Part shown: positions 1 through 32,361 of the stretch, piece after piece
Position numbering within the stretch: the stretch's first letter is position 1
Layout: the number at the start of each line of letters is the position of its first letter
Source of the DNA: a virus
Lineage: Duplodnaviria > Heunggongvirae > Uroviricota > Caudoviricetes
Direction: 5' to 3' (one strand)
Length of the DNA: 32,361 nt
IMG/VR virus record: IMGVR_UViG_2695420763_000014
The notes under the pieces: model-generated
Told to the model about the DNA's origin: nothing
Seen by the model: only the letters and a program-made list of their open reading frames with translations
The model's database searches: none
Translations under genes and position numbers: made by a program

Positions 1-237
1 ATGATGTCTATAAATGAAGTTGTTAAACAGGACTGGCACCCCGCGCATGTTGTCGCGGCGGTGCATGTAAAAGGTTTTACTTTACGCTCTCTGTCCATTG
101 AAGCCGGTTTAAACCAGGATTCTTTAAAGAATGCCCTGTACCGCAAATGCCCAAAATATGAGCGCATTATTGCTGATGCTATTGGTGTTGCGCCGGAGGA
201 GATCTGGCCCAGTCGTTACGCTCGTAAGGTGGCATAA
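1..237 (+). CDS. ner: Ner-like DNA-binding protein (early transcription regulator)
   Basis: 78 aa ORF directly upstream of the transposase; C-terminal ...EEIWPSRYA resembles the Mu Ner tail (…EVIWPSRYQ) as I recall it; overall divergent from Mu Ner. Confidence 0.7.
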   Translation: MMSINEVVKQDWHPAHVVAAVHVKGFTLRSLSIEAGLNQDSLKNALYRKCPKYERIIADAIGVAPEEIWPSRYARKVA

Positions 238-239
238 AA

Positions 240-2333
240 ATGTTTGTGTCAGTTAATGAGCTTGTAGGGCTACCAGGTATGCCGGGAACTGCGCAAGGGG
301 TGCGGTATTCCATAAGGAAACTGGCCTCATCTGAGCATTTCAGGCGCAAACGTGCGGGTTCAAAAACCATTGAATACAGCATCGACTGCCTCCCTCCGGT
401 TACACAGCGGGCGTTACGTGAGCGCCATGTAGCTCAACTGATGGCAACCGCCCCGCAGGAGATAACTACCCAGCCTCCTGTAAAGCGTGAACGCAAACAA
501 AATGTTGTACAGCCTGTTGAGGCATATCGCGGTTCGCCACAATTGGTAGAAGAACGTCTGAATGCTCTTACGGAAAATCAACGTAAAGTTGCAGAAGCGC
601 GCATTGCTCTTGTCTGTGAAGTTCTACGAATTAGCCAGGAGCCGGGATTCAGTTGTGCCAGCGCTATACGTTTTATTGTGTCGCGGTTAGCGCAGGGTAA
701 CCTGGAAGAACGCCTGGAATCTTTGGTCATTACTGCTAATGCCCGTAAAGGGAAAGAGCGAACTCTGAGCGCAATTACGCTCAAACGTTGGATAGCTGCG
801 TTTAACAAAGCACAGAATGCCGCAGAACGACTGCTGTTACTGGCACCAGGAAAGCGCGACGAAATAAAACCGGAAGAAATTAGCTGGCTACCTGAATTTC
901 TGGCGCAGTATCGTCAGGCTAACGGCAGGCCTATGTCAGAAGCCTACGAGGATTTTGTTGCTGATTGGCAGCGTCGCCATGCGGACGAACCATACATGCT
1001 GGAGGTGATGCCTTCCTATGATGTTGTCCGGTATGCCATGAAAAAACTGCCGGAAGTGGTGAAACAAAAAGGGCGCGTTACCGGCAGTGAATACCGTCAG
1101 CTTGAAGGATTCACCCGCCGCGACTGGACAGCTATGCCGGTGAATTATGTCTGGATTGGTGACGGTCACGGTATGAAGCTGAAATGTGCACATCCTGTTC
1201 ACGGGCGTCCATTTTCACCGGAAGTTACGTTTGTGATCGACGGTGGAACCCGGTTTGTGGTTGGCTGGAGTCTTGATCTTGCGGAGAACGTGTTCGCTGT
1301 TGCCGGGGCAATACAACACGGCATTCGCAATCACGGAAAACCATTCCTGTATTACTCGGATAATGGTTCCGGTGAAACAGCAGATATGCTGGATAAAGAG
1401 ATCGTCGGGATTCTGCCCCGCCTGGGGATTAACCACCCTACCGGTATTGCGGGAAATCCGCAGGGACGCGGCATTATTGAGCGCCTGAACCGGACGTTAC
1501 CGATGCGTATAGCAAGGAGGTATCGCACCTATTTCGGCAAGGGGGCTGACCGGGAGTCGTTGCGAGTACTTAATCGTGATCTGCGTTCAGCGTTTAATGC
1601 CCTGCAACAGGACAAGCCACTGAGCGCCCGTCAGAAAGCCGCAATGCGCGAGCTGCCGTCCTGGTCAGAACTGATTGAGGCTATCCGTGAGGGGGTGGAG
1701 TGGTACAACAACCGCCCACATTCTGAATTGCCGATGAAACCAAATGGAAAACATTACAGCCCGGCAGAGTTCAGAAAAAAACGCTTAGCGGAAGAAGACA
1801 CTGAAATTGAGTGGCTGAGTGATATTGAGCTGCGTGACATGTTCCGCCCGATGGTGGAGCGTCCGGTAAGACGCTGCGAAATCCAGTGGCTGAACAATAT
1901 TTACTACGCGCCAGAGCTGCGTGATGAACATGGCCGCAAGGTACTTATCAGCTATGACATTCATGATGCCGAGCGAATTACGGTACGCCGTAAGGACGGT
2001 AGCTTTATCTGTGAGGCGATATGGAACGGCAATAAACGCGCAGCCTTTCCTGTTACGGCTGAATATCACAAACAACAGCAGCGTATTAAAGGAATGCGCA
2101 AGCGTGCTGAGGAAAAAATACGTGATGCTGAGGATGAAGGTATTCAGGTTATTGAACAAAAAACGACAGAACCCTGGCTGGATAATGTTTATCGCCCTGT
2201 TGGTAATGTGGTGACCGTTCAGCCGTTGAGGTGTGAGGAAGTGCATGATGATGAATACGAAACTGAGCGTGATGAATATCTGAATCATTCGCTGGATATT
2301 CTGGAACAGAACAGACGTAAAAAAGCCATTTAA
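240..2333 (+). CDS. A: MuA-family DDE transposase, divergent from Mu A except the C-terminal 28 aa
   Basis: 697 aa; SD aaggtgg 8 nt upstream. N-terminus LPGMPGTAQGVRY resembles Mu A domain I-alpha. Candidate DDE triad D308 (WIGDG), D374 (YYSDNG), E414 (IERLN), with D-D spacing 66 vs 67 in Mu A (D269/D336/E392). Ends ...DDEYETERDEYLNHSLDILEQNRRKKAI, the Mu A MuB/ClpX-interaction tail. Confidence 0.93.
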   Translation: MFVSVNELVGLPGMPGTAQGVRYSIRKLASSEHFRRKRAGSKTIEYSIDCLPPVTQRALRERHVAQLMATAPQEITTQPPVKRERKQNVVQPVEAYRGSPQLVEERLNALTENQRKVAEARIALVCEVLRISQEPGFSCASAIRFIVSRLAQGNLEERLESLVITANARKGKERTLSAITLKRWIAAFNKAQNAAERLLLLAPGKRDEIKPEEISWLPEFLAQYRQANGRPMSEAYEDFVADWQRRHADEPYMLEVMPSYDVVRYAMKKLPEVVKQKGRVTGSEYRQLEGFTRRDWTAMPVNYVWIGDGHGMKLKCAHPVHGRPFSPEVTFVIDGGTRFVVGWSLDLAENVFAVAGAIQHGIRNHGKPFLYYSDNGSGETADMLDKEIVGILPRLGINHPTGIAGNPQGRGIIERLNRTLPMRIARRYRTYFGKGADRESLRVLNRDLRSAFNALQQDKPLSARQKAAMRELPSWSELIEAIREGVEWYNNRPHSELPMKPNGKHYSPAEFRKKRLAEEDTEIEWLSDIELRDMFRPMVERPVRRCEIQWLNNIYYAPELRDEHGRKVLISYDIHDAERITVRRKDGSFICEAIWNGNKRAAFPVTAEYHKQQQRIKGMRKRAEEKIRDAEDEGIQVIEQKTTEPWLDNVYRPVGNVVTVQPLRCEEVHDDEYETERDEYLNHSLDILEQNRRKKAI

Positions 2334-2371
2334 TTAACGTTTAAACAAAATTTAATTACGAGGTTATTCAG

Positions 2372-3310
2372 ATGAATATTTCCGATATTCGCGCAGGACT
2401 GCGCACGCTTGTAGAAAATGAAGAAACCACCTTTAAACAAATTGCTCTTGAGAGCGGACTTTCTACCGGAACTATCAGTAGTTTTATCAATGATAAGTAC
2501 AACGGGGATAACGAGCGTGTTTCACAAATGCTGCAACGCTGGCTGGAAAAATATCATGCAGTTGCAGAACTACCTGAACCGCCCCGCTTTGTGGAAACGC
2601 AGACGGTAAAACAAATCTGGACAAGTATGCGTTTTGCCAGCCTGACTGAAAGTATTGCTGTTGTATGTGGCAATCCTGGTGTGGGCAAAACCGAAGCGGC
2701 CCGTGAATATCGCCGCACCAATAACAATGTCTGGATGATCACCATTACGCCATCCTGTGCCAGCGTTCTGGAATGTCTTACTGAACTGGCGTTTGAGCTG
2801 GGAATGAATGACGCACCACGCCGTAAAGGGCCACTCTCCCGTGCCCTGCGACGTCGCCTTGAAGGTACACAGGGGCTGGTTATCATCGACGAAGCTGATC
2901 ATCTTGGTGCCGAAGTTCTGGAAGAACTCCGCCTGTTACAGGAATCAACCCGCACTGGCCTTGTGCTGATGGGAAATCACCGGGTTTATTCAAATATGAC
3001 GGGGGGTAACAGAACGGTTGAATTTGCCCGTCTGTTTTCCCGTATTGCAAAGCGCACTGCAATTAATAAAACCAAAAAAGCCGATGTAAAAGCTATTGCG
3101 GATGCCTGGCAGATTAACGGCGAAAATGAACTGGAGTTATTACAGCAGATTGCGCAGAAACCAGGTGCGCTTCGCATTCTGAATCATTCACTTCGCCTTG
3201 CAGCCATGACGGCTCACGGTAAAGGTGAGCGTGTTAACGAAGATTATCTGCGTCAGGCTTTCCGTGAATTAGACCTGGACGTTGATATTTCAACGCTGCT
3301 GCGTAATTAA
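2372..3310 (+). CDS. B: MuB ATP-dependent target DNA activator
   Basis: 312 aa, same length as Mu B; Walker A GNPGVGKT with the lysine at residue 106 as in Mu B; Walker B VIIDEAD; immediately downstream of the transposase. Confidence 0.93.
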   Translation: MNISDIRAGLRTLVENEETTFKQIALESGLSTGTISSFINDKYNGDNERVSQMLQRWLEKYHAVAELPEPPRFVETQTVKQIWTSMRFASLTESIAVVCGNPGVGKTEAAREYRRTNNNVWMITITPSCASVLECLTELAFELGMNDAPRRKGPLSRALRRRLEGTQGLVIIDEADHLGAEVLEELRLLQESTRTGLVLMGNHRVYSNMTGGNRTVEFARLFSRIAKRTAINKTKKADVKAIADAWQINGENELELLQQIAQKPGALRILNHSLRLAAMTAHGKGERVNEDYLRQAFRELDLDVDISTLLRN

Positions 3311-3325
3311 GAAGGAGAAGAAATT

Positions 3326-3553
3326 ATGATGGCCAGAAATATAAAAATGGCAACGGATGCGCAGAACTGGTTACAGGCGCGCGGGAGTCATGTAAATGAA
3401 TCATATCTCGGCGTGGCGCGTCCGATTCTTGAAATCACTTACCCACCGGTGGAACTGGTAAAAAACGCGGTCAGGATTATGGAGCATAAGTCCGGGGTGG
3501 CCCGTTCTGTATGGACGGCCCGTCTTAATGGTTGTCAGATAATCTGGAGATAG
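3326..3553 (+). CDS. small early protein, unknown function (kil/cim region position)
   Basis: 75 aa ORF with strong SD gaaggagaag upstream; first gene after B. Confidence 0.55.
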
Positions 3554-3560
3554 TATTTAA

Positions 3561-3773
3561 ATGATGGTGATAAATATTCACGATAATCTGGGAATCAGTA
3601 AGTTAATCAACCTTGATAATGTCAGTGTAATGGAAACGACTGTTGAGGGCGGTATTGCTTTTGAATTTATTGATGGTCACCGGCTGGTCGTTCATGTCGG
3701 CAACCATCATCACGCAGAAGATGTGTTTTGGGAACTTAACAAAATCACAAATGCAACACCCGTTAATCAATAA
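3561..3773 (+). CDS. small early protein, unknown function
   Basis: 70 aa ORF, SD ggaga upstream, tightly packed with neighbours. Confidence 0.5.
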   Translation: MMVINIHDNLGISKLINLDNVSVMETTVEGGIAFEFIDGHRLVVHVGNHHHAEDVFWELNKITNATPVNQ

Positions 3774-3780
3774 GCAGGTA

Positions 3781-4056
3781 ATGAAAATGGCAAAAGTAAT
3801 CTTTGAATTTAACAATACAAGAAATATTGAGTTTCAGGATAATGGAGGTTTTGCCGTAAATATGAATGTGCGACTGGAAGAATCCTCACCTGAGGACCAG
3901 ACCGGGCCACATGATGTAATGGCAGGCATCATCAAGAGCATGGCTCCTGAAATCATTAAAAAAGCGACCGAGGAGTTGTTGAAATCAGCCAGGGAGCTTG
4001 GGCTGGAAGCCGAGGGGGAATTATTCAGCTATAACCCGAATGCAGCCAGACATTAA
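3781..4056 (+). CDS. small early protein, unknown function
   Basis: Start chosen at ATG 3781 (MKMAKVIF...), just after the stop of the previous ORF; the ORF track's upstream extension from 3643 overlaps the previous gene and is probably not translated. Confidence 0.5.
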   Translation: MKMAKVIFEFNNTRNIEFQDNGGFAVNMNVRLEESSPEDQTGPHDVMAGIIKSMAPEIIKKATEELLKSARELGLEAEGELFSYNPNAARH

Positions 4057-4076
4057 TTCACAAAGGAACGCTGACA

Positions 4077-4496
4077 ATGAACGTCAAAATCCGAAATGAA
4101 ATTCAGGCATTAATCCGAATTCAGGAACGCAATAACAACGGTGGTGAATTACGCGAGTTTATTTGCGCCCGAAAAGTTGATGATTGTGGTGAAAAGACGT
4201 ACCTGATTGCTTTCGACCATTACAGCATCTGTGCGCGTTATTGCGGCGAAAGCATATCCCGCGCCATTGCATTTGGCGGTGCGTTCAACGTGGATTTATG
4301 GGAGTACGTCATGGACCGGGAATACATCTGCGCATCAGACCCTGAAGCCCGTGAAATGTGGCAGCGTATCTGGCGCGATTACCGGTTAATGGCAAAAGGC
4401 TGGGCGCGCTGCTGTTATTCCTCGCTTGCCCTGAAAGCGGTTCAGTTATCGCTGCGGCATATTCCGGCATCACTGCGCGAGCCTCTGCTGTACTGA
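4077..4496 (+). CDS. early protein, unknown function, Cys-rich
   Basis: 139 aa ORF, SD aaagga upstream; several Cys residues (CARKVDDCGEK, CARYCGES). Confidence 0.55.
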   Translation: MNVKIRNEIQALIRIQERNNNGGELREFICARKVDDCGEKTYLIAFDHYSICARYCGESISRAIAFGGAFNVDLWEYVMDREYICASDPEAREMWQRIWRDYRLMAKGWARCCYSSLALKAVQLSLRHIPASLREPLLY

Positions 4497-4497
4497 C

Positions 4498-4785
4498 ATG
4501 AAGTGTAATCGTAAGCGCTGGTCACGCGAAGACCGGGAATTTATCGAAGCCAACGTCGGGAAAATGACCATTGAAGAAATGGCGGAAAAACTGAAAGTCG
4601 CCACAACCGCCCTCCGGGCACATGCCAGAAGGCACGGAATATCATTGTGTGTATACCGAATCAGTGAACACGACAAATATTTATGTCGTGAACTTTATAA
4701 AGAAGGACTGGATATTCATGTCATTGCCCGAAAGATGGAATTAAGCAATCGAGCTGTATCCAGCATTGTATACAGCGGATATTAA
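4498..4785 (+). CDS. small early protein with two helix-turn-helix-like segments (putative DNA-binding)
   Basis: 95 aa; start 1 nt after the previous stop; segments WSREDREFIEANVGKMTIEEMAEKL and KYLCRELYKEGLDIHVIARKMELSNRAV look like HTH motifs by eye. Confidence 0.5.
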   Translation: MKCNRKRWSREDREFIEANVGKMTIEEMAEKLKVATTALRAHARRHGISLCVYRISEHDKYLCRELYKEGLDIHVIARKMELSNRAVSSIVYSGY

Positions 4786-4804
4786 TTAACAGGAGCTTTA
4801 ATTT

Positions 4805-5329
4805 ATGGCTAAACCAGCAAAACGTATCAAAAGTGCCGCAGCGGCTTATGTGCCACAAAACCGCGATGCGGTGATTACCGATATTAAACGCATCGGGGAT
4901 TTACAGCGCGAAGCATCACGTCTGGAAACGGAAATGAATGATGCCATCGCGGAAATTACGGAGAAATTTGCAGCCCGGATTGCACCGATTAAAACCGATA
5001 TTGAAACCCTTTCAAAAGGCGTTCAGGGATGGTGTGAAGCGAACCGCGACGAACTGACAAACGGCGGCAAAGTGAAGACGGCGAATCTTGTCACCGGAGA
5101 TGTATCGTGGCGGGTACGTCCACCATCAGTAAGTATTCGTGGTATGGATGCAGTGATGGAAACGCTGGAGCGTCTTGGCCTGCAACGCTTTATTCGCACG
5201 AAGCAGGAAATCAACAAGGAAGCGATTTTACTGGAACCGAAAGCGGTCGCAGGTGTTGCCGGAATTACAGTTAAATCAGGCATTGAGGATTTTTCTATTA
5301 TTCCATTTGAACAGGAAGCCGGTATTTAA
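4805..5329 (+). CDS. gam: Gam host-nuclease inhibitor (Ku-like DNA end-binding protein)
   Basis: 174 aa, same length as Mu Gam; the sequence MAKPAKRIKSAAAAYVPQNRDAVITDIKRIGDLQREASRLE... matches my recollection of Mu Gam; SD aggag upstream. Confidence 0.88.
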   Translation: MAKPAKRIKSAAAAYVPQNRDAVITDIKRIGDLQREASRLETEMNDAIAEITEKFAARIAPIKTDIETLSKGVQGWCEANRDELTNGGKVKTANLVTGDVSWRVRPPSVSIRGMDAVMETLERLGLQRFIRTKQEINKEAILLEPKAVAGVAGITVKSGIEDFSIIPFEQEAGI

Positions 5330-5427
5330 TACCACCATTAATATTTAATTAATTCACATTCTTTTAATTATGGCGCGATACGTCAGGGGATTGCTCGCGC
5401 CTGAAACAGATTACTGAGGAATAAAAC

Positions 5428-5958
5428 ATGGTTGATGCAAAAATTCTGAATGGTGTCAGCACATTATTACGGGCTTACGGACGCCTGACCTGCGGAGTTC
5501 TGGCTGAAAAAATGAATATGCTGCCCTCGTCAATGGTGTATTTCCTGCGTGATGCGGTTGATGCCGGAGTGCTCACCGAATGCAACGGATTTTATGACGT
5601 TCCGCGCCCGCGTCCGACGCCGCCTGTAAGACGAAACGCAACTGAGCAGCCTGCTGTTGATGATGCCGCATGGTGTTCCTTCCGCCGCTCATTGCCCTGG
5701 CTGGAAGGCAATGCCATTCCGGCACTGGCAAAAGAATTTGCAACAGGCGTACTGACCTGCGAGTCGGTTTACATCGTTGCGGAAGTGGATGACGAAATGT
5801 GCGAACAGGGAATGCCCCGTTTTGTGATGGCTTATATCGATATCCGGCTGGGGCGTTTTATTTGCAGTTCAAGCGCCTGGAATATCACCGACCATGTACT
5901 GCGTTATCTCATTCTTGATTGTTCTCCGGTTCCCGCAACGATGCAGGAGGTGGCGTGA
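5428..5958 (+). CDS. early protein, unknown function
   Basis: 176 aa ORF with SD gagga upstream. Confidence 0.55.
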   Translation: MVDAKILNGVSTLLRAYGRLTCGVLAEKMNMLPSSMVYFLRDAVDAGVLTECNGFYDVPRPRPTPPVRRNATEQPAVDDAAWCSFRRSLPWLEGNAIPALAKEFATGVLTCESVYIVAEVDDEMCEQGMPRFVMAYIDIRLGRFICSSSAWNITDHVLRYLILDCSPVPATMQEVA

Positions 5959-6488
5959 TGTTTTTTAAAACGTCAAATCCCGCAGCACTGCTGGCATGGG
6001 ACCAGTTTATGGCGGACTGCCTGAAACTACGCGAAGAAGCCTGCCATCTTGATAAGGTTCTGGGTTGTGGTTGCCGGTCAGTATTCAGCACAGGTATTGG
6101 TGGGCGTCATTTTCATGGCGTGAATTTTCCGGGGAATGAGCGACCTTTCTCGCCGGAGCTGTGGACCGTACAACGGCCCGCATCAGGTAACAGTTGCAGG
6201 CCAAGAACATCGCGCATTCCTGCACATCTGCGGGAGCAGTCAAAAGAGCTGGCGAAAATATGGCAGGAGAATATTCCGGTCACTTATGCCCGTACTGACG
6301 CTCTCTTACCCGCACTGGGACTGGATTTCAGCGCAACAATATTCGGGCCACTCCAGTGGTTCCGTGTTGGTGATGTGATTTACGTCATGACGGGGATGAC
6401 ACCCGCGCAAGGCCGCATGACTGAAATCCTTTCTGACGAATTTATCCGGGCGCAAAAACAGGCGGAGGTAACTAATGGAAAACAGTGA
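5958..6488 (+). CDS. early protein, unknown function
   Basis: Start placed at ATG 5958 (MFFKTSNPAAL...), overlapping the previous stop by 1 nt, with SD aggagg at 5944-5949; the ORF-track start at 5919 would overlap the previous gene by 40 nt. Confidence 0.55.
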   Translation: MFFKTSNPAALLAWDQFMADCLKLREEACHLDKVLGCGCRSVFSTGIGGRHFHGVNFPGNERPFSPELWTVQRPASGNSCRPRTSRIPAHLREQSKELAKIWQENIPVTYARTDALLPALGLDFSATIFGPLQWFRVGDVIYVMTGMTPAQGRMTEILSDEFIRAQKQAEVTNGKQ

Positions 6489-6657
6489 AACATCGTATTC
6501 GTGGCTGGGGAAATTTACCACGGTGAAACAGGAATGCCCGACCTGCGGTAATGAATCCCCTGAATATCTGAAAGAGTGCCCTCATTGTGGCGGGCAGAAA
6601 TGCAACCACTGCGATATGGGCGATGACACGGCGTGCATGAATTGTGAAGGTGAGTGA
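6475..6657 (+). CDS. small Cys-rich zinc-ribbon-like protein
   Basis: 60 aa with four CxxC pairs (CPTC, CPHC, CNHC, CMNC); SD ggaggt upstream. Confidence 0.5.
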   Translation: MENSETSYSWLGKFTTVKQECPTCGNESPEYLKECPHCGGQKCNHCDMGDDTACMNCEGE

Positions 6658-6658
6658 T

Positions 6659-6967
6659 ATGAATAATGGTGTATTTTCAAAATCAGAAGAGCTTGCCGCC
6701 CTGCTGATTGCCGGTGGTTTGCCGAAAAAAGAAGTGCATGACTTTGTGAATTTTGTATATGAGCCGTCTCATGAAAAAGCTATTGATGAGGTCATGGCGT
6801 ACCGGTTTGGCATTATTGCTGAGTCACTGAGTCCTCACTGGATTATTGAAAATCTCCGCGCTATTGCTGATGGCAACGATAAATCAGCAGCCGTTGCTGC
6901 ACTGGATGTGTTACGGCAAATGAGTCTGAAATTTTATCCTGAATTTATTCTGAGGGCCGCAAAATGA
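6659..6967 (+). CDS. small early protein, unknown function
   Basis: Start placed at ATG 6659 (MNNGVF...), right after the previous stop; an in-frame GTG at 6644 is the alternative. Confidence 0.5.
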   Translation: MNNGVFSKSEELAALLIAGGLPKKEVHDFVNFVYEPSHEKAIDEVMAYRFGIIAESLSPHWIIENLRAIADGNDKSAAVAALDVLRQMSLKFYPEFILRAAK

Positions 6968-7266
6968 ACAATGAAGATAAATTTACACCCCTTAATATTG
7001 ATAACGTCATGGCTGAAAAAGGGATGCTGGAGCGTGTTCGCGCTATCGTTGAATATGGTATTAAGCATGGACTCACCGCCAGAGAAGTTCGTGACATTAT
7101 CAACCGCGAAATGAATCGTCTGGAAACAGTAGTGGCACTGCAAAATGAAACAGCCCGCGAGGAGTACATCCGCCGCAGGCTGGGGTTATCAGACCAGGAT
7201 ATTGTTACTGACGCTCATGTGTTTGAGGCTTTTGAGATCCGTCAGCATCTGGGTCTAACGAACTGA
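6964..7266 (+). CDS. small early protein, unknown function
   Basis: 100 aa ORF with ATGA stop-start overlap; its 3' end is overlapped by the antisense ORF 7205-7471. Confidence 0.45.
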   Translation: MNNEDKFTPLNIDNVMAEKGMLERVRAIVEYGIKHGLTAREVRDIINREMNRLETVVALQNETAREEYIRRRLGLSDQDIVTDAHVFEAFEIRQHLGLTN

Positions 7267-7471
7267 TAATGTCTTCCATGATCTTTGACAGTTGCAGTTT
7301 TTCGCGGCGGCTTGTTCTCATTGCAGGCGCATCTTTTAAAATCTCTGCTGAAGAGCTGAAAATGGCTTTGCCCTCTTCTGCGGTGATGATCGCCTTCTTC
7401 ACCAGAAGGCGCACCAGCGCTGATGCAATCGCATAGCCTGCAACATCATAAGGTTGTACATTATTTTCCAT
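7205..7471 (-). CDS. hypothetical protein on the opposite strand, in the gap before gemA
   Basis: 88 aa ORF, ATG at 7471, SD-like gagagga 5 nt upstream on the minus strand; lies in an otherwise non-coding 275-bp + strand gap; its 3' end overlaps the previous + strand ORF by 62 nt. Confidence 0.35.
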   Translation of the reverse strand: MENNVQPYDVAGYAIASALVRLLVKKAIITAEEGKAIFSSSAEILKDAPAMRTSRREKLQLSKIMEDIISSLDPDADGSQKPQTHERQ

Positions 7472-7541
7472 AAAATCCTCTCTGATTGATGTGTAAATTC
7501 AGGCGGTGTTGCAGCACCGCCCCCTTTCCGGAGGTACGATC

Positions 7542-8093
7542 ATGAGTCGCACATCCCTGATTAAATTAATTCATGTCGCCCGTCGGGAGCTACAACTCGA
7601 CGACGACACTTACCGCGCTTTTCTGATGCAGAAAACGGGCAAAATCAGTTGCCGCGAGCTGACGGTCACGCAACTGGAACAGGTGCTCGATGCCATGAAA
7701 GAACGCGGCTTTAAGAAGCTGAATAAATACCCCCGTCGCCGCTTTAAGGGGCATGTCACGCCCCGCGAGAAGGTGTATAAAATCTGGCAGCAGATGGCAG
7801 AAGACGGTTTTATTGCCGATGGCGGTGATGTGGCGCTGGATAAATATGTTCAGCGCCTGACCGCGAAACGCAACGGCGGACAGGGCGTTTCCACACTGGC
7901 GTGGTGTCATGGCGACACGCTGCTGACAGTCCTCGAAACACTCAAGCAGTGGCACATCCGCTGTATTCGTGAAGCCTTTTCCCGTCACGGGCTTCCATTG
8001 CCGGTCAGTCCGTCCGGTCGTGAACTGCGCGGCTATGATGCCATGACGGCGGCTTATGCCCATGCCAGAAAGACACGGAGGATGGCACAATGA
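7542..8093 (+). CDS. gemA: GemA-like protein (Mu gp16 family)
   Basis: Start at ATG 7542 with SD ggagg 7 nt upstream; 183 aa; directly upstream of and overlapping mor (ATGA), as in Mu. Confidence 0.6.
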   Translation: MSRTSLIKLIHVARRELQLDDDTYRAFLMQKTGKISCRELTVTQLEQVLDAMKERGFKKLNKYPRRRFKGHVTPREKVYKIWQQMAEDGFIADGGDVALDKYVQRLTAKRNGGQGVSTLAWCHGDTLLTVLETLKQWHIRCIREAFSRHGLPLPVSPSGRELRGYDAMTAAYAHARKTRRMAQ

Positions 8094-8479
8094 CGGAAGA
8101 TTTATTTGGTGATTTGCAGGATGACACCATCCTGGCACATCTTGACAATCCCGCAGAGGATACGTCACGCTTTCCGGCACTGCTGGCGGAGCTGAACGAT
8201 TTACTACGCGGGGAATTGTCCCGGCTGGGTGTTGATCCTGCCCATTCACTGGAGATTGTTGTGGCTATCTGTAAGCATCTGGGCGGCGGTCAGGTCTACA
8301 TTCCACGCGGTCAGGTTCTGGACTCGCTGATTCGGGATTTGCGTATCTGGAATGATTTTAACGGTCGCAACGTCAGCGAACTGACCACCCGTTATGGTGT
8401 CACTTTCAATACGGTTTACAAGGCCATTCGCCGGATGCGACGGCTGAAATACCGCCAGTACCAGCCCTCACTTCTGTAA
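8090..8479 (+). CDS. mor: Mor, middle operon regulator (Mor/C family transcription activator)
   Basis: 129 aa, same length as Mu Mor; paralogous to the downstream C protein (shared ...GG.QVYIP.G / GGRQFYIPCG and ...NGRN motifs); followed by an intrinsic terminator. Confidence 0.85.
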   Translation: MTEDLFGDLQDDTILAHLDNPAEDTSRFPALLAELNDLLRGELSRLGVDPAHSLEIVVAICKHLGGGQVYIPRGQVLDSLIRDLRIWNDFNGRNVSELTTRYGVTFNTVYKAIRRMRRLKYRQYQPSLL

Positions 8480-8484
8480 ACAGT

Positions 8485-8510
8485 AAAGCCGGTTAATCCG
8501 GCTTTTTTTA
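8485..8510 (+). terminator. rho-independent terminator at the end of the early operon (position of Mu t9.2)
   Basis: Stem agccgg (8487-8492) / ccggct (8498-8503), loop ttaat, followed by a run of 6 T; lies 6 nt after the mor stop. Confidence 0.75.
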
Positions 8511-8556
8511 CGCCCTCAATATCCTGTGATGAATAACCGTACCGGGGGAAATCATC
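8511..8556 (+). promoter_or_regulatory. candidate middle promoter Pm region (Mor-dependent)
   Basis: By position only: between the early terminator and the first middle ORF; contains tgtgatgaat, a possible extended -10. No Mor site verified. Confidence 0.3.
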
Positions 8557-8775
8557 ATGGGTAAAGGCTGGAATGCATCCTTTCATCTTGGCAGACGTGA
8601 GCGGCTGCGTCAGGAGGTTTTGCACCGTGTCGCCGGTGGGCCACGGCCTGCGCCCCGCGACTATACCGGTCATGATGGCACTCACGGCAGTTATTACATG
8701 AAAGGCTGGCAGTCAGTTGATATGCCGGAAATTCTTCATCATTGCCTGCTTTACAGGGAGAAACATTATGTCTGA
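8557..8775 (+). CDS. small middle-operon protein, unknown function
   Basis: 72 aa ORF with SD gggggaa upstream. Confidence 0.5.
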   Translation: MGKGWNASFHLGRRERLRQEVLHRVAGGPRPAPRDYTGHDGTHGSYYMKGWQSVDMPEILHHCLLYREKHYV

Positions 8776-9130
8776 GCGTTCTGCTCGTCAGTGGCCTGAT
8801 TTTTTATCGGTGGTGTTACTGGCGCTGTTATTGTGGATAAGTCTGTTTTGTGGCTGGCGCGCGCTGATGTTTTGCTGTGCCTCGGTTTTCAGTGTTGCTT
8901 TATGTGTTGCCGCTGATTGTCTGGATGCGCTGATAATGAGCTGCCGGGTACCTGAACATTTTGCCCGGTTCGTCTGGCCTCTGACCTGGCTGGGGAGTCT
9001 GTCCGGGCTGGGATTAGCCGTGATGGCAACGTCTCAACTGAAAACGGGTCCTGAGCATGTCATCTGGGCGCTGGCCGGATTGCTGACGTTCTGGCTCTCC
9101 TTTCGTTTTCGCGCTCGTCTGTTCGGGTAA
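8768..9130 (+). CDS. small membrane protein, unknown function
   Basis: Start at ATG 8768 with SD agggag 7 nt upstream; 120 aa with several hydrophobic helices (VVLLALLLWISLFCGW, LAGLLTFWLSF). Confidence 0.55.
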   Translation: MSERSARQWPDFLSVVLLALLLWISLFCGWRALMFCCASVFSVALCVAADCLDALIMSCRVPEHFARFVWPLTWLGSLSGLGLAVMATSQLKTGPEHVIWALAGLLTFWLSFRFRARLFG

Positions 9131-9139
9131 AGGGGCACC

Positions 9140-9259
9140 ATGTACAGAAAATTCAGTGATGAATGTTTCGGGCCGTCCACGCTGATGAGTGCGATAAAAG
9201 TGATTGCCCTTGTGGTTCTGATAACCATCAGTGCCATGGTGTATCTTTCTGTCTGTTAA
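9140..9259 (+). CDS. very small membrane peptide (39 aa), unknown function
   Basis: Translated by hand: MYRKFSDECFGPSTLMSAIKVIALVVLITISAMVYLSVC; SD aaagggg upstream; fills the gap before C. Below the ORF-track length cutoff. Confidence 0.35.
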   Translation: MYRKFSDECFGPSTLMSAIKVIALVVLITISAMVYLSVC

Positions 9260-9271
9260 CCGGGGGAAAAT

Positions 9272-9694
9272 ATGCAGCATGATTTATTTGAACACGATCC
9301 GGCAATTCGCCAGTTAATCGGACATATTGATAACATCCCGGCCCCGGAACTGGAATCACGCTGGCCCCGTTCGGTGGTTGATCTGATTGATGTTCTGGAA
9401 AACGAACTGAAACGCCAGAACGTCAGCAATCCCCGCGAGCTTGCCCGTAAACAGGCCGTTGCCCTGTCCTGTTTTCTGGGGGGGCGGCAGTTTTACATCC
9501 CCTGCGGCGATACTATCCTGACCGCGTTACGCGACGATTTGCTTTACTGCCAGTTCAATGGTCGTAACATGGAAGAACTGCGTCGCCAGTACCGCCTGTC
9601 CCAGCCGCAGATCTACCAGATTATTGCCCGCCAGAGAAAGCTGCATACACGACGTCATCAGCCTGATCTGTTCTCACCTGAAAGCCAGAAATAA
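9272..9694 (+). CDS. C: C protein, late gene transcription activator (Mor/C family)
   Basis: 140 aa, same length as Mu C; paralogous to Mor; SD gggggaaaa upstream; sits before the lysis and structural genes. Confidence 0.85.
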   Translation: MQHDLFEHDPAIRQLIGHIDNIPAPELESRWPRSVVDLIDVLENELKRQNVSNPRELARKQAVALSCFLGGRQFYIPCGDTILTALRDDLLYCQFNGRNMEELRRQYRLSQPQIYQIIARQRKLHTRRHQPDLFSPESQK

Positions 9695-9716
9695 CCGGCA
9701 TCCTGCCGGTTATTTC
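9694..9716 (+). terminator. candidate terminator after C
   Basis: Stem accggca (9694-9700) / tgccggt (9704-9710) with a 3-nt loop, followed by tatttcctgt; short T-tract, so weaker than the early terminator. Confidence 0.4.
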
Positions 9717-9785
9717 CTGTCACCATAATCCAGCACCTGCCATCTGATTTTTTAGACTGCCATCAGAGCATTTTTTCAGGGAAGC
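9717..9785 (+). promoter_or_regulatory. candidate late promoter region upstream of lys (Plys position)
   Basis: By position; contains cATAATCC...GCACCTGCC, a motif also present upstream of gene I. Confidence 0.3.
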
Positions 9786-10304
9786 ATGATGGCGGGGATA
9801 CCAAAAAAACTGAAAGCCGCACTGCTGGCGGCAACGATTGCCGGTGGCGGTGTGGGTGGTTATCAGGAAATGACCCGTCATTCTCTGATCCATCTGGAAA
9901 ATATCGCTTATATGCCTTACCGCGATATTGCCGGTGTGCTTACGGTCTGTGTGGGACATACCGGGCCGGATATCGAAATGCGCCGTTACAGCCATGCGGA
10001 GTGTATGGCTCTTCTCGACAGTGATTTAAAACCGGTTTATGCGGCAATCGATCGTCTTGTCAGGGTGCCGCTGACGCCATATCAGAAAACGGCGCTGGCA
10101 ACGTTTATTTTCAACACCGGTGTTACCGCATTCAGTAAATCAACGCTGCTGAAAAAACTCAATGCCGGTGATTACGCCGGAGCGCGTGACCAGATGGCCC
10201 GCTGGGTGTTTGCCGCAGGCCATAAATGGAAAGGACTGATGAACCGTCGCGAAGTGGAAATGGCTATCTGGAATATCAGGGGGGCGGATGACCTTCGCCA
10301 GTAA
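9786..10304 (+). CDS. lys: endolysin, phage lysozyme family with an N-terminal SAR (signal-anchor-release) segment
   Basis: 172 aa; weakly hydrophobic Gly/Ala-rich N-terminus (LKAALLAATIAGGGVGGY); T4-lysozyme-like catalytic spacing E-8-D-5-T in HLENIAYMPYRDIAGVLT. Confidence 0.85.
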   Translation: MMAGIPKKLKAALLAATIAGGGVGGYQEMTRHSLIHLENIAYMPYRDIAGVLTVCVGHTGPDIEMRRYSHAECMALLDSDLKPVYAAIDRLVRVPLTPYQKTALATFIFNTGVTAFSKSTLLKKLNAGDYAGARDQMARWVFAAGHKWKGLMNRREVEMAIWNIRGADDLRQ

Positions 10305-10674
10305 AAGTTTACTGCTGGCAGCCGTGTTTGCCGCCATTCTGTCCGGGGTGTTGTGGCACAGGCTGGACAGCACCCGCCACGATAACCAGACGCTGCGCCG
10401 TGAATTACAGACGGAGCAACAGGCCCGCAACACGGCTGAATGGTTGTTACACAGTCAGGAACAGACGATGCAGGTATTTTCCGCTATCCGTGCCGCAAAT
10501 CGTGCCGCGCGGCTGGCAGACGAGACAGAACATCATGATGCAAAACAAAAAATTACAACCGCCATTACCGGTGACAATTGCAGCACTCGTCCTGTGCCTG
10601 CCGTTGCTGCTGACAGGTTGCGGGAACTCGAAAAACGCACCCGTGCCATCGGTGGTGATCCTGCCCGAAACTGA
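10288..10674 (+). CDS. i-spanin (Rz-like inner membrane spanin)
   Basis: 128 aa; N-terminal TM helix (LLLAAVFAAILSGVLW) followed by a charged, probably helical periplasmic domain; directly after the endolysin. Confidence 0.6.
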   Translation: MTFASKSLLLAAVFAAILSGVLWHRLDSTRHDNQTLRRELQTEQQARNTAEWLLHSQEQTMQVFSAIRAANRAARLADETEHHDAKQKITTAITGDNCSTRPVPAVAADRLRELEKRTRAIGGDPARN

Positions 10675-10876
10675 TGCAGAACTGACGGAAGCAACGCCCG
10701 TACCGCCCATGCCACAGCCCCTGACGTGGGGAGCATCCCTGCTCTGGAATGCTGACCTGCTGATGGCGCTCGGGCAGTGCAACCGCGACAAGGCATCAGT
10801 CCGGGAACAGGAGACCCGGAGGAAAGAAATTTATGAACGAAGACCAGAACCGGGCGGTGGCGCTGCTGCTCGCTGA
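10535..10876 (+). CDS. o-spanin (Rz1-like outer membrane lipoprotein), overlapping the i-spanin in another frame
   Basis: Internal ATG at 10535 gives MMQNKKLQPPLPVTIAALVLCLPLLLTGCG with lipobox LLTGC; proline-rich mature part; starts inside the i-spanin gene and runs past its end. Confidence 0.5.
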   Translation: MMQNKKLQPPLPVTIAALVLCLPLLLTGCGNSKNAPVPSVVILPETDAELTEATPVPPMPQPLTWGASLLWNADLLMALGQCNRDKASVREQETRRKEIYERRPEPGGGAAAR

Positions 10877-11027
10877 ACTCTGGCAGGGGAATACCCGTGA
10901 TATTCCCCGTCCGGCGGCGTATGACCCGCCTGTATTGTGCGCCGGTTGCGGTCGTGAGCTGCGGCCTGATGTGCTGAGACAGCAGCCGATGGCGAACTAC
11001 TGCCACTGGTGCCGTGGAGCAGAATAA
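10833..11027 (+). CDS. small protein with C4 zinc-finger-like motif, unknown function
   Basis: 64 aa; CAGC...CHWC; SD ggagga upstream. Confidence 0.5.
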   Translation: MNEDQNRAVALLLAELWQGNTRDIPRPAAYDPPVLCAGCGRELRPDVLRQQPMANYCHWCRGAE

Positions 11028-11329
11028 TGGATTCAGTTTTAGCGTTATGGCCTTACCTGTTGTACCTGTTGCCTGTCGCCGCCGGTGGGGCCGTCTGGGC
11101 GATGCGTCGTAGTTTTGCCAGCACCGAGCGTGTGGAGCGTCTTGAAAACCGGATGACCGAAATGGAAACCCGCTACGCCAGCATCCCTGGCACAGAAGAT
11201 GTACACGAAATGCGCCTGCGAATTGCAGAGCTGTCCGGCGATATCCGGGTGCTGTCCCAGCGGGTGCAGTCATTTTCCCATCAACTGGAGCTGCTGCTTG
11301 AAAACGCAGTAAACCGGAGTAATTCATGA
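11027..11329 (+). CDS. small membrane protein, candidate lysis regulator (Mu gp25 / releasin position)
   Basis: Start at ATG 11027 overlapping the previous stop (alternative 11009); N-terminal TM helix (LALWPYLLYLLPVAAGGAVWA) then a coiled-coil-like region; in the gp25 position after the spanins. Confidence 0.5.
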   Translation: MDSVLALWPYLLYLLPVAAGGAVWAMRRSFASTERVERLENRMTEMETRYASIPGTEDVHEMRLRIAELSGDIRVLSQRVQSFSHQLELLLENAVNRSNS

Positions 11330-11616
11330 TTAACGATATTCTGACCGAAGACCGTCGTCTGGTCATCCTGCGTTCCCTGATGGACTGCAATAACGAAGCA
11401 AACGAATCCATCCTTCAGGACTGTCTGGATGCATACGGACACAACGTTTCCCGCGATGTGGTTCGCGGCCAGATTGACTGGCTGGCAGAGCAGCAACTGG
11501 TCACCGTGGAAAACCTGCGCGGCTTTTATGTCGTAACGCTGACCTCCCGTGGTCAGGATGTGGCAGAAGGCCGCGCCCGCGTTGCCGGTGTCAAGCGTCC
11601 GCGTCCCCGTGCATGA
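11326..11616 (+). CDS. hypothetical protein (Mu gp26 position)
   Basis: 96 aa ORF, SD ggag upstream, ATGA overlaps at both ends. Confidence 0.5.
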   Translation: MINDILTEDRRLVILRSLMDCNNEANESILQDCLDAYGHNVSRDVVRGQIDWLAEQQLVTVENLRGFYVVTLTSRGQDVAEGRARVAGVKRPRPRA

Positions 11617-11627
11617 CAGGAGGCGTG

Positions 11628-12203
11628 ATGGACAGGAAAACACGGGGCCGGGCTTCAAAAGTGGATTTACTGCCGGAAAACGTACGTAAAACGCTGCATG
11701 AAATGCTGCGTGATAAGGCGATCCCACAGGCCCGCATTCTGGAAGAAATTAACGCACTGATTGAAGACGCTGGCCTGCCGGATGAGATGAAACTCTCCCG
11801 TTCCGGTCTGAACCGTTACGCGACGAACGTCGAGCAGGTAGGCCATAACCTGCGACAGATGCGTGAAATGACGTCAGCACTGACCGCAGAACTTGGCGAC
11901 AAGCCAATGGGAGAAACCACAAAGCTGATTCTGGAAATGGCCCGCAGCCAGCTTTTTAAGGCCATGATGCGGCAAATCGAAAACCCGGAATCTGACGTGG
12001 ATATTGACCTGCTGAAAAATGCCATGCTGGCGGCACAGCGTCTGGAATCCACGGCAATGTCCAGCCACCGGCGCGAGAAAGAAATCCGCCAGGCATTCGC
12101 AGAAGAAGCGGCAAACGCCGTCAGTGAAGAACTGCGCGGGCAGGATGGCATCAGCGAAGAGCTGGAGCAGCGTATCCGTGATGTGCTGCTGGGTAAGGCA
12201 TGA
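11628..12203 (+). CDS. putative terminase small subunit / DNA-binding packaging protein (Mu gp27 position)
   Basis: Start at ATG 11628 with SD aggagg 5 nt upstream (ORF track starts at 11613); immediately upstream of the large terminase. Confidence 0.55.
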   Translation: MDRKTRGRASKVDLLPENVRKTLHEMLRDKAIPQARILEEINALIEDAGLPDEMKLSRSGLNRYATNVEQVGHNLRQMREMTSALTAELGDKPMGETTKLILEMARSQLFKAMMRQIENPESDVDIDLLKNAMLAAQRLESTAMSSHRREKEIRQAFAEEAANAVSEELRGQDGISEELEQRIRDVLLGKA

Positions 12204-12210
12204 GAGGGTT

Positions 12211-13866
12211 ATGAACACCAGAGAAAACAATCTTAAAGCCCTTCATGCCCCCCGAAAAATCGACCTGCGTAAGGAAGCCGAACTGCTGGGCGTGAATATC
12301 GTTACCGATATCGGGGAAGCACAGCCTCGCAATGAACCGGTTTTTCTGGGTTATCAGCGCCGCTGGTTTGAGGATGAAAGCCAGATTTGTATTGCTGAAA
12401 AATCCCGTCGTACCGGTCTGACATGGGCCGAAGCGGGCCGCAATGTCATGACGGCAGCAAAGCCGCGTCGCCGTGGCGGTCGCAACGTTTTTTATGTGGG
12501 TTCCCGTCAGGAAATGGCGCTGGAATACATTGCCGCCTGTGCCCTGTTTGCCCGCGCCTTTAACCAACTGGCAAAGGCTGACGTATGGGAGCAGACCTTC
12601 TGGGACAGCGACAAAAAAGAAGAAATCCTCACCTACATGATCCGCTTTCCGAACAGCGGATTTAAGATACAGGCGCTGTCAAGCCGCCCGTCTAACCTGC
12701 GTGGTTTGCAGGGGGACGTGGTGATTGATGAGGCGGCATTCCATGAAGCCCTGGACGAACTGCTGAAAGCGGCCTTTGCACTAAACATGTGGGGTGCCAG
12801 CGTGCGCATCATATCGACACATAACGGCGTCGATAATCTGTTTAATCAGTACATTCAGGATGCGCGCGAGGGGCGCAAGGATTACAGCGTTCACCGCATC
12901 ACGCTGGATGATGCCATCGCTGACGGGTTGTACCGACGTATCTGTTACGTCACGAATCAGCCGTGGTCGCCGGAAGCGGAAAAAGCCTGGCGTGATGGCC
13001 TGTACCGGAATGCGCCAAATAAAGAGAGTGCCGACGAGGAATACGGCTGCATTCCTAAAAAATCCGGGGGCGCTTATCTGTCACGCGTGCTGATTGAAGC
13101 CGCCATGACGCCAGCGCGGGATATCCCGATTCTGCGTTTTGAAGCCCCGGACGATTTTGAATCGCTGACACCACAAATGCGCCACGGCATCGTTCAGGAC
13201 TGGTGTGAACAGGAGCTGCTCCCGTTGCTCGATGCGCTGTCGCCGCTCAATAAACACGTACTGGGCGAAGACTTTGCACGCCGTGGCGACCTGTCGGTGT
13301 TTGTGCCGCTTGCCATCACGCCTGACTTACGCAAACGCGAATGTTTCCGCGTGGAGCTGCGTAATGTGACCTATGACCAGCAGCGACAAATCCTTTTATT
13401 CATTCTGTCCCGTTTGCCCCGTTTTACCGGCGCTGCATTTGATGCCACCGGTAACGGCGGTTATCTGGCAGAAGCCGCCCGTCTGATTTATGGCCCGGAG
13501 ATGATCGACTGTGTGAATCTGACCGCATCCTGGTATCAGGAGTGGATGCCAAAACTGAAAGGCGAGTTTGAAGCGCAGAACATCACGATTGCCCGGCACC
13601 AGACCACACTTGATGACCTGCTCCACATCAAGGTGGACAAAGGTATTCCGCAGATTGATAAGGGGCGCACAAAAGATGAAGGCGGTAAAGGCCGACGACA
13701 TGGCGACTTTGCCGTGGCGCTCTGTATGGCTGTCAGGGCGTCTTATATGAATGGTTTTGTTATCGACGAGGACAGCATACAGGCGCTGCCACCACGCCAC
13801 CGTGGTGATGATGTTGATAACGATGATTTTGATGATTATCACCAGTTTGAACGAGGGGGCTGGTAA
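12211..13866 (+). CDS. terminase large subunit
   Basis: Start at ATG 12211 (MNTRENNLKAL...) with SD gagaggg, just after the previous stop; the ORF-track start at 12019 overlaps the previous gene. About 551 aa, upstream of the portal. Confidence 0.8.
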   Translation: MNTRENNLKALHAPRKIDLRKEAELLGVNIVTDIGEAQPRNEPVFLGYQRRWFEDESQICIAEKSRRTGLTWAEAGRNVMTAAKPRRRGGRNVFYVGSRQEMALEYIAACALFARAFNQLAKADVWEQTFWDSDKKEEILTYMIRFPNSGFKIQALSSRPSNLRGLQGDVVIDEAAFHEALDELLKAAFALNMWGASVRIISTHNGVDNLFNQYIQDAREGRKDYSVHRITLDDAIADGLYRRICYVTNQPWSPEAEKAWRDGLYRNAPNKESADEEYGCIPKKSGGAYLSRVLIEAAMTPARDIPILRFEAPDDFESLTPQMRHGIVQDWCEQELLPLLDALSPLNKHVLGEDFARRGDLSVFVPLAITPDLRKRECFRVELRNVTYDQQRQILLFILSRLPRFTGAAFDATGNGGYLAEAARLIYGPEMIDCVNLTASWYQEWMPKLKGEFEAQNITIARHQTTLDDLLHIKVDKGIPQIDKGRTKDEGGKGRRHGDFAVALCMAVRASYMNGFVIDEDSIQALPPRHRGDDVDNDDFDDYHQFERGGW

Positions 13867-15404
13867 TGGGCCGTATTCTGGATATTTCCGGGCAGCCGTT
13901 TGATTTTGACGATGAAATGCAGACCCGCAGCGATGAGCTGGCAATGGTCATGAAGCGCACGCAGGAGCATCCTTCCAGTGGTGTGACGCCGAACCGGGCC
14001 GCGCAGATGCTGCGTGATGCCGAACGCGGTGATCTGACAGCACAGGCTGACCTGGCCTTTGATATGGAAGAAAAGGACACCCACCTTTTTTCCGAACTGA
14101 GCAAACGCCGCCTTTCCATTCAGGCGCTGGAATGGCGCATCGCTCCGGCACGTGATGCCAGCGCACAGGAGAAAAAAGACGCTGACATGCTGAATGAATA
14201 TCTGCATGATGCGGCGTGGTTTGAAGATGCCCTGTTTGATGCCGGTGATGCCATTCTCAAGGGCTATTCCATGCAGGAGATTGAATGGGGCTGGCTGGGG
14301 AAAATGCGCGTGCCGGTGGCGCTGCATCATCGCGATCCGGCGCTGTTCTGCGCGAACCCCGACAATCTGAACGAATTACGCCTGCGTGATGCGTCTTATC
14401 ACGGGCTGGAGCTGCAACCGTTCGGCTGGTTTATGCACCGGGCCAAATCCCGCACCGGGTATGTCGGCACCAATGGCCTTGTGCGCACGCTTATCTGGCC
14501 TTTTATTTTTAAAAACTATTCCGTGCGTGATTTTGCAGAGTTTCTGGAAATTTACGGACTCCCCATGCGCGTCGGTAAATATCCGACCGGCTCAACGAAC
14601 CGCGAGAAAGCCACGCTGATGCAGGCTGTGATGGATATCGGGCGACGTGCCGGTGGCATTATTCCGATGGGGATGACGCTGGATTTTCAGAGCGCCGCAG
14701 ATGGTCAGTCTGATCCCTTTATGGCGATGATTGGCTGGGCAGAAAAAGCGATTTCAAAAGCCATTCTGGGCGGCACCCTGACCACAGAGGCTGGCGATAA
14801 AGGTGCACGGTCGCTGGGTGAAGTGCATGATGAGGTTCGCCGGGAAATCCGTAACGCGGATGTGGGCCAGCTTGCCCGCAGTATTAACCGTGACCTGATT
14901 TATCCCCTGCTGGCACTGAACAGTGACAGCACCATTGATATTAACCGCCTGCCGGGCATTGTATTTGATACCAGTGAAGCGGGTGATATTACGGCACTGT
15001 CTGACGCCATTCCGAAACTGGCGGCGGGAATGCGTATTCCGGTCTCCTGGATACAGGAAAAACTCCATATTCCGCAGCCGGTCGGTGATGAAGCCGTGTT
15101 TACTGCTCAACCGGTCGTCATGGATAACGGTCCGCAGAAAGAGGCCGCATTATCCGCTGAAGATATCCCGCAGGAGGATGATATCGACCGGATGGGCGTC
15201 TCACCGGAAGACTGGCAGCGTTCGGTTGATCCCCTGCTGAAACCCGTCATTTTTTCTGTGCTGAAAGATGGCCCGGAAGCCGCCATGAACAAAGCTGCTT
15301 CATTATATCCGCAGATGGATGATGCAGAACTTATCGACATGCTGACCCGTGCCATTTTTGTTGCCGATATATGGGGGCGTCTGGATGCCGCAGCAGACCA
15401 TTGA
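13866..15404 (+). CDS. portal protein (Mu H / gp29 family)
   Basis: 512 aa; TAATG overlap with the terminase; position between terminase and F. Confidence 0.8.
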   Translation: MGRILDISGQPFDFDDEMQTRSDELAMVMKRTQEHPSSGVTPNRAAQMLRDAERGDLTAQADLAFDMEEKDTHLFSELSKRRLSIQALEWRIAPARDASAQEKKDADMLNEYLHDAAWFEDALFDAGDAILKGYSMQEIEWGWLGKMRVPVALHHRDPALFCANPDNLNELRLRDASYHGLELQPFGWFMHRAKSRTGYVGTNGLVRTLIWPFIFKNYSVRDFAEFLEIYGLPMRVGKYPTGSTNREKATLMQAVMDIGRRAGGIIPMGMTLDFQSAADGQSDPFMAMIGWAEKAISKAILGGTLTTEAGDKGARSLGEVHDEVRREIRNADVGQLARSINRDLIYPLLALNSDSTIDINRLPGIVFDTSEAGDITALSDAIPKLAAGMRIPVSWIQEKLHIPQPVGDEAVFTAQPVVMDNGPQKEAALSAEDIPQEDDIDRMGVSPEDWQRSVDPLLKPVIFSVLKDGPEAAMNKAASLYPQMDDAELIDMLTRAIFVADIWGRLDAAADH

Positions 15405-16704
15405 TCTGGCGTATGCCGCACGCCTCCCGCCAAAGGAGGCTGTCGCGTATTTCCGCGCCAAAGGCTACAACATCACCTGGAACTGGTACGAACAACTGGC
15501 AGACGCGCACGCACGCGCCTTTACCGTTGCCAAAGCCACCCGGATGGATGTACTGACCACAATCCGTGAGGAAGTGGAGCGGGCTGTCAGTGAAGGCATC
15601 ACCCGTGAGGAATTTACCCGCACACTGGCCCCCCGGCTGCAAAAACTCGGATGGTGGGGAAAACAAATCATCGTGGATGCAGACGGAAACGCAAAGGTAA
15701 TCGAGCTGGGCAGTCCGCGTCGTCTGGCAACCATTTATAACGTCAATACCCGTACGGCGTATGGGGCAGGACGTTATGCGCAGATGATGAATACCGCCGA
15801 TTTGTACCCGTACTGGCAGTACGTTGCCGTTATGGATGGCAGAACACGCCCGGAACATGCGCGGCTGCACAATATGGTTTTCAGGTATGACGACATTTTC
15901 TGGCAGACGCATTACCCGCCCAATGGCTGGAACTGCCGCTGTCGCGTCCGGGCGCTGTCTGCGGCCCGCATGAAAGAACTGGGGCTACAGGTCAGTTATG
16001 GTGCGTCATTCATGAATACCCGCGAAGTGGATGCCGGTACGGATGAAAGCACCGGAGAGATTTTCCGCACATCGTCAACCACGTTTGACAACGGTCGGGT
16101 AAAAATGACGCCGGATGTGGGCTGGTCATATAACCCGGGTTCGGCGGCGTTTGGTACGGATCAGGCACTGATTCGAAAACTGGTGGAAATTCGCGACGCG
16201 CAGCTGCGTGAGCAGGTTGTGCAGACGCTGAATAACAGCCGGGAGCGTCAGCTTGCTTTTTCCCTCTGGCTTAAACGCCTGGCAGGATCACGTCAGACCG
16301 GTCATGAAATCCGGGCACTGGGTTTTATGACGGAATCGGTAGCTGAAGCCGTACATCAGCGCACCGGGAATATGCCAGCCCGTCTGCTTGTGATGAACGG
16401 GAAAAGTCTGGCGACCACTGCTGATGCCGCCCTGAAACCGGAGGATTTACAGCATCTGCCGTCGCTGATGGCAAAACCACAGGCAGTATTGTGGGACAGG
16501 GAGAACCACCAGTTGCTGTATGTTGTGGCAACCCGTGACGGCATGGCCCGGATTGTGGTCAGAACATCACAGACAGTCGGCAGGCAGAATGACCGTGCGG
16601 ATGTGCTGGTCAGTATCAGCCGCGTATCTGCACAGTCGCTTGAAGCCGCGATTGCTGACGGGATGATTGACGTACTGGAGGGGCATGTGGAGGTGAATAA
16701 GTGA
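15385..16704 (+). CDS. F: minor head / head morphogenesis protein (Mu F family)
   Basis: Start placed at ATG 15385 (MPQQTIDL...), overlapping the portal end by 20 nt; about 439 aa; follows the portal as in Mu. Confidence 0.7.
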   Translation: MPQQTIDLAYAARLPPKEAVAYFRAKGYNITWNWYEQLADAHARAFTVAKATRMDVLTTIREEVERAVSEGITREEFTRTLAPRLQKLGWWGKQIIVDADGNAKVIELGSPRRLATIYNVNTRTAYGAGRYAQMMNTADLYPYWQYVAVMDGRTRPEHARLHNMVFRYDDIFWQTHYPPNGWNCRCRVRALSAARMKELGLQVSYGASFMNTREVDAGTDESTGEIFRTSSTTFDNGRVKMTPDVGWSYNPGSAAFGTDQALIRKLVEIRDAQLREQVVQTLNNSRERQLAFSLWLKRLAGSRQTGHEIRALGFMTESVAEAVHQRTGNMPARLLVMNGKSLATTADAALKPEDLQHLPSLMAKPQAVLWDRENHQLLYVVATRDGMARIVVRTSQTVGRQNDRADVLVSISRVSAQSLEAAIADGMIDVLEGHVEVNK

Positions 16705-17171
16705 GTCTTGATATGAACGTTGCCGTGGATGTGCGACGTATTCAGCTTGCACTGGATGAACTGGGAACCGTTACACGTGACCGCGCCATTCCCCGTGTGA
16801 TGGCTGCGGCGCTGCTGTCATCCACGGAACAGGCATTTGAACGGCAGGCAGACCCGGATACAGGGAAAGGCTGGGAAGCGTGGAGCGATTCGTGGCAGGC
16901 ATGGCGTCAGGATCATGGTTTTGTTCCGGGCAGTATCCTTACCCTGCATGGCGATCTGGCACGCAGCATTACCACCGATTATGGACAGGATTATGCCCTG
17001 ATTGGTTCGCCAAAAATTTATGCTGCCATTCATCAGTGGGGCGGTACACCCGATATGGCACCCCGCCCGGCAGGCGTTCCTGCGCGTCCTTATATGGGGC
17101 TGGATAAGACCGGGGAACAGGAAATTTTTGATGCCATCAGAAAACGCGTCAGCGCCGCTCTGAGGCAATAA
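16701..17171 (+). CDS. G: virion morphogenesis protein (Mu G family)
   Basis: 156 aa; probable GTG start at 16701 with SD ggaggtg 5 nt upstream (alternative ATG 16713); overlaps the F stop. Confidence 0.6.
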   Translation: MSLDMNVAVDVRRIQLALDELGTVTRDRAIPRVMAAALLSSTEQAFERQADPDTGKGWEAWSDSWQAWRQDHGFVPGSILTLHGDLARSITTDYGQDYALIGSPKIYAAIHQWGGTPDMAPRPAGVPARPYMGLDKTGEQEIFDAIRKRVSAALRQ

Positions 17172-17367
17172 ACGGAATCAGACATGAAATCAGCCGCACA
17201 GATTTTTTAAAACGCGCCACGGGATTTTTAAACCGGTATTTAACGGTGTATGAATCCCGTTTTATCTTCATTCCACTTTCTTTCTCCATTACTCAAATAG
17301 CATAACCCCAGATTTTCCCGCACCTCCCGCAAACTGACTGCTCACAAACCATGATGAGCAGCAGGAC
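17172..17367 (+). promoter_or_regulatory. central G-I intergenic region: position of the Mu strong gyrase site and of the late promoter for I
   Basis: 196-bp non-coding gap at the centre of the phage; 8-bp perfect inverted repeat acgggatt (17219-17226) / aatcccgt (17253-17260); motif cATAACCCC...GCACCTCCC upstream of I. Confidence 0.45.
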
Positions 17368-18453
17368 ATGAAAAAACACGCGATTGGCATTGCCGCACTG
17401 AATGCGCTGTCCATTGACGATGACGGCTGGTGCCAGCTATTGCCTGCCGGTCATTTCAGTGCCCGTGATGGTCGTCCGTTTGATGTGACAGGCGGTCAGG
17501 GGTGGTTCATCGACGGTGAGATTGCCGGGCGTCTGGTTGAAGGCGTTCGCGCGCTCAACCAGGACGTGCTGATTGATTACGAGCATAACCAGCTACGTAA
17601 GGACAAAGGATTACCCCCGGAACAACTCGTCGCGGCTGGCTGGTTTAACGCCGATGAAATGCAGTGGCGTGAAGGTGAAGGATTATTTATCCACCCACGC
17701 TGGACGGCGGCGGCACAGCAGCGCATCGATGACGGCGAATTTGGTTATCTCTCTGCGGTTTTTCCGTATGACACCGCCACCGGTGCGGTGCTGCAAATCC
17801 GCCTTGCTGCGCTGACCAATGACCCCGGTGCCACCGGCATGAAAAAGCTGACCGCACTGGCGGCAGACCTTCCCGACATCCTTCAACAGGAGAACAAACC
17901 CATGAATGAAACGCTGCGCAAGCTGCTTGCGCGTCTTGGGGTGACTGTCCCCGAAAATGCAGACATCACCGATGAACAGGCAACAGCGGCACTGACCGCG
18001 CTGGACACGCTGGAAATTAATGCCGGGAAAGTGGCGGCGTTGTCTGCCGAACTGGAAAAGGCACAGAAAGCCGCCGTTGACCTGACGAAATACGTCCCGG
18101 TGGAAAGCTACAACGCCCTACGTGATGAACTGGCACAGGCGACTGCACAAAGCGCCACAGCCAGCCTGAGCGCCGTTCTGGACAAGGCGGAACAGGAAGG
18201 CCGCATTTTCAAAAGCGAACGTACCTACCTGGAACAGCTTGGCGGTCAGATTGGCGTGGCGGCACTGTCGGCACAGCTTGAGAAAAAACAGCCCATCGCT
18301 GCGTTATCTGCCATGCAGACCACCACAGCGAAAATCCCGTCGCAGGAAAAACCGGCGGTGGCGGTGCTGTCTGCTGATGAACAGGCAGCAGTGAAGGCGC
18401 TCGGCATTACTGAGGCTGAGTATCTGAAAATGAAACAGGAACAAGAAAAATGA
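17368..18453 (+). CDS. I: head maturation protease / scaffold (Mu I)
   Basis: 361 aa; Ala/Glu/Gln-rich helical C-terminal half typical of scaffold; directly upstream of the major head gene. Confidence 0.8.
   Translation: MKKHAIGIAALNALSIDDDGWCQLLPAGHFSARDGRPFDVTGGQGWFIDGEIAGRLVEGVRALNQDVLIDYEHNQLRKDKGLPPEQLVAAGWFNADEMQWREGEGLFIHPRWTAAAQQRIDDGEFGYLSAVFPYDTATGAVLQIRLAALTNDPGATGMKKLTALAADLPDILQQENKPMNETLRKLLARLGVTVPENADITDEQATAALTALDTLEINAGKVAALSAELEKAQKAAVDLTKYVPVESYNALRDELAQATAQSATASLSAVLDKAEQEGRIFKSERTYLEQLGGQIGVAALSAQLEKKQPIAALSAMQTTTAKIPSQEKPAVAVLSADEQAAVKALGITEAEYLKMKQEQEK
17902..18453 (+). CDS. Z: nested scaffold protein from an in-frame internal start within I (Mu Z-like)
   Basis: In-frame ATG at 17902 (MNETLRKLLARLG...) preceded by SD aggag with 9-nt spacing; would give a 183-aa product. 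Confidence 0.45.
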   Translation: MNETLRKLLARLGVTVPENADITDEQATAALTALDTLEINAGKVAALSAELEKAQKAAVDLTKYVPVESYNALRDELAQATAQSATASLSAVLDKAEQEGRIFKSERTYLEQLGGQIGVAALSAQLEKKQPIAALSAMQTTTAKIPSQEKPAVAVLSADEQAAVKALGITEAEYLKMKQEQEK

Positions 18454-19367
18454 TTGTCACCCCGGCATCCATTAAAGCCCTGATGACCTCCTGGCGTAAG
18501 GATTTTCAGGGCGGTCTTGAAGACGCCCCGTCGCAGTACAGCAAAATTGCAATGGTGGTGAACTCTTCCACCCGCAGTAATACCTATGGCTGGCTGGGTA
18601 AATTCCCTGCCATGAAAGAATGGGTGGGTAAGCGAACCATTCAGCAAATGGCAGCGCATGGCTACTCCATCGCCAATAAAACGTTTGAAGGCACCGTGGG
18701 CGTAAGCCGTGATGACTTCGAGGATGACAATCTGGGCATTTATGCGCCGATGTTTCAGGAGATGGGCCGTTCTGCGGCAGTTCAGCCGGATGAGCTGATT
18801 TTTAAACTTCTGAAAGATGGCTTTACCCAGCCGTGCTATGACGGTCAGAACTTCTTCGACAAGGAGCATCCGGTATATCCGAATGTGGACGGCACGGGCA
18901 GCGCGGTTAATACCTCCAACATCGTTGAGCAGGACAGCTTCAGCGGTCTGCCGTTCTATCTGCTGGACTGCTCCCGAGCAGTCAAACCGCTGATTTTCCA
19001 GGAGCGCCGCAAACCGGAGCTGGTCGCACGTACCCGTATCGATGACGACCACGTTTTTATGGATAACGAGTTCCTGTTTGGTGCCAGCGCCCGCCGTGCT
19101 GCCGGTTACGGCTTCTGGCAGATGGCTGTCGCGGTAAAAGGCGATCTGACGCTGGATAACCTCTGGAAGGGCTGGCAACTGATGCGATCTTTTGAAGGTG
19201 ATGGCGGTAAGAAGCTGGGCCTGAAGCCGACGCATATCGTTGTACCGGTCGGGCTGGAAAAAGCCGCAGAGCAACTGCTTAACCGTGAACTGTTCGCGGA
19301 TGGCAATACCACCGTCTCCAACGAGATGAAGGGCAAGCTGCAACTGGTTGTCGCTGACTACCTGTAA
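18450..19367 (+). CDS. T: major head (capsid) protein (Mu T)
   Basis: 305 aa; SD agga upstream; follows protease/scaffold; followed by a stem-loop. Confidence 0.88.
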   Translation: MIVTPASIKALMTSWRKDFQGGLEDAPSQYSKIAMVVNSSTRSNTYGWLGKFPAMKEWVGKRTIQQMAAHGYSIANKTFEGTVGVSRDDFEDDNLGIYAPMFQEMGRSAAVQPDELIFKLLKDGFTQPCYDGQNFFDKEHPVYPNVDGTGSAVNTSNIVEQDSFSGLPFYLLDCSRAVKPLIFQERRKPELVARTRIDDDHVFMDNEFLFGASARRAAGYGFWQMAVAVKGDLTLDNLWKGWQLMRSFEGDGGKKLGLKPTHIVVPVGLEKAAEQLLNRELFADGNTTVSNEMKGKLQLVVADYL

Positions 19368-19375
19368 CCGTCATT

Positions 19376-19399
19376 AAAAGGCGGTTCAGACCGCCTTTT
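19376..19399 (+). terminator. stem-loop after the major head gene (possible terminator or attenuator)
   Basis: 9-bp perfect stem aaaaggcgg (19376-19384) / ccgcctttt (19391-19399), loop ttcaga; the T run is part of the stem. Confidence 0.45.
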
Positions 19400-19433
19400 A
19401 ACCTGATTTAAAGGAAAAGGAGGAGCATGTGTT

Positions 19434-19844
19434 ATGTCAGGCACTTCGCTTAATTCACAACGGCTGGACACTTCTCGCATCACTTGCACGGCGATTATTA
19501 AATGCCTTCGTCCGGTTTACCGCCGTGCCGGAATCGCCTTTACACGTGGCGAAAACACCGTGGAAGTCACCGAAGAACAACTGGCGATCATTCGTGCCGA
19601 TAGCGTGCTGTCTGTGGTATCTGCATCGTCAGCAGAAACGCTCGCTGAGGCTGGGGGGCTGGACGTTCTGGGTGTGGGCGATCTGAACGCCCGTATCCGT
19701 GCGACCGTTGCTGGTCTGGATAAGGCAAACCCGGAACACTTTACCACAGGGGGGGAACCCAAAGTGAAAGCCGTTAGTGCGGCGCTGGGAGAAAACGTCA
19801 CTGCGGCACAAATCAAAGCCGCGCTGGCTGAGGCACAAGCATGA
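19434..19844 (+). CDS. head-associated protein, unknown function
   Basis: 136 aa; strong SD aaggaggag 7 nt upstream of ATG 19434. Confidence 0.6.
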   Translation: MSGTSLNSQRLDTSRITCTAIIKCLRPVYRRAGIAFTRGENTVEVTEEQLAIIRADSVLSVVSASSAETLAEAGGLDVLGVGDLNARIRATVAGLDKANPEHFTTGGEPKVKAVSAALGENVTAAQIKAALAEAQA

Positions 19845-20263
19845 GCTATGCCACTCTTGACGACATGGTAAAGCGTTACCGGCGCAGCAGCCTGGACGCA
19901 CTGACATCGGATAAAACCGATTCGGGCGAACCGGATGACAGCCTGGTTGAACAGGCGTTACAGGATGCCCGTGCACTTATCGACAGCTATATCAGCCCGC
20001 GTTATCCGTTGCCGTTATCTGTTGTGCCAGCCGCCCTGACCCGCGTCTGCTGTGATATTGCCTTCTATTACCTGTGTGATGCGCAGGCAACCGAGCAGTG
20101 CACGCAACGTTATAAAGATGCCGTTAAGTGGCTGCATGACGTACTTAACGAAAAATTGCCGCTGGGAACGGACGCGCATGGCGCTGAACCGGTGAGCGAA
20201 AATCTGGTGGAAGTGAAATCTGATACCGCTGTTTTTTCCCGTAACCAGAGAGGATTCATCTGA
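19841..20263 (+). CDS. putative head-tail connector / head completion protein
   Basis: 140 aa ORF with ATGA overlap, between the head and tail genes. Confidence 0.55.
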   Translation: MSYATLDDMVKRYRRSSLDALTSDKTDSGEPDDSLVEQALQDARALIDSYISPRYPLPLSVVPAALTRVCCDIAFYYLCDAQATEQCTQRYKDAVKWLHDVLNEKLPLGTDAHGAEPVSENLVEVKSDTAVFSRNQRGFI

Positions 20264-20811
20264 TGATTGCCACGACAGAAGCTGCGTTGCTTGAAACCGT
20301 TCGCGGGCTGTTCGGGCGAACGTTACGCGAAATCAAAACGCATCCGGGCACCTGGTCTGATGCCGCAATAAAAAAAATCCTGATTGCACCACCGTCTGTT
20401 TATCTGGCGTGGCTGGGCTGCGGTGAAGGCCGCACCCGCCGTGAGGTGGAAAGCCGCTGGGTGTTTTATGTGGTGGCAAAAATGCTGAATGGTCGGGAGA
20501 CCAACCGTCCGGGGATTTACCAGATTGTTGAGCGTCTGATTGCCGGGATGAATGGACAGACGTTTGGCCCGACTACCGGCCTGCGCCTGACCAGCGTCCA
20601 GAACCTGTATACCAGTGCTCAGGGTAATTCAGGTGTCGCACTGTACGGCATCTATTTCAGTGGCATCACGCCGTTGCCGTCAGGTGTGGACATGGATTCG
20701 CTGGATGATTACGAGCGTCACTGGCAGACCTGGAAATTCCCGGACGAAACCCCGGAATTTGCCGCACATATCAATGTGAATCAGGAAAAGGATCATGATG
20801 CTGAAAATTAA
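20263..20811 (+). CDS. putative tail completion / neck protein
   Basis: 182 aa ORF, stop-start overlap tgATG; position before the sheath. Confidence 0.55.
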   Translation: MIATTEAALLETVRGLFGRTLREIKTHPGTWSDAAIKKILIAPPSVYLAWLGCGEGRTRREVESRWVFYVVAKMLNGRETNRPGIYQIVERLIAGMNGQTFGPTTGLRLTSVQNLYTSAQGNSGVALYGIYFSGITPLPSGVDMDSLDDYERHWQTWKFPDETPEFAAHINVNQEKDHDAEN

Positions 20812-21001
20812 ACCCGCAGCGGGAAAAGCCATCCGTGACCCGCTCACGATGAAATTACTGGCGTCTGAGGGGGAAGAAAAGCCCCGTAACAGTTTCTGGA
20901 TACGTCGCCTTGCAGCCGGTGATGTGGTTGAAGTCGGGAGCACCGAAAACACGGCGGATGATACCGACACTGCGCCGAAAAAACGGAGTAAATCGAAATG
21001 A
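20795..21001 (+). CDS. small structural-region protein, unknown function
   Basis: 68 aa; SD aaagga upstream; overlaps the sheath start (ATGA). Confidence 0.5.
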
Positions 21002-22485
21002 GCGATATTTCATTTAACGCGATCCCGTCAGATGTTCGCGTTCCTCTGACGTATATCGAATTTGATAACAGTAATGCCGTCAGCGGAACACCGGCACCCC
21101 GTCAGCGCGTGCTGATGTTCGGGCAAAGCGGAAGTCAAGCCAGTGCGGCACCAAATGTGCCTGTCCGTATCCGTTCCGGCTCACAGGCCAGTGCGGCGTT
21201 TGGTCAGGGTTCCATGCTGGCACTGATGGCAGATGCATTCCTGAACGCTAACCGCGTGGCGGAGCTGTGGTGTATTCCGCAGGGGAACGGCACCGGTAAT
21301 GCTGCTGTCGGTGAAATTTCACTGTCAGGAACGGCAGGCGAAAACGGCTCGCTTGTGACTTACATTGCCGGTCAGCGACTGGCGGTATCTGTCGCAGCAG
21401 GTGCAACGGGAGCGGCGCTGGCTGACCTGCTGGTTGCCCGAATCAAAGGCCAGCCTGATTTACCGGTGACGGCAGAAGTTCGCGCAGACAGCGGGGATGA
21501 TGACACCCATGCAGATGTGGTTCTGAGTGCAAAATTTACGGGTGCATTATCTGCCGTGGACGTGCGCTGGAACTATTACGCGGGTGAAATCACCCCTTAC
21601 GGGATTATCACGGCATTCAAAGCCGCCTCCGGGAAAAATGGCAACCCGGATATCAGCGCAAGTATCGCGGGAATGGGCGATCTGCAATACAAATATATTG
21701 TGATGCCCTATACCGATGAACCGAACCTGAATCTGTTACGCACTGAATTGCAGGAACGCTGGGGACCGGTCAATCAGGCTGATGGCTTTGCCGTGACAGT
21801 GCTGTCCGGCACGTATGGGGATATTTCCACGTTTGGTGTCAGCCGTAATGACCATCTGATTTCCTGTATGGGGATTGCCGGTGCACCGGAACCGTCATAT
21901 CTGTACGCCGCCACACTGTGTGCCGTTGCCAGCCAGGCGCTTTCCATCGACCCGGCGCGTCCACTCCAGACGCTGACGTTGCCCGGAAGAATGCCGCCTG
22001 CGGTGGGGGATCGTTTCACCTGGTCAGAACGTAATGCGCTGCTGTTTGACGGCATCTCCACGTTTAACGTGAATGATGGTGGTGAAATGCAGATTGAACG
22101 CATGATCACGATGTACCGCACAAACAAGTACGGTGACAGCGATCCGTCTTATCTGAACGTGAATACCATCGCCACGCTGAGTTATCTGCGTTATTCGCTG
22201 AGAACCCGCATCACGCAGAAATTCCCGAACTACAAGCTGGCAAGTGATGGCACCCGCTTTGCCACCGGTCAGGCCGTGGTGACGCCATCCGTGATCAAAA
22301 CGGAGCTGCTGGCACTGTTTGAAGAATGGGAAAACGCCGGACTGGTCGAGGATTTCGACACGTTCAAAGAGGAGCTGTATGTGGCACGTAACAAGGACGA
22401 CAAAGACCGTCTTGATGTGCTGTGCGGCCCGAATCTGATTAACCAGTTCCGCATTTTCGCGGCACAAGTTCAGTTCATTCTGTAA
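20998..22485 (+). CDS. L: contractile tail sheath protein (Mu L)
   Basis: 495 aa; large protein immediately upstream of a 118-aa tube protein, the canonical sheath-tube pair. Confidence 0.85.
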
Positions 22486-22494
22486 GGAGCATTT

Positions 22495-22851
22495 ATGGCT
22501 GGAAATCAGCGTCAGGGGGTGGCGTTCATCCGTGTCAATGGCATGGAGCTTGAAACGATGGAAGGTGCCTCCTTCACGCCTTCCGGCATCACCCGTGAAG
22601 AAGTGACCGGCTCGCGGGTTTATGGCTGGAAAGGTAAACCACGTGCCGCAAAGCTGGAATGCAAAATTCCGGGCGGTGGTGATATCGGTCTGGATGAAAT
22701 CATCGGCTGGGAAAACATCACAGCAGAGTTTCAGGCAGACACCGGTGAAACCTGGATGATGGCGAATGCCTGGCAGGCAGATGAACCGAAAAACGACGGC
22801 GGCGAAATTTCGCTGGTACTGATGGCAAAACAAAGCAAACGCATTGCATAA
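22495..22851 (+). CDS. M: tail tube protein (Mu M)
   Basis: 118 aa; strong SD taaggag upstream; follows the sheath. Confidence 0.8.
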   Translation: MAGNQRQGVAFIRVNGMELETMEGASFTPSGITREEVTGSRVYGWKGKPRAAKLECKIPGGGDIGLDEIIGWENITAEFQADTGETWMMANAWQADEPKNDGGEISLVLMAKQSKRIA

Positions 22852-22860
22852 GGGGAAACA

Positions 22861-23295
22861 ATGGACGAAATGAATTTAGGTCCTGAAGCACAGGAACTGC
22901 ATGACAGCATTGTGGCAGAAATTCAGTCAGGCGTGCTGAAACTGAAAGACGGCCTGCCGTTCGGCACCGGTGACGAGACTGAAATGCAGTATGACGTGAC
23001 ACTGCGTGAACTGACCGCAGGCGATATGATTGATGCACAGGCGGCTGCTGAAAAGCTGGTAATGAGCAAGGAAGGTCCGGTGCTGGTCAGTTCCCCGTCC
23101 CGGATGGGACTGGAAATGCTGCGCCGACAGATTGCCAGCGTGGGCTGCATCAAAGGCCCGTTGTCGATGGCGCTGATTCGTAAGCTGTCTGTCGATGACT
23201 TCCAGCGTCTGTCGCTGGCCACAGAAATGTACGACATGGCTGTGGCGGCATCGCTGACACAAGAACGGGGGCGAGTGGCTGCGGTGCCGGAATGA
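22861..23295 (+). CDS. Y: tail assembly chaperone (Mu Y position)
   Basis: 144 aa acidic protein between the tube and the tape measure. Confidence 0.6.
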   Translation: MDEMNLGPEAQELHDSIVAEIQSGVLKLKDGLPFGTGDETEMQYDVTLRELTAGDMIDAQAAAEKLVMSKEGPVLVSSPSRMGLEMLRRQIASVGCIKGPLSMALIRKLSVDDFQRLSLATEMYDMAVAASLTQERGRVAAVPE

Positions 23296-23439
23296 TATTG
23301 AGAAAGCGGCGACAGCGATTGGCGTTATTCTGAAAAGTGGCCCGGAATGGGCCTTGTCTCTCCCGCTGTCCCGCTTTTTCCGGCACTGCCAGCAGGCTAA
23401 AACCCTCTCTCAATATCACCGTTAAATCAGGAAATCTCT

Positions 23440-25512
23440 ATGACCGGGAAACGCTTAAAGGCGTCTGTCATTATTGATCTTAATGGCAATCTTTCCCGGC
23501 GTTCCCGCCAGTATTCGAACCAGATAAACGCCCTGTCCCGTAGCGGGCAAAGTTCCCTTCGTGCCCTGCGTATGGAGGTTGTGCGCGTTTCTGGTGCCAT
23601 TGACAGAATGGGTTCACTGTCAACCCGTACATTCCGAATGCTGTCAGCCGGGGCGCTGGGTATCGCTGGCGTGGGTTACACCGCCAATAAACTGTTTATT
23701 GGTGCAGCCGCCCAGCGTGAGCAGCAGATCATCGCCATGAACTCGCTGTATCACGGCGATAAGGTCAGAGCGCAGGCCATGATGGCCTGGGCAAAGCAGA
23801 ACGCGAAGGACACCACGTGGGGGCTGAGTGGTGTTCTGGATGAGATCCGTTCGTCGAAAGGCTTCGGCATGACGGATGAACAGACGAAGCAGTTCATCAC
23901 CATGTTGCAGGATCAGGGGGCCATGCACGGCTGGGATTTACCCACTGCCCAGGGTGCCTCACTGCAACTGAAACAGATGTTTGCCCGCCAGCAAATCACA
24001 GCGGCGGATGCCAACCTGCTGACCGGTTACGGTATCAACGTTTATCAGGCGCTGGCGGATGCAACGGGAACGGACGTTAAAAAAATCCGTGATCTGGGTA
24101 CAAAGGGCAAGCTGGGCCTGAAATCCATTCTGACGGTATTCAGAACGCTGTCAGAACAGTCAAAAGGTGCACAGGCCAGTGCGATGAACTCCTGGGACGG
24201 GATGTTCGCCCAGATGGAAGCCAACCTGCTTGAATTTCGCATAAAGGTGGCAAACAGCGGCCCCTTTGAAGAAATCAAGAACGAGATGCGCCGGGTGCTT
24301 AACTGGCACGACATGGCGGATAAATCCGGGGAACTTGACGCACTGGCAGAAAACATTGGTCAGAAATTTCTGACCACGTTCAGAACGGTAAAAATCGCGG
24401 CGCAGGAGTTATGGCGCTGGCTGAAACCGGGTAAAGATGCGCTGGCATGGGTTGACCAGAATATTGTCAGCCTGAAAAAACTGGCTGCTGTTCTGGTGTC
24501 TGTCTGGCTTGCCAATAAAGCCCTGAGAGCAGGCTTGGCCGTGGCAAAACCCTCATGGCAGGTTGCCAGTTATCCGTTTAAAACCGGGCGTCGTATGTGG
24601 CGCTGGATGCGAAACCGCAAACGTGGGCAGGCAGGTCTGCCGGTCCCGGATGCCATGACGTCTGAGACGCTGTTGCAGGGTATCGGCATTCAGCGTGTGT
24701 TTGTCATCAACTGGCCCCGTGGATTTGGTGGCTACGGGAGTGGCGGCGGTCGTCGCGGACGGAGCGGCGGAAGAATGGCCCCGCTGTTACCCCGCCAGCC
24801 GTTATTGCTGTCCGGGCCACAGCCGCTGGCATTACCTGCACCACGCCCTGTACTGGCATTACCCCCACCCGGCGTACCGGTAACAGCACGGCCTGCACCA
24901 TTACCTTTACCCGGTAAATCCGGTCTTCTGAGCAGGCTTGCAGGCAGTGCTGCCGGGCAACTGGTTACGGGAACGGTCGGAAAGCTGGCTGATGCCGGGC
25001 GTGCTGTTGGCGGGTGGTTTTCCGGTATCGGAAACAAACTTGCAGGCAGTGCGATCGGTCGGGTTGTGACAAAAGGTGCCGGGGCGCTGGGCTGGATGGG
25101 GAAAGGTGCCGGTCGTGCGTTGTCACGTCTGGGTGGCCCGGTAATGGGGGCACTCCAGCTTGCCCCCGTCCTGATGGATGAGCAGGCGTCAACCCATGAA
25201 AAAGCAGGCGCAATTGGCAGTACAGCCGGTGCATGGCTCGGCGGTGCCGTTGGCAGCCTTGCCGGACCGCTGGGTACGGTTGCCGGTGCCACGCTGGGCA
25301 GTGTCGCCGGGGAGTATCTGGGCGGTTTTGTAACCGACCTGTATCAGAAATGGACGGCCCCGGATAAGGAACCGCAGGAACAAAAAGTGAATGCGGAAGC
25401 CTCGCTGCGCGTCGAACTTGGCGAGGGGTTACGTCTGACCAGTTCCCGCGTCACCGAGGACGGTATGGGGCTGAATATTTACGCGGGCGATAACTACATT
25501 ACAGGCTGGTAA
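23440..25512 (+). CDS. N: tail tape measure protein (Mu N)
   Basis: 690 aa; helical N-terminal half; Gly/Pro/Arg-rich low-complexity segment ([15 protein letters not shown]...[15 protein letters not shown]); Gly/Ala-rich C-terminus; SD caggaaa upstream. Confidence 0.8.
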
Positions 25513-25516
25513 AACC

Positions 25517-27004
25517 ATGTTTGAAGATGCTTTAAATGCCGTTAATGCTGTCCGGGATAAAATCAGAGGTGGTAAGAAAACAACCGGCAAAGGCACGTTT
25601 CGTAACGTGCCGTTTCTCGTCATCGAGGAGCAAAAACAGGCTGGTGGACGTCGCCTGGTTAAACGCGAGTACCCGTTACGTGATACCGGCGGCGTCAATG
25701 ACCTGGGGAAAAAGCTTCGCTCCCGTACATTCAGCGCCTGCATTCTGAACAGCAACGCAGAAACAGCCAGAGATGAAGCGGGTGCGCTGATGGATGCTCT
25801 TGATGCTCCGGGTAGCGGTGAGCTGGTACATCCTGATTTCGGCACTGTGGACGTCATGGTGGATTCATGGGAATGCCGCACTAAAGCGGATGAACTGAAT
25901 TATTACGCGTTCACCGTTACCGTTTATCCGTCGTTGCAGGATACTGCCCCGGACTCAGAGACAGACACCAGTGCAGCCGTACCGGCACAGGCCGTTGCTG
26001 TAACCGGTTCTCTGGGAGATACGCTGTCCTCTGTCTGGCAGACCGTAAAAGATGGCACTGCGGCGGCAACCGCCGTGATGGAAGCTGTAACCGGTGTCAT
26101 CGATGATATCAGTGATGCGGTGGACAATCTGGGGGTTACGCAGACTGTCAGCGGTCTGATGGGATCGCTTTCTGCGATGAAAGGCTCTGTGACCAGCCTG
26201 ATTAACCAGCCTGCCATGCTGGCCTCCTCGCTGATGGTGGCGCTGTCCGGCGTTTCATCGTTATGCGATACCCGGACAGCATTTTCCACATGGAACCGTC
26301 TGGCGCAGCGATTCGAACGTCGCCATGCCGCCACCGCAGGCAGACAGGGGACAATCACAACCTCGTACAACAGTCCGGTTGCAGAAAAAAACATTGCCAC
26401 ACTGAACTACGTCATGCTGGCAGCAGCACAGACATACCGGGCGGAGGCAGCAAGCCAGGCACTGACTGCGGCACTGGATTTCAGTCGCCGGATGGATAAT
26501 GCCGCCCGTGCACCTGTACTGGATGCCCCGTCCACCACAACCGGCACAGCCAGCGGGGCCAGCAGCACATCCGCTACCGTCACACAGGGACAGTTACAGT
26601 TAACTGCCATAACCCCGGACGGCGGCTTTTCACAGGTATCCTTTTCAGACAGTGGTACAGCCACGCCCCCGGTATTTGAAAGTGTGTCCGATATCGGAAA
26701 AACAGCCGCCATGCTGGGGGCAGCGCTGGATACCGTCATTCTGACGGCATCTGAGCAGGGCTTTTCGACAGACAGCGTTCAGCTTACGCAACTGCGTCTG
26801 CTGGTTGTTGCCGACCTGGAAAAACGCGGGCTGCAACTGGCGGGCAGTGAAACGCACCGCCTGCCGGAGACGATGCCTGCAATGGTGGCCCTGTACCGTT
26901 ACACAGGAAACAGCCGGAACTGGCAACGGCTGGCCCGCAGGAACGGTATCAGCAACCCGTTGTTTGTTCCCGGTGGTGTCAGTATTGAGGTGATTAATGA
27001 GTAA
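25517..27004 (+). CDS. P: tail / baseplate-proximal protein (Mu P, DNA circularisation protein family)
   Basis: 495 aa; directly after the tape measure; Ala/Ser/Thr-rich C-terminal half. Confidence 0.7.
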
Positions 27005-28136
27005 TACCGTCACGCTGCGAACGGATGGCAGGCTTTTTACCGGCTGGACGTCAGTCTCTGTCACCCGCTCCATTGAATCCGTAGCCGGATATTTTGAGCT
27101 GGGGGTGAATGTGCCACCGGGTACAGATTTATCCGGGCTGGCACCGGGGAAGGCGTTCACGCTGGAAATCGACGGGCAGATTGTCTGCACCGGTTATATC
27201 GATTCGCGGCGACGCCAGATGACCGCTGACAGCATGAAAATCACTGTCGCCGGACGTGACAAAACGGCTGACCTGATTGACTGTGCTGCCGTTTACAGTG
27301 GCGGACAGTGGAAAAACCGCACACTGGAGCAGATTGCGCGTGACCTGTGCGCTCCTTATGGCGTTACCGTTCGCTGGGAGCTTTCCGATAAGGAAAGTTC
27401 GGCAGCTTTTCCCGGCTTCACGCTGGACCATTCAGAAACCGTTTATGAGGCGCTGGTGCGTGCCTCCCGCGCACGCGGTGTACTGATGACCAGCAATGCC
27501 GCAGGAGAGCTGGTATTCAGCCGGGCTGCCAGCACAGCCACTGATGAGCTGGTTCTCGGAGAAAATCTGCTGACACTGGATTTTGAGGAAGACTTCCGCG
27601 ACCGGTTCAGCGAATACACCGTCAAGGGGTATGCCCGCGCAAACGGTGCTGAGGGTGATGATATTGATGCGAAAAGTATCGTCTCCCGGAAAGGGACCGC
27701 CACTGACAGTGATGTAACCCGTTACAGACCGATGATCATCATTGCTGACAGCAAAATTACGGCGAAGGATGCACAGGCCCGCGCCCTGCGTGAGCAACGC
27801 CGCAGACTGGCAAAATCCATCACCTTTGAGGCTGAAATTGACGGATGGACTCGCAAGGACGGGCAACTCTGGATGCCGAACCTGCTGGTCACTATTGATG
27901 CCTCGAAATATGCCATCAAAACCACGGAATTACTGGTCAGCAAAGTCACCCTGATACTGAATGACCAGGACGGGCTGAAAACCCGCGTCAGCCTTGCACC
28001 ACGCGAAGGCTTTCTGGTGCCGGTTGAAAGCGACCGTAAAAACAGGAAAGGCGGCGACAGTAACGGCGGTATTGATGCGCTGGTTGAAGATTATTATCGC
28101 AGACACCCGGAGAAAACGCCGCCGTGGAAAGAGTAA
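26997..28136 (+). CDS. baseplate hub protein (Mu Q / gp44 position)
   Basis: 379 aa; SD gaggtg upstream; synteny with the Mu baseplate cluster. Confidence 0.65.
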
Positions 28137-28717
28137 ATGATTCCGCCCTGAACCGCCTGCTGACGCCGCTGATGCGTCGTGTGCGCCTGATGCTTGCGCG
28201 CGCTGTTGTTAACGTGATTAACGACGGGCGAAAGGTTCAGAACCTGCAGGTCGGCCTGCTGGATGATGAGGAATCTGATGAAGTGGAGCGCCTGCAAAAT
28301 TACGGGCATTTCAGCGTTCCCCTGCCGGGCGCAGAGGCGCTGATTGCCTGTGTAGGCGCACAACGTGATCAGGGGATTGCCGTTGTGGTGGAAGACCGCC
28401 GCTACCGCCCGACAAATCTTGAACCGGGTGATGCAGGCATTTACCACCACGAGGGGCATCGTATCAGGCTGACAAAGGACGGACGCTGCATCATTACCTG
28501 TAAAACGGTTGAGGTTTACGCTGATGAAGGCGCGACCGTTGACACCCCGAAAGCCACGTTTACCGGAGATGTTGAAATTCTGAACGGCCTCAGCGTTAAA
28601 GGTGAAAGTGACTTTGCAGGCAATATCAGCGCCCCGGATGCCATCATCAATGGCAAATCGACGGATAAGCATATCCACCGTGGCGACAGCGGCGGAACCA
28701 CGGGGCCAATGCAATGA
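28124..28717 (+). CDS. baseplate central spike protein (Mu V / gp45 position)
   Basis: 197 aa; C-terminal ...KSTDKHIHRGDSGG contains an HxH motif like the metal-binding spike apex of P2 gpV / T4 gp5-type spikes; overlaps the previous gene by 13 nt. Confidence 0.6.
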   Translation: MERVNDSALNRLLTPLMRRVRLMLARAVVNVINDGRKVQNLQVGLLDDEESDEVERLQNYGHFSVPLPGAEALIACVGAQRDQGIAVVVEDRRYRPTNLEPGDAGIYHHEGHRIRLTKDGRCIITCKTVEVYADEGATVDTPKATFTGDVEILNGLSVKGESDFAGNISAPDAIINGKSTDKHIHRGDSGGTTGPMQ

Positions 28718-29151
28718 CCGATTTAGCCATTATCTGGACGAACGGACGCGGCGATATTGCGCAGGATGGTATTGATATGCTGACCGACGACAGCCTGACA
28801 ACCGATGTGACAATCTCCCTGTTTACCGACCGGCGCGCGCTGGATTCTGACACCCTGCCGGATGGTTCAGATGAGCGCCGTGGATGGTGGGGTGACAGTT
28901 ACCGCGAGCGCCCCATCGGTTCGCGGTTGTGGCTGTTATCACGTGAAAAAGCCACACCGGATACGCTGGAACGCGCCAGAGGGTATGCCGAAGAGGCGCT
29001 GGAATGGCTGAAAACAGCGGGCCGGGTAAGTGCGATTAACGTCAGAGCGGAACAGTTACATCAGGGATGGTTATACCTCTACATTGCACTGACATTACCG
29101 GATGGTTCCGTTATTCCTTATGAGTTTAAAGCAGCATTTAACGGGGTTTAA
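28714..29151 (+). CDS. baseplate wedge protein, gp25-like (Mu W position)
   Basis: 145 aa; ATGA overlap; synteny. Confidence 0.6.
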   Translation: MTDLAIIWTNGRGDIAQDGIDMLTDDSLTTDVTISLFTDRRALDSDTLPDGSDERRGWWGDSYRERPIGSRLWLLSREKATPDTLERARGYAEEALEWLKTAGRVSAINVRAEQLHQGWLYLYIALTLPDGSVIPYEFKAAFNGV

Positions 29152-30234
29152 ATGGCTTATTCACCACCGACATTATCATCGCTGATTGCCCGTACAGAAC
29201 AGAATATTGAACAGCGCCTGCCGGGTAGCTGGCCTCAGGCCCGTGAAAAAACGCTGAGTGCCATTGCTTACGCCCAGGCAGGGCTTGCTGCCGGTTGTCA
29301 CGAGCATATTTCATGGGTTGGGCGGCAGATTATCCCGTCGACAGCAGATGAAGATGAGTTGCTGGAGCACTGCCGGTTCTGGGGCGTGCGCCGCAAACAG
29401 GCGACAGCCGCCAGCGGCCCGCTGACTGTCACCACATCGGCAGCGACCACCATTCCTGCCGGTACACGCTGGCAGCGTGCTGATGGTGTGGTTTACAGCC
29501 TGGCTGATGCCATTGTGATTGACCATGCAGGAACGACGGAAATTACCGTTACCGCACTGGCTGCCGGTGAGGCAGGAAATACCGGTGAGAATACCCTTTT
29601 AACGTTGATCACCCCGGTTGCCTGTGTTGTTTCCGATGCCATCACTGTAAAAGGGTTTTCCGGTGGAGCTGATATTGAGAGTGCAGCGGAGCTGCTGTCA
29701 CGGCTGGAATATCGTGTCCAGTATCCTCCGTTCGGCGGTAATCAGTTTGATTACGTTCGCTGGGCACGTGAAGTCAGCGGCGTTACCCGTGCCTGGTGTT
29801 TTCCGACATGGAAAGGCGGTGGCACAGTCGGGGTGACGTTTGTTATGGATAACCGGAGCAATATTTTTCCACAACCGGCAGACGTGGAACGCGTGGCGGA
29901 TTATATCGCCGGTCATACAGACCCGATAACCGGCCTGATTGTCGGACGGCCTGACGGTGTAAATGTCACTGTATTTGCGCCAAAGGCAAAGCCGGTAAAT
30001 CCACGGATTTATATATCACCGAAGACAGCCGAACTGAAACAGGCTATTACTCACGCCATTAATACCATGTTTTTTAATGAGGTGACGCCGGGCGGCGCAC
30101 TTGCCCCCTCCCGTATTATCCGTGCGGTGGCAGGTGTTACCGGTCTGGATGATTTTGAAGTGCGTTTCCCGACAGAGATCCAGCGTTCGGAGAATACGGA
30201 ACTGTTAACACCGGGGACAATTGAATGGCTGTAA
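29152..30234 (+). CDS. baseplate wedge protein, J-like (Mu R / gp47 position)
   Basis: 360 aa; starts right after the W stop; synteny. Confidence 0.65.
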   Translation: MAYSPPTLSSLIARTEQNIEQRLPGSWPQAREKTLSAIAYAQAGLAAGCHEHISWVGRQIIPSTADEDELLEHCRFWGVRRKQATAASGPLTVTTSAATTIPAGTRWQRADGVVYSLADAIVIDHAGTTEITVTALAAGEAGNTGENTLLTLITPVACVVSDAITVKGFSGGADIESAAELLSRLEYRVQYPPFGGNQFDYVRWAREVSGVTRAWCFPTWKGGGTVGVTFVMDNRSNIFPQPADVERVADYIAGHTDPITGLIVGRPDGVNVTVFAPKAKPVNPRIYISPKTAELKQAITHAINTMFFNEVTPGGALAPSRIIRAVAGVTGLDDFEVRFPTEIQRSENTELLTPGTIEWL

Positions 30235-30767
30235 CACCCTATCAGACGGCCTTTCTGCAATTACTGCCGTCAGGGCTTGCCTGGAATAAAAGCCCCGACA
30301 GCAAATTATCTGCGCTGGCGCAGGCCATCAGCGACGTGATTGCCACTGCGGCGGATGATGCGCGGCAAATGCTGCGGGAGCGTTTCCCGTCCACATCCCG
30401 CTGGTATCTGGGTGAGTGGGAATCATTTCTGGGGTTGCCGGACTGTACCAGCGAAAACGGCACCCTGTCAGAACGCCAGCGGGCTGCCGCAAATAAAATG
30501 CGTATGACCGGCAATCTGAGTCGGCGCTTTTATGAATGGCTGGCTGCGCAGTACGGTTTTACCGTCAGGCTGACGGATTCCACAGAAGGCCAGTGGGTTA
30601 CGCAGGTCAATATTTACGGTATTAAAAATTATCGCAACGCAACGGTGCTGGATAATGTTCTGACGCCGTTACGTGTTTATGAATCGGGTGCGCTGGAATG
30701 TTTACTGGAGAAATATAAACCCGCGCATCAGATTTATAAATTTGTTTACCATGACGGAGATAACTAA
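30225..30767 (+). CDS. baseplate wedge / tail fibre attachment protein (Mu gp48 position)
   Basis: 180 aa; overlaps neighbours; precedes the tail fibre. Confidence 0.6.
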   Translation: MAVTPYQTAFLQLLPSGLAWNKSPDSKLSALAQAISDVIATAADDARQMLRERFPSTSRWYLGEWESFLGLPDCTSENGTLSERQRAAANKMRMTGNLSRRFYEWLAAQYGFTVRLTDSTEGQWVTQVNIYGIKNYRNATVLDNVLTPLRVYESGALECLLEKYKPAHQIYKFVYHDGDN

Positions 30768-32233
30768 TGTTTTATATTGATAACGACAGCGGCGTAACCG
30801 TCATGCCGCCCGTATCCGCCCAGCGTAGTGCTATCGTTCGCTGGTTTTCAGAAGGTAACGGGAATAATGTTATCACATGGCCCGGCATGGACTGGTTTAA
30901 TATTGTGCAGGCGGAGTTATTAAACACGCTGGAAGAAGCCGGTATTCAACCGGATAAAACAAAATTAAACCAGCTTGCACTGTCCATTAAAGCCATTATG
31001 AGCAATAACGCGCTGCTGATAAAAAATAACCTCAGCGAAATTAAAACTGCCGGGGCATCAGCACAGCGTACAGCACGTGAAAATCTGGATATCTATGATG
31101 CCAGCCTGAACAAAAAAGGACTCGTTCAGCTAACCAGTGCCACTGACAGCCCCAGTGAAACGCTGGCAGCCACCGCAAAAGCGGTGAAAATTGCGATGGA
31201 TAATGCTAATGCCCGTCTGGCAAAAGACCGGAACGGAGCAGATATTCCCAATAAGCCGCTGTTTATCCAAAACCTCGGTTTACAGGAAACGGTAAATCAG
31301 GCTTCTGGCGCATTACAGAAAAACCAGAACGGTGCAGATATTCCGAATAAAGATAAATTCGTACAAAACACAGGGGCCTGTCGTGCATTTAGCGGTCAGA
31401 CTGATATCGATGGTTCACAAGGTGAATGGTCGACAGTTGCATTTATCTCGTGGCTGGAGAATAACGGAGCTTTCCGACATCCATACTGGATGTGTAAAGG
31501 GTCATGGTCCTATGCCAGAAACAGGGTTATTACGGATACCGGTTGTGGAAATATCTGCCTTGCCGGAGCCGTGATTGAGGTTATGGGAACCCGCGGCGCA
31601 ATGACCATACGCGTTACCACGCCGGGTACGTCCAGTGGTGGCGGAATTACTAACGCTCAATTCACTTATATTAATCATGGTGATGCTTATGCTCCTGGCT
31701 GGCGACGAGACTACAACACGAAAAACCAGCAGCCTGCATTTGCTTTAGGGCAAACAGGAAGCACTGTCGGAAATGATAAAGCTGTTGGCTGGAACTGGAA
31801 TAGCGGGGTCTATGAGGCAAATATTGGTGGCGCATCGACATTAATCCTCCATTTCAATATGAATGTGGGGAGCTGCCCTGCTGTACAGTTCCGCGTGAAT
31901 TACAGAAATGGCGGTATCTTTTATCGTTCAGCGCGTGATGATTATGGCTTTGAAGCTGACTGGTCAGAGTTTTACACCACAACCCGCAAACCTTCTGCGG
32001 GAGACGTTGGTGCATATACGCGGGCAGAATGTAACTCAATGTTTATTACAGGTATTCGCCTTGGCGGTCTGTTATCTGTTCAGACATGGAATGGTCCCGG
32101 CTGGTCTGACAGGTCAGGTTATGTCGTTACGGGTTCAGTTAACGAAAACCGTGATGAATTAATTGATATAACTCAGGCAAGGCCAATTCAGTATTGCATT
32201 AATGGAACGTGGTATAACGCGGGGAGTATTTAA
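30767..32233 (+). CDS. S: tail fibre protein S (constant part Sc fused to a variable part Sv from the G segment)
   Basis: 488 aa; SD ggag upstream; a gix recombination site lies inside the gene at 31263-31288, so codons before it are the constant part and codons after it are invertible-segment encoded. Confidence 0.8.
31231..31350 (+). repeat. 24-bp direct repeat (2 mismatches) flanking the gix site inside S
   Basis: gaacggagcagatattcccaataa (31231-31254) and gaacggtgcagatattccgaataa (31327-31350); both encode the peptide NGADIPNK. Confidence 0.75.
31263..31288. other. gix site (Gin invertase crossover site, left boundary of the invertible G segment)
   Basis: TTATCCAAAACCTCGGTTTACAGGAA: 26-bp imperfect palindrome that matches the Mu gix / Hin hix-family site as I recall it (compare hixL TTCTTGAAAACCAAGGTTTTTGATAA). 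Confidence 0.8.
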
Positions 32234-32235
32234 TT

Positions 32236-32361
32236 ATGATGCACTTAAAAAATATTACTGCTGGCAATCCTAAAACAAAAGAGCAATACCAGCTAACGAA
32301 ACAATTTAACATCAAATGGCTTTATACAGAGGATGGGAAACGCATTTGCCCGTCAGCGTGA
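32236..32361 (+). CDS. U: tail fibre assembly protein U, N-terminal 41 codons ending at an in-frame TGA at the window edge
   Basis: ATG 3 nt after the S stop; translated by hand as [41 protein letters not shown] then TGA at 32359-32361. The Mu U position is a protein I recall as about 175 aa, so this looks truncated, but the downstream sequence is not visible. Confidence 0.45.

What the first reader, a model, noticed from the sequence alone, without database searches (positions are those of the whole stretch)
3326..7266. Early semi-essential region: eleven tightly packed small ORFs, mostly of unknown function
Between B and gemA lie 11 ORFs of 60-176 aa with SD sequences and stop-start overlaps; only Gam (4805-5329) is recognisable. 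They include a double HTH-like protein (4498-4785), a Cys-rich 139-aa protein (4077-4496) and a 60-aa double-CxxC zinc-ribbon protein (6475-6657). In Mu-type phages this region encodes host-takeover functions (kil, gam, sot, arm, cim and similar), many still uncharacterised, so it is the most likely place for anti-defence or host-modulating genes in this window. I cannot assign any of them to a specific system from sequence alone.
Basis: partly seen in the sequence, partly recalled or inferred. Interest (0 to 1): 0.45.

Follow-up and report, generated by a model that had tools for sequence, protein, structure and literature searches.

The report
Phage Mu early accessory gene block
This stretch is the well-known "semi-essential" early gene block of a phage Mu-type prophage, almost identical to genes already catalogued in Mu, D108 and SfMu; the only new item is a conserved RNA hairpin just after gam that no database describes.

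Summary
[quoted passage not shown] Eight are 93-100% identical to Mu Mup05, 08, 09, 10, 11, 12, 13 and 14. One is the D108 gp7 allele (98%). One is the SfMu gp14 / vB_YpM_5 gene that Mu lacks (99-100%). One, at 3561-3773, is a non-homologous replacement of Mu gp6, seen so far only in E. coli and Salmonella prophages (phrog_3375).

Kil and Gam are both recognisable, not Gam alone. The other nine fall in PHROG families without a known role (gp9's family carries a transcription-regulator label). Nine of the eleven show purifying selection; for the gp6-slot gene it is weak and for gp13 the counts are too small to call.

The gp8, gp12 and gp13 families are confined to Enterobacteriaceae Mu-like prophages. 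The gp11 family is also small: 41 clusters in 1.84 billion representatives. A confident gp12 model matches no solved fold. The "Cys-rich" character of gp8 is not conserved. gp13 has four invariant CxxC pairs, not two. There is no evidence for or against anti-defence roles beyond Gam.

One extra feature lies in the gam-gp11 spacer: a conserved hairpin at 5372-5401, supported by covariation and absent from Rfam. It marks the point where downstream gene content switches between phages.

The parts
3326..3553 (+). kil (Mup05 orthologue), 75 aa
   Evidence: It is 100% identical to Mu, D108 and vB_YpM_5 Kil and matches phrog_2743 at E 3e-43. pN/pS is 0-0.14. AF083977 notes it is 'also known as cim'. 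Mu kil expression gives spherical cells (PMC3961180).
3561..3773 (+). gp6-slot gene, 70 aa: a non-homologous replacement of Mu gp6
   Evidence: It has no BLASTP hit to gp6 of Mu, D108, SfMu or vB_YpM_5. It belongs to phrog_3375, whereas Mu gp6 belongs to phrog_3786. tblastn against 50,697 phage records found nothing. It is present in E. coli prophages at 79-96% aa identity, and at 38-40% as the first ORF after B in more distant Mu-like prophages. pN/pS is 0.5-0.8.
3787..4056 (+). gp7, D108 allele, 89 aa
   Evidence: It is 97.8% identical to D108 gp7, 40% to the vB_YpM_5 homologue, and has no BLASTP hit to Mu gp7. It belongs to phrog_2230. pN/pS is 0.09-0.26.
4077..4496 (+). gp8 (Mup08), 139 aa
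   Evidence: It is 96% identical to Mu and 100% to D108, in phrog_3690. The family has only 24 clusters, all in Enterobacteriaceae. Only C52 and C56 are conserved among the cysteines. The AF2 model has pLDDT 46 and is unusable.
4498..4785 (+). gp9 (Mup09), 95 aa, probable DNA-binding protein with two HTH-like halves
   Evidence: It is 99% identical to Mu. It matches phrog_323 'transcriptional regulator, D5-like' at E 1.5e-28. HTH, sigma-70 region 4, Lrs14 and Cbp1 hits cover residues 5-49 and 50-90 but are all below threshold. The internal repeat is not significant by sequence.
4805..5329 (+). gam (Mup10), 174 aa, dsDNA-end-binding host-nuclease inhibitor
   Evidence: It is 100% identical to Mu Gam and matches PF07352 at E 4e-42.
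5354..5425 (+). Conserved intercistronic element: AU-rich UUUUAAUUAU, then a 30-nt hairpin (5372-5401, GGCGCGAUACGUCAGGGGAUUGCUCGCGCC), then UGAA, ending 26 nt before the gp11 ATG
   Evidence: It is conserved even in prophages whose Gam is only 54% identical. Pattern scans found it in 85 and then further IMG/VR contigs. The covariance model scores 84.8 bits in the window, which has a single copy. Covariation: 87% of cells pair against <=47% for slid controls, with UA/CG and AU/GC swaps and GC/GU changes. Folding energy is -14.7 to -17.7 kcal/mol. Rfam has no match and no U-tract follows the stem.
5428..5958 (+). gp11 (Mup11), 176 aa: HTH-like N-terminus plus Gp11_C domain
   Evidence: It is 93% identical to Mu and matches PF25754 Gp11_C at E 3e-39. 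Only 41 representative clusters exist among 1.84 billion proteins. Gp11_C also occurs behind ArsR/MarR-like HTH or Ead/Ea22-like N-termini. It is always followed by gp12 with an ATGA overlap.
5958..6488 (+). gp12 (Mup12), 176 aa, PF26885 Phage_Mu_Gp12
6475..6657 (+). gp13 (Mup13), 60 aa, four-CxxC zinc module
   Evidence: It is 95-98% identical to Mu, D108 and SfMu. All eight Cys are invariant. The family has 14 clusters. The DnaJ_CXXCXGXG hit is E 0.0015, below the cut-off. The best profile hit in the PDB is YacG at E 0.03, which is not significant. It is fused in frame to an unrelated 175-aa N-terminal domain in E. coli JCKP02 and in phrog_6418.
6659..6967 (+). Extra gene absent from Mu and D108 (SfMu gp14 / vB_YpM_5 _00021 type), 102 aa
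   Evidence: It lies on the 292-bp insertion relative to Mu at 6669-6960. It is 99-100% identical to SfMu and vB_YpM_5, in phrog_1988. pN/pS is 0.24 against SE11.
6964..7266 (+). gp14 (Mup14), 100 aa
   Evidence: It is 98% identical to Mu and 37% to D108 gp14, in phrog_6075. pN/pS is 0.14-0.26.

Best explanation
[quoted passage not shown] It is the promoter-distal part of the long early operon that starts at ner-A-B.

Shown here:
- There are eleven real, co-oriented, tightly packed genes that are orthologues or known allelic alternatives of Mu, D108 and SfMu early genes.
- Two have established roles. Kil is a host-killing and cell-shape factor, also equated with cim. Gam is a Ku-like protein that binds dsDNA ends and protects them from host exonucleases.
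- gp9 and the N-terminus of gp11 look like HTH DNA binders. gp13 is a small protein with two probable Zn(Cys)4 sites.
- gp11 and gp12 are an invariably adjacent, start/stop-overlapping pair that persists in distant Mu-like prophages.
- gp6, gp7, the 6659 gene and gp14 occupy slots where different phages carry different or no genes.
- A conserved RNA hairpin after gam marks the point at which downstream content switches.

Inferred, not shown:
- The genes are translated from the Pe early transcript.
- They act as dispensable host-takeover and accessory factors that tune replication, host physiology and possibly immunity.
- The region evolves by cassette exchange at short conserved junctions.

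None of the nine uncharacterised proteins can be assigned a biochemical activity from the evidence here.
For: - **Collinearity and identity.** The window aligns with Mu 3229-31991, with three local differences. Per-protein identities are, and presence or absence across 11 relatives is.
- **Family assignments.** Pfam, NCBIfam and PHROG results are.
- **Purifying selection.**
- **Synteny in distant relatives.** Salmonella and E. coli Mu-like prophages keep Kil, Gam (or DUF3164 in its slot), Gp11_C, Gp12, GemA and Mor around variable small ORFs.
- **Replaced cassettes.** See SE11, PEC422 and JCKP02.
- **Literature.** The SEE region is described in PMC4553209, PMC3820752 and PMC8705779. The Mu kil phenotype is in PMC3961180.
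- **Hairpin.**
Against: No expression data were available, so operon membership and translation are inferred from arrangement and from Mu literature. The gp6-slot ORF has weak constraint (pN/pS 0.5-0.8), and PGAP leaves it unannotated in SE11. Functions of nine of the eleven proteins remain unassigned. The structural route failed for gp8 and gave no known fold for gp12.
Confidence: 0.93

Rival explanations
1. The block is an anti-defence island: several of the small proteins inhibit host immune systems, as early accessory genes do in other phages.
For: Gam already blocks a host nuclease (annotation). The slots for gp6, gp7, the 6659 gene, gp14 and the whole gp11-gp14 segment are swapped between close relatives, which is typical of arms-race loci. 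The gp8, gp11, gp12 and gp13 families are narrow and lineage-restricted.
Against: No protein here matches any characterised inhibitor. PDB sequence searches found nothing. The gp12 fold matches nothing solved. The library papers read describe these genes only as uncharacterised. Core members (gp8, gp9, gp11, gp12) are under ordinary purifying selection.
Confidence: 0.2
2. The hairpin after gam is an RNA-level signal in the early transcript. One option is a processing or stability element: RNase E cuts in the AU-rich tract and leaves a 5' hairpin that protects the distal mRNA. Another is a binding site for a protein that controls translation or read-through of the distal SEE genes.
For: Covariation includes GC/GU changes, which pair only on the + (mRNA) strand. 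The position is constant at 15-26 nt upstream of the next SD and ATG, whatever that gene is. Some phages carry two or three copies, each in front of a cistron. The folds are stable. The element is not a conserved ORF, because the reading frame differs between length variants.
Against: No transcript-end data exist. The loop-proximal sequence CGUCAGGGGA is more conserved than a mere stabiliser would need. No partner protein is identified. The hairpin also folds on the - strand.
Confidence: 0.45
3. The hairpin is mainly a recombination linker. It would be a short conserved patch that lets Mu-like phages exchange downstream cassettes, analogous to the PeSL promoter/stem-loop motifs of T4-type phages, with or without a regulatory role.
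For: Sequence identity between Mu, SfMu, SE11 and JCKP02 runs through gam and the element and breaks immediately after CGCCUGAA. The downstream gene is gp11, DUF5420, a 180-aa ORF, an 84-aa ORF or another gene, while the upstream gene is Gam or DUF3164 in about 90% of cases. Copies flank single ORFs in L033 and L062 and recur in L092. The PeSL precedent is in PMC2839356 and PMC4122927.
Against: Neutral linkers would not show compensatory stem changes. No sigma-70 promoter is detectable in or beside the element, unlike PeSLs. The window has only one copy.
Confidence: 0.3
4. Some of the eleven ORFs, especially 3561-3773, are not genes.
For: pN/pS is 0.5-0.8 for 3561-3773. PGAP does not call it in E. 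coli SE11. It has no Pfam or NCBIfam family.
Against: The ORF is intact in all relatives examined and matches phrog_3375 at E 5e-33. It has 38-40% homologues in the same position after B in distant prophages. A GGAG lies 9 nt upstream of its ATG.
Confidence: 0.07

Closest known systems
Semi-essential early region of Escherichia phage Mu (Mup05-Mup14; NC_000929 4315-7957)
   Same: Gene order, strand, spacing and overlaps match. Eight proteins are 93-100% identical, including Kil and Gam. The same gam-gp11 spacer carries the hairpin.
   Different: The gp6 slot holds an unrelated gene. gp7 is the D108 allele. A 292-bp insertion adds one gene between gp13 and gp14. An 11-bp deletion removes the annotated gp9 RBS.
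Phages D108, SfMu and Yersinia phage vB_YpM_5, and the E. coli RM8082 prophage
   Same: D108 supplies the gp7 allele (98%). SfMu and vB_YpM_5 supply the extra 102-aa gene (99-100%). RM8082 carries the same gp6-slot gene (96%) and is the closest overall, at 98.1% over 12 kb.
   Different: No single sequenced relative has this exact combination. RM8082 and D108 lack the 102-aa gene. SfMu carries an additional DUF5420 gene, and its gp12 is apparently disrupted.
PeSL (promoter-early stem-loop) mobile regulatory cassettes of T4-type phages (PMC2839356, PMC4122927)
   Same: Both are short conserved stem-loop motifs between small early ORFs in a hyperplastic region. Both lie at the breakpoints of gene replacement, and both are repeated in some genomes.
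   Different: No promoter consensus accompanies the Mu-type hairpin. The AU-rich tract lies 5' of the stem. The loop-proximal sequence is strongly conserved. The window has only one copy.
Lambda-type nut sites (boxA plus boxB hairpin)
   Same: Both have a U/A-rich single-stranded motif (UUUUAA) followed by a small hairpin inside a long early operon.
   Different: The 5' motif matches boxA only loosely, by my own comparison from memory of the consensus. The loop is AGGG rather than a GNRA-like pentaloop. No N-like protein is known in Mu. This is a lead only.

Membership tests
[quoted passage not shown]
   B is at 2372-3310, gemA at 7542-8093 and mor at 8090-8479. All eleven ORFs are on the + strand.
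Mu-type semi-essential early (SEE) region | Contains kil and gam | tested here: met
   Kil matches phrog_2743 at E 3e-43 and is 100% identical to Mu. Gam matches PF07352 at E 4e-42 and is 100% identical to Mu.
Mu-type semi-essential early (SEE) region | Transcribed from Pe as part of the early transcript, and dispensable for plaque formation | not testable with these tools
   This rests on the literature only (PMC3820752; PMC4553209). Indirect support for dispensability: gp12 is apparently disrupted in the viable phage SfMu, and gp11-gp14 are absent from the SE11 prophage.
Gam (PF07352, Ku-like dsDNA end binder) | Full-length match above the Pfam gathering score | tested here: met
   144.1 bits against a cut-off of 28.3, covering residues 21-166.
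DnaJ-type zinc finger (PF00684) for gp13 | Score above the gathering cut-off; four CxxCxGxG repeats | tested here: not met
   19.2 bits against a cut-off of 32.7. Four CxxC pairs are present and invariant, but only CPTCG and CPHCG(G) resemble CxxCxG. It probably works like a two-zinc module but is not a family member.
HTH DNA-binding proteins (gp9) | A significant match to an HTH family model | tested here: inconclusive
   All Pfam and NCBIfam hits are below the curated cut-offs (best E 5e-5 to a sigma-70 family). The PHROG label 'transcriptional regulator, D5-like' scores E 1.5e-28.
Known anti-phage defence proteins (PADLOC) | Match to a defence-system model | tested here: not met
   There are no significant hits for ten proteins. 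The only hit is mad1 at E 0.003 on the HTH of gp9.
Characterised anti-defence proteins | Homology or fold match to a known inhibitor, or a functional assay | not testable with these tools
   No anti-defence library was available. PDB sequence searches were negative. gp12 has no PDB fold match.
Intrinsic (Rho-independent) terminator, for the hairpin | GC-rich stem followed by a U-tract | tested here: not met
   The stem is present, but UGAAACAG follows it. The terminator scan found nothing at 5372-5410 on either strand.
Rfam RNA families, for the hairpin | Match to any of 4227 covariance models | tested here: not met
   No match at E <= 1 overlaps 5330-5427.
PeSL-type mobile regulatory cassette, for the hairpin | Stem-loop coupled to an early promoter | tested here: not met
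   The stem-loop is supported by covariation. No sigma-70-like promoter was found in or next to it.
PeSL-type mobile regulatory cassette, for the hairpin | Sits at the boundaries of replaced or inserted ORFs and is repeated | tested here: met
   Homology breaks right after the element. Downstream genes vary. L033 has three copies and L062 and L092 have two. The window has one copy.

The most novel reading that the evidence does not exclude
The conserved UUUUAAUUAU-hairpin-UGAA element in the gam-gp11 spacer (5354-5425) may be an undescribed cis-acting RNA signal of enterobacterial Mu-type early operons. It would control processing, stability, translation or read-through of the distal SEE genes, and would also serve as the junction at which downstream gene cassettes are exchanged, as a Mu counterpart of T4 PeSLs. 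A more speculative extension is that one of the small nucleic-acid-binding-looking SEE proteins (gp9, gp11 N-terminus, gp13) is its ligand.
Probability: 0.35. Interest if true: 0.5.

Novelty: already known. Interest (0 to 1): 0.22.

Why it matters
For the ORF block itself there is little to gain. It is the classic Mu SEE region in a new mosaic combination, and it adds no new gene family.

It does restate an old open problem: most Mu early accessory genes still have no function more than 35 years after they were sequenced. Three results narrow where to look:
- gp11-gp12 is a conserved, tightly linked pair.
- gp13 is a portable zinc module.
- The gp6, gp7, post-gp13 and gp14 slots are swappable.

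The hairpin after gam is the one item that could be new biology. It is a structured and widely conserved intercistronic signal in a model phage, and it can be tested directly with stem mutants and transcript-end mapping.

Tried and rejected
- **gp8 structure.** The family is too shallow (>=71% identity) and the model reached only pLDDT 46, so no fold search was run.
- **PDB sequence searches.** Nine proteins or profiles were searched and nothing was significant. The YacG hit for gp13 (E 0.03) is treated as generic zinc-ribbon similarity.
- **gp13 as a fusion clue.** The homologue search found no informative fusions. The one fusion found later (JCKP02, 231 aa) has an N-terminal domain unrelated to gp12.
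- **gp11 versus DUF5420 as paralogues.** Rejected at BLASTP E 0.034.
- **gp9 internal repeat.** Not significant: 382 of 2000 shuffles scored at least as high.
- **Hairpin as a short ORF starting at the conserved ATG.** Rejected. Length variants shift the frame, some variants read ATG GCG TAA, and a few lose the ATG.
- **Hairpin as a promoter or terminator.** Neither is supported.
- **Genome contigs pattern scan.** The pattern was too loose. Most of the 120 rows were chance or coding-sequence matches, and only three were real: Citrobacter braakii and two in Ca. Erwinia dacicola.
- **Literature.** One search on Mup locus tags returned only mouse urinary proteins. None of the searches turned up a paper on Mu gp6-gp14 functions or on the hairpin.

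Full report
**What the window is.** Megablast of the finding and of the first 25 kb shows a Muvirus genome. It is 96-98% identical at nucleotide level to Mu, D108, SfMu and Yersinia phage vB_YpM_5. The closest complete E. coli genome is the RM8082 prophage, at 98.1% over 12 kb. A blastn map against the whole Mu genome shows collinearity from Mu 3229 to 31991, with only three local differences in or near the finding:
- Window 1-2243 carries a different ner/A allele.
- 3553-4061 is replaced.
- 6669-6960 is inserted.

**Observation.** The eleven ORFs exist as described, with corrected starts for two of them. They are co-oriented, separated by -14 to +20 nt apart from a 98-nt spacer after gam, and mostly preceded by SD-like sequences. 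Nei-Gojobori counts against five phage or prophage relatives, and three further E. coli prophages, give pN/pS of 0.0-0.3 for kil, gp7, gp8, gp9, gam, gp11, gp12, the 6659 gene and gp14. For gp13 the counts are small and the ratio ranges 0.04-0.54. The gp6-slot ORF gives 0.5-0.8 but stays intact everywhere.

**Identity of each gene.**

| Gene | Closest relatives and identity |
|---|---|
| Kil | 100% to Mu |
| gp8 | 96% to Mu, 100% to D108 |
| gp9 | 99% to Mu |
| Gam | 100% to Mu |
| gp11 | 93% to Mu |
| gp12 | 96% to Mu |
| gp13 | 95% to Mu |
| gp14 | 98% to Mu |
| 3787-4056 | 98% to D108 gp7; no BLASTP hit to Mu gp7 |
| 6659-6967 | absent from Mu and D108; 99-100% to SfMu gp14 and vB_YpM_5 _00021 |
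| 3561-3773 | no hit to gp6 of any of these phages |

- The 3561-3773 ORF is phrog_3375, whereas Mu gp6 is phrog_3786, a CPxC...CPWC protein. It is a non-homologous replacement.
- It is missing from 50,697 phage records by tblastn but present in E. coli prophages.
- At 38-40% identity it is also the first ORF after B in more distant Salmonella and E. coli Mu-like prophages.
- Every protein falls in an existing PHROG. Kil and Gam have known roles and gp9 carries a regulator label. The rest are 'unknown function'.

- *gp9.* It has sub-threshold HTH-type hits over both halves (RWP-RK, HTH_Tnp_1, sigma-70 region 4, Lrs14, Cbp1) and a strong match to phrog_323 'transcriptional regulator, D5-like'. 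The two halves are not significantly similar to each other. 'Double HTH-like' is plausible but unproven.
- *gp8.* This allele has seven cysteines, but only C52 and C56 are conserved across the family. There is no conserved metal-cluster signature. The family is tiny, and its AlphaFold model is unusable at pLDDT 46.
- *gp13.* It has four CxxC pairs with all eight cysteines invariant, which suggests two Zn(Cys)4 sites. The DnaJ zinc-finger hit is below the cut-off, and the best PDB profile hit, YacG, is not significant at E 0.03.

**gp11 and gp12.**
- gp11 carries Pfam Gp11_C (E 3e-39).
- An exhaustive HMMER search of 1.84 billion representatives found only 41 related clusters.
- In some of those, Gp11_C follows ArsR/MarR-like HTH domains or Ead/Ea22-like N-termini. 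That fits a DNA-binding N-terminus in gp11.
- gp12 is PF26885. It has 69 clusters, and every source-named one is Salmonella or E. coli.
- In distant Mu-like prophages gp11 and gp12 are always adjacent with an ATGA overlap. They probably act together.
- gp12 appears disrupted in the viable phage SfMu. The whole gp11-gp14 segment is replaced by other small ORFs in the SE11 and PEC422 prophages. Both observations fit the 'semi-essential' label.
- In JCKP02 the gp12 slot holds a 231-aa protein whose last 56 residues are the gp13 zinc module, fused in frame to an unrelated domain.

[quoted passage not shown] The updated Mu record equates kil with cim. Mu kil expression produces spherical cells, which points to inhibited elongation (PMC3961180). 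The RefSeq and PHROG label 'septation inhibition' is therefore probably borrowed from lambda Kil. I found no paper assigning functions to gp6-gp14. PADLOC gave nothing.

**An unlisted feature inside the coordinates.** The 98-nt gam-gp11 spacer is conserved even in prophages whose Gam is only 54% identical. Its core is UUUUAAUUAU, a 30-nt hairpin at 5372-5401, then UGAA, ending 26 nt before the gp11 start codon.
- *Distribution.* Exact-pattern scans found it in 85 IMG/VR contigs, plus more with variant flanks. It also occurs in Citrobacter braakii and Ca. Erwinia dacicola genomes.
- *Structure.* A covariance model finds one copy in the window at 84.8 bits, and 69 hits in 68 sources. 87% of cells pair, against <=47% when partners are slid. 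One pair is UA in 36 and CG in 24 sequences with none unpaired. Another is AU 26 / GC 15. A third alternates GC/GU, which favours the + strand RNA. The model-fitted alignment leans towards the structure, but the independent MAFFT alignment gives the same picture.
- *What it is not.* Rfam has no match. No U-tract follows the stem, no sigma-70 promoter is detectable, and it is not a conserved ORF.
- *Context.* Gam, or DUF3164 in its slot, lies upstream in about 90% of cases, and the downstream gene varies. Similarity between Mu, SfMu, SE11 and JCKP02 ends immediately after the element. L033 carries three copies and L062 and L092 carry two; in L033 and L062 each copy lies just upstream of a cistron.
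- *Reading.* I take it to be an intercistronic RNA signal that also acts as a cassette junction. It works somewhat like T4 PeSLs (PMC2839356, PMC4122927) but lacks their promoter. Its actual function is unknown.

**Verdict.** The finding is a correct recognition of a known, already annotated region in a new mosaic combination. Novelty is 'already known' and interest is low. The hairpin is a modestly interesting, testable side observation.

Noticed in passing
window 5354-5425 (hairpin 5372-5401): A conserved AU-tract, hairpin and UGAA element lies in the gam-gp11 spacer. It is supported by covariation, absent from Rfam, present in about 100 Mu-like (pro)phage contigs, and sits at the point where downstream gene content switches. 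Some relatives carry 2-3 copies.
   Followed up: yes
window 4496-4498: An 11-bp deletion (ATGGTGACTGA, between ACTGA direct repeats) is present relative to Mu, vB_YpM_5, RM8082, SfMu and SE11. It removes the annotated gp9 ribosome-binding site and leaves TGAcATG, so gp9 would depend on translational coupling to gp8.
   Followed up: partly
window 7205-7471 (- strand) versus 7269-7436 (+ strand): The annotations conflict. RefSeq Mu calls Mup15 on the minus strand (88 aa, 100% identical here). The updated AF083977 record instead calls a 55-aa plus-strand gene, Mu_54. Substitution counts are too few to decide.
   Followed up: partly
window 31263-32340: The invertible G segment is in the opposite orientation to the Mu reference: it aligns to Mu 35037-33960 in reverse at about 90% identity.
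   Followed up: no
window 1-2243: ner and most of the transposase gene A (697 aa here against 663 aa in Mu) are a non-Mu allele shared with vB_YpM_5, RM8082 and JCKP02. Similarity to Mu, D108 and SfMu starts only at 2243.
   Followed up: partly
L012:7179-7874 (E. coli JCKP02 prophage); L010:6096-7194 (E. coli SE11): In JCKP02 the gp13 zinc module is fused in frame to an unrelated 175-aa domain in place of gp12 (this corresponds to phrog_6418). In SE11 and PEC422 the whole gp11-gp12 segment is replaced by three other small ORFs, gp13 and the 102-aa gene are retained, and a reverse-strand DUF2513 gene sits in place of gp14.
   Followed up: partly
window 3326-3553 (kil): The RefSeq and PHROG product name 'Kil protein for bacterial septation inhibition' looks carried over from lambda Kil. 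Mu kil is unrelated in sequence and gives spherical cells (PMC3961180). AF083977 also equates it with cim.
   Followed up: yes
L003:4694-5207 (SfMu): The gp12 orthologue of SfMu is unannotated and aligns with two gap positions (tblastn 97% identity over 89%). gp12 is therefore probably a pseudogene in this viable phage.
   Followed up: partly
proteins P0114, P0123, P0125 (relatives of gp11): The Gp11_C domain also occurs behind ArsR/MarR-type HTH domains and behind Ead/Ea22-like N-termini (weak, sub-threshold matches). This links it weakly to early-region proteins of other temperate phages.
   Followed up: partly
L007:4162-4800 (Salmonella Mu-like prophage): A DUF3164 protein occupies the gam slot, and the downstream hairpin element is retained. 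This suggests a functional alternative to Gam.
   Followed up: no

Follow-up and report, generated by a model that had tools for sequence, protein, structure and literature searches.

Locus layout and question

Does the gap between the last early gene and gemA of a Mu-like phage contain a gene that is oriented against the early operon, and if so, what might it do there? In the transcription map taught for Mu, a reference phage, everything but the repressor gene is transcribed rightward. The window, by which we mean the whole stretch of 32,361 nucleotides that was analyzed, belongs to a Mu/SfMu-type phage with approximately 98% identity to Mu. A sequence-only reading had drawn attention to a minus-strand open reading frame (ORF) of 88 amino acids in this gap, running from an ATG at position 7471 down to 7205, and to a GC-rich inverted repeat next to it. 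These coordinates proved correct (7205..7471 on the minus strand including the stop codon, according to the ORF list). The ORF is flanked on the left by an E15-family early gene of 100 amino acids (6964..7266, plus strand), assigned from the ORF list and a profile match to PHROG 6075, and on the right by its divergent neighbor gemA (7542..8093, plus strand; Pfam GemA, E = 5.8e-31), which is preceded by a Shine-Dalgarno (SD) sequence, GGAGG, at 7530-7534. The gap from the end of E15 at 7266 to the start of gemA at 7542 thus measures 275 bp, as had been described. The SD-like GAGAGGA ahead of the antisense start codon is likewise present (7476..7482, minus strand, read from the sequence), its spacing to the ATG being 4 nt and not 5 nt. 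The inverted repeat GGCGGTG/CACCGCC is found at 7502-7521 and has no second exact copy within the window. In agreement with the statement that all other genes are rightward, every ORF of at least 120 amino acids matching a known Mu gene is located on the plus strand. Since the window holds many antisense ORFs longer than 88 codons, a minus-strand ORF of this size is unremarkable by itself; in our sequence analysis, the weight of the antisense ORF rests on comparison with relatives and not on its length.

The antisense frame is conserved as a protein-coding gene

The deduced antisense protein matches PHROG 8747 from end to end (E = 6.6e-60; residues 1-88 against profile positions 1-88 of 88). 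The sequence-only reading had remarked that no leftward gene is known at this position in Mu. This holds for the Mu records AF083977/NC_000929 but not for the older Mu record M64097, in which the putative product is listed as 'F-134' (Q38493), nor for SfMu, in which it is gp16, nor for the E. coli prophages annotated by PGAP (NCBI), which include the gene; the protein also has a RefSeq entry, WP_000431116.1. The gene is conserved in Mu, D108, SfMu and many prophages of E. coli, Shigella and Yersinia. Among the E. coli strains, W, LY180, KO11FL and S17-1 harbor near-identical prophages. The proteins of the window and of Mu are 100% identical, and the two nucleotide differences within the ORF are both synonymous. 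The ortholog of the STEC388 lineage also comprises 88 amino acids, aligns with zero indels at 67% nucleotide identity across the ORF, and matches PHROG 8747 with E = 6.2e-26; in this comparison, omega of the antisense frame was 0.31-0.39. Conservation of the frame and dN/dS in related phages had been proposed as a check, and both came out on the side of a gene. The frame is kept, and across 13 lineages dN/dS ranged from 0.15 to 0.56, or dS was saturated with a pN of just 0.16-0.39. All 12 lineages compared have a conserved ATG with an SD-like AGGA, GGAG or AAGG 4-9 nt ahead of it. One relative, the lineage that we labeled L052, carries a premature stop in the antisense gene. The G+C content of the gene is 46%, compared to 53-55% in its neighbors. 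With a frame that is conserved and under selection across relatives and that matches PHROG 8747, the option of a chance ORF was abandoned. We concluded that the antisense ORF is very probably a real, expressed gene; judged by comparative analysis, the minus-strand frame is a conserved and selected protein-coding gene that is oriented against the early operon and omitted from the reference Mu annotation.

The reference Mu record annotates a plus-strand ORF of 55 codons, Mu_54 (7269..7436), in the same place and not the antisense gene. If Mu_54, translationally coupled to E15, were the true gene, the minus-strand ORF would be its antisense shadow. Apart from its place in the reference annotation, Mu_54 has in its favor an ATG that abuts or overlaps the E15 stop codon in the Mu and STEC388 lineages, with a frame that stays open for 55 and 61 codons, respectively. 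Because the two frames share third codon positions, substitution periodicity lacks the power to separate them and was dropped as a frame test, so that the frames were compared by amino-acid-level measures and stop-codon surveys. Both went against Mu_54. Its omega was 0.52-0.57 versus 0.31-0.39 for the antisense frame, and its BLOSUM score was 120 versus 179. The position of its stop varies (55 versus 61 codons), and its frame is interrupted by an internal stop in lineages L011 and L013 and by 2-6 stops in D108, L014 and L016, where the minus-strand gene is intact. Mu_54 has neither a PHROG family nor distant homologs, whereas the minus-strand protein has a family and a conserved motif, and the best-conserved stretch of the region (7437-7458) lies past the Mu_54 stop but within the minus-strand ORF. 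We therefore judged Mu_54 to be a sequence shadow of the antisense gene and not a gene, and consider the reverse assignment highly improbable.

Protein family and predicted fold

A profile built from 5 sequences was searched against 1.84 billion representatives and yielded 16 cluster representatives. Fifteen of these are small proteins of 60-119 amino acids; the odd match is a repetitive, coiled-coil-like protein of 536 amino acids (E = 3e-4). A word-indexed protein search with the antisense protein returned near-identical proteins only. In D108, the same position next to gemA, referred to here as the slot, is occupied by a different subfamily of the antisense protein. Pairwise BLASTP between the Mu and D108 slot proteins gave no significant match, and their kinship was seen through profiles alone: Mu-type and D108-type slot proteins both match a third family, phrog_32893 (E = 6e-4, 1e-7 and 5e-7), and the wider family links PHROGs 8747, 38610 and 32893. 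The profile-detectable core motif reads [YF]D.AG[YF].[IL]A[SG].L...L[VI].KG[VI]I...[ED][AG]..I. For a degenerate search of viral contigs the alignment of the full family was too diverse, while two subfamily alignments were usable. As far as these sequence searches reach, the family is restricted to Mu-like prophages.

The antisense protein is predicted to consist of about three helices. In the model of the window protein these span residues 8-25, 31-46 and 61-72, with a short turn at 49-53, and pLDDT values are 82-91 over residues 11-40. The core of the family, L..L[VI].KG[VI]IT..E[AG]..I, resembles the consensus of SHOCT domains (PF09851, PF22746, PF20612). However, all matches within the family are below threshold and the window protein gives none: SHOCT-like_DUF2089-C was weakly matched by three of the 16 family members (best E = 0.0014, below the Pfam threshold) and SHOCT_2 by two of the 16 (E = 0.046, also sub-threshold), and the window protein had no Pfam match at E <= 1. 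In addition, SHOCT usually occurs as a C-terminal appendage, whereas the motif here forms the core of a free-standing protein. We know of no established function for SHOCT.

Searches of NCBIfam, Pfam, PDB sequences, folds and Rfam returned nothing above threshold or informative, and PADLOC-DB contained no match (E <= 1) to the window protein, to three relatives, to the slot protein of a Citrobacter prophage, or to E15. An exclusion or anti-defense function, as had been suggested, left no sign in PADLOC, NCBIfam, Pfam, PDB or the fold searches. A type I toxin-antitoxin system or small membrane toxin was considered and rejected; by a crude hydrophobicity test, the best 19-residue Kyte-Doolittle mean reached 1.45 for the window protein and ranged from 0.9 to 2.0 within the family, with charged residues breaking the hydrophobic helix and with acidic tails.

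A candidate terminator lies within E15

On the minus strand, a candidate Rho-independent terminator was identified by folding at 7141..7182, within the coding sequence of E15. Its RNA reads CAGCCUGCGGCGGAUGUACUCCUCGCGGGCUG followed by UUUCAUUUUG, and it starts 22 nt past the antisense stop codon. Eleven lineages have the same stem and U-tail at the equivalent site. Every one of the 12 predicted pairs is retained, three of them with compensatory changes, and in 9 of the 11 lineages the stem is more stable on the strand of the antisense gene (for example, -21.3 versus -8.8 kcal/mol). A terminator scan called the homologue of this element in D108, L014 and L011. The Mu record carries a TransTermHP terminator at the corresponding place (Mu 7839-7873) in a row given as plus strand, and the strand of that entry appears to have been misassigned. 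We concluded that the antisense gene probably has its own terminator within E15. The element would represent a case of an intrinsic terminator that lies within a gene on the other strand and is preserved by compensatory changes.

E15 and the antisense gene form a module

E15 and the antisense gene converge and overlap by 62 nt. This arrangement was found not only in the window, Mu, SfMu, D108 and STEC388: in each of 30 further loci (30/30), the antisense gene is oriented against the early operon, diverges from gemA, and converges with an E15-family gene that it overlaps. The antisense ATG is located 60-75 bp from gemA in 29 of these 30 loci; in the remaining one, L016, the pair of E15 and antisense gene lies about 1.1 kb from gemA. 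Conversely, E15 is missing in 33 gemA loci without the antisense gene, the exception being the Yersinia phage vB_YpM_3. In this phage and in vB_YpM_23, a clean deletion of 223 bp between two TGAT repeats (7264-7267 and 7487-7490) has removed the segment corresponding to 7268..7490 of the window, and E15 is retained. Two E. coli prophages (H79 and H80) showed the same two-piece match pattern, observed as such without alignment of the junctions. Phages with and without the 7268..7490 segment both lyse and lysogenize Y. pestis (PMC10434027); the antisense gene is dispensable for plaque formation and lysogeny.

The slot can also be filled differently. In the Citrobacter prophage L033 it is taken by an unrelated, DUF2513-like antisense ORF, and other contents occur in elppa5 and PhiR68_1 as well; the slot was not found in the more distant Mu-like prophages of Kluyvera, Xenorhabdus, Vibrio or Pseudomonas. 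Comparison of the loci indicates that E15 and the antisense gene are inherited, diverge and are lost as one module to the left of the gemA stem-loop, a co-inheritance that may reflect mere physical overlap.

The stem-loop upstream of gemA lies outside the antisense cassette

The GC-rich stem-loop at 7502..7521 is located 20 nt before the gemA ATG and 30 nt before the antisense ATG. Folding was predicted at -14.8 kcal/mol, the z score being -4.0 for the plus strand and -2.6 for the minus strand. The hairpin also occurs in vB_YpM_3 and elppa5, relatives that lack the ORF, and we therefore place it outside the cassette. In L014, L053 and L016 the sequences of the stem differ while the pairing is kept. 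On the early strand the hairpin is followed by T8 in L033 and by T5 in L011, where it scored as terminator-like on both strands. The tail in the window is poor in U (CCCTTTCC on the plus strand, TGAATTTA on the minus strand), and a terminator scan of the window did not call the hairpin. An early-strand preference, assessed by a G-U strand-asymmetry test, was rejected when the initial lean vanished: over 10 lineages, stability favored each strand in five. We tentatively regard the hairpin as a conserved intergenic RNA structure that may separate the leftward unit from gemA-mor by acting, in both directions, as a leaky terminator or insulator.

A binding site of the Mor/C type at the hairpin was also considered and rejected. 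As described in PMC4390567, a Mor-type site is a 16-bp element, centered at -43.5, that contains two 5-bp repeats. With the center of the hairpin at 7511.5, the start of transcription would fall at about 7555, within gemA, or at about 7468, in the antisense start codon, and no -10-like hexamer was found at the distance of a Mor site. The hairpin is also unlike the Pm region at 8472-8542.

A promoter search on the minus strand of 7472-7560 had been proposed and returned no promoter. More widely, the antisense strand showed no sigma-70-like promoter in any of 12 lineages, whether in the spacer between hairpin and SD, in the 5' end of gemA or in the 2 kb further to the right, by a tool scan on four sources and a relaxed hexamer scan on all 12 lineages; consensus scans of this kind overlook weak or activator-dependent promoters. 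Inspection of the hairpin by eye for a sigma-54 motif gave nothing consistent. Literature searches turned up no transcript data on this part of the Mu genome.

A proposed role and its alternatives

Taken as a whole, the reading that we favor, and hold to be somewhat better than an even proposition, is that of a self-contained leftward gene with its own terminator in the rightward early operon, possibly with a lysogen-biased accessory function. The leftward unit would be composed of the SD and ATG at 7471, the 88-codon frame and an end at the terminator (7182 to 7141) in E15. The antisense gene would meet Pe-driven transcription head-on and be expressed mainly in the lysogen, while the early operon is repressed; we infer this bias because the gene opposes Pe-driven transcription and has its own terminator. 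The specific role as a lysogen-biased accessory gene of the moron type is plausible, though we give it somewhat less than even odds. The antisense RNA is a perfect complement of the final ~125 nt of E15 and of most of the spacer before gemA in the early mRNA, and it could therefore also damp early read-through into gemA-mor.

The same complementarity lends itself to a different interpretation, in which the gene is real but acts as a lytic partner of E15, its antisense RNA and/or protein tuning E15, the entry into gemA-mor and the timing of the middle phase. Both the 3' end and the terminator of the antisense gene lie inside E15, so that RNA-RNA complementarity is guaranteed, and the gene is located directly upstream of gemA-mor, at the entry to the middle phase. 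The co-occurrence of the two genes is strict, including at L016, where the pair is remote from gemA, but is expected from the overlap alone. Moreover, E15 is retained in the phages that carry the 223-bp deletion, and these are still able to lyse and to lysogenize (PMC10434027), and selection on the antisense protein argues that RNA is not the whole function. We consider such a lytic partnership unlikely. More improbable still is that the region is a non-coding 'semi-early' promoter or leader of the gem operon, with an incidental ORF and with the hairpin as the operator palindrome of a dimeric regulator that controls divergent promoters. The hairpin is indeed a perfect 7-6-7 palindrome between two divergent start codons. 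The Mu record, citing PMID 9454718, annotates window 7460-7526 as a 'semi-early promoter', and constitutive expression of the gem operon in lysogens has been reported (Paolozzi and Ghelardini 1992, as cited in PMC3820752). However, a promoter would account for at most ~70 bp and not for 267 bp of selected frame, and promoter and antisense gene can coexist. From lineage to lineage the letters of the palindrome vary but still pair, a pattern in better agreement with a folded structure than with one conserved protein site, and neither the geometry of the hairpin nor the lack of a -10 hexamer at the required distance agrees with a Mor-type site.

Beyond the favored reading of a self-contained leftward gene, E15 and the antisense gene could constitute a previously unrecognized convergent, interlocked two-gene switch where the semi-essential early region borders on gemA-mor. 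Leftward transcription, ending at the terminator in E15, would together with the stem-loop gate early transcription into mor, and the target of the SHOCT-like protein would be E15 or a host component. This is a speculative proposal to which we give little probability. If true, the switch would be a second checkpoint, after the repressor, on the commitment of Mu to middle and late development.

Significance and comparison with known systems

The gemA-mor step licenses middle and late transcription, and the antisense gene is located at the entry to it. Little is understood of the gem operon, which recent work on Pseudomonas Mu-like phages has linked to sensitivity to Gabija (PMC12407980). The transcription map of Mu would need to be amended for a second leftward gene with a terminator of its own. 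The reference annotation would then list this gene in place of Mu_54/Mup15 and gain a terminator, and the gene would provide a further gene in a region where genetically named early functions (arm, cim) lie beside largely uncharacterized ORFs.

Morons, as defined in lambdoid phages by Hendrix and colleagues, are independently transcribed accessory genes inserted in a phage operon. The suggestion that the antisense gene is a moron was borne out in part. Like a moron, it is a small gene lodged within a conserved operon, between two of its genes, is cleanly absent from some close relatives, differs from its neighbors by its lower G+C content, has a predicted intrinsic terminator of its own and is dispensable for growth. 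Unlike a moron, it has no promoter identified, and the unit that is gained or lost is the pair with E15 and not the antisense gene alone. Since the 3' end and terminator of the antisense gene are embedded in E15, the mobile unit would be a convergent two-gene pair and not a single cassette of promoter, gene and terminator.

A related arrangement is found in the Pseudomonas Mu-like phage Fc02, where olg1 and gene 10, according to PMC9936078, were shown by strand-specific RNA-seq to be expressed in the lysogen and mediate superinfection exclusion. These genes also belong to a transposable phage, lie opposite to the early lytic operon and overlap an early gene. In contrast to the Mu gene, which is located about 7 kb away beside gemA, they are described there as situated at the left end beside the repressor and co-transcribed with it. 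No sequence relationship between them and the Mu antisense gene was detected.

A further comparison is with the promoter of the Mu gem operon. As annotated in the Mu record, it is rightward and drives gemA-mor and not the leftward gene. Nevertheless, it occupies the same 70-bp intergenic region, in which the feature at 7460-7526 covers the antisense start, its SD and the hairpin, and in the reports cited above the gem operon is the sole part of the early region described as active in lysogens.

Results

The region is approximately 98% identical to phage Mu and Shigella phage SfMu; Mu positions (AF083977) were converted to window positions by subtracting 691. The 275-bp gap described in the sequence-only reading lies between the stop codon of the early + strand gene E15 (6964–7266) at 7266 and the ATG of gemA (+, 7542–8093) at 7542, and the minus-strand ORF of 88 aa was confirmed to run from an ATG at 7471 down to 7205. 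The proposed SD sequence GAGAGGA is present, at a spacing of 4 nt and not 5 nt from the ATG. Since the window contains many longer antisense ORFs, the length of this ORF is by itself no proof of a gene.

Annotations of the E15–gemA gap disagree between records. The Mu reference record omits the minus ORF, in line with the initial remark that no leftward gene is known at this position in Mu, but an older record of the Mu left end lists it as putative "F-134". The reference record annotates a 55-codon + strand ORF, Mu_54, at 7269–7436 and places a "semi-early promoter" at 7460–7526. The minus ORF is annotated as gp16 in SfMu and by NCBI PGAP in E. coli prophages (WP_000431116.1, plus a diverged WP_079916120.1); the D108 annotation has no gene in this gap. 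No mention of the antisense gene was found in the SfMu, Yersinia-phage and Mu lysis papers. At L009 1002–1328 (a prophage of E. coli 06-00048), a TGA-to-GGA change in the stop codon lengthens E15 by 4 codons, and the antisense ORF is open over 88 codons, yet without PGAP annotation. Upstream of E15, a 107-aa early ORF at 6644–6967 is common to SfMu and the Yersinia phages and absent from Mu, similarity to which begins only from 6961; the window is therefore an SfMu-like mosaic, and not Mu itself, in this stretch.

Coding strand of the E15–gemA gap

As the minus and Mu_54 frames share third codon positions, they were compared at the amino-acid level, using as reference the diverged prophage lineage STEC388 (27 E. 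coli genomes), which is 67% identical over the ORF. The minus frame shows no indels relative to this lineage and comprises 88 codons in both, whereas the Mu_54 frame has 55 codons in the window and 61 in STEC388. Amino-acid identity (51–53% vs. 42–43%) and BLOSUM sum (179 vs. 120) were higher for the minus frame, and omega was lower (0.31–0.39 vs. 0.52–0.57). The Mu_54 frame carries an internal stop in the prophage loci L011 and L013 and two to six stops in D108, L014 and L016; the minus gene is intact in all of these. Two nucleotide differences between the window and Mu fall within the minus ORF, and the encoded proteins are identical. The minus protein matched PHROG 8747 (E = 6.6e-60); a PHROG search with Mu_54 returned no family. 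Mu_54 was rejected as a real gene on account of its lower identity and BLOSUM sum, its higher omega, the broken frames in relatives and the lack of a family. That the minus ORF might have arisen by chance, which the sequence-only reading had allowed for, is argued against by its selected frame, its integrity in diverged lineages and the PHROG 8747 match. On sequence grounds, the minus ORF is thus a real gene that was left out of the reference Mu annotation. At L052 2001–2264 (IMG/VR UViG_2757320581_000005), the reading frame of the gene is interrupted by a stop at codon 44, and the close relative L051 has it intact; this premature stop is consistent with dispensability of the gene.

The antisense protein family

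In D108, the same place is taken by another minus-strand ORF, 119 aa long, and BLASTP revealed no link between its product and the Mu-type antisense protein. Both types matched a third family, phrog_32893, and can be aligned across a common core. Searching 1.84 billion cluster representatives with a profile yielded 16 proteins, 15 of which have 60–119 aa and the motif [YF]D.AG[YF].[IL]A[SG].L...L[VI].KG[VI]I...[ED][AG]..I; the remaining match is a repetitive outlier of 536 aa (E = 3e-4). Judged by these similarities, the antisense protein belongs to a wider family joining the Mu and D108 proteins. The proposed dN/dS comparison gave values of 0.15–0.56 where measurable across 13 lineages; between subfamilies, synonymous sites are saturated and pN is just 0.16–0.39. 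The AlphaFold model has helices at residues 8–25, 31–46 and 61–72, the first two being confident, and a short turn at 49–53. Fold and sequence searches provided no functional lead, the sole hint being sub-threshold SHOCT-like matches of 3 of the 16 family members, and hydrophobicity did not support a membrane helix.

Gene arrangement and transcription signals

We surveyed 30 further loci beyond the window. In all 30, the antisense gene and the early operon are on opposite strands; the gene is divergent from gemA and convergent with an E15-family gene, the 3' end of which it overlaps. Its distance to gemA is 60–75 bp, except in the distant prophage L016 with a gap of approximately 1.1 kb. E15 homologs were found only alongside the antisense gene, the sole exception being the deletion phage vB_YpM_3. 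SD and ATG of the antisense gene are kept in all lineages compared. The suggested minus-strand search detected no promoter for the leftward gene in any lineage scanned. Loci L011 and L012 have a second called gene antisense to the early operon, located between gemA and mor (3052–3387, + in locus orientation); its 111-aa product had no Pfam match.

A predicted terminator of the antisense gene is embedded in E15 and consists, on the minus strand, of a GC-rich stem followed by a U-rich tail (7182→7151 plus UUUCAUUUUG). Stem and tail occur on this strand 9–63 nt past the stop codon in every lineage compared. When 7 sequences representing 5 lineages were aligned, 12 of 12 predicted pairs were found to be kept, three of them with compensatory double changes. 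In 9 of 11 lineages, G-U pairs make the stem on the antisense-gene strand more stable than its early-strand counterpart (e.g., −21.3 vs. −8.8 and −19.2 vs. −10.5 kcal/mol). An independent terminator scan flagged the element in D108, L014 and L011. The Mu record lists a TransTermHP terminator at 7148–7182 (AF083977 7839–7873) inside Mu_14 (E15) in a + strand row; it is the minus strand, just past the antisense stop, that has the U-rich tail and the more stable fold, and this feature is the antisense-gene terminator. Given its SD and ATG, the selection on its frame and the E15-embedded terminator, the antisense gene possesses its own start of translation and stop of transcription, on either side of a frame under selection.

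Another stem-loop with a T-run at approximately 8477–8506 (AAAGCCGG TTAAT CCGGCTTTTTTT), at the end of mor and within the annotated middle promoter (8472–8542), was not flagged by the terminator scan, although the Mu record has a TransTermHP terminator at the corresponding position; the scan, a simple one, thus overlooks some real terminators. A terminator-like site at 7638–7653 on the minus strand (GGCAACTGATTTTGCC then CGTTTTCTGC) lies in the 5' part of gemA, approximately 170 nt upstream of the antisense gene, and occurs also at L005 1636–1651 and in D108; as its stem has just 5 bp, it may be due to chance.

The hairpin upstream of gemA

The GC-rich hairpin noticed earlier is indeed a 7-6-7 inverted repeat at 7502–7521, with a folding energy of −14.8 kcal/mol; its z-score on the + strand is −4.0, and the window contains no second copy. 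All Muvirus-type relatives have it 19–21 nt ahead of the gemA ATG, even where the E15/antisense cassette is missing, and it is separate from that cassette. The stem letters vary while pairing is kept (AGGCCGCGC/GCGTGGCCT in L014, GGCGGCT/AGCCGCC in L053, GACGGCG/CGCCGTC in L016). The early-strand tail following the hairpin is T8 in L033 and T5 in L011, the opposite-strand tail is often ATATTTATTA, and the L011 hairpin was flagged as terminator-like on both strands. Stability across lineages showed no strand preference; in the window, where both tails are weak, the scan left the hairpin unflagged. A Mor-type site does not fit. We tentatively regard the hairpin as a structural intergenic element acting as a leaky bidirectional terminator or insulator, a reading we hold with some doubt; it possibly stabilises an mRNA end.

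Gain, loss and replacement of the antisense gene

In Yersinia phages vB_YpM_3 and vB_YpM_23, 7268–7490 is missing by a deletion that runs from one TGAT repeat to another. At the level of the match pattern, two E. coli prophages likewise match in two pieces. At 37 °C all four Yersinia phages are lytic and at 26 °C all form lysogens, whether or not they carry the segment (PMC10434027). The prophage of Citrobacter braakii ATCC 51113 (L033) has neither E15 nor its antisense partner; left of its gemA hairpin it carries an unrelated 136-aa antisense ORF (2022–2429, minus strand) with a sub-threshold DUF2513-like match (E = 6e-4), which suggests that leftward accessory genes have a general landing site in this slot. 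Different + strand genes occupy the slot in E. coli prophage elppa5 and phage PhiR68_1. Neither slot nor family member was found in Mu-like prophages of Kluyvera, Xenorhabdus, Vibrio, Shewanella and Pseudomonas. The G+C content of E15 and the antisense gene is 46%, that of gemA 55% and that of the whole window 53%.

Discussion

Databases already list the product of the antisense gene as a hypothetical protein. The new findings are the evidence on which the strand was decided, a wider family to which both the Mu and the D108 proteins belong, an interlock with E15 that does not vary, a terminator lying within E15, and the status of the hairpin as a separate element. Judging from the architecture, the antisense gene is most likely a leftward accessory unit with its own termination that would be expressed mainly while Pe, the promoter of the repressor-controlled early operon, is repressed, and the leftward RNA would exert a built-in cis-antisense effect on early mRNA. 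PMC3820752 reports constitutive expression of the gem operon in lysogens (citing Paolozzi & Ghelardini 1992) and low-level early transcription in prophages.

Follow-up and report, generated by a model that had tools for sequence, protein, structure and literature searches.

The G–I intergenic region of a Mu-type phage as the probable counterpart of the Mu strong gyrase site together with the adjoining probable terminator and late promoter

We have analyzed the non-coding gap between the virion morphogenesis gene G and the head gene I in a DNA of 32,361 nucleotides from a tailed virus (IMG/VR record IMGVR_UViG_2695420763_000014; the whole stretch is called the window in what follows, and positions are counted from its first letter). 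By its sequence, the region is the orthologue of the G–I intergenic region of phage Mu, with three known elements packed within about 240 bp: the strong gyrase site (SGS), a transcription terminator and the late promoter of I (P_I). We put at about 0.93 the probability that these three together account for the region as a whole, this being the best explanation that we have found. The element is one already known, the textbook Mu strong gyrase site with the neighbouring terminator and late promoter, and since the gap holds the Mu gyrase site, the terminator hairpin and P_I it can be taken as ordinary and already explained. We observed orthology over the sequence, the same features in related phages and a central position of the site in the relatives.

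Results

Source of the window and identity of the gap

From position 2243 onward the window is 97–98% identical to phage Mu in nucleotide comparison. The 351 bases at 17100–17450 were found at 97.7–99.1% identity in 13 phage records, including Mu, D108, SfMu, Mu_3F6, PhiR68_1 and five Yersinia Mu-type phages, and for the surrounding 5 kb the matches were at 91–98% identity. Matches as high as these to Mu-type phages assign the window, on sequence grounds, to a Muvirus phage or prophage from which both phage ends are missing. Its first 2242 nucleotides, coding for ner and the transposase A, differ from Mu and are of another type. They are neither Mu- nor D108-like (the matches to Mu, D108 and SfMu all begin at 2243), and the type is common to the prophage of Escherichia coli RM8082 and to the Yersinia phages vB_YpM_5 and vB_YpM_6. 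The transposase A has 697 amino acids in the window and 663 in Mu. The RM8082 prophage (positions 11043–48332 of our locus L030) is the closest complete prophage and interrupts a NAD-dependent epimerase gene; its ends are likewise unlike those of Mu, its lysozyme gene is annotated as frameshifted, and additional small ORFs, compared with the window, take up about 300 bp between its genes for the small and large terminase subunits.

Gene G (16701–17171, plus strand) codes for a virion morphogenesis or neck protein of 156 amino acids, 99.4% identical to Mu G, and gene I (17368–18453, plus strand) for a product whose N-terminus is 100% identical to that of Mu over 227 amino acids. The gap between them is therefore exactly 196 bp long (17172–17367). 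A preliminary description of this DNA, made from the letters alone, had called it the largest intergenic region of the structural half, and it does exceed all other gaps between adjacent genes, the next being of 105, 98 and 94 bp (by the Mu annotation, over the part that the window covers). Its GC content is 44%, compared with 53% for the window, and the T-rich tracts mentioned in the same description are there as runs of four to six T starting at 17203 (T6), 17225 (T5), 17260 (T4) and 17313 (T4).

The gap is identical to the Mu G–I intergenic region at 190 of its 196 bases (97%). At this locus window coordinates equal those of Mu (AF083977) minus 688, and this allowed us to transfer five features from the Mu GenBank record: the gyrase cut site, a terminator predicted by TransTermHP, the late promoter of I, the ribosome-binding site and the start of I. 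The last two fall on the plus strand within 17356–17370, with the GAG of the ribosome-binding site at 17356–17358 and the ATG of I at 17368 (Mu 18056). The six differences from Mu are located at 17174, 17182, 17186, 17270, 17273 and 17289, and the right arm of the gyrase site and the core of the promoter are free of all of them. All of the 41 E. coli genomes that have the gap carry it at its full length of 196 bp, with at least 97% identity and no insertion.

The gyrase site and its right arm

In Mu the SGS is a strong gyrase site needed for the synapsis of the phage ends and for replication; when it is deleted, replication is delayed by about 100 min and the proximity of the ends drops 30-fold, and the central position is the optimal one (PMC10052514, PMC3820752). 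The expectation that the gap would be the place of this site is borne out by the 97% identity to the very Mu region in which GenBank annotates the gyrase cut. Transferred from Mu (17879..17880), the top-strand cut would lie between 17191 and 17192. Gyrase cleaves with a 4-bp overhang, as described in published work including PMC6379681, and this places the stagger AGCC at 17192–17195 and the putative bottom-strand cut between 17195 and 17196. The context reads ATC^AGCC^GCAC, and from −5 to +77 around the cut the window is identical to Mu. Over the 130 bp of the gyrase motif (−63 to +66, dimensions from PMC6379681; 17129–17258) 127 bases are shared with Mu. Sutormin et al. (2019) used a 133-bp fragment of the Mu SGS that binds gyrase in vitro; it aligns to 17124–17256 with 129 of 133 bases identical. 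Of its four mismatches one comes from the fragment itself, which has a G>C in the stagger where the window has the wild-type base of GenBank. Similarity to the Mu SGS, whose absence had been named beforehand as the observation that would speak against a gyrase site here, is thus close to complete in both comparisons. The mapping of the fragment also means that the left arm of the site is formed by about the last 45 bp of gene G. The preliminary description had placed the SGS within 17172–17367, which is right for the cut and the right arm but leaves out those left 45 bp or so.

Some variation is found in the stagger of other sequences. Three IMG/VR relatives (L013–L015) have AGCT for AGCC, a C>T at the equivalent of 17195, and the fragment of Sutormin et al. 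reads ACCC, differing at 17193.

The right arm (17196–17262) is 100% identical to both Mu and D108. It is made of phased A/T elements, TTTTTTAAAA at 17203–17212, TTTTTAAA at 17225–17232 and TATTTAA at 17238–17244, within which TTTRA motifs start at 17206, 17227 and 17239, that is, at spacings of 21 and 12. It also contains an 18-nt direct repeat, the copies being 21 bp apart. The alternation of weak and strong base pairs has a period of 10.5–11 bp that ranks in the top 0.1–0.6% of all segments of 47 or 60 bp, some 4–5 SD above the mean of the window. Between 6 and 28 other places score higher, so that periodicity alone would miss the SGS. Right-arm sequences are described in two papers as essential, and left-arm sequences as dispensable, in the Mu site.

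Three other clusters of at least three TTTRA motifs within 45 bp exist in the window, and only these: 5306–5363, where the 98-bp gap that follows gam holds four motifs spaced 19 bp apart, 2329–2351 at the A–B junction, and 29125–29147 near the junction at 29151. All three are A/T-rich.

Variation among close relatives and the left side of the cut

The likeness to the Mu SGS covers its position between G and I, the identical AGCC stagger and right arm and, going by the relatives, the central location in this type of prophage. The window departs from Mu in the left half of the site, by an A>G at −18 (17174), a G>A at −10 (17182) and an A>G at −6 (17186), the last two being common to D108. The site might for this reason be weaker than that of Mu or have lost its activity, its binding or cleavage by gyrase reduced by the three changes and only the terminator and the promoter still working. 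[quoted passage not shown] However, D108, which is a viable transposable phage, has the same bases at −10 and −6, as do at least seven of the IMG/VR relatives, and the stagger and the right arm are those of wild-type Mu.

The natural diversity of the region also bears on this point. In a small sample of 14 distinct sequences (the window, Mu, RM8082 and IMG/VR loci) the core together with the right arm had a nucleotide diversity of 0.008, the P_I core one of 0.006 and the leader one of 0; at third positions of codons the values were 0.025 for G, 0.055 for I and 0.062 for F. The 20 bp from the stop of G to the cut had a diversity of 0.096, the highest of the region, which suggests that changes are tolerated there. 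Left-arm deletions are reported to have had little effect. Low diversity in the right arm and high diversity to the left of the cut agree with the published mutagenesis, in which the right arm proved essential and the left could be dispensed with. With these data we regard a crippled gyrase site as improbable, and a site equivalent to that of Mu remains the reading that we prefer.

Probable central position of the site

The cut is located at 48.7% of the Mu genome and at about 49.5% of the RM8082 prophage of about 37.3 kb, an approximate figure, since we located the ends by the host gene that the prophage interrupts and by the terminal inverted repeat. The end sequences of Mu were of no use for locating those of RM8082, because the ends of the two phages differ. 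The preliminary description had placed the gap at the physical centre of the phage; with both phage ends outside the window, centrality had to be derived from relatives; extrapolating the end structure of RM8082, the SGS would sit at about 49% of the window's own phage.

By analogy with the published Mu experiments we infer gyrase cleavage at this site and a role of it in synapsis. Host DNA gyrase would bind about 130 bp centred on ATC^AGCC^GCAC, the phased, A/T-periodic right arm (17196–17262) would wrap round a C-terminal domain of GyrA, and supercoiling would become processive. A plectonemic loop would be extruded with the SGS at its apex and, as the site is located in the middle of a prophage of about 37 kb, the two phage ends would be brought into line at its base in spite of the 37 kb between them. 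Ends aligned in this way would permit fast assembly of the transpososome and replicative transposition after induction.

The inverted repeat as part of a probable terminator

The preliminary description reported a perfect 8-bp inverted repeat with a spacer of 26 nt, and such a pair is indeed present, ACGGGATT at 17219–17226 and AATCCCGT at 17253–17260. When the gap was shuffled 5000 times preserving dinucleotides, 6.7% of the shuffled sequences held a pair of this kind, so the repeat was rejected as a stand-alone signal as not significant. The hairpin that it closes is more unusual. Its predicted folding energy is −19.8 kcal/mol (z = −3.5), and only one in 200 shuffles folds as well. The hairpin and the TTTTATCTTC that follows it extend over 17219–17269 on the plus strand and are equivalent to the TransTermHP terminator of Mu (17908–17953, or 17220–17265 in the window, plus strand), itself a prediction in Mu too. 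The stem is interrupted and A/U-rich, UUUUAUCUUC comes directly after it, and a simple terminator scan misses it. The inverted repeat is the outer stem of this putative terminator and no gyrase-specific feature, yet it overlaps the right arm of the SGS. On its sequence and fold, 17219–17269 is probably an intrinsic terminator, at which the late transcript that comes from P_lys through G would stop.

The late promoter of I

The preliminary description also expected the late promoter of I in the gap, and the Mu annotation supports this. The feature given there as 'late promoter, PMID 2522923' (17977–18043) corresponds to 17289–17355 on the plus strand of the window, with 66 of 67 bases identical. 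The single difference is a G>T at 17289, the first base of the annotated feature. A T at this position is also found in two IMG/VR relatives (L018 and L021) and in the TTACT motif of the distant relatives described below; Mu, D108 and most of the relatives lack it.

When the four Mu late promoters P_lys, P_I, P_P and P_mom are listed in register, a box (C)ATAA(C/T)C is seen at positions 13–19 and a −10-like hexamer at positions 42–47, both positions being read by eye from the listing. The P_I of the window is identical to that of Mu at both. It has, all on the plus strand, the same conserved box CATAACCCC (17301–17309), the 10-bp box TCCCGCACCT shared with P_lys (17316–17325; the match between lys and I is described in PMC4461284) and the −10-like hexamer CAAACT (17330–17335). 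The P_lys of the window itself (9712–9778) differs from that of Mu at 3 of 67 positions, one of them in the 10-bp box shared with P_I, where TCCCGCACCT is changed to TCCAGCACCT.

The four late promoters of Mu require the activator C (PMC4461284, PMC2582627). The gene for this trans-acting activator, on which P_I would depend, is found in the window at 9272–9694 (plus strand), its product identical to Mu C at 138 of 140 residues. In Mu the C-dependent 5' end of the P_I transcript has been mapped, according to the GenBank record (citing PMID 2522923), and we infer that transcription would start near 17342 in the window. By analogy with Mu, P_I would be a C-activated, sigma-70-dependent promoter that drives I, Z, T and the head and tail genes downstream.

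Simple consensus scans for promoters and terminators gave no call in 16900–17600, no sigma-70 promoter being found on either strand. A promoter that depends on C and a long-loop hairpin would be expected to escape such scans; late promoters have no −35 hexamer (PMC2582627). The calls of terminator and promoter consequently rest on the transfer from Mu.

Coding potential of the gap

In Mu-like phages of Pseudomonas (JBD30, D3112 and the DMS3 group) the anti-CRISPR operon is found at the same junction, with the G homologue on one side and the protease/scaffold gene on the other (PMC3993853), as had been stated beforehand. We examined whether the gap of the window might conceal a small gene, be it cargo of the anti-CRISPR kind or one for a peptide like the '31.5' of D108, or else a small RNA. 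The statement of the preliminary description that the longest ORF has 8 codons holds for ORFs of the plus strand that start with ATG and lie within the gap (MKSAAQIF*, 17185–17211), and does not hold more widely. Reading the sequence by eye there is a 19-codon ORF with a GTG start on the plus strand, and on the minus strand mechanical ORFs of 28–46 codons overlap the gap. The ATG of the 46-codon one is created by the G>T substitution at 17289, which most relatives lack.

A further case is D108, in which a CDS of 42 amino acids, '31.5' (678–806 of locus L003), is annotated over the gyrase site and the terminator, at the equivalent of 17177–17305 of the window. In the D108 row of the alignment, read by eye, its first codon is ATC. 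In the window the same frame has no ATG, GTG or TTG start before the 19-codon remnant, and its translation had no PHROG match. The CDS is probably an annotation artefact.

Neither did the four mechanical ORFs match any PHROG family, and a scan of the region against Rfam gave no match at E <= 1. Together with the lack of sigma-70-like promoters on both strands of the scanned interval and with the distant relatives, which keep the DNA pattern and no reading frame, this makes a concealed gene or small RNA in the gap extremely unlikely. The earlier conclusion that there is no cargo in the gap is upheld: we found no credible ORF, and the search of the ORFs against PHROG was blank. In none of the enterobacterial relatives examined, close or distant, was there a gene at the junction of G with I or the protease gene. 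Contrary to the anti-CRISPR locus of Pseudomonas phages, the junction in the window appears to be filled by cis-acting DNA elements, those of the gyrase site, terminator and promoter, and not by gene cargo.

Distant relatives keep the pattern and not the sequence

A scan with the G protein retrieved 2 loci in the genome collection and 23 in the viral collection. We took as distant the loci L004, L005 (Citrobacter braakii) and L023–L028, in which G is 55–69% identical to that of the window, and added the mosaic L022. Their gap between G and the protease gene measures 175–201 bp. Their right arms are 51–56% identical in nucleotides to that of the window, no more than coding DNA, and the idea that the right arm is conserved as a sequence was dropped for this reason; conservation of a pattern is the preferred description. 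TTTRA motifs start 33–37 nt after the stop of G and follow one another at 20–21 and 11–12 nt, to which most members of the L005 group add a spacing of 10. A T-run preceded by a hairpin, mostly cleaner than that of the window, is present in all of them except L004, where the fold shows none clearly. Every one of them keeps TTACT...(A/C)AACCC where the box of the Mu promoter sits (a ATAACCCC-like box).

Similar to these is the Mu-like prophage L031 of E. coli O157:H7, whose gap is of 176 bp and reads GATTTTCTAACCTGTATTTAACGG where the window has GATTTTTAAACCGGTATTTAACGG. The distant Mu-like prophages (L031, the C. braakii L005 and the IMG/VR loci L022–L028) resemble the window in the size of the gap, the phased TTTRA motifs, the hairpin with its T-run and the late-promoter box, and differ from it in a right arm of about 52% identity and, in the L005/L023 group and L022, in the placement of the hairpin; their gyrase sites are putative. 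According to a review, the site of the Mu-like prophage of O157:H7 Sakai is the only foreign gyrase site that supports Mu replication; L031 may or may not be this Sakai prophage. The gap of Citrobacter type (L005) had no match in the E. coli genomes.

In two Mu-like prophages of E. coli, L031 of O157:H7 and L032 of O91:H21, RefSeq annotates a 'tRNA-OTHER' on the minus strand (257–337 and 250–337, respectively), in the interval from the head morphogenesis gene to G. It has no counterpart in the window, where F and G overlap.

These relatives also allowed us to weigh the idea that the phased A/T pattern is due solely to the terminator and the promoter, that is, to a hairpin arm and an UP-like A/T tract, with gyrase binding as something incidental. 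In the window the arms of the hairpin do overlap two of the three TTTRA elements, and A/T periodicity of similar strength is found elsewhere in it. In the L005/L023 group and L022, however, the terminator hairpin is located downstream of the phased array without overlapping it, and the TTTGAA array is kept apart from the adjacent hairpin. Besides, in the published Mu work the deletion of the site leaves transcription and protein production normal at the same time as replication is delayed by some 100 min. A pattern explained by transcription signals alone has for us hardly any probability, and a gyrase site beside a terminator and a late promoter remains the preferred explanation.

The mosaic locus deserves separate mention. 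In L022 (IMGVR_UViG_2531839192_000008, 2441–2687) the G and I proteins are 84% and 98% identical to those of the window, and the right arm between their genes is only about 52% identical, resembling the TTTTGAAGG-repeat type of the more distant phages. Close flanks around a site of another sequence type suggest that in L022 the gyrase site may have been exchanged as a module.

Discussion

The practical outcome for annotation is that window coordinates are now fixed for the cut site and right arm of the SGS, for the hairpin and for P_I, in a region where the dependence of the promoter on C, like the action of gyrase, would follow from what has been published on Mu. The natural variation found among close relatives falls where the published mutagenesis calls the SGS tolerant.

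The distant relatives add a small extra point, namely that a phased A/T pattern is kept in the absence of a conserved sequence. The gyrase site of Mu-type phages may accordingly be defined by the shape of its DNA rather than by its sequence, a proposal that we hold to be about evenly balanced between right and wrong. Oram and Pato in 2004 reportedly explored part of this idea experimentally. If it is true, the TTTRA pattern could predict gyrase sites in transposable phages that are still uncharacterised.

Follow-up and report, generated by a model that had tools for sequence, protein, structure and literature searches.

Gene content and chromosomal location of the prophage

The window (the whole stretch of DNA analyzed here, 32,361 nucleotides) was found to equal bases 170331-202691 of the 724-kb record CYCV01000001.1 (GCA_001286025.1), an assembly for which a literature search returned no paper. 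The record was located by an exact protein look-up with S. Over the 25.4 kb compared, the window and the record displayed 0 mismatches in the 13,773 bases on the left and 1 difference in the 11,595 bases on the right; this sole difference is at window position 32340, which is an A in the window and an N in the record (position 202670). The window starts at the ATG of a gene encoding a Ner-like protein, ends at a TGA, and is a Mu/SfMu-like prophage inserted in yehI of Escherichia coli. The gene order of Mu was found to be kept, from ner, A, and B via the tail genes to gin-com-mom. The early region (window 1-3310) encodes a Ner of 78 aa and a transposase of 697 aa with a weak match to HTH_Tnp_Mu_1, while a repressor of 181 aa with no Pfam match is encoded upstream. 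The repressor, Ner, and the 697-aa transposase set this early region apart from that of Mu, and the transposase was detected in hundreds of assemblies, at many chromosomal sites, and paired with several repressor types. Look-ups with the transposase and with B led to other strains because both proteins are widespread, while a 70-aa early protein, which is rarer, led to the left flank of this prophage.

The 5′ part of yehI was located directly left of the repressor end of the prophage (attL), and the 3′ part of yehI was found to adjoin the mom end (attR). When joined, these flanks aligned to an intact yehI in more than 5200 genomes, which indicates a single insertion in this gene. The same insertion in yehI was detected in 0 of 5426 closed E. 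coli genomes. The prophage ends were called by comparison with other insertions, with the left end (L022 5479) reading TATAGAGAGG... and the right end (L003 7055) reading ...GCGCGCTTTA; as called, these termini differ from the TG...CA of Mu. Under these calls, the joined flanks carry a 4-nt excess (CACA), giving a target duplication of 4 nt and not 5, and the right terminus is regarded as a candidate.

A gix crossover site within the tail fiber gene S

The features at the right end of the window are as follows (all on the + strand, apart from the gap, which has none).

30225..30767, gene for the gp48 baseplate wedge protein, immediately before S
30767..32233, S, tail fiber gene, an ORF of 488 aa with a Pfam Phage_fiber_2 match
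30767 to about 31262, Sc, the constant part of S, with an S′-type variable part after the site
31263..31288, gixL, 26-bp Gin crossover site, with half-sites TTATCCAAAACC and GGTTTACAGGAA flanking the core TC
31263..31296, 34-bp stretch common to all gix contexts, consisting of the site plus ACGGTAAA
31275..31276, central dinucleotide TC in codon 170 (Leu), the probable strand-exchange point as judged from the Mu annotation
31289..32233, Sv(A), variable tip of the Mu S′ type, inside the invertible segment
32236..32339, first 104 nt of a U′-type tail fiber assembly gene, identical to L003 11470-11573
32340..32340, scaffold gap, given as N in the record but as A in the window
32341..32361, stretch from within the host gene dusC, 21 nt found exactly in 4284 E. 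coli genomes

The 26-mer TTATCCAAAACCTCGGTTTACAGGAA was detected as an exact match at window positions 31263-31288 on the + strand, and was present as a single copy when both strands were scanned with up to 3 mismatches allowed. All 26 bases were identical to Mu gixL and to Mu gixR. In the Mu record AF083977, this 26-mer is found at both annotated boundaries of the G segment (L024 6264-6289 on the + strand and L024 9322-9347 on the − strand), and the base annotated as the G boundary is base 13 of the 26-mer, the first base of the core. As in Mu gix, the 26-mer is composed of two imperfect 12-bp inverted half-sites and a 2-bp core, with the middle two bases of the inverted repeat described as the position of crossover (PMC4406740). 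The surrounding 34-bp stretch is equivalent to the 34-bp inverted repeat of Mu, as revealed by alignment of the three junction contexts of the scaffold with the gixL and gixR contexts of Mu. Within S, the site lies in frame at the constant/variable boundary, in agreement with the boundary annotated for Mu, and reads TTT ATC CAA AAC CTC GGT TTA CAG GAA (F I Q N L G L Q E). The site begins at the second base of codon 166 and, thus, the preliminary description was right to place it at about this codon. Its remaining statements on the site, namely that an exact gix lies at these positions and that it marks the constant/variable boundary of S and the left end of the G segment, are borne out by the uniqueness of the match and its identity to both Mu sites, by the Mu annotation, and by the comparison of S with Mu S and S′ (below).

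An alternative reading is that the 26-mer is a chance match, or conserved coding sequence of S that has no role as a site. The 26-mer is translated within S, so conservation at the protein level helps to preserve it; however, 0 of 100 dinucleotide-preserving shuffles yielded a match to the 26-mer with up to 3 mismatches allowed (chance expectation 0), the similarity to the S of Mu G(+) ends just past the site with the opposite G end following in reverse, and an inverted copy of the site and gin are present in the same genome. We consider this reading to be exceedingly improbable. Each sequence feature of Mu gix that was examined was found, and on sequence grounds the 26-mer is Mu gix, the gixL of the invertible G segment. 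The element itself is already known, and what is found here is one more copy of the Mu host-range switch in a new prophage. Separately, a direct repeat encoding NGADIPNK was observed on either side of gix, at 31232-31255 in Sc and 31328-31351 in Sv(A).

Orientation of the switch in the window

The window S was 92.2% identical to Mu S′ (Sc plus S′v) across its 488 aa, whereas its match to Mu S was restricted to the first 186 aa. The window was about 99% identical to Mu and D108 across gp47, gp48, and early S, with this identity ending about 15 bases past the site (window 31301-31303, query position 1302-1304); beyond this point, the window matched the other end of the Mu G segment, reversed compared with the Mu G(+) reference. 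The gene starting at 32236 was found to be of the U′ type. Since S matches Mu S′ over its full length and is followed by a U′-type gene, the switch in the window is, as read from its sequence, in a state equivalent to Mu G(−), with an S′/U′-type tip. The preliminary description had held that the orientation could not be judged from the window; it can be read from the window, as Sc is joined to an S′-type tip and then to a U′-type chaperone gene. While the Mu reference record is G(+), the deposited sequences of SfMu and of a closed relative (NZ_CM132302.1) share the state of the window.

The right end of the window

The last bases of the window were found to be of different origin from the rest. 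None of the Mu-like records matched the window past 32340; the tail region of SfMu (KP010268) was collinear at 93.5%, and closed E. coli prophages matched at up to 98%, in both cases up to 32340 only. Downstream of the window end, the open reading frame was found to match positions 123-310 of Pfam Dus. Thus, the earlier statement that the window ends within the invertible segment was correct up to 32339, which is inside the U′ gene, but not for the bases that follow, with 32340 being an N and 32341-32361 being host dusC. The prophage sequence ends at 32339; the 22 bases that follow are made up of an assembly gap and part of an unrelated host gene, and the end of the window is not biological.

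This junction also accounts for a 41-aa ORF at 32236-32361 that is composed of 35 codons of U′ followed by RICPSA and a stop, with the dusC fragment supplying a false end. The deposited record lists a 41-aa gene at the equivalent position, with the N within its codon 35. An exact protein look-up with the window translation of this ORF gave no match, and neither did an exact search of viral_contigs and genome_contigs with the 36-nt junction of U and dusC. Since nucleotide 104 of U meets dusC only through a single-N gap, the 41-codon ‘U’ ORF, an apparent U-DusC fusion, is an artifact. For curation, this means that a scaffold gap turned into a base was sufficient to produce both the last 22 bases and the 41-codon ORF.

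The remainder of the switch is located elsewhere on the same scaffold

The window itself was found to lack a partner site and an invertase gene. In the deposited order, the 10 kb past S carry dusC, yohP, and mdtQ through bglX, and no gix-like site was detected within these 10 kb. As had been anticipated in the preliminary description, the partner site, gin, and the genes for the alternative fiber and its chaperone lie beyond the window; they were found 31-36 kb away on the same scaffold. The parts recovered there included the remaining part of U′, the other U/Sv cassette, an inverted copy of gix with one mismatch, gin, com, and mom, which are located behind two further single-N joins at L003 9799 and 15149 (record positions 233657 and 239007). 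The main features are as follows.

L003 8065-8658, gin, 197 aa, with Pfam Resolvase and HTH_7 matches, starting 54 bp from the site
L003 8713-8738, gin-proximal gix with 1 mismatch (C to T at position 6), TTATCTAAAACCTCGGTTTACAGGAA
L003 11470-12003, U(A), complete copy of 177 aa, 96.6% identical to Mu U′, Pfam Caudo_TAP
L003 12561-14114, − strand, S(B), alternative fiber of 517 aa
L003 13593-13618, inverted, exact copy of gix

The encoded Gin was 98.4% identical to Mu Gin and has kept Ser9, while at the DNA level gin differed from Mu gin by 21 mismatches in about 580 nt. Within L003 10523-13592, the pairs Sv(A)-U(A) and U(B)-Sv(B) face each other, and both U genes matched Caudo_TAP. S(B) shares its first 194 aa with Mu S (Sc plus a few residues) and was 48% identical to it over the last 68 aa or so; its tip is otherwise unlike that of Mu S, and is also unlike the SfMu cassette in that position. 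The U(B) chaperone was 91% identical to Mu U.

Scaffold pieces and reconstruction of the prophage

The scaffold was found to contain three single-N joins, with no sequence across any of them, and as deposited it reads P1-N-P2-N-P3-N-P4. Gaps of one N are a typical product of read-pair scaffolding with subsequent gap filling. The pieces are as follows.

P1, all sequence up to nucleotide 104 of U(A)
P2, record 202671-233656, 31.0 kb; the host part runs from a dusC-internal point through 808 bp (‘X’) and yohP through bglX to yehL and the 3′ part of yehI; the prophage part holds the right end, mom, com, gin, the one-mismatch gix, Sv(B), and the first 27 nt or so of U(B)
P3, L003 9800-15148 (record 233658-239006), 5.3 kb; begins with the final 205 bp of gp48, followed by Sc, gix, Sv(A), and U(A), and continues in the opposite orientation with U(B), Sv(B), gix, Sc, gp48, and a portion of gp47
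P4, a second copy of X and the remainder of an intact dusC, followed by yohJ, yohK, and cdd

P3 is a hairpin-type contig that has Sc at either end and single Ns on both sides and, therefore, S is present twice and Sc three times in the scaffold. When the pieces were placed in the order P1, P3, P2 reversed, and P4, their ends overlapped by 1777, 1086, and 808 bp at 99.9-100% identity. Joined in this manner, the pieces gave 36,042 bp from ner to the right end with an intact G segment of 3.1 kb, and the overlap tiling restored the wild-type host gene order. In this reconstruction, gixL is at 31263-31288 and an inverted gixR at 34359-34384 (3122 bp end to end), a distance that assumes that the single-N joins are misjoins. 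Beyond gixR by 54 bp, gin starts, followed by com and mom. The reconstruction was collinear with SfMu and with the closed E. coli relative, in which the same layout is present with the inverted gix and gin downstream, and in which both gix sites are the same as here, with C to T at position 6 of the gin-proximal one. It had been proposed earlier that the lack of an inverted copy within about 3 kb downstream, together with the lack of an invertase gene, would speak against the site. Taken literally, both are lacking in the deposited order, a result that hinges on a single-N join, whereas the overlap reconstruction has the inverted gix at 3.1 kb with gin adjoining.

Two repeats were noted in the host DNA. 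The 808 bp (the 3′ part of dusC and the yohP-dusC spacer) were found duplicated in inverted orientation at 100% identity (L002 11575-12382 and L003 15150-15957), with both copies beginning at a single N; the very GC-rich end of the spacer (GGCCAATCGCCGCCGCCCCCTGCACCCCCGG) may have caused the original contig break. In addition, an inverted repeat of 491 bp at 89.6% identity, unrelated to gix, was observed between yehL and the next gene (L003 4336-4826 and 4944-5434).

Misoriented scaffold piece versus chromosomal inversion

The arrangement of the pieces could reflect either an error in scaffolding or the true structure of the chromosome. If the deposited order were real, a 31-kb block spanning from the gin end via the 3′ part of yehI to dusC would be inverted between the interior of the G segment and dusC and flanked at each end by an inverted duplication (gp47 to U on one side and the 808 bp of dusC on the other), and the gix of the window would lie beside a truncated G segment, 31 kb from gin. 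Several observations are in line with this reading, including (i) the deposited order itself, P1-N-P2-N-P3-N-P4; (ii) the read-pair links that scaffolders normally need for their joins; (iii) the K-12 orientation of both outer flanks, with the inner block (P2) alone being inverted; and (iv) the dusC end of the block, which has no invertible element likely to confuse an assembler. Against it, all three joins are single Ns with no spanning sequence, every piece end runs on as normal prophage or wild-type host DNA, and the ends overlap by 808-1777 bp in the alternative order. The breakpoints are away from the Mu ends and from gix, and no gix-like site was found near dusC. Moreover, the scaffold contains dusC and the yohP-dusC junction, each in intact form, P3 is the hairpin-type contig expected from a culture with mixed G orientation, and the closed relative has the simple layout. 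We regard a genuine inversion of this block as unlikely and its specific form, a duplication-inversion-duplication involving the 31 kb from mid-G segment to dusC, as slightly more doubtful still. Were the deposited order real, gixL would be parted from gin and from its partner site, and the chromosome would carry three gix sites, with recombination between pairs of them able to flip or delete tens of kilobases.

Two routes by which such a block might have been inverted were considered and rejected. Mu-type replicative transposition did not fit, as the breakpoints are inside U and gp47 and the host DNA is duplicated over 808 bp and not 5 bp. Gin-mediated inversion using a pseudo-gix in dusC was likewise set aside; neither a site with up to 9 mismatches nor an AACCnnGGTT core was detected near either dusC breakpoint.

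A scaffolding error is much more likely than a real inversion because (i) the odd joins are all Ns, with piece ends that continue normally and overlap in a simple order; (ii) the breakpoints are neither prophage ends nor gix sites, and dusC has no gix-like site nearby; and (iii) an intact dusC exists and the trouble is centered on an element known in two orientations. Most probably, the neighboring pieces form one intact prophage, with one 31-kb piece placed in the wrong orientation; this reconstruction rests on overlaps between scaffold pieces, not on reads. Overall, we are confident in a composite reading, in which a Mu/SfMu-like prophage in E. coli yehI carries the gixL of the G segment in the window, its pieces make up one intact prophage, and the 31-kb piece was misoriented by the scaffolder. 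It would be misleading to take the deposited record as showing truncation of the G segment, a fusion between U and DusC, or an inversion in the chromosome.

Evidence for inversion in the sequenced culture

Of the four gix junctions that are possible, three were found in the assembly: P1 and P3 both contain Sc-gix-Sv(A), P3 also contains Sc-gix-Sv(B), and P2 contains gin-gix*-Sv(B). A fixed orientation would leave two junctions, not three. The presence of three junctions thus suggests that both orientations were present in the sequenced culture, and an active Gin in that culture is also suggested. The C/T marker at position 6 of the site was in every case linked to the outer flank, which is what exchange at the core predicts. 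In principle, the Sc-Sv(B) junction could be an assembler chimera formed through the shared stretch, with 28 nt being identical in all gix contexts.

By near-identity to the parts of Mu, a Gin dimer (a serine recombinase) would be expected to bind each of the two inverted gix sites, and the dimers would synapse with the help of Fis and an enhancer. Both duplexes would then be cut at the central dinucleotide TC through Ser9, half of the complex would turn by 180 degrees, and the strands would be religated with the segment of about 3.1 kb flipped. These steps are patterned on the Mu system, in which Gin dimers on each gix are activated by Fis and act by Ser9 cleavage, a 180-degree half rotation, and religation (PMC3575834). 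Since gix lies in the reading frame of S, codons 1 to about 169, which make up the constant part, may be followed by Sv(A), in which case the chaperone is U(A), or by Sv(B), in which case it is U(B). The swap would change the receptor-binding tip and in turn the host range, as described for the inversion that exchanges S/U for S′/U′ and so alters host range (PMC4406740).

It is also conceivable that gix is genuine by sequence but that the switch is frozen, owing to the gin-proximal mismatch, a silent gin, or a defective enhancer, with the site persisting as a relic that encodes part of S. The gin-proximal site does differ at position 6, and for SfMu no difference in host range was observed between lysates from induction and from infection, which led its authors to suggest impaired inversion (PMC4406740). 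The mismatch suspected by those authors is, however, a different one, next to the core (PMC4406740): SfMu gixL (L001 5264-5289) has G for C at position 12, a change not found in the window site, which is canonical. The two SfMu sites differ at two positions, namely position 12 of gixL and the C-to-T at position 6 of the gin-proximal site. Because the C-to-T variant is carried by both SfMu and the closed E. coli relative, it is common to the relatives and not a recent lesion. In addition, the assembly contains Sv(B) in two junctions, one with Sc and one with the gin flank, and Gin has its near-identity to Mu Gin (98.4%), Ser9, and both domains. A frozen switch is, thus, an improbable explanation.

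Relationship to known inversion systems

The closest comparisons were with Mu and with SfMu-like prophages. Mu (AF083977 / NC_000929) shares with this prophage the same 26-bp site, 34-bp repeat, and position in S, as well as the gene order gp48-S-U, inverted U′-S′v, and gin-com-mom; Sv(A) and U(A) were 92% and 97% identical to S′ and U′, respectively. The window is in the state opposite to the Mu record. Apart from the early region and the gin-proximal C to T, the prophage differs from Mu in Sv(B), which is unlike Mu Sv except at its ends. SfMu and SfMu-like E. coli prophages (e.g., NZ_CM132302.1) were collinear over the tail and G regions at 93-98%, and had the same S′-type tip orientation, the same C-to-T in the gin-proximal site, and a 197-aa Gin that was 99% identical; the differences were in Sv(B), which departs from the SfMu S′v cassette, in the C-to-G change of SfMu gixL, which is lacking here, and in the insertion site in yehI.

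More distant relatives include the other switches of the Din family, i.e., the C segment of P1 (cix/Cin), the H segment of Salmonella (hix/Hin), and the P segment of e14 (pix/Pin), which have in common 26-bp sites with 12-bp inverted half-sites and a 2-bp core, a serine invertase, and Fis plus an enhancer. The P1 and e14 switches likewise swap the C-termini of tail fibers, whereas Hin controls flagellin expression and not fibers. The sites of P1, Hin, and e14 differ in sequence from gix, while the window site is gix itself. With regard to the variable tip, the fiber DNA of the P1-like phage D6 was found to be 96% identical to Sv(A).
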